From Malacoplasma sp. (lineage in GTDB: Bacteria > Bacillota_I > Bacilli_A > Mycoplasmatales > Mycoplasmoidaceae), in NCBI GenBank assembly GCA_045225975.1, contig JBGVBX010000024.1:15497-79496 (forward strand): a DNA stretch of 64,000 nt, written 5' to 3'. Positions 1 through 64,000 of the stretch are shown here, in pieces (within the stretch, counting starts at the first letter, position 1; every line of letters starts with the position of its first letter). The position numbers and the translations under genes are program-made. The notes under the pieces were generated by a model, which was not told where the DNA came from, ran no database searches, and was given only the letters and a program-made list of their open reading frames with translations.

Positions 1-381
1 TGCTTATTTTTTACAGTTCATAATATAAACTATTCAATTGATAAAGGTAAAACATGACACGGAGACAAAATCATATCTTTTTCAATAGGTAATGGTGAAA
101 CTGTAGGCGGAGGAATTAAGCTAATTCCTAATGCTAAAGTAGATGATGGATATATAACAGTTTCAATACTTAAAAAAATTAATCGCTTATCCACCATTTA
201 TAATTTGTGAAAAATTAAAAGAGGTAAAACTTCAACAATTAAAACATACGAATCATTTAAGTGTAAGGAACTATTAGTAAAATTGGATAGAAAGCTTTAT
301 GATATTGATGGTGAAATTTTTAGAGATACAGATCAATTATCAGTTAAAGTTGTTCATAATAAATTAAATTTTATAGTTTAA
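1..381 (+). CDS. Lipid/diacylglycerol kinase family protein (YegS/BmrU-like), C-terminal part; the 5' end lies outside the window
   Basis: Frame 1 is open from base 1 to TAA 379-381 with two in-frame TGA. The tail ...FSIGNGETVGGGIKLIPNAKVDDGYITVSIL...YDIDGEIF... resembles the C-terminal half of DAGK-type lipid kinases. Confidence 0.55.
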
Positions 382-397
382 GAAGTATATTAAGGAT

Positions 398-1054
398 ATG
401 ACACGAATTGAAAAATATGCTGAATATCGTAAAAAAATCCTTAATGAAGGTAATTTTCTTTCTCACATTGACAACGAATCAAGCATTATTAAATCATATC
501 GTGATAAAATAATGAGTTTAAATCCTAACATTTTGATTAATGAGTCTGAAGATATGAAAGGATTTTCACCAGTTGTGCCATTAACTTCAATAAATCAAAT
601 GGATCCAACTATGTTTCAAAAATTAAAAAATTTTTCTAATTTAGTTGATGTTGAAAAAGAGAAGCAAATTAAAGATGATATTTCTAATTTTATTTTTTCT
701 TATGAACATAATTCCATTATTGATAATAACAATAAATCAATTTCACATGATTGATTAATTCAGGACAAGAATTATTTAGACCTTGAAAGGATTGATAAAA
801 ATTTAAAGAAAGCCCAAGATGAATTAATAGCATTTGGGGAAGTTAGCATGCAAAAGTTAAACAAATTAATAGAAACTATTAAGAATTCTGATAATTCTGA
901 ATTAGATGTTGGAAAGTTTAAAGTTTCAGAATATGTAGTTAACACATCTTTTTCTTATAAAAAAATTTATATTACACTAATTTGAATACTTTTATTTTTA
1001 ATAGTTTCAATTGTTGTTATAGTAGTTGTCGGGGTGTTATTCTATGTCAAATAA
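398..1054 (+). CDS. Hypothetical protein with a C-terminal transmembrane anchor
   Basis: ORF 398-754 continues in frame through TGA at 752 and 983 to TAA 1052-1054. An AAGGA RBS precedes the ATG. The hydrophobic tail is ...[26 protein letters not shown] recognise no family. Confidence 0.55.
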
Positions 1055-1703
1055 AACATATCAAATCGCTATTGATGGTCCAAGTGCTGCAGGAAAATCT
1101 TCTATTGCAGCTTTTGTTGCCAAAAAATTAGGATTCGTTTATATTAATACTGGTTCAATGTATCGTTGTTATGCTTTAGCAATAGATGAGAATAATATTA
1201 ATATTAATGATGTTAATTTAGTACTACAAACGCTAAATAAAAATAAAGTTGAACTTAAAGGTGAAGAAGTATTTTTAAATGGAATTAGAGTTACTGAAAA
1301 ATTAAATAATCCAAAAATTGCAGCACTTGCAAGTAAAATTGGAACTATTAAAGAAGTTAGAGAAAAATGTGTAGCTGACCAGCAAAAAATTGCTGCTAAT
1401 ATTAATTGTGTTATGGAAGGAAGAGATATAACAAGTGTTGTTCTCCCTAATGCTATATTAAAAGTTTATTTAGATGCTGATGTAAATTTGCGAGCTGAAA
1501 GAAGATGAAAACAATACAAACAAAATGGACCTTATGAAACTGTATTAAAAAAAATAAAAGAGCGAGATTACCAAGATATTAATCGTAATTTTTCACCACT
1601 TGTTAAAGTACCAGATGCTTTTGAAATTAAAGATACAGGTTTTACAATAGAAGAAGTTTCAAATATGATAATAAAGGAATTCAAAGGAAGGATTAATGAG
1701 TAA
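1044..1703 (+). CDS. cmk: Cytidylate kinase
   Basis: [20 protein letters not shown] contains the P-loop, and the protein reads as Cmk-like throughout. ATG 1044 overlaps the upstream gene by 11 nt. The frame continues through TGA 1506. Confidence 0.9.
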
Positions 1704-3030
1704 AGTTGTAATAGTTGGTAAACCAAATGTTGGTAAATCAACATTATTTAATCGATTAATCAGGCAGCGAAAGTCTATTGTTGAAAACCAACCTGGTGTA
1801 ACAAGAGATCGTATTTATGGCAATGTTGATTGATTAGGTAAAAAATTTGATTTAATCGATACAGGCGGGTTAACAATTAAAAATTCTCCTTTTCAAAAGA
1901 ATATTGAAATTCAAGTTGGTTATGCCATTGAACAAGCTGATTTAATTCTTTTTATGGTTTCAAATAAAGAAGGAATTAATGCTGATGACCATTATATTGT
2001 AAAACTACTAAAAAAATATAAAAGCAAAAAGGTTTTATTGGTTGTTAACAAAATTGAAAATAACGACAATATTAATGAAAGAAATTATTATTCTTTTGGA
2101 TATGGTAAACCATTTTATATTTCTGCTGAACACGGTATTGGTGTTGGAGACTTATTAGATGAAATTATTAAGACTATCAAGTTATCTGAATCAAAGAATA
2201 CAAAGAAAAATAATAGTTTGACATTTTGCATCATTGGAAAACCAAATGTTGGTAAATCAACATTAACAAATACAATATTAAATGAAGAACGTGTATTAGT
2301 TTCACCAATTCCTAATACTACTCGTGATAGTATCAATACTAATTTCAAATATAACGGTAAGTTGTATACCATCATTGATACTGCAGGAATTAGAAGAAAA
2401 GGGAAAATTATTGAAAAGATTGAGAAATATTCAGTATTGCGTACCCATTCTGCAGTTGCTGAAAGTAAAATTATTCTTTTGCTTCTTGACACTAGTCAAG
2501 AATTTTCAGAACAAGATAAAATTATTGGGGGCATAGCTTATGAAGCAAACATTCCAACGATAATTGTTGTTAATAAATGAGATCTAGTTAAAAAAGATGA
2601 ACACACCCAAAATGAGTTTATTAAAAAGATTCATTCTAAATTTAAATTTTTATCATGAGCTCCAATAGTTTTTATTAGTGCAAAAGAAAAGAAAAAAGTT
2701 CAGAATATTTTTAAACTAATTGATGATATTGATAAACAATTAAATATTAAAGTTAATACCTCAATTTTAAATGAAGTTGTTCTAAAAGCTGCATCGCATA
2801 ACCCACCTTCATTATTTAAAGGTGGTAGATTAACTATTCACTATGCCACCCAAGTTCAAGGGCAAGTTCCTACTTTTGTCATATTTACTAATGATCCTAA
2901 GTATTTGCATTTCTCATATGCTAGGTTTATTGAAAATTTAATTAGAGAATCTTTTGGAATTAATTTAGTTCCTATTACAATTTATTATAAGGATAAGAAT
3001 TCAAGGATTAGGGGTTTAAAAAATGAATAA
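1696..3030 (+). CDS. der: Ribosome-associated GTPase Der/EngA (double GTPase domain)
   Basis: [21 protein letters not shown] is the first G domain and [16 protein letters not shown] is the second. The fragments join in frame 1 via TGA. The gene overlaps the cmk stop by 8 nt. Confidence 0.92.
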
Positions 3031-4021
3031 AAATAAAAATCGAGTTGCTATTCTTGGCACAGGTGCATGAGGTACAGCATTAGCTACTGTATTATTAAAT
3101 ACTGGCAATTCAGTTGCTATGTGAGGTATTAATGATAAAGAAATATCTGATTTAAAAAAACAAAAAAATACAAAGTTTTTTGGTGATAAAAAATTTCATG
3201 GAAGATTATCATTGGTAACTAAAAACATTAAAGAAATCTCTAATTTTAAACCAAAGTTTGTAATTATTGCTGTTCCTTCTATTTATATTGAGAAAGTTTT
3301 ATTACAAGTAGTTCCTGTAATTAAATCAAATCCTATATATATCAATGTTGCAAAGGGTTTTGATCCAAAAACTCTAAATACTTGAAGTGAAACAATTAAA
3401 AAAATCATTAAGAGTAAATCAAAAGGATTTGTAGCTTTAATTGGTCCATCATTTGCTGTTGAAGTTTATGATAGAAATAAAACAATTGTTAATGTTGTTT
3501 CAGAAAAAATTGAAGTTGCAAAACAAGTAAAGAAAATATTTGATACAGATTATTTTAAATGCATTCCAATATCTGATTTAAATGGGGCAGAAGCAATTAG
3601 TGCTTTGAAAAATGTTATGGCAATAGCTAGTGGTATTTTGTATTCACAACACACATCCATTAATACTCGATCAGCTATTTTAGCACAAATAGCTACAGAA
3701 ATATCTAATATTTTAAAGATTATTGGCGGAAAGCAAGAAACTTTATCTCAATTTTGTGGTATTGGTGATATTTATTTAACATGTACATCTGAAAAATCAA
3801 GAAATTTTTCATTTGGTTTAGGTATTGGTAGACTTGGAAGTAAGAATATCGATGAGTTGGTTAAAATTAGAACTGTTGAAGGTTATTGAGCTACAAAAAT
3901 TGCTTATCAAATTATTAATAAACATAAAATTAATGCACCAATAATTAGTTATCTATATAAGATTCTTTATAAACAAGCAGATCCTAAAAAATTTATTAAT
4001 AATATCATAAAAGCAATTTAA
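3023..4021 (+). CDS. gpsA: NAD(P)H-dependent glycerol-3-phosphate dehydrogenase
   Basis: [21 protein letters not shown] is a Rossmann N-terminus with the W encoded by TGA. Fragment 3605-3889 is in the same frame. The gene overlaps the der stop by 8 nt. Confidence 0.9.
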
Positions 4022-4524
4022 GAATTGATTTTATTTAACACTTCAATTAAATTTAAAATACCAGGGAAAATTATTTCTAACTCATATCCATACTTTTTTA
4101 ATTGATCAATATTGATAACATGTGTTTTATTTAATTCAATGTATTCAATAATTTTAGAAAAGCTAACCAAATAGAATTTTTCATATTTAACCATGTAAAT
4201 TATTAGAAAGCAAAATGATTTTGAATATTTTAATACTTTTTCTAAATATTCGAATTGATGGCTTTTAATATTCTTAAAATTAAATGTTTCTAATTCAGTT
4301 TGTTTTGCCTCAAATTCATAATGAGTGTTTTTATATATACCTGTATAATCAACTGTGGATTTAGAAAATAATAGACCAATAAAAGTTTTTTCATTGATCA
4401 TTTTAAGAATTTTAAAAGGTATATTACGCTTTTCAAAATAAGCAATATTTTTAGACGAATAATAAAAAATTGTACGGTTTATTATTTCCTCTAAAAACAT
4501 GCCTTTATTAGATTTTATATTCAT
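4018..4524 (-). CDS. recU: Holliday junction resolvase RecU
   Basis: The 168-aa protein has the RecU-like blocks NKGMFLEEIINRT...VDYTGIYKNTHYEFEAKQT...HQFEYL. Confidence 0.85.
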   Translation of the reverse strand: MNIKSNKGMFLEEIINRTIFYYSSKNIAYFEKRNIPFKILKMINEKTFIGLLFSKSTVDYTGIYKNTHYEFEAKQTELETFNFKNIKSHQFEYLEKVLKYSKSFCFLIIYMVKYEKFYLVSFSKIIEYIELNKTHVINIDQLKKYGYELEIIFPGILNLIEVLNKINS

Positions 4525-4539
4525 ATAATACTTTTGTAA

Positions 4540-5262
4540 ATGCGTCTTGATAAATACATAGTTGATAGAAAAATTGTTGATAGTAGAAATAAAGCGCAGA
4601 ACTTAATTTCTAATGGTTTTGTTAGTGTTAATAACAAAATAAAAACTAATTCTTCATATGATGTAAAAAATTCTGATATTGTTGTTGTAAACGAGCATGA
4701 TGAATATGTTTCTCGAGGTGCATATAAATTAATAGCTGCTATAGAAAAATTTAAGATTAATTTAAAAGATAAAGTTGTTATTGATATTGGTTCAAGCACA
4801 GGTGGTTTTAGTCAGGTTTGTTTAATTAACGGGGCTAAAAAAGTATATGCAATTGATGTCGGTAAAAATCAAATGCATGAAAAATTAAAACATAATTCAC
4901 GAATTGAATTGCATGAAGGATTAAATTTTAAAGATGTCAAATTAAATTTATTCCATGATCAAATAGATGTTGTGGTTGTTGATGTTTCATTCATTTCAGT
5001 AACAAAAATTTTAGAGAAAATTAATGAATTGTTTACATACCCATTAAAAATAGTAATTTTAATTAAACCTCATTTTGAATTAGGTAAAGAAATTATTAAA
5101 GCAAATCACGGGGTAATAAAAATTAAAAAATTTTGAGACAAAGCTATTAATATTGTTACTACATTTGCAAAGAAACTAAATTTAAAAATCAATTCAATTA
5201 TTGATTCACCAATTAAAGGCACTGATGGAAACAAAGAATTTTTAATGTACTTGGATAAATAA
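4540..5262 (+). CDS. tlyA: TlyA-family rRNA 2'-O-methyltransferase (haemolysin A-like; S4 plus FtsJ domains)
   Basis: MRLDKYIVDRKIVDSRNKAQNLISNGFVSVN is the S4 domain and VIDIGSSTGGFSQV is the SAM-binding motif. The frame continues through TGA 5134. Confidence 0.85.
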
Positions 5263-5263
5263 T

Positions 5264-6445
5264 ATGAAATACATATTACATATTGATTTAAATGCTTTTT
5301 TTGCATCTGTTGAAGAATTACTCAACCCAAAATTAAAATCTAAACCATTTGCTGTAGCAGGTAAGACATCACGTAATTCAATAGTTAGTTCAGCCAACTA
5401 TATTGCTAGACAGTTTGGTGTAAAAGCTGCAATGCCAATCTTTAAAGCTAAGGAACTTTGTCGTAATTTAATTGTAGTTAGTCATCATTTTGATGAATAT
5501 GAGAAATATTCAAATTTATTTATTGATTTTATTTGTCAAAAATTGACCAATAATATTGAAATTATGTCTATTGATGAATGTTTTGCTGATGTTACACATC
5601 TATGCAAAACTCCTAGTGAAGCTATTAATGTTGCAAAAATTATTCAAAGAAAACTTCTTCATCAAACAGGATTAAAATGTTCTATTGGTGTTTCATACAA
5701 TAAGTTTTTAGCTAAGATGGCTAGTGATTTGCGTAAACCATATGGTATCACTTCTATTTTTAGTAAGAAAGATATTGAGCAATATATTTGACCACTACCA
5801 GTTGAAGATATGTTTTTAGTTGGCAAAGCATCCTCAAAGAAATTAAAAGATCATCAAATAAAAACAATTAGAGATATTGCCGATGAGAAAAATGTAGATA
5901 TTCTTAAGGATGTTTTTCAGAACCAATGAGAAGTTTATTTTTTACATGTTAACGGAATAGGAGATGATGAACTTGATCATTCCCATAACATTCCTAAATC
6001 ATTAAGTAATAGTGAAACATTTCTAACTGACACTAATAATTTAGATGAAATATATCTTAAAATTGAGGAATTAACCAAATTAATGGTAGATCGTATGAAT
6101 TCTTATGACTTAGTTGGTAAAAGATTGTCATTATCTATTAAATATCCAGATTTTAAAATGACTACAAAAAATTATTCTTCGCCTAAATTATTAAGTGACT
6201 ATTTTGAAATTGTTCAAATTCTAAAAAATTTATATGTTGATAATTTTCAAAATGCAACAATTAGATTAATTGGTGTTGGTATTTCACAGTTACAATTTAA
6301 CAAAAAGTTAAATACTATGATTTTTGATGATTATGTTGAAGAAGATAAGATTGTTGAAGATCAATATCAAATTATTAAAAAAGATATTAATGATAAATTA
6401 AAGTTAGATATTATTGATATTGCTTCCAAGAAATTAAATAGTTAG
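5264..6445 (+). CDS. dinB: DNA polymerase IV (Y-family translesion polymerase)
   Basis: ILHIDLNAFFASVE and IEIMSIDECFADVT are Y-family motifs. Fragments 5264-5791 and 6083-6445 share a frame. Confidence 0.9.
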
Positions 6446-7374
6446 ATATTTTTATTTAATTCTTTAAATAATATTTTACCTTCATAAGTTATTTTTCGGC
6501 CCTTATTAGTTTTTACAATATAATTTTTTCTTAGCAAATATGGCTCGATTTTCAAACTGATTGTTAGTTCATCAATACCTATAATTTGACTAATTGTTTT
6601 AATTCCTAATATTTCATCATCATTTTGAATTAAAGATTTCAAGTATAAATAATCATTTTTATCAAATTCATTATAAACATACCCGATTTTATTTAAAATG
6701 CTTCTAATTTTTGTTTTTGGGTTAGATAATTTAAAATCATAAATTCTTCTAATTAGTTTGTAAGTGATTCTCGGAATACCTTTTGATGCTAGACATATTA
6801 AATCAATATCTTCATCATTTAATATCAACCCATATTTATTTGCATAAAATAAGATAATATTTTTGATTTCAATTTCATCATATTCATTTAAATTGATAAT
6901 AATACCAAACCGATCAATTAATGGTTGTGGGAGTTTTCCATAAATTGTTGTTGCGGCTATTATGGAAAAACTTGGTAATTTTATTCTTGTTAATTTGCTA
7001 TTGTAATCTTTACCAATATTTAAATCTAAGCTATTTTCTTCCATAGCTGAATAAAATAATTCCAAACATTTTATATTAACAGCATGGATCTCGTCAATGA
7101 AAAGAATTTCATTTTCTTGCATTGATAATAAGATATTAATAACATCTATAGGCTTTTGAATGCTTGCCCCTTGAACAATTCTTAATTTAACTTGCAATTC
7201 ATTAGCAATTATTTTATCTAGAGTTGTTTTTCCGGTTCCAGGCAAACCATAAATTAAACTATGTTCAAAGGAATGATGATCTTTTTTACATGAATTAATA
7301 AATACTCTAATATTTTCTTTTATTTCAGTTTTACCAATAAAACTATCTAAGTTATTAATTAGATTCAATGGCAT
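6442..7374 (-). CDS. ruvB: Holliday junction DNA helicase RuvB
   Basis: GLPGTGKTT is Walker A and LFIDEIH is Walker B. The protein is 310 aa. Confidence 0.92.
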   Translation of the reverse strand: MPLNLINNLDSFIGKTEIKENIRVFINSCKKDHHSFEHSLIYGLPGTGKTTLDKIIANELQVKLRIVQGASIQKPIDVINILLSMQENEILFIDEIHAVNIKCLELFYSAMEENSLDLNIGKDYNSKLTRIKLPSFSIIAATTIYGKLPQPLIDRFGIIINLNEYDEIEIKNIILFYANKYGLILNDEDIDLICLASKGIPRITYKLIRRIYDFKLSNPKTKIRSILNKIGYVYNEFDKNDYLYLKSLIQNDDEILGIKTISQIIGIDELTISLKIEPYLLRKNYIVKTNKGRKITYEGKILFKELNKNI

Positions 7375-7966
7375 TAGTGTCTTTATTGATTATTATTTTT
7401 ATGGCATCAGCGATTAGACTTGATAGTTCTTCTTTATCAGATGTATTAGTTAATGACATTTTACTAATAGCATATTGAATATCATTTTCTTTATATCCAA
7501 GTGCATTTAATGCGCTAAATAGTTCACTTATCATATTATTCATTGATGAATTATCAATCTTATTCTTATAAAATTCATACAAAGCATCAATAATGATTTT
7601 GGCACTTTTAGTATTAATACCTTTACATTTAGCTAACTCATCATAATTTTTTGTAACAATCAGTTGTTTAAGTAAATTATTATCATTACTGCAAATAAGT
7701 AATGAAGTTTTTGCTCCTATTCCTTGGCAACGCATTAGTGATAAAAATAATTCTTTATCAAGGTATGTTTTAAAACCATAAATATCATCTACAAAACTAT
7801 TTTTACTTGTAAGTTTATATTGGCGATAAACATACAAATATAACATTGTATTTAATTTAAAACTGTCAGGATTATTGACATAAATAACATAGCCAACATT
7901 ATTACAATCAAATGTTATTGATTTTTTATTGATGGAAATAACTTTTCCATATAAATATGAATACAT
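7355..7966 (-). CDS. ruvA: Holliday junction DNA helicase RuvA
   Basis: MYSYLYGKVISINKKSITFDCNNVGYVIYV is a typical RuvA N-terminus, and the protein has GIGAKTS helix-hairpin-helix motifs. It overlaps the ruvB start by 20 nt. Confidence 0.85.
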   Translation of the reverse strand: MYSYLYGKVISINKKSITFDCNNVGYVIYVNNPDSFKLNTMLYLYVYRQYKLTSKNSFVDDIYGFKTYLDKELFLSLMRCQGIGAKTSLLICSNDNNLLKQLIVTKNYDELAKCKGINTKSAKIIIDALYEFYKNKIDNSSMNNMISELFSALNALGYKENDIQYAISKMSLTNTSDKEELSSLIADAIKIIINKDTNAIESN

Positions 7967-8006
7967 TTTAATTCCTCCTAATATATAAAATGAGGAAAAT
8001 TAAAAA

Positions 8007-9806
8007 TTATTCATCATTATTAAGAATTTTAATGAATGTATCATGTTCAATCGATACATTACCAATATTTTTAAGTTTTTTCTTTCCTTCCTTTTGCTGC
8101 TCAAGTAGTTTTTTCTTACGACTGACATCACCACCATAGCATTTAGCTAATACATTTTTATAGATAGCAGGAATTGTTTCTCGAGCAATAATTTTACCAC
8201 CAATGGCAGCTTGAATTGGAATTTCAAATTGCTGGCGAGGGATAAACTTTTTAAGTTTTTCACAAATTGTTCTTGCTTTTATATGAGCAGATTGTTTATT
8301 TACAATCATACTCAATGGATCAACTTTCTTACCATTTAATAAAATATCAACTTTAACTAAATTACTCTTTCTATAGTCAAGTAAATCATAATTCATTGAT
8401 GCATAACCACGACTAACAACTTTTAAACTATTAAAAAAGTTGTAGATTATTTCATTTAGAGGAATAATATACATAAGTTTATGTTGGTTTCCTTCAACAA
8501 CATCTAATGATTGGTAAATTCCGTGATGAGCTTGTGCAAGTTTCATTAATCCACCTAAATATTCTTTAGGAGTAATGATTTCAAGTTTAACAAATGGTTC
8601 CTTGATTTCTCTAATGAAAGTTGGATCGGGTAATTCACTTGGATTATTAACATTAATAGTTTCACCATTAGTTTTTAAAACTTTATATTCTACACTTGGA
8701 GCAGTTAAAATCAAATCAATATTGTATTCTCTTAAGATTCTTTCGCGAATTACATCCATATGTAATAGTCCTAAAAAGCCACAACGAACACCAAATCCTA
8801 ATGCTGCTGAAGTCTCATATTTATAGGTTAGTGATGAATCAGAAAGAGTAATTTTCATCATTGCATCTTTTAATTCAGCATATTTACTATTATCAACAGG
8901 ATACATTCCACAATATACCATTGGCAATACCTTTTTATAACCTGGTAATGGTTGCAAACAAGGATTATCAAAATCTGTAATTGTATCACCAACTTCAACA
9001 TCTTTAGCTGTTTTGATGTTAGCTGAAATTCAGCCAACATCGCCACAATTTAAAACATCAACATTTTTAAATTTAGGGGTTTTTATACCGATTTCACTAA
9101 TGACGAAATCTTTGTTATTAGCCATCATTTTAATGTGTTGACCAATATGAATAGAACCGTTTTTAATTCTTACAAAACAAATAACTCCACGATATGAATC
9201 ATAATAGGAATCAAAAATTAATGCTTGTAATTTACCATTACTATCACCCTCTGGTGGAGGAATAAAATCAATAATGCTATTTAATAATTCTTCAACACCT
9301 TTACCAGTTTTAGCAGAAATTAAATTTACATGTTGATCATTTCCAATAATTTCATCGACTTGTTTTAATGTATCCTCTATGTTTGCACTTGGTAAATCAA
9401 TTTTATTAATAATAGTAAGAATATTAAGGTTATTTGCTAAAGCTAAATAAGTATTAGCTATTGTTTGAGCTTGTACACCTTGAGTAGCATCAACAACAAG
9501 TAATGCACCTTCACAAGCTGCCAAGCTCCTTGATACTTCATAGTTAAAATCTACATGTCCAGGAGTATCAATCAAATTAAATATGTATTTTTGATTAGTT
9601 CTTTTATCAGTGTAGTTTAAAGATACACTATTTAATTTAATAGTAATTCCTCTTTCACGTTCAATGTCCATAGAATCAAGGACTTGATCTTTCATTTCCC
9701 TTTTTTCAAGACCATGAGTGAATTCAATAATTCGATCACTTAATGTAGATTTTCCATGATCAATATGGGCAATAATACTAAAATTTCTTATATGTTTCTT
9801 ATCCAT
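8007..9806 (-). CDS. lepA: Elongation factor 4 (LepA)
   Basis: [17 protein letters not shown] and DTPGHVDF are GTPase motifs. The two fragments join in frame through TGA to give 599 aa. Confidence 0.95.
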
Positions 9807-9860
9807 ATAATATTGATGTTTATATTATATGAATCATAAAAATAAGTTATTTTAAATTTA

Positions 9861-9897
9861 AATAAAAAACAGTCACATGTGTTTTGATCATATGACT
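9861..9897 (-). terminator. Rho-independent terminator downstream of the TM2/SHOCT gene
   Basis: On the minus strand, AGUCAUAUG-(9 nt loop)-CAUGUGACU forms a 9-bp stem with one G-U pair, followed by G UUUUUU AUUU. On the plus strand the same stem would carry a C-A mismatch. Confidence 0.55.
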
Positions 9898-9922
9898 ATT
9901 TATTTTTTTAATTTAATAAAAT

Positions 9923-10282
9923 TTAAATTGATTCTTTAAGAAGTTTTTGTTTTCTTGCTTCGTATTCTTCTTTTGAAATTATTTTTTTCTCATATAGTTC
10001 ATGTAACTTCAAAAGTCTATCTTCACCACTAACTGTTGAAGGAACTTTAGATCCATTTTTCCACACATATTTACCACTTTTATCTTTAAATGTGTAATTT
10101 AAAATTTTCACTAAATCAACTATTCATCATATTCCAAGGCCACCACCTGTTATTGAGAAAAGAATACCAGTTCCAATCTTACCAACATAAAATCTATGAA
10201 CAGGACAAAATCATAGAAGGAGCATACATACTAATCATGATTTTTCACTTATTTCATTTTGGTTATAATTTTTCTTAGCCAT
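9923..10282 (-). CDS. Small membrane protein with an N-terminal TM2 domain and a C-terminal SHOCT domain
   Basis: The frame extends upstream through four TGA codons to ATG 10282. WLVCMLLLWFCPVHRFYVGKIGTGILFSITGGGLGIWWIVD is TM2-like, and LLKLHELYEKKIISKEEYEARKQKLL is SHOCT-like. Confidence 0.75.
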
Positions 10283-10352
10283 TTTATTTCTCCTTTGTGT
10301 TTTAATTTATATTAAAATATTATATAAAAATAGTAATAAAAAATACTAAATC

Positions 10353-12761
10353 ATGTACAACCACAACTTAATTGAGAAAAAATGGCAGAAATATTGGAGC
10401 GAACACAAAACTTATAAGTTTGTTGATGATGATTCTAAACCAAAAGCATATATCTTGGATATGTTTCCTTATCCAAGTGGACAAGGATTACATGTAGGAC
10501 ATCCAAAAGGATATACTGCAACTGATGTTGTTTCAAGATTTAAACACTTTAATGGTTATAGTGTTCTTCATCCAATTGGTTGAGATGCATTCGGTTTACC
10601 TGCAGAACAATATGCAATTAATACTAATAATCACCCTGCAAAATTTACTCAGGAAAATATTAAACATTTTCGTAAACAACTTCAAATGATTGGTTTTAGT
10701 TATGATTATGATAAAGAAGTTGATACAACAGATCCAAAATATTACAAATGAACACAATGAATATTTTCAAAGTTATTCGAAAATGGTTTGGCAGAAATAA
10801 GAGATGTAGATGTAAACTGGTGTGAAAAACTAGGTACAGTTTTATCAAATGAGGAAGTTTTAAATAAAGATGGTAAAATGGTTTCTGAACGAGGAGAATT
10901 TCCTGTAGTTAGAAAACCAATGCGTCAATGAGTTCTAAAAATTACTAAGTATGCTGATAAACTAATTGAAGGGTTGGATTTAATTGATTGACCAGAATCA
11001 TTAAAAGCAATTCAGAGGAAATGAATTGGTAGATCAACTGGTGCATTAATTAGTTTTAAAACTAATGCTAATGTTGATTTAGAAGTATTTACAACAAGAC
11101 CAGATACATTATTCGGAGTAACTTATTTAGCTATAGCCCCAGACCATGATGATGTTAATAAGTTTATTACTAGTGAAAATAAATCAAAGTGTTTTGACTA
11201 CATTACTAAAGCTAAATCAAAAAGTGATTTGGAAAGAAAGGCAAATACTAAAGTTCAAACTGGTGTATTTTCTGGTTCATATGCAATCCATCCAATAACT
11301 AAAAATAAGTTACCAATTTATATTTGTGACTATATTTTAAAAGATTATGCTACTGGTTCAATAATGGCTGTTCCTGCTCATGATGAACGTGATTATAATT
11401 TTGCCAACAAATATAAATTACCAATTATAAAAGTTATTGATGTTGATGATAAACAATTACCATATACTAATGATGGCAAACATATTAATTCCGATTTCTT
11501 AAATGGTTTGAATAACAAATCAGCAACAAAATTAATGCTTGATTATTTAATCAAGCATAAATTAGGTAAATCTCATGTTACTTATAAAATGAAAGATTGA
11601 TTATTTAGTCGTCAAAGATATTGAGGTGAACCATTTCCAATTATTTATGATGAAAATGATAAACCGCACCTTGTCAATGATTTACCATTAATTCTCCCTG
11701 AATGTGACGATTATAAACCTTCAAATAATGGTAGAAGTCCATTATCTAAATTAACAAAATGAGTTAATATAACAATCAATAATAAAAAATATCATCGAGA
11801 AACAAATACTATGCCTCAATGAGCTGGTAGTTGCTGATATTATTTAAGTTATTTACTAAAACAACCAGATCATTCTTATGTTGATTTAAATTCAAAAAAA
11901 GCATATGAATTATTTAAACGATGATTACCAGTAGATTTATATGTCGGTGGTCAAGAACATGCTGTTTTACATTTATTGTATGCTCGTTTTTGACACCGTT
12001 TCTTATATGACATTAAAGTAGTTCCTACTCCTGAACCATTTTATCGACTTATGAATCAGGGAATGATTCTAGGTGAAAATGGTGAAAAGATGTCAAAATC
12101 TCGTGGGAATGTAATTAATCCAGATGAGATTATTAAAACTCATGGCGGTGATGCATTAAGACTATATGAAATGTTTATGGGTCCATTAAATGCATCATTA
12201 CCATGAACTGAGGATGGATTAAATGGTGTAAGAAAATGGTTAGATCGTGTTTATCGTTTATTTGAAATGAAAATTAAAGATTTTTCAAACAAAACTAATG
12301 AATCATTAGATTATGCATATAACTTATTTGTAAAAAATGTAACTAATAATATTGATAAAAATAATTTCAATGTCGCGATTAGTGATATGATGATCTTTAT
12401 TAATGCATGCTATGGTTTAGAAAAATTAAATAAAGAATATATGCATAATTTCTTAATTGTGCTTTCTTGTTATGCACCGCATTTAGCTGAGGAATTAAAT
12501 CAAATGATGGGATATAAAGAATCTATCTATCATTCTGTATGACCTAAATTTGATAAATCAAAACTTATATTATCACAAATGTCAATACCAATTATGATTA
12601 ATGGTAAACTTCGTGATGTAATAAAAGTTGATGTTTCAATTACTGAACAAGAAATTATTGCTTTAGTTAAAACTCAACCAAAAATTATTAAGTTTATTGA
12701 AAATAAATCAATAAAGAAAATAATTTATGTAAAAAATAAAATAGTTAACATTTTAATTTAA
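10353..12761 (+). CDS. leuS: Leucyl-tRNA synthetase
   Basis: [15 protein letters not shown] is a LeuRS-type N-terminus, with [13 protein letters not shown] (HIGH) and KMSKSRGN (KMSKS) motifs. Four fragments lie in frame 0, giving 802 aa. Confidence 0.95.
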
Positions 12762-12762
12762 T

Positions 12763-14103
12763 ATGAAATTTAAATCACTGTCATTAAGACCTTGAATATT
12801 GGATGTCTTAAATAAAAAACAGATTTATGAAACAACTGATATTCAAACAGAATCATTTTCAAGCAAAAATAACGGTAAGAGCTTAATTATTACTTCTAAA
12901 ACTGGAAGTGGTAAGACTTTATGTTTTCTAATCAACATTTTAAATAAAATTGATATTGATAAAAATAATGTTCAAGCATTGATATTAGTTCCCACAAAAG
13001 AACTATCTAATCAAATATATACCGTTTTTAATGAATTTGCAAGACAACAAAATAAGCTAAGAATTAAGATGTTGTCCAATAATGTTAATTTTAATGAAGC
13101 ATATAAATCCCAAATTATTATTGCCACACCAAATAAGGCTTTAGATTTTGTAAAAGATAAAGACATAAAAGAATCAATTAAATTTTTTGTTCTTGATGAA
13201 GCTGATATGTTAATAGATTTCGGTTTTTATAACACAATATTTAATGTCTTTAATGAAATTAATAATCAGTATTTAATTAAGTATGCAACTAGTGCAACAC
13301 TGCATGAATCATTGGCTAATCATTTAAAATTAATATTAACTAATGCTAAAGTAATTTCAACCTCTGATTCAATATGGTTGAATGATCAAATTTCACATAA
13401 CATTATATATCAATCTAATAACAATGATCCATATGATACTTTAAATAAGTTTTTAAAAACAATTAATCCTTATTTTTGTATCATTTTTGCTAATACAAAA
13501 AATGATGCAAATAACATTTATAAAAGAATGTTAGAGAACAATTACAATGTAGGATTAATTCATCAAGATTTTTTTGAAAGAAAAAGAAAGCAAATTTATC
13601 GTCAAATTCTCGATAATAAGTTTCAATATTTAGTAGCTACTGATTTAATTGCTAGAGGTATAGATATTCCTCATGCTGATATTGTTATTTCCTTTGGCTT
13701 GCCATTAGACACCATGTGGTATATTCATCGAGCCGGAAGAATAGGAAGAAATAAAAGAAACGGATATAGTTATTGTATTTATAGAACATCTGATGACAAT
13801 TTAATAAATAACTTAACTCATAAAGGAATTAAATGAAATTTTTATTTGATTAACAAAGATTTAAAGATTACTCAAAAAAACAAAGAATTAAGAATTAAAA
13901 AGAAGATTAAGTTTGATGAGCAAACAAATAATCAAATAAAAAAGATTATTTATACAAATTCCAAAAAAATAAAACCTGGATATAAGAAAAAGATTAAAAA
14001 ACAAATTCATAAGATAAAACAAAAAATTAGACACCAAAATATTGAACGTCAAATTAAGAGAATCTTAATTAAAAAGAATATTAAAGATTCAAAAAGAAGA
14101 TAG
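12763..14103 (+). CDS. DEAD-box ATP-dependent RNA helicase with a Lys-rich C-terminal tail
   Basis: Motifs are TGSGKT, VLDEADMLID, TSAT and HRAGRIGR. The frame starts at ATG 12763 (MKFKSLSLRPW...). ORF 13846-14103 is in the same frame across TGA 13834. Confidence 0.9.
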
Positions 14104-14154
14104 ATATTAGAAACTAAATATCTAAGTTTGAGATTCTACCCAAAGTCCAGAATG

Positions 14155-14180
14155 TATAATATATATATATATATATATAT
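14155..14180. repeat. Dinucleotide tract TATA+(AT)11, 46 nt upstream of the lipoprotein start codon
   Basis: The sequence reads directly as tataatatatatatatatatatatat. It begins with a TATAAT hexamer. Confidence 0.95.
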
Positions 14181-14226
14181 TTAATGTTAATGATAACAAA
14201 CTGCTACAGAAGTTATTTAGTTGGCT

Positions 14227-16143
14227 ATGAAAGATAAAAATAAAATCAAAATTATTAAATCAATATTGTTTTCTACTATAGGGGTATTGCCTATAAGTGT
14301 AGGTACTACTATAGCATTATCAAGTTGCGGCAAAAAACAAATAATTGGAGTTACAGGTGTCAAATTATACAAAAACGCAATATGATTATATGTGGGTAAT
14401 ACTAGCAAACTAACTGCAACTGTCTTACCAGAAAATGCAACCAATAAAAAAGTAACTTGGAGTTCAAGTAATGAATCTATTGCCACAGTTGATAAAAATG
14501 GAAATATTACAGCAGTTAGTGAAGGAACGGCAGATATTACTGTAACAACTGAAGAAGGTGGATTTACAGATATTTGCAAAGTTACTGTTAATAAAGATGT
14601 AATTCCTGTTGAAAGTATTTCATTAGACGCAAAAAGATTAGATTTGTTTGAAGGTGATCGCATCGCATTAGTTGCAAATATCTTACCAACAAATGCAACT
14701 AATAAAAATGTAACTTGAAGTTCATTAAAGCATTCTATTGCTACAGTTGATCAAAATGGAATTGTTACAGCAATTAGTAGAGGAGATGCAGAAATTTCTG
14801 CAACCACTGAAGATGGTTGGCATACAGCTACTTGCAAAGTTACTGTCATTAAAAAACCAGTTCAAGTTGATAGTGTTAAATTAAATATCAATAGATTATT
14901 TTTAGAAATAGGTGATTCTTACAAACTAACAGCAATTGTCTTACCGGAAGATGCAACTAATAAAAATGTAACTTGAAGTTCATCGAAGCCTGCTATTGCC
15001 ACTGTTAATCAAAATGGAAATGTTACAGCAATTAGTAAAGGAGATGTAGATATTACTGTAACAACTAAAGATGGTAACAAAACAGCTACTTGCAAAGTTA
15101 CTGTCACTGAAAAAATAATTCCTGTTGAAGGTATTGTATTAGACAAAGATGAATTAAAATTGAATGAAAATGCAACTGCCAAATTAACAGCAACTGTCTT
15201 ACCAACAAATGCAACCAATAAAAACGTAACTTGAAGTTCATTGAACAGTTCTATTGCTACAGTTGATCAAAATGGACTTGTTACAGCAATTAGTCCAGGA
15301 ACTGTAGATATTATTGTAAAAACTGAAGATGGTTTACATTCAGCTACTTGTCAAGTAGTAGTAGATCCAAATGTACCTGTTCAAGGTGTTATCATAAATG
15401 AGCGTTCATTAGATTTGCCATTTGCATGAAATCATCAATTAAATGCTACTGTTTTGCCATGAAATGCAACTAACAGAAAAGTATATTGGAGTTCAAGTAA
15501 TAAATCTGTTGCCACAGTTGATCAAGATGGAAATGTTACAGCAATTAGTGTAGGAAAAGCAACTATTACTGTAACCACTGAAGATGGTGGTTTTACAGAT
15601 AGTTGTGAATTGTCAGTAAAAGAATATATACCTGCTCATGGTGTTAGCATAAGTGAGCATTCATTATCTTTACCATTCGCATGAGAGCATCAATTTATCG
15701 CTAATGTTTTACCATGAAATGCAAATAATCGTAGTGTAACATGGTCTTCAAGTAATGAATCTGTTGTCACAATTGACCCTCTATTAGGAATAGCTAAAGC
15801 AGTTGGGTTAGGAAAAGCAACTATTACTGTAACAACATGAGATGGTTTACATAAAGATACTTGTGAAGTAAAAGTAAAAGAATATATACCAGTTGAAAGT
15901 GTTGAATTAACTGAGCATTCATTATCTTTACCATTTGCATGAGAGCATCAATTTATCGCTAATGTTTTACCATGGAATGCAAATAATCGTGGTGTATCAT
16001 GGTCTTCAAGTAATGAATCTGTTCTCACAATTGACCCTCTATTAGGAATAGCTAAAGCAGTAGGATTAGGAAAAGCAACTATTACTGTAACAACATGAGA
16101 TGGTTTACATAAAGATACTTGTGAAGTAACAGTAACACCATAA
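14227..16143 (+). CDS. Surface lipoprotein made of seven tandem bacterial Ig-like (Big_2-type) domains
   Basis: The signal peptide MKDKNKIKIIKSILFSTIGVLPISVGTTIALSSC has a lipobox Cys at residue 34. It is followed by seven units of about 86 aa with the consensus L.A.VLP.NATNK.VTWSS...IATVD.NG.VTA...G...ITV.T.DG....C.V.V. The protein is 638 aa with many in-frame TGA. Confidence 0.85.
14341..16140 (+). repeat. Tandem coding repeat of 258 nt, seven copies
   Basis: The periodicity shows in both the translation and the DNA. The last two copies (about 15661-15918 and 15919-16140) differ at only a handful of positions. Confidence 0.9.
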
Positions 16144-16254
16144 TTTGATAGAAACAAAAAATGTATCTGTCAAATATTTTAGCCATAATTAATTAAACCT
16201 GTATAGGCAACTTATACTCGATATTTTCAAATCTGATTTCAATTTTTAATCGTA

Positions 16255-18948
16255 TTAAATATCTAATTTTTTAATATTATCCAAGTATTGTTTTAATTCA
16301 CATCCACCTTGAGCAAATGTAATACTTCCACCACCTGAACCATTAAACAATTTATTCAATTTGTTAATTAGTGTATTAGCTGTATATTGTTTATCAGTTA
16401 CTTTACTACCTGTGATAACAAAATATCTAACTTTATCATTTACTTTATCAAAAGCAATGAGCGTTTTGTCTTTGTTTTCATTAGCTAATTGTCCTAGAGT
16501 ATTAATTAGTATTCTAGCATCAATATTATTTAGTTCAGTGATGATAATACTTTTATCTTTGTCAATGATAAATGATTTCTTTAATTCTACTGATTGACTT
16601 ATATTTTTATTCAAATTAGCTTTAGCAATTAATTTCTTCAAATCTTCTTTAACATTTGCAAAATTTTTAATTAATTTATGATAATTTTCTCTTGTTTTAT
16701 CAAAAGAGAGTTGTTTTATTTGTTTATCATATAGTTTGTGATCAATTTTAAATTTGTTCAATTCATCAACTAATGAATTGAATTCTTTTTTAATTTGACT
16801 AATTTTTTCTTCTAAGAATTCATTAATGGTATTGTTTGTTGTTAATCCTTCAATTCGGTATGAACCACTACCTTTAGTGTCAAGTTTAATAATCATGAAT
16901 TGCTCAAGTTCACCTAAATTTTTAACATGAGTACCACCACAGATATCGATTGTAGTGTTTTCCATAATTACTACACGCAATAAACCATTAATTTTTTTAT
17001 ATATGTTCTCAAAATGAGCATGTGCATGCATTTTTTTAGCATCTTCTAAACTCATTAATTTAGTTGTTACTTTAGCATTAGATTTAATATACTCATTAAC
17101 TTTTTGTTCAACTTTAAATAATTCTTCATCAGTTAATTTTGATTGGTATGAAAAATCAAAAGTTAATTTTTTTGCTGATTTAAATGCACCTTCTTGATGT
17201 ATTGAATCTGAAATACAAACTTGAAATGCTTTTTGTAATAAATGTTCACATGAATGATTGCAAGAAGTTAATTTACGGTTGGTTATATTGATTTGTAAAT
17301 CAACTTTATCTCCAATTCTAATCGGTTTATTAATTTCAATTAAATGCAAATGTTGACCATTAGGTGCTTTGATTACATCTAACACATTGTAATTAGATAT
17401 ATTTCCTATATCATGCTTTTGACCGCCACTTGTTGCATAGAAACAAGTTTTATCTAATACTATTCAACATTTACCTTTATTAAAATTGTTAACTGGATTA
17501 TATTTTTCATCAAAAATAGCAATAATTTTTGAACCACATAAACTTGTTTTTTCATATGAAAATATTGACTCATCTTTAAGTTTAATAAGATTTTCATTTT
17601 GTTGAATCATAGCTTTAACTCGTTTATTTCCATGAGATATTTGCTGATGTTTAGCAACAATATCTTCATATTTTTTAATATCAAATTTTATATTTCTTTG
17701 TTCACATAGGTTTTTAATAACTTCAAATGGAAAACCATAAGTGTCAGTTAATTTAAAAATAGTTTGTTCATCAATTTTTGCGATATCTTTTAAAGCCTTT
17801 TTATATAGTTCATAACCCTTAGTTAATGTATGATTAAATAATTTTTGTTCTTGCAAAATTACATCAATAATTGTTTGTTTATTATCATCCAAATGTGGAT
17901 AAAATCCATGCATTATTTTTATTATTGTGTTAATTGTTTCTGGCAAAAAATCATCAGAAACTTCAATATTTTTGCTACAAATAATAGCTCTTCTTAATAA
18001 TTTCCTTAAAATAGCACCCTTGTCTTTAGCACTAGGAATAGCACCGTCAGCAATAGCGAACACACAAGCTTTAATGTGATCAGCAATAATTATGAAATTG
18101 CGGTTAGTTTCTTTTTGAATTTTGTCTTTTGTAAAATATGCATTGGCATCATATTTGAATGATTTAGAGTATTTACCTATTGTTTGAATTATTGGAAGAA
18201 ATAGATCAGTATCATAATTTGTTGGTGTTTCTTGTAATACAGAAGCAAATCTTTCTAATCCAGCACCAGTATCAATATTTTTTCTTGCCAATTCAGTATA
18301 TTCATTTTTTCCGTTATTATTAAATTGCGAAAATACTATGTTTCAAATTTCAACATAACGATCATTTTCAATATCTTTGTAAAACAATTCAACACCTTTT
18401 TTATTAGGGTCAAATTTTTCACCGCGATCATAATAAATTTCAGTACATGGTCCACATGGCCCAGAACCTACATCTCAAAAATTACGATCACGATTACATT
18501 TAATGATGTGAGATGATTTTATTCCATGTTTAATTCATTCATTATATGCATCATTATCTTTTTCATAAACAGTAAAATAAAGTTTATTCACATCCATATG
18601 ATAATGATTTACTAATAAATCATAAGCAAATTCAATTGCCTCTTTTTTAAAATAATCACCAATAGAAAAATTACCTAACATTTCAAAAAATGTGTGGTGT
18701 CTTGAAGTGACACCAATGTTAAAAATGTCATTAGTTCTAATTGAACGTTGTGAACTTGTTAATCGACTGCTTGGAGGAATAGCAGTTCCAGAAAAATAAT
18801 TTTTTAAAGTTGCAACACCTGAGTTAATTCACAATAAAGAAGGGTCGTCATGTGGGATTAATGATTGAGAAGGGTACAAATAGTGATTTTTTTTTACAAA
18901 ATAATCTAGTCATGTTTTACGAATCTTGTCAGTAGTTCATTTATTCAT
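16255..18948 (-). CDS. alaS: Alanyl-tRNA synthetase
   Basis: The N-terminus is [17 protein letters not shown]..., the editing domain has H..CEHLL and CGGTHV motifs, and there is a C-terminal DHHA1-like GGG. All fragments share a frame, giving 897 aa. Confidence 0.95.
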
Positions 18949-19056
18949 AATGCATAAACCCTATTTACGATCTTATGATTATAGTTTATATTTAATATTA
19001 AATGCGTTAAAAATAATATCTTATATATTATTTATAAAATAAGTATTATTAGAAAT

Positions 19057-21762
<2,706 letters not shown>

Positions 21763-21773
21763 AAAGTGTTAGT

Positions 21774-23129
21774 ATGAAAATAGATATTTTATATTTTAAG
21801 CAATTATTAGATAGTGATGATGAATTATTTAAATTTATCGATAGTATTGTTTCTAACCCATCATTGAAAGCACAATATTATCATGATATTAATGAAATTT
21901 GTTTATCTACTAAACATTTAACTCGTAAAAATATAAGAAACAGAAAACAAGAGATTAAAATAGCTTGCAAAAACGGTAAAAAGAATAATATTGAATTATT
22001 AGCTTCTATTAATGAATGCGCAAAAGACCCAGTGATATTAGATTCTTATCCTGCAAATAGAATCACTGAAACAGTGAATATTATTAAAGAAATTGTTGAA
22101 AAAAGATGTTGTAAAATTCATAAATTTTTTCAGAGTGATTTAAAAAGATTTAATCAATTGAAACAAAAACCAATCCTCTATGTTCGTAATTTAACTAAAT
22201 ATTATAAATCGAAAAAAGTTCCAACAATTGATGCCTTGAATTTTGATGTATATCCTGGTGAGTTCCATGCCTTTATCGGTGCTAATGGTGCTGGAAAAAC
22301 CACAACAATTAAATCATTAATTGGTTCATATTACAAATGATCAGGAACAATTCTAATTCATGGTAAACCAAATACTTCAGAAGAAGCAAAACGTCAAATT
22401 TGTTATATTCCTGAAAAAGCAAATTTTCCTGAAAGATTTTCAGCTATTAGTTATTTAAAATGGATGGTTATGCTTTCTGGAGTTGGTCAAAAGCAAGCTA
22501 AGGAAATGGCTGAAAAGAAATTAAAAGAAATGAATATGTGGAATCTAAGAAACCGTTCACCAAATACATTCTCTTCAGGCCAACAAAAAAAGATTTTACT
22601 TGCTCAATCTTTGGTTTGTGATCCAAAGATGATCATTATGGATGAGCCAGTTGCTAATCTTGATCCAAAAGCAAGAATAGAATTCTTTGATACTTTATTA
22701 GATTTAGTTAAGCAAGGTAAATCTATTTTCGCTTCTTCTCACGTATTAGCTGAACTTGATATTTATGCTGATTCATTAACAATTCTTGATGGTGGTAAAA
22801 TTAAATATTCTGGTAAAAAAGAAGCATTATTGAGCAAATACAATGTTGATGAATACTTAATTGATTTTGATAGAAAACAAAAAGATAAATTTGATGAAAT
22901 CATGAAAGAAATGAAAATAGGCGTTAGTTATGACAACACAAAGAAATGCAATTTGTTAAAAATATCAGATCCTAAATTGGTTATTAAATTGCAAGAAGAA
23001 TTGTCTAAGAATAAGATTTATGTAAATTTATTTAGACGAAACTATCCTGATTTAACCGATATATATGAAGATATGATTATTTATGGTTCTCGTGATACCA
23101 TGAAAGAAACTTTAGATAATAAAAAGTAA
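21774..23129 (+). CDS. ABC transporter ATP-binding protein (ABC-2/CcmA-like) with an N-terminal extension of about 135 aa
   Basis: GANGAGKTT is Walker A, FSSGQQKKILLA is the signature motif and IIMDEPVANLD is Walker B. Fragments 21774-22340 and 22464-23129 share a frame. Confidence 0.85.
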
Positions 23130-23135
23130 CTATTA

Positions 23136-24923
23136 ATGAATATTAGTGAATTATTAACTTTCAAGTTAAAGAATGTTCCTCATAAACCTGGATGTTATCT
23201 ATGAAAGGATAAATATCAACAAGTCATTTATGTTGGTAAAGCTAGTGATTTATATAACAGAACACATCAATATTTTTTAAATAATCGTGATTCAAAAACA
23301 AATAAATTAGTTCAAAATATTGCAGATATTGATTTCATTATTGTCAATAATGAAAATGAATCATTAATTTTAGAAAACAATTTAATTAAAAAATATCAAC
23401 CAAAATATAATGTCTTATTAAAAGAAGGCACCTATTATCCTTATATAGTTTTAACAAAAGAAAAACATCCACGTTTGGTTTATACACATGAATCAAATTT
23501 ATACAAAGGCAAGTATTATGGCCCATTTGCTACAAACAAATCAAACAAATATAGTGTCTATAATTTTTTACAACATTTATTTCCATTGAGGAAATGTTGC
23601 AAGATACCTAAAAAAACTTGTCTTTATTACGATATTGGCGAATGTTTAGGTCCATGTGTTAATAATATTAGTCAAGATCAATATGATAAAATTGCTAAAA
23701 ATATTAATGATTTTTTTAGAGGGAATTTAAAGAATACAATTAATGATTTAAAACTAAAAGAAAAAGAATTTTCAAAAAAATTTAAATATGAAGAAGCTAA
23801 AAAAATCAACGAATTAATAAGTGGGATGCAACAAATTAGTCAATATCAAAATATTAATTTGGTCTCTAGTGAATCAATTAATGTTTTAGGATTTTATACT
23901 AACAAGAATAATATTTCCATTTCAATCTTTTCATATATAAATGGTAAATTGCTTGCTAAAAAAGAGCAAATAGCCGAAATCAACAATTCAATTTCAGAGA
24001 CAATTGAAAGCTATTTGATGCAATTTTATTATGAAAATTTAAATTTACCTAAAAAATGCTATGTAAGTTTAGAAAATAAAAAAATTAAAAGTTTATCTAA
24101 AAATTTAAATATTGAGTTTATTAATCCAAGCAAAGGTAAATTTAAAAATATTCTTGAAAATGCGATCGCTAATGCAAAAGCATATTATGATTCAAATTAT
24201 TTAAAATACAAAAAAGCTGTTGCACTAAATGAAGATGCCTTTGCAGAATTGAAAAGATTGCTGAATATGGATAATTTAAGCTTAATACATGTATTTGATA
24301 TTTCAAATCTTTTTAATGAAAATCGTGTTGGAGCAATGATCGCTCTTGAACATGGTAAATTTAATAAAAATCTATATCGTAAATTCATTATTAAGAACGA
24401 ACAAGCTAAATCAGATGTTGAATGTATGAAAGAAGTAATCATTCGTCAATATACTCGAATGTTAAAACAAAGAGAAGAACTACCTAATTTAATTATTGCT
24501 GATGGCGGTAAACAACAAGTAAATTTTATCATTCAAGCATTAAAAGTTAATAAGTTAGATTTGGTGATTCCTGTCATAGGACTTGTTAAGAATAAAAAAC
24601 ATGAAACTGAAAAAATTTATGTTCCAAACGATGAATTTATTAATTTAAAAAAGGAATCAGAACTATATCTTTATTTATTAAGAATACAAAATGAAGTTCA
24701 TCGTTTTGCCATTACTTTTTTTAGAAAAAGAAAACAATCTTCATTATTTAAATCAAAATTAAAAACAGTTATTGGAATAGGCAGTGCTACAGTTGAAAAG
24801 TTATTAAATAGTTATCAAAATATTAATGCAATTAAAGAAGCAAGTATTGAAGAATTATCTCAATATGTAGGAATTAAAAAAGCCAAAACAATTAAGGATT
24901 ATCTAAAACATAATTCACTATAA
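23136..24923 (+). CDS. uvrC: Excinuclease ABC subunit C
   Basis: The GIY-YIG N-terminus reads [20 protein letters not shown]...NR. The central UvrBC domain and a C-terminal HhH are present. The frame joins through TGA. Confidence 0.93.
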
Positions 24924-24961
24924 AATAGCTATATTATTATTAATATATAATATACCATGTT

Positions 24962-25480
24962 ATGGATAAAATGACTAGAATTTTAGTCATGTCTGACACC
25001 CATGGTCTTAGACAAGACGATGTAACTAAAATTATTCAAAACGAGCACTGTGACTACAATATTCATTGTGGTGACTATGGTTATAGTCTTGATTACATGA
25101 AGCAACATTTTAATTATTTTGTTCTTGGAAATAATGATAAAAGACAAAACGATGAACAATACACTATAAAATTTGAAATTTCTGGTTTCAAATTTTATTT
25201 ACTTCATGGTAACCAATTATATTGGCATCCATATAAAAACTGAATAAAAAATTTATTTATTAAAGCCGCAGAACAAAATGTTGATGTTTTGTTGTTTGGA
25301 CATTCTCATAGTTATTTTGTAGGAAACAGTAAGGAAAACATAATAATTGCTAATCCTGGTTCAATAACAATGGGCAGGTATGGTAGGCAAACATACATGA
25401 TTATTACCATTAAAAATCGTGAGATTAATTTTGAAAAACGTCCAGGTATTGTTGATGCGAAAGATAAAAAAGAGAATTAA
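24962..25480 (+). CDS. YfcE/MJ0936-family metallophosphoesterase
   Basis: Motifs are ILVMSDTHG, HCGDYG, GNND, LHGN and GHSH. Two fragments join via TGA. The start could instead be ATG 24971. Confidence 0.8.
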
Positions 25481-25487
25481 TTAAGCT

Positions 25488-27764
25488 ATGTGAATTTATT
25501 TAAAGTACATAGTTAAATATTTATTAAAAAAGATGACTTTTTGAATAGTTATTTTTTCTTATATTTTAGTTTTCTCATTAATTTGTTTAGTTATTCCTGC
25601 CATTAGCAAGTCTTATTTCTTATGGGCATGGGTATCTGAATTTAGAAGTTTAAACATGATATTTGAATATTTAATTGCTTTATATGCAGCAATACTTGCT
25701 ATATTTATTTTTAGAGCACCAGTAGATGATGGTAGTGAATTATTAATTTGTTCTAAACCAATTAATCGCTCTAAATTGATTACTTCAAAATTTATTATTT
25801 TCGTTCTTGGTTGTGCTTTCTACGGACTAATTAGCAGCTTATTTGCATGTTTTGCATTTTTATTACCAACCAATTATTGATCTGTACTTAGCTTAATACT
25901 TAGCTTCTTCACTGTTAGTTTTGTTTTTTCTCTTCTATTTGGTGGTATTGCTATTTTAATTTCAATTAATCATGGAAAATTATGAATAATATCATGAAAC
26001 ATGGTTGTTGTTCTTTTAACAAATATTATTTTTTTTATGGGTGCAGTTGGATTAAAAGAGCCGGCTGCAGCTATTACAAATTCAAAAAAAACAACATCTA
26101 CTCAAGTTTCATTTATTAATCGCAATAATAAACAAATAAAAGGAGAATACTTTGTTAGTTTATCAGGTTCAAGCCTTTCATCATTAGAGGAGTTTAATCT
26201 TGAATGGCAAAAACAAGTTTACCAAGATGGTGTAAATAAATCAACAACAAAAGCAACTTATCCTATTGACATAACAGGTCACATGTACATTATGAGCAAT
26301 CTTGGTGATTTAGATTACGTAAGAAAACAGATTAATGGTGCCCAACAAATAGGTCAAAGTAATGCATTTGATTATAAAATCAATGGTTTAGTTCACAAAT
26401 ATCCTGATAAAAGTTTTGCTCCAATTGAAAATGACGATCGTTATTGAAAATGAACGGAATTTGGTTCAAAGGATTCACCACTACTTTATACGAAATATTC
26501 ACGCCTAAAAAGAAGTGATTTAGCTAGATTTGTTAAAATTAATAGTCAATTTTCATACGATAATATAGATGAGATGTTTGAATTATTAAATTCGCTATTA
26601 GTAAATGAATCTACTGTTTTCTGTTCAGGAATTGTTGGTAATTCTAGCAGTATGTCTAATCCTATCAATTTTAGTGCACCATATACTGATACAAGATTTA
26701 TTTTTGGTTATGATGACCCATGATCTAGAACACCAACTTATAGTGTTGGTAAATTTTTTAATGGATCATCAGCTACAAAGAATATTGTTTTTATGAATTC
26801 TAAATTATTAGAACCATTACCTATTGAAAAAGATTTGTTTGATTTTTTGATATATGAATTGATGTTTAATAAGGATTCAGATTTTTACAATGATTGTTTT
26901 GAAAAAGATAATACATATTATCACTTTAACTTAAAAAAATATCCAAATACTTCACATGATCAAATTTATAAGAAAATATATGAAATTTTAAGTAGTGAAA
27001 ATGTGAATAAAAAAATGAATTTAAAGTCTGAGTACGATTTTGCTTTAGAAATTTATAAATTTAAATATTACATTTCAAGACAATTATTAGGTTATTATGG
27101 TATTGAAGATTCAGTATGTACAAATTGAATAAATCCTGAACTACAAAAAATAATAGTGCCATATAATAATTATTTTCGTTTAGTATTTATTCCACAATAT
27201 AACTCTTATACTATTCGTAATATTGATGAATATCTTGAATCAATTCCTATAGCATATGATGATTTTAAATTAAATCCAAAAGAAGCATTTCGTTACGGAT
27301 TATTTGTATTGCCACAGCTTTCATCATCTAATGTTAATATGTTATCTTTAGAGCTTACTGGTAAAAATGATGGATTAAAATTAGCTTCATGTGAATATGA
27401 TGGTAGTGATGTAGATACTTCAGAATTATCTGATATATACAAAATTTATGATATATCCAAAACAGATTGAACAACAACTAATAATTTTGGTTATTTCTCT
27501 GAGCTGGGTTTAAAATTAGACACATTATTAGGTGAATTTGCTTTCAAAAATAGTCCAATATTTACAAATAAAGGATATACAAATCTATATGGATCTGAAA
27601 TTTCAAGCAATTCAACTCAATTATTGATTTATCAACATATGTTATTTACATATAGTTGTAATGAAATATATAACCCATATATGTTATTAGTAATTTATCT
27701 AATTATTGATTTCATGATTTTATCAGTCGGATATGCAGCATATATTCGTCATGATATCAAATAA
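25488..27764 (+). CDS. Large integral membrane protein, probably an ABC-2-type permease with an extracytoplasmic domain of about 530 aa
   Basis: Frame 0 is open for 758 aa with many TGA. About five N-terminal hydrophobic helices precede a long soluble region, and a final helix reads LLVIYLIIDFMILSVGYAAY. Confidence 0.6.
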
Positions 27765-27766
27765 AT

Positions 27767-28807
27767 TTATTTATATTTTGCGTATAGTGATTTAAATTTT
27801 TTTAATACTTCATTGCAGTTAAAAATACCAATTTTTTTACTATTAGAATAAATTACATATTTATTTTTCAAACCATAAATACCAATATCTGCATTTTTAG
27901 ACTCGTTAATACCATTAACTAGACAGCCCATAATTGCAACGGTTATATTTTTAGGGTTTAAATCTGTTATTAATTTAATCTCATTTAGTAATTTCATTAA
28001 ATCTACTTGGCATCTTCCACAAGTTGGGCAACTTATTAAATGAGTTAAATTAACATCATAACCATTTTCTTGTAGAATTGTTTTAGCTATAATTGGTTCA
28101 TCATATGGATCACCAGAAATTGAAACTCTAATTGTATTTCCTATTTTCGATCAAAGTAATTGCGAAATTAATAATGTTGATCTAACACATGAAGTTTTAA
28201 TTTCCCCAGCCTCTGTAGCACCAATATGAATAGGATATTTAAAGTATCTAGCTAATCATATATTTAATGTTATTGTTTTATATACATCAGAAGATTTAAT
28301 GCTTAATACAATGTTATAAAATTTATTCTTTTCGCATAAACTAACGTATTTTTTCATTAGGTTAATTATTTGTGTATTTGTTTTAATATTTTTAGGCAAT
28401 GAACCAGTATTGATACCTATTCTTATAGCAACATTGTTTTTCTTAGCAGCAACAATTATTTGCTCAAATTCTTTTAAATTATTTAAATTACCTGGGTTGA
28501 TTCTTATTTTTGCTACTTTTGCTTTAATTGCCTGAAGAGCAAAATTAGCATTAAAATGAATATCAGCAATAATTGGACATTTAGAAAATTTAACAATTTT
28601 AACTAATGCTTTAACATCTTGAATATCTAATACAGCGACTCTTACAAGTTTACAGCCTAATTTATATAGTGTATTTATTTGCTTTATTGTTTTATCAATA
28701 TCACTTGTTTTAGTATTAGTCATTGATTGGATAAAAATGTTATTATTTCCGCCAATAACAATGTTACCAATTTTAACTTTTCGTGTTTTATCCCTTGTAT
28801 ATCACAT
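27767..28807 (-). CDS. ispG: 4-hydroxy-3-methylbut-2-enyl diphosphate synthase (MEP pathway)
   Basis: The N-terminus MWYTRDKTRKVKIGNIVIGGNNNIFIQSMTNT is followed by LVRVAV, PIIADIHF, RINPGN, and CPTCGR and ...GC.VNG... cluster motifs. The protein is 346 aa. Confidence 0.85.
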
Positions 28808-30537
28808 TAGCACAAATTATTCTGTTTTAAAAACTCTTTAACCAATTTATTTATTTCTTCAGTAGTAGAACATTGCAATGCTTTATTAGCTAAAATTTCA
28901 CAATCTTTAAAATTTAAAGAATTAATTATTCTTCTAGCTTGTGGAATGATTGTAGGAGACATTGATAAGTCATCAACACCTAGACCTAATAAAACAGGGA
29001 TTGATAAAGGATTACCACCAATTTCACCACAAACACCAGCAAAGCGATTATTTAAATGGGCACCTTTAATAGTCATATCAATTAGTTTTAATAATGCAGG
29101 GTTATTTGGCTGATATAAATAATCAATTGTTTTTGACATACGATCAACTGCAAAACTATATTGGATTAAATCATTTGATCCGATCGAGAAGAAATCAGCA
29201 TGTTCTGAAAATTTATTAGCCAATATAGCAGAACTTGGAATTTCTACCATCATACCAATTAGGATATTATCAGCAATCTTATGACCTTCTTTTTTTAATT
29301 CATCAAATACTTCTAATGTAAAATTCTTAGCTTCAATGAATTCATCGATATTAGCAATCATTGGAAACATAATTGCTAATTTGCCATAAACACTTGCTCG
29401 GCCTAAAGCTCTTAATTGACATTTAAAAATATCTTTTCTAGCTAAGCAAAATCTTATAGCTCTTACACCTAAAAAAGGATTCATTTCAGGTGGGAATTCA
29501 TAATATGGTAATTTTTTATCACCACCAATATCTAAGGTACGAATAATAACTAATTTATTTTCTAAATTTGTTAAAACTTCTTTATAGATATTGAATTGTT
29601 CTTCTTCTGTTGGTCAATCACTATTATCCATGTATATGAATTCAGTTCTAAATAATCCAATGCCTTCACATCCATGTTTGTTTGCCAACATAGTATCCTT
29701 AACATTACCAATGTTAGCTTCACATTTTATTTTCTTGCCATCTAGTGTTTTAGTTTCTAATTTTGAATATTTCTCATATTCATTTTTTAGTAATTCATAA
29801 TTAGTTATTTTCTGTTTCCATTCATTTTCATCAGGATTTAAATCAATAACACCTGTTTGGCAATCTATTCCTATAAAATTATCATCCTTTACTTTTTTAA
29901 GAATATTTTTAGCACCAAATATTGCAGGAATTTCCAAATTTTGTAACATTATTGCTGAATGGGAAGTTTTTCCACCAATTTCACTAATAACACCTTTAAT
30001 ATACCTAGAGTCAAGTAAAGCAGCATTACCTGGAGTTAGGTCATAGGTAATTAATATAGTTGGTGTTTTGATTTCTAAGTTACTTGGAATTTTGATGTTT
30101 AATACATTGTATAGTAACCTACGTTTTACATCAAGAATATCAATAGCTCTTTCTTTGAAATATGGATCATCCATTTGTTTAAATGTTTCATATTTACTGT
30201 TAAATACTGAATCAATCAATTTAACTAAATTAATTTTATCTGTATTAATTTGATCATGAATTTCTTTTATTATTTCAGGATCATTAATCATTGCAATATG
30301 TGCACTAAAAATTTCAGCTTTATCTTTACCTAATTTTTGTTCAACTAATACCTTTAAATTGTTCAATTGTTCAGTTGTTTTTTTGATACTTAGGTCTAAT
30401 TTATTAATTGCTTCATCTTTATTAATGGTATTTTCAGATGCCTCAATATCAATATTTGGCTCATTTAGGCAAAGAACTTTTGCATATGCAATACCATTAC
30501 TTACACCAGTAGCTTTTATAGTGCTGCTATTTTCCAT
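28807..30537 (-). CDS. ptsI: PTS enzyme I (phosphoenolpyruvate-protein phosphotransferase)
   Basis: GGKTSHSAIMLQNLEIPAI is the phospho-His region, and the C-terminal PEP-utilising domain has GIGLFRTEF and FFSIGSNDLIQY. The protein is 576 aa. Confidence 0.93.
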
Positions 30538-30673
30538 AATACTTAATATTATATTAAGTAAGGTGTAAACTTCTATCTTTTATAAGTAATTAATTTTTAG
30601 TAAAATTTCAATACTTTTTTAGGACTTTTATATGATATTGAGAATTTAAAATCAATGTAATAGGAAGATAAGT

Positions 30674-30949
30674 ATGAATTTTATGTCAGTAATTGGAATT
30701 GTTGATCATATAGAGACTAATTCAAAAGATAAATTATTATCGCTAATCTATTTAAAGGTTGATAATGTTTTATATAAAAACAAGTTGGGGCAATCTGAAT
30801 ATCAACTCATTCCAATAAAATTAAATAAACAAATTTTTAAAAGAGAATTTGATTTCTTAAAATCGGGAGCAATAGTTGGTGTGAAGGGTAGAATTGAATG
30901 TTCGAATTCGCAACTAGATTTAATAGCTGAAAGAATAAAAATATTTTAA
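30674..30949 (+). CDS. Small OB-fold-like protein (SSB-like core without the acidic tail)
   Basis: In this 91-aa protein, MSVIGIVDHIE... and ...LKSGAIVGVKGRIE resemble strands 1 and 4-5 of the SSB OB fold. The similarity is weak. Confidence 0.4.
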   Translation: MNFMSVIGIVDHIETNSKDKLLSLIYLKVDNVLYKNKLGQSEYQLIPIKLNKQIFKREFDFLKSGAIVGVKGRIECSNSQLDLIAERIKIF

Positions 30950-31030
30950 TCAAAACACAAGTGAAACAATATACAAGGTAATGAAAACAAAATAATAAGC
31001 ACAGTCAATAAACTATTAATTTAATATATG

Positions 31031-31036
31031 TATAAT
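31031..31036 (+). promoter_or_regulatory. Candidate -10 box for tRNA-His
   Basis: TATAAT lies 19 nt upstream of the first tRNA nucleotide. Confidence 0.35.
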
Positions 31037-31055
31037 GGAAATAGCACCACTACAT

Positions 31056-31134
31056 GGCGTTTATGGTGAAGCCTGGTTAACACAACTGACTGTGAATCAG
31101 CCATGCGTGGGTCCGAATCCCACTAAACGCCCCA
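31056..31134 (+). tRNA. tRNA-His (anticodon GTG) with encoded G-1 and an encoded 3' CCA
   Basis: I folded the cloverleaf by hand. The acceptor is GCGTTTA/TAAACGC, with an extra 5' G opposite discriminator C. The anticodon loop is CTGTGAA and the T arm is GTGGG-TCCGAAT-CCCAC. Confidence 0.85.
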
Positions 31135-31143
31135 TTAGAAACT

Positions 31144-31175
31144 AAAGTCAATGATTGCATTGACTTTTTTTATTT
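31144..31175 (+). terminator. Rho-independent terminator after tRNA-His
   Basis: AAAGTCAATG-ATTG-CATTGACTTT forms a 10-bp stem followed by TTTTTATTT. Confidence 0.6.
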
Positions 31176-31475
31176 GTTATTTATAGTTGTTGGTCTTAAA
31201 TACGACAATAATTTTGTAAAACATGAACTATTTTTATGATAGCTTTATCTTAATATGAATTTAAAAAATATGATGATATTGTTTCGTCCTTTTGCCATTG
31301 ATAATAACTTTTGTAACTTATTATTTGGTTCATATATGCCTATCATTTTACAACAGAAAATTTTATTACCAACTAAAGATAAAACAAAATAAAATTAATA
31401 AGATTAAAATTTTTAAAATTTCAATTATTTTGAAATTAAATATCTATCTTATTAAATTTGATTTAACAATTCAGA

Positions 31476-32747
31476 TCATTTAATGAAGTGAATTTTTAAT
31501 CTGTCTTCTAGAAGCAATTTGGAAAATAAATTTTTACCTTTATCTTTGTTACTAAAAGATTTTCCATATTCATGGACCAATTTATAAATATTGCTAAAAT
31601 TGCAAAATTTAGAGTGATTCATATCATTTTTATCTGACGGATATACAAAATGTAAAACCACATTATTAGAGTAAAGGTCAATTCTATCAAATATTGCTTG
31701 AAAATATGAATAATCATTTTCTGATAAGGAATGACCATAAAAATATATATCTACATTATCTACATTATTATCAAATATCAATGAATTATCATTTTCATTG
31801 TTAGCTCTGATTTTAGCTACTTTATAAGATTTACTAAACTCATAAAACAAATGATTATCAGAATTTTTAGTATCATCAATGCCTATCACTATTGATGGTG
31901 ATTCACCATTATTATCCATTTTTTGCATGCATCCATGAATATTAATATATTTAATTGATCAGTTTTTATACCTACGATATCCATTTTTTTTAAATGCATT
32001 TCCAATTTTATCTAAGATTTTTTCTGAATTACAAGTTGTATAATTGAAGCTCAAACAAAAGATATTATTAGTCACTAATTTTCTATGGTCGATAAATTTG
32101 TAAATATATGCTGCTCAATGTTTTAATAATTCATTACTAAAATCGTCTTCGTTTGTTATAGAAAACAAATAGTCATTAAATTTATTTTCAAAATGCCTAA
32201 GCGATTTTTCTATTATTGATTTTAATTCACTTTTGTTTCCTAACAGCAATTTTTTGATATTAGCCATTCCTTCAATGAAATAATTATTTAATATTACCAT
32301 TTCACCCATACCAAAATTTCTATCTAATATTCCTTGAAAATTTAAACATGAGCGTTCATGATAAGTTCTTAATATAGAAATTAAAGTTGTTTCCACATCT
32401 GATCATTTTGCATTTTTAAGATCTTCCAAATCTTTTATATTTTTTTCTTTAAATTTGGTGAAATTTCAGAGTAAATATAAAAATATAAAGAATTTTTCGT
32501 TCAATGAATTCAAGAACACTTTGGAATTTATCTGGTAGTTTCAATTTTTGGTTGGGAAGAGAAAAAATATCAAAAAGCGAAATGTATCTCCTTCTAAATA
32601 TATATCATATAAGGTACTTATTAATTTTTCATCTTTATTAAAATATCTATCAACTATAAAATCATAAAAGTTTGATTTGAGACCAAGATTCAAATCAAAT
32701 CCATTTCCTACTATAAAAATATAATTTTTTTGATCAATATTTTTCAT
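31476..32747 (-). CDS. AbiH-family (abortive infection) protein homologue
   Basis: Three in-frame fragments join through five TGA codons to give 423 aa. The signature blocks are IFIVGNGFDLNLGLKSNFYDF, YINIHGC and IYFYGHSLSENDYSYFQAIF. Confidence 0.7.
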
Positions 32748-32883
32748 ATGTAAAATAAATACATTTTTTATAATGTATTAAATATTTTAAGATAATATTT
32801 ATTATTTTTGCTCATTTTTGCAATACTATTCAAAATTTCCATAAATATAAAATATATTTATATATAATAATTTCATAAAACAT

Positions 32884-32911
32884 AGAAGCCTCCCATGGCT
32901 TCTTTTTATTT
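32884..32911 (+). promoter_or_regulatory. Terminator-shaped stem-loop in the rpmG leader
   Basis: AGAAGCC-TCCCAT-GGCTTCT is followed by TTTTTATTT and ends 10 nt before the rpmG ATG. TATAAT at 32863-32868 lies upstream. Confidence 0.4.
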
Positions 32912-32920
32912 GAAAGTTTT

Positions 32921-33067
32921 ATGAAGATAAAAGTCCCATTATTATGTAGTGAGTGTAATTCAAGAAATTACCACATTAAAAAGGAAAAATCTAGTTCAAA
33001 AAGAATTGAATTGAGAAAATATTGTCCACATTGTAAAAAGGTGACTGTTCATAAAGAATCAAGGTAA
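32921..33067 (+). CDS. rpmG: 50S ribosomal protein L33
   Basis: The 48-aa protein MKIKVPLLCSECNSRNYHIKKEKSSSKRIELRKYCPHCKKVTVHKESR has the CxxC...CxxC motif. It is below the length cutoff of the ORF track. Confidence 0.9.
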   Translation: MKIKVPLLCSECNSRNYHIKKEKSSSKRIELRKYCPHCKKVTVHKESR

Positions 33068-33068
33068 T

Positions 33069-33992
33069 ATGGAAAAAGACAAAAAAAGAGAACAAAAACG
33101 TGCAGAAAAAGAAAAAAGAAAAGCAGAATTTGATGAATTAAACCATCAAAGAGCTTTAAAATATAAAAAATTACAAGATACAAAAAAAGCTGAAAAGCAA
33201 AATTATAAGAAAAAAGCTAAAAAACTAAAACTTGAATACAAAGATAATTTACGTAAAATTAAATCTGATAATTCTAGAGAATTAAAAACCATATTAGCTA
33301 ATATAAAGACTTTAAATGGTTCAGGATTTGAAAATGAAGCAGATAAAATCAAAAAAGAAAATATAGCTAATTTAAAAAAGAAATTATCTGATCTTGAAAT
33401 GGAATATAAAGAGAATTTATTTTCAATAAAAATGTATATGTTATATGAAATTGCTAAAAATCAAGTAACAGAAAAACAACAGAAAAAAGGAAAAATGAAT
33501 GCTGATAAGAAATTAGCCTACCATATCTATCACAAAAAAATGAAAGTAATTGATAATATTTACAACCAGAAGGTTAATGAAATTTCAAAAGGACATCAAG
33601 ACCAAATTGATGCATACAATAAAAAGAAAGCAGAATTTACTTCTCAAAATAAAAAGAATAAAAAATCCATTGAATATAAACAGAAATTGGATGAATTCCG
33701 TACTCAATATATAAAAATTAATCTTGATCGCGAATCAAAATTAATTGAAAACAAAATTATTTATAAAAATACATGTGCTCAAGCATTACATGAGAGAGAT
33801 CTATCATATGATAATGAATTAGACACAGGTTTTAAATTTAGGAGATGATGATATGGAATTGGTAAAGAATTTCAAAGAATGTCATGGTCTACATATAAAA
33901 GAACATTTAAAGATTTCTGAATTGTAATCTTTGTAAGTCTCATTCTTGCAAGCATTTTTATGTTACTAGATTATATATTGACATTATTTTAA
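33069..33992 (+). CDS. secE: Preprotein translocase subunit SecE with a Lys/Glu-rich N-terminal extension of about 250 aa
   Basis: The C-terminal 55 aa, ...GKEFQRMSWSTYKRTFKDFWIVIFVSLILASIFMLLDYILTLF, form a SecE-type TM segment. The position between rpmG and nusG matches conserved synteny. Confidence 0.75.
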
Positions 33993-34008
33993 ATAAAAAG
34001 GAGATATT

Positions 34009-34740
34009 ATGGCACAAAACAACAGTCAATGATTTGCTATTACAGTTATAGGTGGTAAAGAAGATTCAATAATTGAATCTTTAAGAGAAAAGATATATAA
34101 CTTCGGTTACAATGAATATGTAACTGACATAAAGGTATTCAAAACTAAAAAAATAACTGAGAATGTTTTTACAAAAACAGATCCAAAATTACCAAAAAAT
34201 TTACATAATACAAAAACAATTACTTGGGAAACATTACCAAATGGTTCATACAAGAGAATAAAAACTAAAATTGTAAATAAGTTTCCAGGTTATGTGTTTA
34301 TAAAAATGGAAAATTTAGATGAGAAACTTTTACATTCTATTTGATTCTGCATTCGAAATACAAATGGTGTACTAGGTTTTGTAGGTTCAAGTGGTAAGGG
34401 AGTTTTACCCATTCCAATTTCAATCTCTGAATATGAAAATATTGCTAATGAACCACAACAAAAACAAGAGCAATCTGAAGCTACTGAAAATGTAAATGTT
34501 CAAGTTAATGAACAAACAGACCAAGTTATTGATCCTGTAGTTGATAAACAACCTAAGAAGGTATATACATGCAATTATAAAGTTGGTAACACAGTAAAGA
34601 TTAATTCTGGTTCATTTATTGGTGAATCAGGTGAAGTAAAAAATATTGATTTAGAAAAAGGTAAAGTTACTATCCAGATTGAGATTTTTGGACGTATAAC
34701 AACTATTGAATTAAATTTAGATCAAGTGGAAATAGAATAA
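34009..34740 (+). CDS. nusG: Transcription termination/antitermination factor NusG
   Basis: An AAAGGAG RBS precedes the gene. It has the MAQNNSQWFAITVIGGKE NGN domain and a C-terminal KOW (VGNTVKINSGSFIGESGEV). Confidence 0.9.
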
Positions 34741-34741
34741 A

Positions 34742-36421
34742 ATGAAAAAAGGTAATATAGTAGATTTCCTTGTTAATCAAATTAATGATGCTATAAATCA
34801 TACTGTTGATGTTTTATGTGAGAATAACATTGATCGAAATAATATTAAAGTTATTGTTGATAAAAATGACAATATAGATTTTGGAGATTTTTCTACAAAT
34901 TTCGTATTATCTCTAGGTCTTCCAAAAGAAAAATGTTCAGAATATGCTGATGATTTAGCAAGAACATTCACTAATAAAAAATATTTTAAAGAAGTAAAAG
35001 CTATAAAACCAGGTTTTATTAATTTTAGACTATCTAATTACCTTTTACATCAAGTATTGTTTGATATTATTAATAAAGGAAAAAAGTTTGGTATTGCTAA
35101 GAAATCTAAATTAAATTACAATATTGAGTTTGTTTCTGCTAATCCAACAGGTTTATTACATATTGGTCATGCAAGAAATGCAGCAATTGGAGACACTCTT
35201 GCACGAATTTGGGAAGCTAATGGTATTCGTGTAAATCGAGAATACTACATTAATAATGCAGGTAACCAAATGGAGTTATTAGCTCTAAGTGTATTAATTA
35301 GGTATAAACAACTTTTTAATTTAAAGATAGAACTACCTAAAGATTCATATCATGGTGAAGAAATAATTACCATTGCTAAAAAATTAAAAGAAGAATATGG
35401 TGATGCATTATTAAAAGTTAAATTTAATGATAAGGGTATTACTTCCGAATTCGCTAAAGAAAAGAATGTTATTAAATTGTTTGCTGAAAACTATTTATTA
35501 TCAATAATTAAAACTACTTTAGAAAACTTCGGTGTTAGTTTTAATATTTGGTTTCCTGAAACTGAACTTTATAAAAATAATATGCTAAAAATAGCTTTGG
35601 AACTATTAAAAGGTCATATATATTCTAAAGATGGTGCAATTTGATTAAAAACAACAGAATGTGGTGATGATAAAGATCGTGTATTAATTAAGTCTGATGG
35701 AAGTAATACATATTTTGTACCAGATATTGCTTACCACAACATTAAATTATCGCGTGGATATGACAAAATATTTGATATATGAGGAGCAGACCACACAAGC
35801 TATGCTGAAAGAATGAAAATAGCTATGAAATTATTAGGTTGGGATAAAAGCAAACTAGAAATTTTAATTATGCAAATGGTTCGTTTGACTAAAAATGGTA
35901 AAGAATTCAAAATGTCAAAAAGAACTGGCAATTCATTAACATTAGAAGATTTAATTAATTCTATTGGTAAAGAATCAGCAAGATGATATCTTGTAAGTAA
36001 ACCAATAACTAGTCATCTAGAAATTGATGTTGATAAGGTATCCAAAAAAGATAGTAACAATCCTTTATTTTATGTCCAATATGCTCATGCAAGGATAAAT
36101 CACATTTTATGTAAAACTAAATATAAATTACCAACTAATTTTAATTTATTAACTTCTAAAATTGAACGTCAAATTATAATCGCCTTACATTCATATGTAA
36201 CAACATTAAGAAAAATTGCTAGCTCATATGAAGTAAATATTTTGACAGTTTACCTATACAATTTGACAAAATTATTTCATTCATACTATGCTTCAAATAA
36301 GATTGTAGATTTAGATGAACCCGAATTGTCAAAACAAAGATATTGATTAGCTTATTGTATAAAAACAATTATTGCTAATGGTTTAGCACTATTAGATATC
36401 AAACCAGCTAACGAGATGTAA
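34742..36421 (+). CDS. argS: Arginyl-tRNA synthetase
   Basis: [17 protein letters not shown] is the HIGH motif, with a C-terminal anticodon-binding domain. The frame joins via TGA to give 559 aa. Confidence 0.95.
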
Positions 36422-36436
36422 AATAGTAATTATCAA

Positions 36437-37378
36437 TTAATTAATATATTGATTAATAAATGAATATTGTTCTGAATGAAAGATAGAGAATGATGGTAAA
36501 AATTGTGTGTTATAGATGTTTGATCAGCCACCTCAAAAAATACCTAATGTCTCATATTTATCATTGATTAGCATACTACCACTACTACCACCTGATAAAG
36601 TGAATGGATTATTATATGATGTACCTGATACATAATTATTTGATACATCTCTTAATCCATCATCTATATTATGATAATAATCATCAGTATTTTTTAGTAG
36701 CAAATTATCGAAATGGTAATAACCCCATCTTGTGCCGGCTACTCCTAGTCTTTCTTGCATTGGAAAACCAGCGCAATAAGCACTTGTTATTTGATTTTCA
36801 ACTGTATTCTTAAATTTGTTTATATATCCATTTTCTTTATAGAATTTATTAATTTTATTTAATTTTGTTTTAAAATCAACTTCTGGATTTGAAAAAGTTA
36901 CATCTAATATTGAAAAATCGATTGAATTTAACTTTTTGGTAGCTTCATCTTCATCATCTTTAGAAAATGTAAAATATTCATCAAGTATAGATATATCATC
37001 TTTCTCGAATTTAGTGTAATCATTTGTTGAAAATCATTCTCTTTTGTAATCAGAATATTGATAACTCAATATTGTAGCACTTTGATCTAAAAAAGCAGGC
37101 AAAGAAACATGTAAATTTGTAGCAACATAATAATGGTATGAGTTGATATCATCATCACATTTATTCAATATTCAACATGTTCCTCACATTTGATAAGATT
37201 TTTGGTCAGCAGCTATAAGATTTACTAATAATGAAAATGTACGGTCATGAATATAATCATAATAATTTTCATTTTTTTTATCACTATTATATGAACAGCT
37301 TATTGAAAATAATGGAACCGATACGCTAGATAAAGCTATTAGGTTAAATGATAATAATTTTAGTTGTTTAAATTTCAT
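36437..37378 (-). CDS. Lipoprotein, DUF31-family putative serine protease
   Basis: The signal peptide MKFKQLKLLSFNLIALSSVSVPLFSISC carries a lipobox. GTCWIL...YYVATNLHV is the His region and TLSGGSSGSML is a GxSGS-type Ser motif. The frame extends through TGA to TAA 36437. Confidence 0.7.
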
Positions 37379-37433
37379 ATTATTGCCTTTATTATATTTA
37401 GTAAATTAAATATATAGATATTTGTGCGCTATA

Positions 37434-38492
37434 TTATTTTTGATTAATAATCTCGTTAGATGCTTCAGCTTTATTTGCACCTTTTGTAAAGTTTTTACGG
37501 TTGATTACATCTTTATTTTGAACATTCATTGTCAAATCTGGGAGAATCATTTCTTCATCTGATTTACCAACAAATTTTGTAGGTTCACCAAGACCCTCAC
37601 AGATTGCATCACACAAGATTGTAGTCATTAGATATGTAGTTTTAATTGAAGATGTATTACATGGAATAATAAAATCGATTAAACTTGGATCAGCATTAGT
37701 ATTTGCTAATGCAACTACAGCAATACCTAATTTTTTAGCCTCAACTACAGCATTATGTTCAACAATTGGGTCAAGAACAATAATAGCCTGTGGTAAACCC
37801 TTCATTGTTCTAATTCCGCCAAAGAATTTACCTAAACGTTCAGTTTCTTTAATTTTTTGCAATTGCTCTTTTTTTGAGTATTTTTTAATCTCAGCAGACA
37901 ATTGAATCATAATCAATTTATTAAGTTTAATAATTGATTTATTGATTGTACGGAAGTTTGTTAATGTTCCACCTAATCATCTTTGATTTACGTAGAAACA
38001 TTTTGCACGTTTAGCCTCTTCTTTAACATGATTTTTAATAATTTCACCACGTGTACCTACTAAAAGAACTCTTCCACCTTCTTTAGTTAAATCACATAAA
38101 AATTTATATGCTCGATCTAAGAATACTAAACATTTCAATAAGTCAATATTGTAATTCCAATTATTTCTTTTACCATAAATAAATGGTTTCATTTTTGGAT
38201 TTCAGTATTTAACTTTTGAACCAATGTTAGCACCAGCTTCAATTAATTTATTTACAGAAACTAATTTTCTAATTTGAAACTCTTTATTAGCTTCAAAAAA
38301 GGCATTAACCTTATTTTCTATATTTTTCTTAGCATCAGCTTGTGAAAATTTTTGTGATGAATTTGCTTTATTTTTTATCTTTTTAGTTGAGTCTGTAGTT
38401 TTTTTACTATTTTTTTTCTTTTCAGACTTAACTGCTTTTTCAGTAGAATCTTCTTTTTCAACTACTGATTCATCTTTTTTATTTTTTAACAT
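37434..38492 (-). CDS. rpsB: 30S ribosomal protein S2 with a Lys-rich N-terminal extension of about 78 aa
   Basis: The S2 core is [25 protein letters not shown]...LLVGT.... Three fragments are in frame. ATG 38492 is preferred over GTG 38507 because AAAGGA lies 7 nt upstream. Confidence 0.9.
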
Positions 38493-38631
38493 CAATTTTC
38501 CTTTCACTTATATTTAATCAATTCTCTTGACTAAAACATCATATCTTTAAAATATGTGCTGTATTATTATATTTAATATTTATAAATATTTAATTTTTAT
38601 ATTAAAATAGTATTATTTAATTTCTTGTTCA

Positions 38632-41600
38632 ATGATCAATTTGTTAAAGAATGTAGCAAGATCATTTAAAAAGAACAAACTGTCTATTTGTGGTTTATCT
38701 TTTTTAGTATTTTTATCAACTGGCATATATACCACCTTATCAGGAACAACAAGTGCCATAAACAATGAATATAGGTATATTTCAAGAAATGGAAATTTAC
38801 ATGACTTCACTGTTTCTGAACTCTATAATGTTGGTGTAGTTAGATATAAGAACGATATTGAAAATGTAGTTGTAGATTCAAGTACTCAATATTCAGTTAA
38901 CTCATGCCTTTATGATGATAATTCATTATCAAGACTAAGAATTACTTATCCTGAACAAGAAACAGAAGAAATTGTAGTTCCATATATTACAGTAACCGGC
39001 TCAGCAACTGGTGCAGAATACTTAGCTAATGTTTCAATTACATATACAATTGATATTTCAAATTGTGATGAAAACGCTTCATTAAAGAAGTTTTATTTAG
39101 ATAGTTGATTAGACCACAAAAATAATCCTTCAGATACTGACACATGATCTAATCACATTAACTGTTTAGAACCAACAATAACTTATTCAATTAAAATAAG
39201 TGAAGAAACATTCAATTTTTTTAATAAAACTCAGCCACGCTATGGAAAAGATTATGCTGATGGACCTATTGAATTATCAGCAGATGATTATAATTCATAT
39301 ATCTCTGAACTAAAGATTAATGATAACACTCAAAGTGCTTTATCAACATATGCAAATGATTTATATTCTATTGTTGGTCAAGAGAACACATTGATGAGCG
39401 AATATTTGGCTAAAAAAGCAGGAATTGGTGAATTTAGAAACTTCATATCATTAAATATTGATAACTCAAGTGACAACATTTATTACAAAGTAATAAGATC
39501 TACTCCTAATGATACAGTTGATAAGTTAGTACATATTGATCCTAATAATGGAATAAATAAAACCCAGTGAAATAATTTTGATGATAAAGATTGCACATAT
39601 GATATTTTAGACTACAAAGCAAATGGTAATTGAGGTATAAATCAAACTTTGAGATATAAACCAAATGCAATAGAAGAGAATTTTGATATCCATTACATTG
39701 AAAAGATCTTTTTATTGAACAAAGGTGATTGGACAGATAACCCAGGTGATTTTAAAAGGAAAATTACCAGTTTAATTGGTGACACACAATTACCAACTAA
39801 TGATACAACTCGTCAGGAATGATGAGACTCTAAGAAAACATCATTAGAGAGATTATTAAAAGATGAAAAAGATAATAATGAACAAGTATATTGTAAAGAT
39901 GATAGAGTTACAATTAATTGAACAAATTCTCAAGGGGTTCCTAGTGCGTGATCAATTTCTAATTGAACTGCACATTTTACGGTAGTTAATCCAGAATTTT
40001 TAAACAAAAACAACCTACATACTTTAGACCCTTCTATTTACAATCAAGAAGAATCTTATAAACAATATGTTAAAAATAACCCAGGAATAACAGACCAGAA
40101 AATGTTATTTATTGGTTGAATGAATAGTTTAGATTTTCCAAATTTTCAAAAATGATTTGAATCAGTTTATAAAAATGAAAACTATAAAAATCATTTCATT
40201 ATTCCTGGTGGTGCTAGTCCATATTTAATTATTGGCAGTGGAATCACTCCCGATTTTATTTATCCAATAGTATCAATAGAAAGATCAACACCAAACCCAA
40301 AAAATGAATGTATTTTTTATGTAAACATTGCTGGTTATGGAAGAATATATGATTCATTTAGAAATAATGTAAATGAAAATTACATTGTTGGTAAATTTAC
40401 TTCAAACAATAAAAAAACACAGAAAACAATTTTGGATGAAATTAATCAATATGCTGATAAAGTAATGATTTATCCTAAAGGAGTTCAAGCAGCTTATTTA
40501 GCTACTGATACAAATAATGTATTAAATGCAAGCTCATTTAGAATTTCATATATTCCTAAGTTTATTAATGCAATTAACTTGACTTCTGTAAGTTTGACCT
40601 TATTTATTATTCTATTAAGTCTAGTCATTTGTGCAATTGTAATCCATCGTTATATTACTAACCAACAATCAATATTAGGAATAATGAGAGCTAATGGCTT
40701 TTCATCAAAACAAATAGCTACATCAATGCTACCTTTTGCCTTGTTACCTGTAGTTGTTGGAACAATAGCTGGGGTAATTGTTGGTACATTATTACAATTT
40801 ATAACCTTAACATTGTTTTCCAATTATTGGATGCTGCCAACGCAACTATTGGGGTTTGATTGGTTAGGCTTCATCATAATTTTTGTAATAGCTTTAGCAA
40901 TTTTTATTTCAACTGTTTATTTTACTTCATTATATGTACTACGAAAGAATACAGTTGATTTAATGAAGAATGATAGTCAAAATAACCCTAACTTAGCTTC
41001 AAGATCAATGAAAAGGGTGTTTGGTAAATTTGGTATCATGACTAAATTTAGGACAGCAGTAGCATTCGGTTCAATGTGAAAATTATTTGTCCTTGTAGTA
41101 ATGACAACATTATCATTATCAACACTTGTATTTACTTTTTCAATTAAAGGTAAATTTGCTAATGTAACAGCATTAACAAATCAAAGTCGTGGTTATAATT
41201 ATGCAGTTGATTTAATTACACCAACAACTCAAGGTGGTCAATATATTGGAATTAATTACGGTAAAATTGGCAATGCAAATAGTTCATTTGGTTTTGCTGG
41301 ATTAAGTGGGTTCAATCAAGCTGGTAATGATTTAAGAGATGTTAACTATGTTCAATCTTTATATTTTGGGGAACCAGAAGAAAATATAACAATTACTACA
41401 CCAACACTTCCAATTACTGTTAAGTACTTAAATCTTCCAGGAATTACATATTCAATAGATAGTGATTATGAATATGAAAAGGGATATATGCCAAAAATAT
41501 ATGATTCAAAAAGCAAACAAGAACATAATTTAAATTTTTTCTTAAATAAAAAATATTATTTTTCTTCAATCTTATTTAATTATTTCAATATTAATACCAA

Positions 41601-43716
41601 TCCAGGAGCTGATACAGCTGGTGTAAATTCATATTTTAATAAATATCTTGATTCATTAAAATCAGGTCCAACTGATGCACTTCTTTCAAACTTATATTTA
41701 CCATTCATGGGGGATTCATTCGGCCAACAAACAGATATTTTTTATTTAAAAGATCGTATGTTATCTAATAGTACTTTAAATTATATTGTTGGTATGAAAG
41801 GTATTGCTGAATCAAATCCATGAGATATTGCTTCTTCACTAATGCCAGATAATAATAAAAAACTTCTTGAGAAAGCTAACAGAGATTTTGTAAATTACAT
41901 AGGTAATGCAATTAACTATAAAGATAATGAATCAGATATAGTTTATAAAGAATTACATGATTTATTTGTTAAAGATACCCAGGATGAAGAATTAACACTT
42001 TATAAAAAATTTATAATTCCATCTCAAAATATTGATAGTCAATACATCATCAATAGAACTTTAGCAGTCGGTGATCATAAAACAGATCAATCAAAAGAAG
42101 GTACATATAATGTCGCTATAAGGCCTTCGTTCTTAAATTTATTATCTACAGCATATGCATTTGTTGATACTGCAAAAAAAGATTATTATCTAACATATAA
42201 CACAATTCCATTACTTCCAGAAGATGAAACATACACTTGAATTAATGGTAGTGTAATATCTGATAATTCCTCAGTAAAAATTTTGGGTATAAAAACTGGT
42301 AAACATGCTTCAAAATATATTAACTTATATGACAAAAATAAAAAGAATTTAAATGATGGAAATAATAGTTTGATAAGGTATACACAAGCAGATTTTGAAT
42401 CTAATTATCGTTTAAATAGCTCATGAAATTATAATTTTGATAAACCTTTCCCAATTATTGTTAATGCCTATGCTGCTCATAAACATAAATTGAAAGTGGG
42501 TAGTGAGATTTCATTTACTATTAATAACAGAGCAGATCGTTATTTAGATGAGATTAATCCAAATGCATCTAAAAAGCATATTGCTAACTTCATTGTTAAA
42601 GGTATATGTACAACCTATGAAGGTGAAGAATACTATATTGATCAAGATGTAGCAAATTTATTGTTAGGTTTAAAAACTCATTTATGAGATAATGAAACTG
42701 ATAATGGTCAATATATTCAATCAAAATATGAACCTAATGCATATTATGGATATGAATATAAATCAATGTGAGACCCTTTAAGGGGTGGATTTGATTCTAC
42801 TATACCAACAGCCGCTAAAGGTATTAGTGTAGAGGGTGGCGATGACATGTTAATTAATTTATCTAATTATGAGCAAAATATGATCAATAGTGGATATAAT
42901 TTGACACCTTATGGATTTAATGGTGTATTTACTAAATCGCAAAATGGTGGTCCTATATTAACAAAAGGAGTAATTTTATATTCAATTACAGGACTATATC
43001 CTGGTAATGACAAAATTACATCAGATGTTACAACTAATATGCTTAAGTATGGTGCTAATTTAGAAATACTACGCCGTGTAACATTGAATGGTGATGAGAC
43101 CACAGAATTAGGAAAAGGAATTTCAACTGCTTACAATGCATGAGTTAGTGAACCTAATTTAAATGAAAGGGAACAAAAACATTTAGAGTTAGAAAAATTT
43201 GCTGAACAAGCAAGAGAATTTATCCGTAGTTACTTTGGTGATCAGACTTACACCCTTGTTGTTGCTAATGTTTCAGATGCTTTCTCATCACAGTTAATTT
43301 ATGATAATTTATCTAAAACTATCAGCAACATAACATATGTGGTTATTGCAATAGTTTCATTAATGGTTATTATCATTGTAGCTTTGATTACTAACATGAT
43401 TATTGACGATTCAAAACGTTTAGCTTCATTATTAAAAGCACTTGGATATACTGATGTTGAAAATGCAAAATCATTCCTATCAATTTATGCACCAGTAATA
43501 ATTTTTAGTTTAATCATTGCCTCATTATTGTCATGAGGCTTACTAAATTTATATAATTCGTTAATTTTTAAAGGTGTAGGTATATGACTAAATGCACAAA
43601 TTAAATGATATGATTATTTAATTTCTACTGGAATAGTTGCTATAATTTTTGGAATATCTGGATTAAATTCAATCTTATCATTAAAACGAGAGTCATTAGT
43701 TAATTCAATTAAATAA
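38632..43716 (+). CDS. Giant FtsX-family ABC transporter permease (1694 aa)
   Basis: Seven track fragments are all in frame 1. Two FtsX-type modules are present (ILGIMRANGFSSKQIA... and LASLLKALGYTDVENA...). Each is followed by TM helices, and very large soluble regions lie between them. Confidence 0.8.
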
Positions 43717-43727
43717 GAAAGTAGATT

Positions 43728-45350
43728 ATGAAAATAAGAAATTCAAAACAAATGGAAAATATCAAAAGTAAGAATGTTATTCTTACTAAAAAAATAGATG
43801 ATTTAAAACAAGAGCTAGCAAAATTAGTTGATGTGTTTAATAAAATTGAAGTTGTAAGTCATAAAACTTTTTTAGACAAGAAAAAATTAATTAAATCAAT
43901 TTCTTCTATTAATTCTAGTTTGAATTTTTACCAGGCAAAATTAACTAAAAATAAATATGCAACATTTGAATATAGTTTGCTAAACGAAGAAACTAATGAG
44001 ATAAATGCAAATCGACTTTACAAGTTTATCTGCTATATCGAATCTTTTAATACTAATAAAAAAATCTTTCCATATAAACTTTCTTTTATTCATAAATTAA
44101 ATAGATATACATCAAAACAATATGTTTATACTAATAAACTTTGCTGATTAAGAGATATATATTTAAGAACAAAGATATTGAAACATGAATCTGTTTATTT
44201 TATAAAAAAGAGGATTGAGAAACTTAATAAAAAATTAAAGAATTATGAAAATGAGATTGAAAATTTGAAAGCTTCATTTGCTGCCCGTTATCATGCAAAA
44301 TTAGTTGAAAAATTAGCAAAAACTAAAAAGGATATTAAATATGCAAATGATCAAAGAGAACTTGCTATTAAAAAAGCAGCTAAGAAAAAAGAATCAACTA
44401 AAAGAATTAAATTATTACACTCAGAATATTTGCAAATAAAAAATAAATGTAGATTAGATATTAGAAACAATAAACAAGCTTATAAAGAGAATAAGATTGA
44501 TAAAAATACATATTCCATTAACAAATCTGCAATTCTTGATAAATATTATGAACAAAAAGATAATATTGATCTTCAAATATATACGCTTAAGGAAGAATAT
44601 AAAAATTTTTCTCAATTTGATTCATCTAATCTAGCTATTAAATTAAAAAATGTTGTTAAATACTATAGCAATAAAGTTCTTGCTAATAAAGTCTTAAGCA
44701 ATGTAAATCTGGAAATCAATAAAGGTGAATTTGTTGTAATTTTGGGTCCAAGCGGAAGCGGTAAGACAACATTATTGAATATTATTTCTGGTATGGATAA
44801 TGCAACTTATGGTGATACAATAATTGCTGGCGAAAATCTAATTGATTACAATCAAAGCATGTTAACTACATTTAGAAGAAATAATATAGGCTATGTTTTC
44901 CAACAATATGGATTGTTACCAAATTTAACTGTCAAAGAAAATATACAAATAGGCCAAAACTTACAACATAATCGTTCAAGATTAATTCCAATCGATGAAA
45001 TTTTAAAATCAGTCGGTTTGGAAGCGCAAGCAAACAAATATCCAAATGAATTGTCTGGGGGTCAGCAACAGAGGGTGTCAATTGCTCGTAGTATTGCTAA
45101 AAACCCAAATATTTTATTCGGTGATGAACCAACAGGTGCTATTGACCAACAAACATCAAAAAATATAATGAATTTATTTGTTGATATTAATAAGAAATAT
45201 AAAACAACAATTGTTATTGTAACTCATAATCCAATTTTAGCCGAATTAGCAACAAAGGTAGTTTACGTTTCCGACGGTACAGTTTCAAATATTAAATACA
45301 ATTCTAATCCAAAAACTGTTGAGGAAATAAATTGGATAAATAATGGTTAA
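43728..45350 (+). CDS. ABC transporter ATP-binding protein (MacB/LolD-type) with a coiled-coil N-terminal extension of about 300 aa
   Basis: GPSGSGKTT, LSGGQQQRVSIARS and ILFGDEPTGAID are the ABC motifs. Fragments 43728-44147 and 44178-45350 share a frame. Confidence 0.88.
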
Positions 45351-45407
45351 ATTAATTTAACAAAAAGTATTTAGCAATAGATGTTTTTAATATTTGATTT
45401 GCAATTA

Positions 45408-46286
45408 TTAAATCTCAAATGCAATTGCTAGCGCTTTATCACCAGTATGAGCAAGAACAACATTAGGTATCTTGTCATAAATTATTTCACATGTAGAAGG
45501 TACTGTTTTTTTAATATGTTTTATAAGCTCTATAACTTCAGGTTCATTTTCATTTGATGAGCCAAATAATATACATATTTTTTTTAGTTTATCTAAAGAA
45601 AAACCTGAGATTCTTTTATTGTATTCATCAACTACTAAATCGAATCCTTTTGATAAATCTTTAGATGTTTTAAAGAATTTTAGACCATTTTTGTCACATG
45701 TGATGACAATTTTTAATTTCAACATTTTAATTAGTAGAGATTTAAAGTTTGAAACCCTACCACCTCTAGCAAGTTGAGTTATATCAGAAACAAATAAAAC
45801 AGATGCAAATGAATTTGCAGCTTTTGTTTCTATATATTCTTTAAATGATTTAGGATTTAAAGTATTATTTTTAACCATTTCTTGCAATTCCATAATGGTT
45901 CATCTAACTGGATAAATAACTTCTTTATTTTCAGCACCAATTATAAGTTTGTCATATTCATTTGCAATCATTTCTCATGTGTTAGCACTTCCTGAAAGAT
46001 ATTTTGGAATTGGTAATACATAAATTTCATCATACTTATCATTAATTTTTTCAACTAAATTCATAATATCACCAGCAACTACCCCTGCTGTTGTTACAAC
46101 AGAATCTTTTTGATTTAAGTACTTTGCCACATCTTTAATAGTAATATCTACACCATCATGGTAAGATTTTGCTTCATTAGTTTTTTTATTTACTACATTT
46201 ATTGTAAGTGGTAAAACATAAACATCTTTAAATTCATTATTTTTAATGTTGCCTAATGTGTCGACAATGAATGCTATTTTTTTCAT
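45408..46286 (-). CDS. DegV-family fatty-acid-binding protein
   Basis: The protein starts MKKIAFIVDT... and has TTAGVVAGD and ...LSGSANTW... motifs with DegV-like overall layout. Two fragments are in frame. Confidence 0.85.
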
Positions 46287-46327
46287 AATCTTTATAACAT
46301 CAATCATTATATAATATTGCATATTAT

Positions 46328-46924
46328 ATGCTCGCTGTATTCTATAACCAAAAATTATTAGATAATACTCTAATTGTTGTCATAAATAATGATGAAATTA
46401 TTAATCAAGATAAAGGTAAAAATTTTGTTGTTGGTTATTCTAAAGATAACAATGTTAGTTTTATCAATATATTTAATTTTAACACATATATGAAATTAAA
46501 TGATGGTTATTTAAAATTTGATAAAAAATTATGTGAAACTATTAAGAAGATAACTAAAATTGATTTATCAAATTTTATTGATAAAAATGATTTTGTTGTT
46601 GGACAGATTAACGAATGTGAAAAAATAAAGGGTTCACATTTACATAAATGCATGGTAAATATCGGTAACGAAATATTACAAATAGTTTGTGGTGCAAAAA
46701 ATGTAAAGAAGGGTATTAAAGTTGTTGTTGCATTAGATGGTTCAATAATGCCATATGGCAAAATAATAAAACCAAGTCAACTTTTACAAACTAAATCTAA
46801 TGGAATGATATGTAGTAAAAAGGAATTAAATTTACATAGCACAAAATTTAATGATGAAGGGATAATTGAATTGTCTTCTAAATATAATTTAGGTGATAAA
46901 TTTGATGAGGTATTTAATAATTAA
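46328..46924 (+). CDS. YtpR-like tRNA-binding domain protein
   Basis: The C-terminal half, VGQINECEKIKGSHLHKCMVNIG...VCGAKNV..G.KVVVA..GS, matches the tRNA_bind (PheT/CsaA-type) OB fold. Confidence 0.75.
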   Translation: MLAVFYNQKLLDNTLIVVINNDEIINQDKGKNFVVGYSKDNNVSFINIFNFNTYMKLNDGYLKFDKKLCETIKKITKIDLSNFIDKNDFVVGQINECEKIKGSHLHKCMVNIGNEILQIVCGAKNVKKGIKVVVALDGSIMPYGKIIKPSQLLQTKSNGMICSKKELNLHSTKFNDEGIIELSSKYNLGDKFDEVFNN

Positions 46925-46929
46925 AATAT

Positions 46930-47751
46930 ATGCCATTTACAAAGCAAATTGATAAAGATTTTTATATTAAGGATAATCGTATTTATTTATCTGATGAATA
47001 CTTCAACAAAAATAAAAAGTATTTTAAAAAGATAACAGGCTCACGTTTTGCAGCAATTTTGAATTTTAATCAATATACTTCACCTGTTAAAGCATGGTGC
47101 ACTATTGTAAATATTTATAAAGATGAAATGGACCCTACTTTAGCTAAAGTAGGTACAATAATAGAACCTAAAATTAGAGAATATGCAACCAAGGTTACAA
47201 ATATTAAGTTTAAAGATTATAACCCTAGTGAAGTTAACTGAAATGTTTTTAATGATGAAATATTTGGTGGTATACCAGATGGTGAGCCAATTGATGAAGA
47301 TGGTAAGTTTGCTTATGATAAAGGTTTTCCTATGCTTGAAATAAAAACTTCAAGTGAAGATAAGTTAGCATATGAAAAAATTAATGGGGTTTTTAGAATT
47401 AAAAAAGATGAGAAAGGTTGGCCAACTATTAAAGAATCTGGTGAAAAGAAAAAATCATGATTTGTAAATGGTCAATTAAAAGTACCAAATGAATATTGTT
47501 TTCAATTACTTTTATATTTATATTTGCGTAATGTTAATGAAGGAATATTCGCTATTGCTTTTTTGAAACCCGAAGATTATGTTTATCCGGAAAGATTTGA
47601 TGCTATGGAGCACGATATTTATTTTGCTAAATTAAATATTAATGATTTTGCTAATTTCCAAAATATTATTGAATATGCAAGAAATTGGTACAAATTATAT
47701 GTTATGGATAAGCATTATTCAATGCTATTAGAAGAAAATGATAAAAAGTGA
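46930..47751 (+). CDS. PD-(D/E)XK-type nuclease, YqaJ/lambda-exonuclease-like
   Basis: ITGSRFAAIL..., GTIIEPKIREY, GGIPDGEPID and PMLEIKTS give a D...E.K arrangement. Two fragments are in frame via TGA. Confidence 0.5.
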
Positions 47752-47773
47752 TTATCAGAGGAATTGGGTATCA

Positions 47774-48958
47774 ATGTCATCTAAAGTTTCTAAGATTATT
47801 TATTTAAAATATGGCGAATTAACTCTTAAAGGTAAAAATCGTATAGATTTTATTAATTGCTTATACAAAAATGTTTTAAGTGCATTGAAACAATTTAAAT
47901 GCATTAAAGTTTTGAAAAAATTTGATTCAATGGAAATAATATGCAACAAAAGTAATTATCCAAAGATAATAGATATTGTAAAAAGAATACCTGGTATTTT
48001 TCAAATAATTGAAGCGTTTGTGATCAGCGGTAACCAAGTAAAACAAGTTGAGAAAAGTATTATTAATTTATTAAAAACAAAGCAATTTCAAACATTTAAA
48101 ATTGCAACTAAAAGGTGTGATAAAAGATTTCCAATAAATTCGATGGAATATTCAAAATTAATAGGTAGTATTGTTCTTGCAAATATTAAAAATAAGAAAG
48201 TTATTATGGACAATCCAGATTTAACTGTTAATATTGAAATTCATAGTGATAACATTATTTTATTTTTTGAAAGAATAGAAGGAGCCGGCGGTTTTCCTAT
48301 TGGTATTAATGGTAAAGCTCTATCATTAATTTCTGGTGGTATTGATTCACCAGTAGCATCAAGTTTAGTAATGAAAAAAGGTATTCATGTTGATTTTATT
48401 ACATTTATTACTCCACCACATACATCAGATGCAGCATTAAAAAAAGTTAAAGATTTAATCAAAGTAGTAACATTAGATCAAAAACTTGAAAAACCAAAAA
48501 TTTTTATAGTTAATTTCACAATGATTCAGCATGAACTCTCTCACATAAGTAATAAGTCTTATCAAATAACTTTGATGCGACGCTATTTCTTTAGAATAGC
48601 TAATTATTTGAAAAATAAATATGGTTATGATGCAATTGTTACAGGGGAGTCATTAGGACAGGTTGCTAGCCAAACATTAAAGAGCATGGAAACAATTGAA
48701 AATGTTCTTGACAATAAGACAATTATTTTAAGACCATTGCTTTCATATGACAAGATAGAAATTATTAAACTTGCAAAAAACTTAGGAACATATGATATTT
48801 CAATTTTGCCTTATGCTGATTGTTGCTCATTATTCGTTCCTAAATCGCCAGCCACAAAACCTAATATTGAAACAGCTAAAAAATTAGAATCAGAGTTAGC
48901 ACTAATTGATAATATTTTTGATGATACTATAGCTAAATATATTAAAATAATAGATTAA
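47774..48958 (+). CDS. thiI: tRNA 4-thiouridine synthase ThiI
   Basis: IIYLKYGELTLKGKNR is the N-terminal ferredoxin-like/THUMP region and LSLISGGIDSPVA is the PP-loop. Confidence 0.9.
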   Translation: MSSKVSKIIYLKYGELTLKGKNRIDFINCLYKNVLSALKQFKCIKVLKKFDSMEIICNKSNYPKIIDIVKRIPGIFQIIEAFVISGNQVKQVEKSIINLLKTKQFQTFKIATKRCDKRFPINSMEYSKLIGSIVLANIKNKKVIMDNPDLTVNIEIHSDNIILFFERIEGAGGFPIGINGKALSLISGGIDSPVASSLVMKKGIHVDFITFITPPHTSDAALKKVKDLIKVVTLDQKLEKPKIFIVNFTMIQHELSHISNKSYQITLMRRYFFRIANYLKNKYGYDAIVTGESLGQVASQTLKSMETIENVLDNKTIILRPLLSYDKIEIIKLAKNLGTYDISILPYADCCSLFVPKSPATKPNIETAKKLESELALIDNIFDDTIAKYIKIID

Positions 48959-48961
48959 ACT

Positions 48962-49948
48962 ATGAATTACATAGAGAAACAAATTATCAAAAAAATTAGT
49001 GAATATAAAAAGATCTCATTGTTTTTTCATGAGATTCCTGATTTTGATGCTTTAGGTTCTTGCTTCGCTTTAAAATTGTATCTAAAAGATAAATTTCCTG
49101 ATAAGCAAATTGAAATAATTGGTCTTGATATTTTAAGTAATAATTTTTCAAAAAATTTATTTATTTTTGAACCGAAACATATTCCAAATGAATATTTAAA
49201 AAATTCGTTAGGTATTATTTTAGATACTGCAAACTCTGCGAGAGTGTGGTCACATAGACAGGTTAATTGCAAAGAACTAATTAGAATTGATCATCATCCA
49301 TTAGTTGAATCATTTTGTGACATTGAATTTATCGATGAAAAGGCATCTTCGACATGTGAATTGGTTGGTATGTTAATGCTTAATTGAGATGAAACATATG
49401 TAAGTGCACTAGTTGCATTATATTTATATGCAGGTATTTTAACTGATACTGGAAGATTTTTATATTCAACAACAAGACCAGAAACTTTTGCACTATGTTC
49501 TAAATTGATTGAAAAAAAATTTGATAGAGATATTATTTATAAAAGTGTTTATTTAAAGTCATTAAAACAATCAAAATTTGAATCTTATGTAGTAAGTAGA
49601 ATTCAAATAAATAAAGATTTGAAATTTGGATATGCAGTAATTCCACGCAATACATTTAATAAATTTGACATTGATTTAAGATTAAGTATGGTTCATGTTT
49701 TTAACAACATTAGTGAATTAGAAGTTTGGATGACTGTTTATTATGATGACACAATAAATAAGTGAAGAGGTTCATTACGTAGTCGCAATTTACCAATAAA
49801 TGTTATTGCAGAAAAATATTCAGGCGGTGGACATGTTCATGCTGCAGGTTTTACATTAGAACATAAATCTGATTACAAACGATTAATAGCGGATCTATCA
49901 AAATATATTATTAGTAAGCAAAAGGAAAAGACTAACGAAGATGAGTAA
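48962..49948 (+). CDS. DHH/DHHA1-family phosphoesterase (NrnA/DhhP-like)
   Basis: Motifs are FFHEIPDFDALGS, ILDTAN, RIDHH, GILTDTGRF and GGGHVHAAG. Fragments join through TGA. Confidence 0.85.
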
Positions 49949-50582
49949 TAAAGAATATATGATTTTAATCATAATAATTTCATTATTAGGATTAGTTCTC
50001 CTAATTCAACTTGTATTTCTTTTCCGTAATGGGATAGCAGGTTATATTAAAAATAGAAATCATTCAAAAAATAAAAGGCACAAAAAAACCATTGAACAAG
50101 TTGATATTTTTATTAATAATATTGCTACTTCATTAGCCAAGCTTTCATATGATAAAATTGGTGGTATTATCATCATTGAGAATAGAGATAATTTAGACAA
50201 ATATATTAATTTAGGTACCAAGGTTAAATCAGATTTTCTTCCAGAATTTATAACAAATGTTTTTTATAATCATAAGTCTCCATTGCATGATGGTGCTATG
50301 ATTGTTCGTGATTTAAAGATTTGTAGCTTATCAAGCTATTTGCCAGTAACAAGAAGAATGGTTTCAGTAGAGTATGGTTCTCGTCATCGTGCTGCATTTG
50401 GTATTTGTGAATCTTTTGATTGTTTAGCATTCGTAGTTAGTGAAACTAGTGGTAATATTACTTTTGTATACAAGAATATTATTAAAAGATTACCAGCAGA
50501 CCCAATTCAATTAATGGCAGAATTAACAGAGATTTTTAGAAGATATTGGCTATATAATAAATTCGTTAGAAAAATTAGTTAA
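49941..50582 (+). CDS. cdaA: Diadenylate cyclase (single-TM CdaA/CdaM type)
   Basis: One N-terminal TM helix precedes the DAC domain, GGIIIIE...PLHDGAMIV...GSRHRAA...VVSETSG. Confidence 0.88.
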   Translation: MSNKEYMILIIIISLLGLVLLIQLVFLFRNGIAGYIKNRNHSKNKRHKKTIEQVDIFINNIATSLAKLSYDKIGGIIIIENRDNLDKYINLGTKVKSDFLPEFITNVFYNHKSPLHDGAMIVRDLKICSLSSYLPVTRRMVSVEYGSRHRAAFGICESFDCLAFVVSETSGNITFVYKNIIKRLPADPIQLMAELTEIFRRYWLYNKFVRKIS

Positions 50583-51210
50583 ATTTAAAAGAGATAAATT
50601 TTATTGAAAAACCCATTCCAATAAATTTTTTTTCATATTCAGTTAACAAACCATTTATTTTTTTAGATCTATATAAATTTTTAGTGTGTTTAATGATATC
50701 AATATCTTTACGTGCTCTAATAATTTCTAGTGAATAGTTGTATAAGTTATCATTATCTGTTTTGAATTCAACAATACCATTTTTTGATAGTATTTTTTTA
50801 TAGATGTTTAAATAATTATTAGATGTTAATCTTCTTTTAGCATGGCGTTTTTTTGGCCAAGGATCTGAAAAATTTAAAAATATTTTGTTAAAAAAATTAT
50901 TTGGGAAATAATCGTGTATTTGTTTTATATCAATTGCTAAGAAACTGATATTTGTTAGTGGCTCAATTGTTTTGTTCAATTTATTTATAGCTTTTCAAAT
51001 AACGGTCGGAAATTTATCTAGTCCAAAAAAATTTATATTTGGGTTATTTTGTGCCATTTTAATAATGAAATCACCTTTACCCATACCAATATCAAGATAA
51101 TTTAATTTATTTTTTTTAGGTAGTTCTTTAAAATAGTATTTAGAACTTTTTACAAGCTCTAAATCATTTTTAATTTTTCTTAGTCTTCCCATTTTCAGTA
51201 TTTGAATCAA
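50575..51210 (-). CDS. trmB: tRNA (guanine-N7)-methyltransferase
   Basis: LDIGMGKGDF is the SAM motif and FSDPWPKKRHAKRR is the TrmB signature. The start is either 51210 or 51192, and both overlap the scpB end. Confidence 0.85.
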
Positions 51211-51760
51211 AGAAATCTAATGAGTTCTCAAATTCATCTATATTAACTTCTTTATCAATAATTGGTAATTCTTTAATTGATTTAATTCCAAATAGATCGA
51301 AAAATTTATTAGTTATTTCATACAAATATGGTTTTCCTGGAGTATTTGCTCTACCAGTGCATTTAATTAAATCTAATTTTACTAGTTTTTCTAATGCATT
51401 AAGTGCATTATGACCTCTAATTTTTTCTACATATGATGATGGGCAAGGTTGGTTATAAGCAACAATAGCTAGAGTTTCAAGCAATGATTGAGTAAGAGGA
51501 TTTTTATTTTTTGTATCGTAGACCAATGAAAGTTCATCATGATTTTGTTTTTTAGTTAATAAACGAAATGTATCACCATATTGTTCAATGGTAATTCCAC
51601 GGTTAGCATTTTGATCGTATTCTTTTTTCATTTCTTTTAATATCTTATGGATATCATTAGAAGGTAATTTAATTACCTTTTTGATTTCATTAATTGTAGT
51701 ACCGTCATTACCTTTAATGTAAAGCAAACTTTCAATTATTGATTTTGTATTGTTACTCAT
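51170..51760 (-). CDS. scpB: Segregation and condensation protein B
   Basis: IESLLYIKGNDG..., LETLAIVAYNQP and GRANTPGKPYLYEIT are ScpB blocks. Confidence 0.88.
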   Translation of the reverse strand: MSNNTKSIIESLLYIKGNDGTTINEIKKVIKLPSNDIHKILKEMKKEYDQNANRGITIEQYGDTFRLLTKKQNHDELSLVYDTKNKNPLTQSLLETLAIVAYNQPCPSSYVEKIRGHNALNALEKLVKLDLIKCTGRANTPGKPYLYEITNKFFDLFGIKSIKELPIIDKEVNIDEFENSLDFFDSNTENGKTKKN

Positions 51761-51761
51761 A

Positions 51762-52526
51762 TTACTCCTTTAAAACAGATATACAAATTTCATTATTTCC
51801 TTGATTTTGTGAAATAGTAATTTTACCATATCTTACTAAATCTAAAATCGCTAAAAATGTCGTTACAATAAATTGTTGTGTAATTTTTATTGGGTCAATC
51901 TTTGATAAATATTCACTAAAACTGATAGTTTTGGATTTGTATTTCTTTAAAAACTCTCATAATTCTTCTTCTATATCTTGAATAGATAATTCTTGCACAA
52001 GAATTTTTCTTTGAACAAGAGTTGACATTTTATATTTGCCAATAGCATCAATTAAAGCTTTTGAAATTTTATTAAGTTCAATTTTATTAGGTAAAACTTC
52101 TTCAATTAAATCATTAGGTTCATAAGCTTTAACATCATTAGTTTGTTTATCTAACATTTGTTTTCTTAATTCATGTTTAGTTTGCAAATGACTAACAACC
52201 TCTTTATATTTTCGATATTGAATAATTCTTTGAATAAATTTATCACGTTCATATTCGAAAGAGCTATCATCTACTATTCCATTTTCACTAGGGATTAATT
52301 TCTTTGATTTTAATGAAATTAAATAAGCGCTCATTTCAAGATATTCACTAGCTAACTCAATATTGATAGTGTTAATTTGTGATTTTATATATTCAAGGAA
52401 TTGGCTTGCTAGTGTAGCAATATCAAGATTCAAAATATCCATTTTCTTTTCACGAATTAAAGTATCAAGTAAATCTAATGGACCTTCAAAATCTTTTAAT
52501 TTAAGATTTAAATCATTATTATCCAT
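51762..52526 (-). CDS. scpA: Segregation and condensation protein A
   Basis: FEGPLDLLDTLIREKKMDI is the ScpA N-terminus. The frame continues through TGA 51957 to TAA 51762, giving 254 aa. Confidence 0.88.
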
Positions 52527-52989
52527 GGTTTATTCTCTTGTAATAGTTAATAATAAACTCATCATGTTCTACTTGTTTATATTTTTTAAATTCTAGTAAA
52601 TCAAAATGCATAAATACATTACAGTTGTATGATTTTTTTAATGTAGAGATAATAAGTTCATCAGCATAAGGATAGAATAATTTGTAGATTGTTTTACCAC
52701 CAATTATGAATACATTTTTATCTTTAGCAAAATAAATTACTTCTTTAAAATCATTAAAAACTTTTACACCCTCAGGTGCAATAAAATTTTTATCAAGTGT
52801 AACAACAATATTTTGTCTATTTGGTAATGGTTTAGAACCTCATGACGCAAAAGTTTTCTCACCACAAACAACAATATTGTTCAAAGTTGTAGAACGGAAG
52901 TGATTCATTTCGTCCTTTATTGATCATGGTAGATTGTTATCAATACCTATACCATGATTTATATCTTCACATCAAATCATTTTAATCAT
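52519..52989 (-). CDS. folA: Dihydrofolate reductase
   Basis: I translated this by hand: MIKMIWCEDINHGIGIDNNLPWSIKDEMNHFRSTT...PLPNRQNIV...IIGG. It has five in-frame TGA, so the track misses it entirely. Confidence 0.8.
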
Positions 52990-52990
52990 A

Positions 52991-53857
52991 TTAAACTGCC
53001 ACCTCAGCTTTAATTGATGGTTCAGGATCATAATCAACAATTTCAAAATCATCAATTTCAAGATCCTCAATTTTTTCAGGAATCCTTTTAATTATTAATT
53101 TAGGTAATTTTTTAGGAGTACGTTGTAATTGTGTTTTAACTTGTTTAACATGATTTATATAAATATGTAAGTCACCAAATGTATGAACAAATTTACCTGG
53201 TTTTAAACCAGTATATTTAGCAATGATATATGTTAATAGTGAATATGAGGCAATATTAAATGGTACACCTAGAAATACATCTGCAGATCTTTGATATAGT
53301 TGACAAGATAATTTACCATCTTGCACATAGAATTGGAATAGTGAATGGCATGGAGGCAAAGCCATTTTGCTTACATCATTAGGATTTCATGCACTAACAA
53401 TTAATCTTCTTGAATCCGGATTAGTTTTAATTTCATTAATAACTCATTTTAATTGATCACAACCATTAAAATTGCGCCATTGTTTACCATATACAGGACC
53501 TAGATTACCATATTTTTTAGCAAATTCTTGATCTTCCTTAATTTTTTTAGCAAATTCTTGTAAAGTTTCACCTTGGTAATTTGGTGATTTTTTGTAAATA
53601 TCATATGGTCAATCATTTCAAATGTTGCAATTATTATCGACTAAATATTTAATATTAGTGTCACCCTTTATAAATCATAAAAGTTCAGCAATGATTGCTT
53701 TATAATTTACTTTTTTTGTAGTTAGAAGTGGGAAATATTCAGAAATATCATATGAAGTTTGATATCCAAATGTTGAAATAGTATCAATACCTGTACGATT
53801 ATGCTTTAATTTGCCATTTGCAAGTATGTATTGTAATAATGTTAGATATTGTTTCAT
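52991..53857 (-). CDS. thyA: Thymidylate synthase
   Basis: [13 protein letters not shown]....RTG, ...LPPCH..FQFYV and DLHIY are ThyA signature blocks. The protein is 288 aa. Confidence 0.95.
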
Positions 53858-54699
53858 TAATAACGAGTTCCTTTTGCCGGTTCATCTTTTCGTTCAAATA
53901 CATGTGGATGTTTTGTATTGTCATTAATTAAATTAAACATTCTCATATATTCATTAAAAATAATATCATGGGCTTGAGTTACGGTAAAATTAATGTTAAT
54001 ATTTGCATATTCTTGAGGTTTAATTTGTTTCATAAAACTAACATAAGCTATTTTGCTTTTATTTTTATATCCATATTTTTTAGATTTTTCATTTGTATCA
54101 ATTAATCCTGCAATAGCGATAGGAATAATTGGGACTAATGAATTATATGCAATTCTAAAACTCCCACTATGAAAATTCATAACTGTTTTAGGGTCATAAT
54201 TTCTTGTACCCTCAGGAAAAATGATGATAGAACGTTTATCAGTTTTAAAATTTATTTCATTCTTGAACACAAGGAGTGTACTGTGAAAATTGTTTCGGTT
54301 AATAAATATTGTGTCAATAAGTTTTAATGGATATGCGAAGAATGAATGGTTAGATAAATCTTGTTTTGCAACAAATCGGAAATATGGGATTTTTGCATTT
54401 TCATATAAAATCTTGAAAAGAACAACAGGATCCATATCTGATTTATGGTTGGCAACATAAAAAGCAGGTATATTTGGAAGATTAAAAGCGCCTTGTGACT
54501 GAATCTTATATCTTTTGATAAAAATAAATTTCTTAGCGATTTTATAAATTGTTCGATATCGAATTTCAATTGGCATTGATTCAGGGTTGACTAAATATTT
54601 TTTACATTTACCCTTAGTTAAATTTACACTTATTATGAGAGCTAAAAAAACTCATGGAACCGCAATAAATCAACCAATAACTCTGAAGAACTTGCTCAT
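53857..54699 (-). CDS. plsC: 1-acyl-sn-glycerol-3-phosphate acyltransferase
   Basis: NHKSDMDP is the HX4D motif, with IFPEGTRN also present. The N-terminal TM helix is recovered by extending through TGA codons to ATG 54699. Confidence 0.85.
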
Positions 54700-54727
54700 A
54701 TAAATACATTTTAATAATATTTTATTA

Positions 54728-55294
54728 TTAATGATTATATTTGTTCATTATTTTATCAAAATCAACATTATTGACAAAATCATCGATAATTTTAATTACA
54801 TTATTAGTAGATAAATTTATTTTTTCTAATTCATCATTAGTGAATTTGCTAAGCACATAATTAATAACTTGACTTTTATCATTTGGTTTGCCAATACCAA
54901 CACGCACACGTTTAATATCTTCTGTACCAAGTAATTCAATGATATTTTTAATGCCATTGTGACCACCGCTACTACCTTTTAATCTAATACGGATATTACC
55001 TAAATCCGTATCCAAATCATCAGCAATAATTAAAATATCTTTGAAATCTATTTTGTAAAAGTTAACAATTTGTTGAACAAATTGTCCAGACAAATTCATA
55101 TATGTGTATGGTTTAGCAATAATAAATGGTTCACCATTTTTATTATTAATTTTCTTAAATCAACCATTGAATTTATTTTCATTAAGAAACATATCATTCT
55201 TTTTAAGTCATGCATCAATAACCATAAAACCAACATTATGTCTGGTATTATCATATTGATTTGAAAAATTTCCTAACCCAACTACTAATTTCAT
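54728..55294 (-). CDS. pth: Peptidyl-tRNA hydrolase
   Basis: [23 protein letters not shown] and ...[12 protein letters not shown] are Pth motifs. The protein is 188 aa. Confidence 0.92.
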
Positions 55295-55938
55295 TAAATT
55301 TCTTTATTTTGATTTTTAGTTTTCTTTGCTTTGGAAATGTAATAGTAAGCAATATATGCAATACATCCCAAATAAACTAAAATCATTTCTAATAAGATAA
55401 ACAAGGCACCAAAGGTTAAAGTAATGTTATTATTTCTAATTAACCACATCCATGAAATATAAAACTCTGAGCTAGAAGTATATTTTGGCTTGCAAGATAT
55501 CCCTAATATCAACATGATTAAAATTACAATGAATAGTGAAATTAAAATTTTTGGGGCATAACTCAAAGAAACTTTATTATGTAAAACTAGATTGCCAATA
55601 AATTGAGCAATATATAATGCAAATCACAAGCAATCAAAAGCAATAACAATAATAGCAAAAGTTGATAAATTTGAAATAGGTTTCGCAGATATTGTTTGTT
55701 GCCAAAATCCAAGTCATCAACTTGAATTATCTTTAGTAGATGCACCAAATAAAGCGATGACTGTTAATAAATAAAGTATTGCTCCAATTATTACATTAGC
55801 ATATGTAAATTTTGTAAAAATTTGACAAATTTTTATTTTCTTCACGGTATCAGCATTAACAATACCACCACCATTTGAATGTTCTATGCGAGTAGTTTTT
55901 ATGATTCTTGTATTATTCACTTTAGTTGTATTAGGCAT
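55294..55938 (-). CDS. Hypothetical polytopic membrane protein
   Basis: Two fragments in frame give 214 aa with about four hydrophobic helices. I recognise no family. Confidence 0.55.
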
Positions 55939-55940
55939 AA

Positions 55941-58568
55941 TTATTTAGGTTTCTTGTTTTTATCTTGTTCTTTCAAACTATTAATTTTATTACCGTAGTG
56001 AGCATCAATAAATAATTGTTTTAATTCATTTACACGAGGTAAACGAGGGTTTGCACCTGTGCATTGATCATCAAAAGCTTCAATTGACATTTTATCAAGA
56101 ATCTTCTCAAAGTCAGCATCATTAACACCATATTCCTTTGTTGACTTTCAAAGTTTTACAGATGCAAATAGTTTTTGAACTTCTTTAATTAGATTATCAA
56201 TCTTTTGTGTTTGATCTTTACCCTTTATACCTAATTCATCAGCAATTTCACAATATTTTTCTCTTACATCATTGTATTTAAATTGAGGTCAATACATTTG
56301 TTTTTCATTTTCAAATTTTGCTACATTATATCGCATTACATATGGTAGATATATTGCATTAGCAGCTCCATGCATTACACCAAAATGTCCACCAATTTTG
56401 TGTGACAATGAGTGAACTACACCAAGATAGGCATTACCAAATGCAATACCAGCAATAGTTGCAGCATGGGCAATAGCTTCTCTTGCCTCTTTATCTGTAG
56501 TTCCATGTTCATAAGCACGTTTTAAATATTTAAAAATTAACTTAATACCTTGAATTGAATATGGTCTTGTAAATTCGGTAGCAAGAATAGATACATATGA
56601 CTCAAAGCAATGACTTAATGCATCGGCAGCTGTTACAGCTGTCATTCTTGGAGGCAATGACATCATAAATTGTGCATCAATAATTGCAATATTTGGTACA
56701 AGAGCATAGTCAGCTAATGAGTATTTAATATGTGTTTTTTCATCGGTAATAATAGCAAATGGTGTTACTTCAGATCCAGTACCGGCAGTTGTTGGAATGC
56801 AAACTAGTTGTACTTTTTTTGGTGTTGGGAATTTAACAATACGTTTACGAATATCTATAAATCTTATTGCTAAATCTGAAAATTTAACATTTGGATATTC
56901 ATTGTAGAATCACATCATTTTAGCAGCATCAAGTGAACTTCCGCCACCAAAAGCAATTATTGCTTCTGGTTTAAATTCTGAAATTTCTTTTGCACCTTTA
57001 TATGTTGTAGCACATGATGGGTTTGGTTCAACATTGGTAAATGTTTTTACTTTCATTCCAAATTTCTCAAGAATATGAGTAATTTTTTGGCCAAACATTC
57101 CCCAAATAAAATTATCAGAAACGATAAATACTTTTTTAACACCATCATCTCTTAGATCTTTTAAACCTTCTTCAATACATCCATACTTAAAATATACCTT
57201 GCTTGGTATACGCATTCATAACATATTTTCTCTTCTCATAGCTACCTGCTTTACATCTAATAAATTTTCTGGTCCAATATTTTGACTTGTTGCATTACCA
57301 CCGACTGAACCACATCCGATAGTAAATGTAGGTAATAGTTTAAAGTTATAAAAATCACCAACACCACCTAATGATGAAGGAGAGTTAATTATTAATCTTC
57401 CAGTATTAGAGTTATTACTAAATTTAACAACTTTATCAGCACCCACTAACTCATCACAAAATAAAGATGAAGTGTGTCCAGGACCAAGTTTTAACAATTC
57501 TTTTTGAATCCTTAAAGCATCATCAAAATTTTTAGCTTTATATAAGGAAACAAAATCTGATAGTTTTTCATGAGATAATGGGTTTTTAGCTGTACAATCA
57601 TTTGTTACTACAACTAACATCTTAGCTCATTTAGGAACTTTAATATCAAAAAGTTTTCCTAAGTTCTGTGCATTTTGACCAACCATTGCTGGATTTAAAA
57701 TATGTGCACCATTTTTAGTCAAAAACATTTTGCTTGCAATTTTTTTAATATCTTTTTGGTTTGTTATTACATAAGCTTGTTGATTTGTAAATTCATTAAC
57801 TACTTTGTCATAGATATTACTTAATGCAATAACAGAGTTTTCAGTTGCACAAATCATACCATTATCAAATGTATTAGATTGGATTATTGAAGCTACTGCC
57901 ATTCTAATATCAGCTGTAGTGTCAATAATCGCTGGACAATTACCAGGACCAACACCAATAGCTGGTTTACCAGATGAGTATGCGGCCTTAACTAAACCAC
58001 TACCACCAGTTGCTAAAATTAAATCACATTGCTGCATTAATTCACTAGTATCTTCCATTGAAGAATTATTAGGTAATCAAGAAATAATACCCTTTGGTGC
58101 TCCAGCAGCTACTGCAGCATCATGAATTATTTGTGCAGCTTTAACAGTACAGTTATAAGCACGTGGATGTGGAGAGATAATAATTCCATTGCGTGTTTTT
58201 AAACATATCAAAATTTTATAGATTGCAGTTGAAGTTGGGTTAGTTGTAGGAATAATACCAGCAATTACACCTTTTGGTACTAATATTTTTTTATATCCAG
58301 AAGGAATATCTTCATCAACAACACCACATGTTTTCATGTATTTATATTTGTTGTAGATATATTCAGCAGCAAAATTATTTTTAATAATTTTATCTTCCAA
58401 AACTCCCATTTTAGTTTCAGCAATAGCCATTTGTGCTAATGGGATTCTTTGCTCATTAGCAGCTTTTGCAGCCATATAGAATATATGATCTACTTGTTCT
58501 TGTGTAAAAGTTGCAAATTTTTGCTGTGCATTCCTTACAGAATCAACAATTTTTCTTATGTTACACAT
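55941..58568 (-). CDS. adhE: Bifunctional acetaldehyde-CoA/alcohol dehydrogenase
   Basis: Five fragments in one frame give 875 aa. The N-terminal ALDH half (PTTNPTST, ...ATGG...) is followed by a C-terminal Fe-ADH half (GGGS..D.AK, ...HSLSHK.GG.F...HG). Confidence 0.93.
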
Positions 58569-58589
58569 AATGTAATTATTATATAAAAT

Positions 58590-58619
58590 CCAAAAAAGTA
58601 AGATAATTTACATTATCTT
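58590..58619 (-). terminator. Weak hairpin plus U-tract after trxA
   Basis: On the minus strand AAGAUAAU-GUAA-AUUAUCUU is followed by ACUUUUUUGG. The stem has only one G-C pair and overlaps the trxA stop codon. Confidence 0.35.
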
Positions 58620-58930
58620 AAAAATTCAATTATTAAGTTTTTAATTTCTTGAATATTTTTATAACCAACAAACATGTTGAATAGTTTACCATCTTTAAAA
58701 AACATGACTGTTGGTATTGATTGAATATTTAATTTTCTAGCTAACATTGATTCACGATCAACATTAACTTTAAAAAAGTTAATATTTTGATATTGATCAG
58801 AAATTTGACTCAATGTAGGTGAGAGCATTTTGCATGGTCCACATCAATCAGCATAAAAATCAATAATAACATATTTGTTTGTTTTTATTGCTTGTTCATA
58901 ATTGACAGTGATTAATTCATTTATTGGCAT
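58613..58930 (-). CDS. trxA: Thioredoxin
   Basis: The N-terminus recovered through TGA is MPINELI...IIDFYADWCGPCKMLSP, which contains the WCGPC active site. The protein is 105 aa. Confidence 0.9.
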
Positions 58931-61051
58931 TTATTTTTTTCTCTTAAGATTTTTTTCAAAAACAGCTTTTTCTACTTTAATATCTGGAACTTTATTCTCA
59001 GCAATAGCAGCTTCCAAAGATTTTATCATTTTGCTATTAGTTTTCATTATGAAGTTGCATTTAGGGTAGTTATTACATCCAACAAATTTTCTTTTATGTT
59101 TATTTAATTTAAGTACTAAGTCACCACCACATTCTGGACATTTTAAACCAGTTTTCTTTGGCTGAATTGTATTTGGGAATTCGTTATATTTACATTTTGG
59201 GAAGTTAATACAACCGATGAAACGTAGACCTTTATCTTTTGTAAATCGATATACTAAATCTCCACCACATTTAGGGCATTTTCTACCAATATAAATGCTT
59301 TGATTAGGTGTTTTTTTAGCTTTTTCAATGGATTTATTAAGTATTGGTTGAAATTTAAAAATTGGTTCTTTCCAATCAATTTTTCCATCAGCAATATCAT
59401 CCAATTTATCTTCAAAATCCTTTGTAAATTCCTTATCCAAGATAAAATCAAAATATTTGTCAAGAAATTTTACAACATCATTACCAAGTGGCAATATTTT
59501 ATATGAATGAGATACAAGCTCTGCATATCCACGCTCTATAGCCATATTTGCCATTGAACGATATGTTGATGGTCTTCCAACACCAGCATTATCTAGTTCT
59601 TTAATTAATGAAGCTTGTGTATATCTTGCAGGCGGTTCTGATGTATGTTTTTTAATATCAATAGTTGATATATCATCAATAGTTTCGCCTAATAAATTAT
59701 CTGAAAGACATAAATCTCTTGTTGATAATTCAAAATCATCTTGATAAACTCTCTTATATCCAGGCTCAATTAAAATACGGGAGTAAGTATAGAATTTGTT
59801 TTCATTGTTAATAATACGGGCAATAGTATTTTCATACTGTGCAGGAGTCATAAAACTAGCAATAGTTCTACATCAAATTAAGTTGTATAATTGATATTCT
59901 TCTTTTCCAATTTTATTTTTAATTGATTTTGGTGTGATAAATGGATCAATTACACGGATAGCCTCATGAGCATCTTGAACATTATTAGTTTTATCTTTTG
60001 TCGGTGCGGATTTAGGAAGTTTGAAATATTGTGGACCAAATGCTTTAGTAATGAATTTTTTTGCTTGTTCTGCAAAGTAAGATGAGACACGTACACTATC
60101 AGTACGCGGATAACTAATTAATGCCACATATTCATTATCAATTTTTACACCTTCATATAATTTTTGTGCAACAAATGTAGCTTGAGAAACACTCCATTTT
60201 AAATGGTTAATTGCATCTTGTTGAAGTGTTGAAGTTTTATATGGGTCTTTTGGATTAGAGCTATATTGTTTAGGCTTGTCAATTTTATAAATTTTAAATT
60301 TCTTTGTTAAATTTGCTTTTACTTTTTCAGCAGAAGCTAAATCAGTGAAATTGATACCACTTCCTTCTTCATCTGAAGGATTTTCAACGTTAATATTTTT
60401 AAGAGAAGGATTAATTTTACGAAGGATTAATTTGCCATATTTAATAGAAATAGGATCTAATGTTCATCAATCTCTAGGCTTAAAATTATTAATTTGCTGT
60501 TCACGATCATAAATCATTTTAAGAGCAACGGATTGAACTCTTCCAGCACTTCTACCACCAGTTTTGCTTCTTACTTCTTTAGAAACTTTATATCCCACAA
60601 GTCGATCTAATAATCTACGTGAAAATTGTGAATGAATTCAATTTTCATCAAGTTCTCGTGGATGCTTTAAAGCTTCTAAAATCGCTAATTTTGTGATTTC
60701 ATTAAAAGTAATACGTTTACATTTTTTCTGATCTTTTTCTGGTAAAACACTGTAAACATGTCAAGAAATAGCTTCGCCTTCACGATCAGGGTCAGTTGCT
60801 AAATATATTTCATCTGCTTTACTTGCTGCTTGTTTAATACTACTTACAATCTTTGATTTAGGTTGCAAACCTTTTTTAACTGAAGGAATTATTCATTTTG
60901 GTTCTAGTGTTTTTTCATCAAAACCTAAATTGTTTGATGGTAAGTCACGAATATGTCCAATTGTGGCAATAATTGTAAAATTATCATCCTTTAAATATTT
61001 GTTTATTGTTTCAATTTTATTAGGTGACTCAATGATAAGCAGTTTGTTCAT
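58931..61051 (-). CDS. topA: DNA topoisomerase I
   Basis: [20 protein letters not shown] is the TOPRIM start, ISYPRTDS holds the active-site Tyr region, and the C-terminus has CPKCGG/CPECGG zinc ribbons. The protein is 706 aa. Confidence 0.95.
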
Positions 61052-61115
61052 AAAGAATCTAATAAATTATATAAAAGTATCAATGTCAAAATGACATATC
61101 TATATATATTTTTTA

Positions 61116-61826
61116 TTAGTTTTTATTTATAAAAACTATTTTGAAATTTTGAAAATTCTTGATTTTTTTCAATTTTAATCTTGAATTAGAACTGATTTCT
61201 ATATTTTTATTTGTATACAAATAAATTTTTATATTTTGATTGATCAAATACTCTTTTGTCTCATCATTTGCAAATTTTGGGTCATCAAAGAAAATTACAG
61301 AGTTATTTGTTCCATATAAAAATCTTGGTGATGTTTTTTGATCATAACCATATGTTTCAGAAACAAAGCAACATTGTTTTCAATTTATTGTTTTTATAAG
61401 TTCTTCATTATTGATAATTGTCTCCATATTGTCAGCATAAACAATAAAAGGGAGATTGTTTTTAATTAATAAGTTTAAAGCACTATTATTTAAGTTTTCG
61501 TACCTAAAACATAAAACATAATCATTGTTTGCTAAAAACTTTAAGTATTTGAGATGTTCTTTGACGATCATTGATTCAATGCACATATGTTTTTTATCCA
61601 TCAAATCAAAATTACCATGATAAAAAATAGCAAATGGTGGTTTATATATAGTTCTTAAATAGTATGGGTATATATCATCTATTATTGTAATGTAATGACA
61701 TTTAATAGTATTACATAACTCATTCACTTGGTCATTATTTATCTGTTCTTTATTTTTTAGCGTACAATAAACTTCATCTCAAATGAACTTGTGTTTTATT
61801 AGCATATAAATTAATATTTTGTTCAT
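61116..61826 (-). CDS. DprA/Smf-like protein, divergent and short (236 aa)
   Basis: A GGAGGT RBS precedes the gene. YITIIDDIYPYYLRTIYKPPFAIFYHGNFDLM matches the DprA block ..D..YP..L..I.DPP..LF.KG. The position directly upstream of topA is a common dprA-topA arrangement. Confidence 0.55.
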
Positions 61827-61904
61827 TTATACCTCCATAATATAAAATGGAAAATTTAATGATTTTAAATGTTTATTGAAGCAAAAATATATTAAACTAA
61901 AACT

Positions 61905-63059
61905 ATGGAAGTCAATTTTTATTTAAATACAAAGTATTATTTCGGTAAAGGTTGTGTTAAGAATAATCTTAGTCAAGAAATCAAATTATTAAAACCAAAA
62001 TGCATAATGCTAATTTATGGTGGTGGTTCTATTAAAATTAATGGTATTTACAATACTGTAATTAATGAAATTAAAAAAACAAAAATTAAGTTTATTGAGC
62101 ATTCTGGTGTTCAACCTAATCCAATAGATACAGATACATATAAGGCATGTATTAAAGCAAGAAATAATAAAGTAGATTTAATTATTGCTGTTGGTGGTGG
62201 AAGTGTTATTGATGAAGCCAAAGTAGTAAGTAATTTAATTACCAATAAACAATATAAGAATGCATGGGATTATATGGATAATGATGGGAAAACTAAAAAT
62301 CAACCCATTCCAATATTTTCAATTATTACCATTGCTGCTACAGGTAGTGAAAATAATTATAATTCTGTAATTACTAATAGTAAGACTCATGACAAATGAG
62401 GTGTGAGAAATCAAAACCGACCAATGGTTTGTTTTGAAGATCCAACATATACATTTAGTGTAAATAAATGACAAACCGCTAGTGGTAGTTTTGATATTAT
62501 GTCTCATTTATTAGAACAATATTACGACATAAAAAATCATTTTGAATGAACAAAGCAATACATTATTGCTAATATAAAAACTTTGCTAAAGTTTGTACCT
62601 ATTGTTTTGAAACAGCCAAATAATTATGAAGCAAGAGCAAATATTTTATGAACTTCTTCATGAGCATTAAATGGTGTAGGATCAATTAATACTTGTGGTG
62701 GCGATTGAAAAGTACATGGTCTTGAACATGCATTAAGCGGTAGATGAAACATATCACACGGTGCTGGATTAGCATTAATAACTCCAGTGTATATTAAATA
62801 CATGTGCAACCATAATAAGAAATTTAAGGCATTGACTATGGAATTATCACATGCATTATTCAATAATAAATCAGTTGCTTATTTTATAAAACAGATTCAA
62901 AATTTTATTAAATTATTAGGCTTGCCAACTAAGTTAACATGTTTTAAAGAAGTTAAAAGAGTAACAAAGCAAGATCTTGAATGGTTATCAGCTGCATTTG
63001 ATCGTAATACAGAAGGTTATCATCAATTAGGTGTTGATATTTATAAGAAATTAATATAG
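61905..63059 (+). CDS. Iron-containing alcohol dehydrogenase (YqhD/butanol dehydrogenase-like)
   Basis: YGGGSIK, AVGGGSVIDEAK and ...HGLEHALS... are Fe-ADH motifs. Fragments in frame 0 give 384 aa. Confidence 0.85.
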
Positions 63060-63069
63060 TTGTAATTTA

Positions 63070-63154
63070 TGGTGCACATGAAGAGACTCGAACTCTTACT
63101 CCGTTAAGAATTAGATCCTTAGTCTAACGCGTATACCAATTCCGCCACATGTGC
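63070..63154 (-). tRNA. tRNA-Leu, class II, anticodon AAG, with an encoded CCA
   Basis: I folded it by hand on the minus strand. The acceptor is GCACATG/CATGTGC, the anticodon arm is TTAGA-CTAAGGA-TCTAA, there is a long variable arm, and the T arm is AAGAG-TTCGAGT-CTCTT. The molecule is 85 nt. Confidence 0.85.
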
Positions 63155-63237
63155 ATATAGATAGTATAGTATACCATGGTGAAATTAAGTTATTTATTGC
63201 TATAGTTATATCAATAAGTCACAGTGTCTAGAGTATA

Positions 63238-63246
63238 TGTTATAAT
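63238..63246 (+). promoter_or_regulatory. Extended -10 promoter (TGtTATAAT) for gpx
   Basis: This is an exact TGnTATAAT match. Only 8 nt separate the hexamer from the ATG. Confidence 0.45.
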
Positions 63247-63254
63247 CATAAATT

Positions 63255-63737
63255 ATGAACTCAATTTATGATTTTAAAGCAAAAACTATAGATGGAAAAT
63301 TAGTTGATTTTTCAAATTATAAAGGTAAAGTGTTATTGATTGTTAATACTGCTACTGGTTGTGGTTTTACACCTCAATATAAACAGTTGGAAGAAATATA
63401 TAAAAAATACAATCAAAATGGATTTGAAATTTTGGATTTCCCATGTAATCAATTTGCTAATCAAGCACCACAGAGTAATTCTGAAATTCATTCATTTTGT
63501 ACATTAAATTTTGGAGTTTCATTTCAACAATTTGAAAAAATAGATGTAAATGGACCAAAAGCTGACCCAATTTTTGTTTATTTAAAGAATAAAAAACGAG
63601 GTTTATTTGGTAAAAAAATTAAGTGAAACTTTACTAAATTTCTTGTTGGTCGTAATGGTGATGTTGTTAAAAGATTTAGTCCAGCAACCAACCCATTAAA
63701 AATTGAAAAACACATTAAAAAAGAATTATCAATTTAA
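63255..63737 (+). CDS. gpx: Glutathione peroxidase family protein (Cys-type)
   Basis: [16 protein letters not shown] holds the active-site Cys, with FPCNQF and WNFTKFLV also present. The frame continues through TGA 63624. Confidence 0.9.
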
Positions 63738-63796
63738 ATATAGAAATTAAATTTTTATCTATTAGGATACACTTTTTGTGTTATGTAATTTGTTAT

Positions 63797-64000
63797 TTAC
63801 TCTTTTAGATTATTAACTTTAATTACTCTATCAAGTCTATTGCCTAAATTTAGCACTTCTTTTTCAATTCGTGTATTAAATTCTTCTTGCTTATCAAGTC
63901 TTTTGTTAATATTATCACTAAACTCTTTAAATCAAGCTGGAGCTTTAGCTCTTGGTTTAGTTGTAGGCCCACCTTTAGACTTAATCCTACTTAACTTAAT
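63797..64000 (-). CDS. Hypothetical protein, C-terminal part only; the 5' end lies outside the window
   Basis: The minus-strand frame is open from the window edge to TAA 63797-63799. The sequence ...KGGPTTKPRAKAPAWFKEFSDNINKRLDKQEEFNTRIEKEVLNLGNRLDRVIKVNNLKE is a coiled-coil tail. Confidence 0.45.

Follow-up and report, generated by a model that had tools for sequence, protein, structure and literature searches.

In a 64,000-nt stretch of Malacoplasma sp. DNA (hereafter the window), a minus-strand gene between a tRNA-His gene and rpmG was proposed, from the letters alone, to encode an AbiH-type abortive-infection protein. The locus raises the questions of whether this gene is an intact member of the AbiH family, how it came to occupy the gap and what its product could do during phage infection. 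Our reading, to which we assign a probability of about 0.6 as a whole, is that the gene encodes an intact but divergent AbiH protein, that it was carried as cargo by an integrase island which has since decayed, and that the protein would act by NAD+-depleting abortive infection.

Reading frame and family membership

The window has a G+C content of 26.4% and uses genetic code 4, with 15 in-frame TGA codons in each of two housekeeping open reading frames (10353–12761 and 19057–21762). Translated with this code, the gene has the following extent:

32747..31452, minus strand: abiH coding sequence, from the ATG at 32747 to the TAA stop at 31454–31452

The product has 431 residues, and its gene contains six TGA tryptophan codons and no TGG. 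The sequence-only reading had fused three open reading frame fragments into a single-frame protein of 423 residues with five TGA codons, ending at 31476. The minus-strand frame with in-frame TGA codons proved real, whereas the length and the codon count did not: the TGA at 31478–31476 is a sixth tryptophan codon (W424) and not a stop because the window is read with code 4, and eight more codons follow it before the TAA. W424 (...HFIKWSELL...) is kept in at least 90% of the Mollicute homologues, and the family-invariant W115 is likewise encoded by TGA, which is direct evidence that abiH is read with code 4. With the end of the gene moved, the gap to the downstream tRNA-His gene is 317 nt instead of the 340 nt first given, while the 173 nt separating abiH from rpmG upstream stand. 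The exclusive use of TGA for tryptophan (6/6) had been taken as a sign of evolution within code-4 lineages, and this view is borne out by the six closest homologous loci examined, in all of which the AbiH tryptophans are encoded by TGA. The 431 codons contain no frameshift or premature stop, although the adjacent integrase gene is destroyed, and the identical protein (P0001) with the same neighbours is present in three independent assemblies.

The protein matches the Pfam AbiH family (PF14253) with an E-value of 5.9e-17 and 63.1 bits against a gathering score of 30.9. Residues 10–363 align to profile positions 1–256 of 260, and the proposed family membership is thus confirmed over the whole profile. 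In a 102-sequence family alignment, all of the 21 invariant and all of the 31 near-invariant columns are kept in the window protein; the blocks that they form include G14, N15, G16, F17 and D18, then N269, H271 and G272, and a C-terminal block of F336–L341, D345–Q350, F353 and D354. The AbiH blocks GNGFD, FNYT with NxHG, F/YGHSL..DYSYFQ..FD and the distal NL..KLLLE.R are all present, and the three motif blocks quoted in the sequence-only reading coincide with invariant or near-invariant columns of the alignment. Conserved residues of the window protein include W115, E119, E187, N235, H271, D291, K306, H339, D345 and D354.

No NCBIfam model matched the window protein. PADLOC had been among the checks proposed in the sequence-only reading; its AbiH HMM (PDLC02345), which matches 85 of the 102 family members at E <= 0.01, left the protein undetected at E <= 1, a miss that is consistent with the published disagreement between PADLOC and DefenseFinder over AbiH (PMC12322248). 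Plasmid-borne relatives from Enterococcus, Lactiplantibacillus, Listeria and other Bacilli share 27–29% identity with the window protein over ~97% of its length, and their annotated records read 'AbiH family protein'; identity to homologues from Bacilli and Actinobacteria is about 25–32%. Neither AbiH nor the integrase had a match among GenBank phages or in IMG/VR, and in the PHROGs collection the AbiH N-terminus matched only a family of unknown function, so that a prophage origin is unsupported. The window gene is intact and encodes a divergent AbiH protein; that it belongs to this family and sits in the remains of an island is very probable.

The tRNA-His/rpmG gap and the decayed integrase island

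The gap contains the following features:

31057..31134, plus strand: tRNA-His (GTG), the conserved left border, convergent with abiH (ARAGORN and Rfam)
31144–31167: terminator hairpin of tRNA-His (terminator scan)
31176..32850: genome-specific segment relative to RUG14531, where flank homology ends at 31175 and resumes at 32851
31207–31224 (plus strand) and 32866–32883: left and right copies of a 16/18 direct repeat, AATAATTTTGTAAAACAT (repeat search)
31270..31333, minus strand: tyrosine integrase pseudogene relic (tblastn and alignments)
31334..31441, minus strand: conserved non-coding segment, found ahead of the integrase gene (int) in related cassettes (nucleotide alignment)
32748..32799, minus strand: remaining 5' end of the cassette, with the leader and the -10-proximal part of the abiH promoter (DNA homology)
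32884–32903: bidirectional terminator-like hairpin beside rpmG (terminator scan)
32921..33067, plus strand: rpmG (L33, 48 aa), the conserved right border, divergent from abiH, with orthologues in RUG206 and RUG14531

A scan of species-representative genomes with the window NusG returned two relatives, RUG206 ('uncultured Mycoplasmataceae', locus L019; 92.9% nucleotide identity over 3.5 kb) and RUG14531 ('uncultured Ureaplasma sp.', locus L020; 78% nucleotide identity). In RUG14531 the order of genes is ORF91, two extra genes, the same tRNA-His as at the left border of the window, a 766-aa lipoprotein-like gene, rpmG, a 312-aa open reading frame that is the counterpart of the 307-aa one in the window, and nusG; abiH is absent from this gap. 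In RUG206 the homology begins at window position 32806, a few bases from the end of the cassette homology at 32799, and the rpmG flank is adjoined by non-AbiH DNA, namely the final ~57 nt of an integrase gene from the same family as the relic in the window and, after it, a 'p116' gene, both on a short contig. This stretch is 83% identical to positions 3131–3308 of L005, an abiH-bearing locus in which p116 follows the integrase. Since complementary integrase ends occur in the same gap, the window (abiH and the integrase 5' end) and RUG206 (the integrase 3' end and p116) look like complementary deletion products of one element of the L005 type, abiH–int–p116. The survey agrees with the accessory status ascribed to the gene beforehand, and judging from these alignments the tRNA-His/rpmG gap is a variable hotspot.

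A repeat search around the gap found no duplicated tRNA-His 3' end that could serve as an att site. A match of at least 16/18 between the flanks, such as that of the direct repeat listed above, arose in 2 of 300 composition-preserving shuffles, and the right copy of the repeat belongs to the host flank conserved in RUG206 and RUG14531. The repeat is suggestive only, as a possible att-like duplication of uncertain significance.

The gene had been described as an orphan without an integrase or other mobility genes. An intact integrase gene is indeed absent, but a recognisable integrase relic is present downstream of abiH at about 31441–31270; the DNA on that side is what remains of a tyrosine-integrase module, and the spacer upstream of abiH contains a truncated cassette end. 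DNA similarity to other loci continues past the abiH open reading frame for ~50 nt upstream (as far as 32799 in L011 and 32789 in L007) and for ~170 nt downstream (to 31282). The relic has an ATG at 31333–31331 and eight codons (MNQIISYK) before a 1-nt deletion, after which ~12 codons are recognisable (LLSMAKGRN) and the similarity is gone near 31270. The survival of the start and the first codons, followed by a frameshift and loss, shows that the long spacer consists of an integrase pseudogene stub and its conserved leader. The leader piece has ~81% nucleotide identity to positions 7615–7775 of L004, where AbiH itself is only 38% identical and a 129-aa open reading frame sits between abiH and this piece; the leader (31334..31441) is probably an int promoter or recombination region. 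The nature of the integrase is apparent from L005, in which the gene is close to full length, with ~300 codons and one frameshift, and displays the tyrosine-recombinase boxes ...LLCSGMRIGELASI... and ...HVLRRTKSS...LGNTLRTVMNHYI.... With the frameshift bridged, the L005 integrase matched Pfam Phage_integrase with an E-value of 6e-6 and 26.5 bits, just missing the gathering score of 27.1, and PHROG families phrog_1 and phrog_216 with E-values of about 3e-10.

A structured or antitoxin RNA in the 317-nt spacer was also considered and rejected: Rfam identified the tRNA only, the folding z-score was -1.3 and alifold gave no covariation. Likewise, a repeat search of the spacers revealed no repeats of the ToxIN/AbiQ-like RNA type, and the locus differs in this respect from type III toxin-antitoxin systems (ToxIN/AbiQ-like), whose tandem-repeat or structured RNA partner was not found beside abiH.

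At the upstream end, the abiH promoters of L011, L007, L016 and L004 consist of TTGTCA, a palindrome (...TCAC-N3-7-GTGA...) and TATAAAAT, and the half-sites of the palindrome co-vary among these four loci. Of this promoter the window keeps what lies between the right edge of the palindrome and the gene; host flank has replaced the -35 box and the left half-site. A promoter scan of the region found 24 sites where 21 were expected. Expression of abiH in the window genome appears doubtful, given that the -35 box and the operator of the relatives are missing and the scan did not rise above chance.

Related loci and the history of the abiH alleles

The nearest homologues, whose identity to the window protein falls from 73% to 38% (P0002/P0124, P0004/P0125, P0005/P0128, P0007/P0131 and P0010), are all encoded on metagenome contigs of 23–27% G+C with TGA read as tryptophan inside abiH, and several of these contigs come from named rumen assembly sets. 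The homologues occupy other genomic sites than the window abiH and mostly adjoin restriction-modification genes:

L012: type I hsdR-hsdM-hsdS beside abiH
L017: hsdM-hsdS beside abiH
L011: EcoRI-like methylase and HNH protein beside abiH
L004: Eco57I-like methylase and SMEK_N giant protein beside abiH
L005 (a locus of the L004 type): second, divergent AbiH paralogue
L005, a few kb downstream: ToxN toxin (PF13958, E 4e-23)

This restriction-modification and toxin neighbourhood supports a defence role for the Mollicute clade. Some relatives also carry a small open reading frame downstream of abiH (129 aa or 165 aa, unrelated to each other, both with an Rx4H motif), and others have none. The designation of the gene as 'lone' therefore fits the decayed window copy, beside which the cassette has no intact neighbouring open reading frame, but not the clade, in which several close homologues have a small downstream open reading frame and adjoin restriction-modification genes. 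A hidden downstream partner in the window was rejected, as tblastn with the 129-aa and 165-aa proteins of the relatives gave noise; the genuine similarity downstream of the window abiH is to the 5' region of the integrase and runs through more than one reading frame.

The abiH alleles differ by a dS of 1.0–1.6 between most pairs and of about 0.3 (0.29–0.37) between the window and L011, whereas the adjacent integrase module is far less diverged, with a dS of 0.15–0.44. Measured by synonymous divergence, the abiH alleles are old and the integrase module is much younger than the abiH beside it. Purifying selection acts on the gene, with an omega of 0.09–0.21 for residues 331–431 and of 0.3–0.7 for residues 1–330; in the comparison with L011 it was 0.09 over the 100 C-terminal residues and 0.73 over residues 1–330. 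Identity to five Mollicute homologues is correspondingly 62–92% over residues 331–431 and 23–63% over residues 41–220. Recent recombination as the source of the conserved 3' end was rejected because dS is equally saturated in both parts of the gene, which attributes the conserved C-terminus to selection. A conserved core combined with a fast-evolving insert is what would be expected if an effector were coupled to a sensing module.

Four relatives (L007, L016, L022 and L023) have in common their site next to rpsD and a ~110-codon integrase stub, yet differ in their abiH alleles and upstream neighbours. L022 and L023, both of this rpsD-adjacent type, were the only two informative additions from a metagenome scan with the Mollicute AbiH alignment. 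The ~110-aa N-terminal fragment of the integrase is retained in the relatives under some constraint. It is a long shot, in our estimate, that the abiH alleles of rumen Mycoplasmataceae are exchangeable cassettes beside a conserved integrase stub, in hotspots bounded by tRNA and ribosomal-protein genes. If this were true, and the integrase fragment or another operator-binding factor regulated abiH, AbiH would form a regulated module peculiar to Mollicutes, and the defence genes of minimal genomes would have a mechanism for swapping cassettes.

Predicted fold and proposed mode of action

The AlphaFold2 model of the protein, built from the 102-sequence alignment, has a pLDDT of 90.2 and a pTM of 0.90. 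Six strands (5–13, 225–233, 264–269, 331–337, 362–370 and 417–422) alternate with helices, and a large helical insertion of roughly 180 residues spans residues about 41–218. At the strand ends, the conserved motifs follow one another in the order Gly-rich loop G14–D18 (strand 5–13), N235 (strand 225–233), H271-Gly (strand 264–269) and Gly-His-Ser. N235 and H271 are invariant in the 102-sequence family, and their placement in the model suggests that they could be equivalent to the catalytic residues of SIR2.

To our knowledge, no AbiH protein has a biochemically shown activity, NADase included. The literature places AbiH with SIR2-type effectors and considers it a probable NAD+ depleter: it was grouped with ThsA, DSR2 and the pAgo-associated SIR2 proteins as 'SIRim', in a study in which AbiH homologues were fetched separately via PF14253 and added to the sirim set obtained by iterative searches (bioRxiv 10.1101/2024.09.18.613514). 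A Vibrio AbiH, reported to work as a one-gene system and to contain a SIR2-like domain, gave 5.7 logs of protection and was inhibited by two phage proteins (bioRxiv 10.1101/2024.06.14.598830), while the mechanism of AbiH is entered as unknown in two other sources (PMC13064643; PMC12322248).

Our own searches did not support homology to SIR2. The structure prediction and Foldseek comparison proposed in the sequence-only reading as a route to a catalytic fold returned no PDB match at E <= 0.001 with the full model; the best hits were generic alpha/beta enzymes (E 0.036), and SeThsA (7uxt_B) was reached with an E-value of 0.28 and a TM-score of 0.23. The C-terminal half modelled alone, a mediocre model with a pLDDT of 69, gave no Foldseek match, and the best match in BFVD was an unnamed 214-aa viral protein (E 1.3e-3). 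A PDB profile search yielded no SIR2 match, and hhalign against a CobB/Sir2Af1 profile (thin, with two sequences) gave a probability of 0.3% with only the HG motif aligned (NVHG to IHMHG). Scans of the 102 family members produced no SIR2 model either, among the 25 families listed of 77 matched in a weak-match scan of Pfam (E <= 10) or with PADLOC (E <= 0.01). As the SIR2 link was not reproduced, an NADase mechanism is drawn from the literature, with the motif order and the fold class as its backing here.

The sequence of events that we propose is as follows. A small island bearing an integrase would have brought abiH as cargo into the genome of a rumen Mycoplasmataceae bacterium, where it inserted in the variable hotspot between tRNA-His and rpmG. 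The island would later have decayed, reducing int to a frameshifted 5' stub and truncating the native promoter and operator, with the abiH open reading frame kept. The protein is predicted to have a six-stranded Rossmann-like core with GNGFD after strand 1, Asn235 (FNYT) after strand 2, His271-Gly (NIHG) after strand 3 and GHS after strand 4, and this core is proposed to be an NAD+-consuming effector because the literature assigns such a motif order to the SIRim group. The helical insertion (~41–218), the fastest-evolving part, may be a sensing or autoinhibitory module, and an infecting phage would set the effector free, with loss of NAD+ and an abortive infection as the outcome. Taken alone, the NAD+-depletion mechanism suggested by the model is advanced tentatively, at slightly less than even odds.

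Three other explanations were weighed against this proposal. The gene could be a silent relic, an intact open reading frame whose promoter was lost as the island decayed and which, unexpressed, is becoming a pseudogene. Both cassette ends are eroded in the manner that this would require, with the operator and -35 box missing upstream and int frameshifted and truncated downstream; promoter-like sites are no commoner than in shuffled sequence, and Mollicute genomes are prone to deletion. We nevertheless consider it unlikely in view of the uninterrupted abiH frame beside a destroyed int, the retention of all invariant residues, the recurrence of the identical protein and arrangement in three assemblies and the survival of the -10-proximal part of the native promoter in AT-rich Mollicute DNA, which readily yields -10-like elements. 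We rate lower still the idea that AbiH, instead of fighting phages, chiefly serves a mobile element as a toxin for addiction or stabilisation, or keeps out plasmids and integrative conjugative elements (ICEs). Such a role would accord with the constant linkage of abiH to integrase or mobile-element DNA, with its proximity to ToxN and restriction-modification genes, which also stabilise elements, and with the location of lactococcal abiH largely on integrative conjugative elements (PMC13064643); it is opposed by the lack of a conserved antitoxin-like partner, the small downstream open reading frames varying by locus and being absent from the window, by the lack of a structured RNA partner in our searches and by the published direct anti-phage activity of AbiH homologues in three genera.

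The alternative to which we give most room, although it too is rather unlikely, retains the AbiH family but replaces SIR2 chemistry with another activity on a Rossmann-like scaffold, for example one directed at other nucleotides or at nucleic acids. It draws on the failure of our searches to find a significant structural or profile match to SIR2, on the separate admission of AbiH to the SIRim study via PF14253 (bioRxiv 10.1101/2024.09.18.613514) and on further invariant polar residues that have no assigned role (E119, E187, D291, K306, H339, D345 and D354). The window protein shares with the SIRim effectors (ThsA/Thoeris, DSR1/DSR2, SIR2-HerA and SIR2-APAZ/pAgo) the Rossmann-like core with a Gly-rich loop, an Asn and a His-Gly on consecutive strand ends, as well as a variable inserted or attached sensor region, and abortive infection has been reported for AbiH. 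It differs from them in having no significant profile or Foldseek match to SIR2 and no fused SLOG, HerA or APAZ partner. With 36 residues from Asn to His, its spacing comes near that in ThsA (N112/H152).

Measured against known systems, the window gene adds a host group to an already known defence gene and does not amount to a new kind of system. Phage resistance conferred by AbiH as a single gene has been shown in Lactococcus, S. thermophilus and Vibrio, and several groups already count the protein as SIR2-like (PMC13064643; PMC12322248; bioRxiv 10.1101/2024.06.14.598830; bioRxiv 10.1101/2024.09.18.613514). The earlier suggestion of a new defence function was therefore overstated, as an established one-gene anti-phage system is concerned. 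The window protein has the full-length profile match, the signature blocks and the invariant residues in common with AbiH of Lactococcus lactis biovar diacetylactis S94 (PF14253), and both are encoded by chromosomal single genes that lack a conserved partner and are carried on mobile DNA, in lactococci on ICEs. Lactococcal AbiH has 346 residues; the window protein is ~85 residues longer, mostly in the helical insert, and its gene differs in its TGA tryptophan codons and its wall-less code-4 host. What is new is a diverged AbiH clade in rumen Mycoplasmataceae, together with small integrase-marked hotspots that appear to exchange its alleles.

The immune repertoire of Mollicutes has been described mostly as restriction-modification and CRISPR (PMC13375369), and the present gene extends a validated one-gene defence family to wall-less, code-4 bacteria whose genomes are very small. 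Genes of this sort can escape standard pipelines, as translation table 11 fragments the open reading frame and the PADLOC AbiH model is blind to it. The practical value of the window copy itself is limited by its uncultured host, decayed island and truncated promoter, and we know of no phage for this organism. In contrast, the ~10 diverged alleles, with a conserved and putatively catalytic C-terminus and a fast-evolving helical insert, form a natural series for finding the phage-sensing part.

The segment also resembles tRNA-adjacent islands such as P4-like hotspots and mycoplasma genomic islands (PMC7466169), with which it shares a variable segment on the side of a tRNA gene and a tyrosine integrase at the edge. 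As in such integrase-marked islands, the cargo varies between close relatives, and restriction-modification and toxin genes are neighbours in related loci of the window clade. The window segment differs in being tiny (about 1.7 kb) and decayed, and in having the weak 16/18 direct repeat in place of a duplicated tRNA 3' end. Several of its relatives keep, as their integrase relic, a conserved N-terminal fragment.

Promoter and putative operator of abiH

A conserved promoter that carries a palindromic operator precedes abiH on four contigs of relatives.

L011 ~2610-2650: abiH promoter with palindromic operator
L007 ~5385-5425: the same
L016 ~640-680: the same
L004 ~5930-5970: the same

In all four, the palindrome sits between a -35 box (TTGTCA) and a -10 box (TATAAAAT), and its half-sites co-vary from locus to locus (TAGTCAC/GTGACTA, ATTCACC/GGTGAAT and ATTCAC/GTGAAT). 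This arrangement suggests that abiH is under repressor control. The abiH copy in the window has lost the left half of the palindrome.

Defence island and mobile-element traces

On a rumen Mollicute contig, abiH lies within a compact defence island, and small ORFs immediately follow the gene in two relatives.

L005 1-6373 (also on L004): compact defence island
L004 7238-7627: small ORF 3' of abiH, 129 aa
L012 7320-7817: small ORF 3' of abiH, 165 aa

In the L005 island an Eco57I-like methylase is followed by abiH and then by a 129-aa ORF; next come an integrase with a frameshift, a pair of p116-like genes, a second AbiH paralogue and, last, a ToxN toxin (PF13958, E 4e-23). This second paralogue is divergent, matches Pfam AbiH at E 8.6e-5 and has no GNGFD N-terminus. 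The L004 and L012 small ORFs, which have no counterpart in the window, are unrelated to each other in sequence and gave no significant Pfam match; both are helical by sequence-based prediction and contain an Rx4H motif (RIYYCH and RNEVFH) reminiscent of HEPN domains.

Integrase or p116-like fragments also lie at other places.

Window 63800-64000, minus strand, continuing beyond the window end: C-terminal 91 residues of a p116-like protein (46% identity to L005 3202-3552, E 5e-15)
L007 6858-7167: integrase N-terminal fragment, ~110 aa
L016 2149-2461: the same
L022 3191-3475: the same
L023 ~1108-1430: the same

The p116 gene follows the integrase in L005 and adjoins rpmG in the related genome RUG206. 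The p116-like fragment is a second trace of this mobile-element family in the window genome; it is close to tRNA-Leu (63070-63154). The ~110-aa integrase fragment lacks the catalytic domain, is kept adjoining rpsD in several genomes and has a dN/dS of ~0.2-0.5. This fragment could be a relic in slow decay, or a DNA-binding protein that has been domesticated.

Surroundings of tRNA-His and rpmG

The related MAG RUG14531 carries genes on both sides of tRNA-His, none of which is present in the window.

L020 642-3123 and 3389-5689: genes flanking tRNA-His in RUG14531
Window 32884-32903: GC-rich hairpin (AGAAGCC-N6-GGCTTCT) with a T-run behind it, scoring as a terminator on both strands
Window 33069-33992: 307-aa ORF between rpmG and nusG

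Between tRNA-His and ORF91, the gene to the left, are two ORFs of 225 and 592 aa; the gap from tRNA-His to rpmG holds a 766-aa lipoprotein-like gene. The neighbourhood of tRNA-His as a whole is thus plastic. The hairpin precedes the rpmG start by 17 nt and is conserved in RUG206; it probably insulates rpmG from any cargo in the tRNA-His/rpmG gap. The rpmG-nusG slot is usually occupied by a short secE. The 307-aa ORF found there in the window, which is conserved in RUG206 and RUG14531, is extended at its N-terminus by a long stretch rich in Lys and Glu and has a single hydrophobic segment in its C-terminal part.
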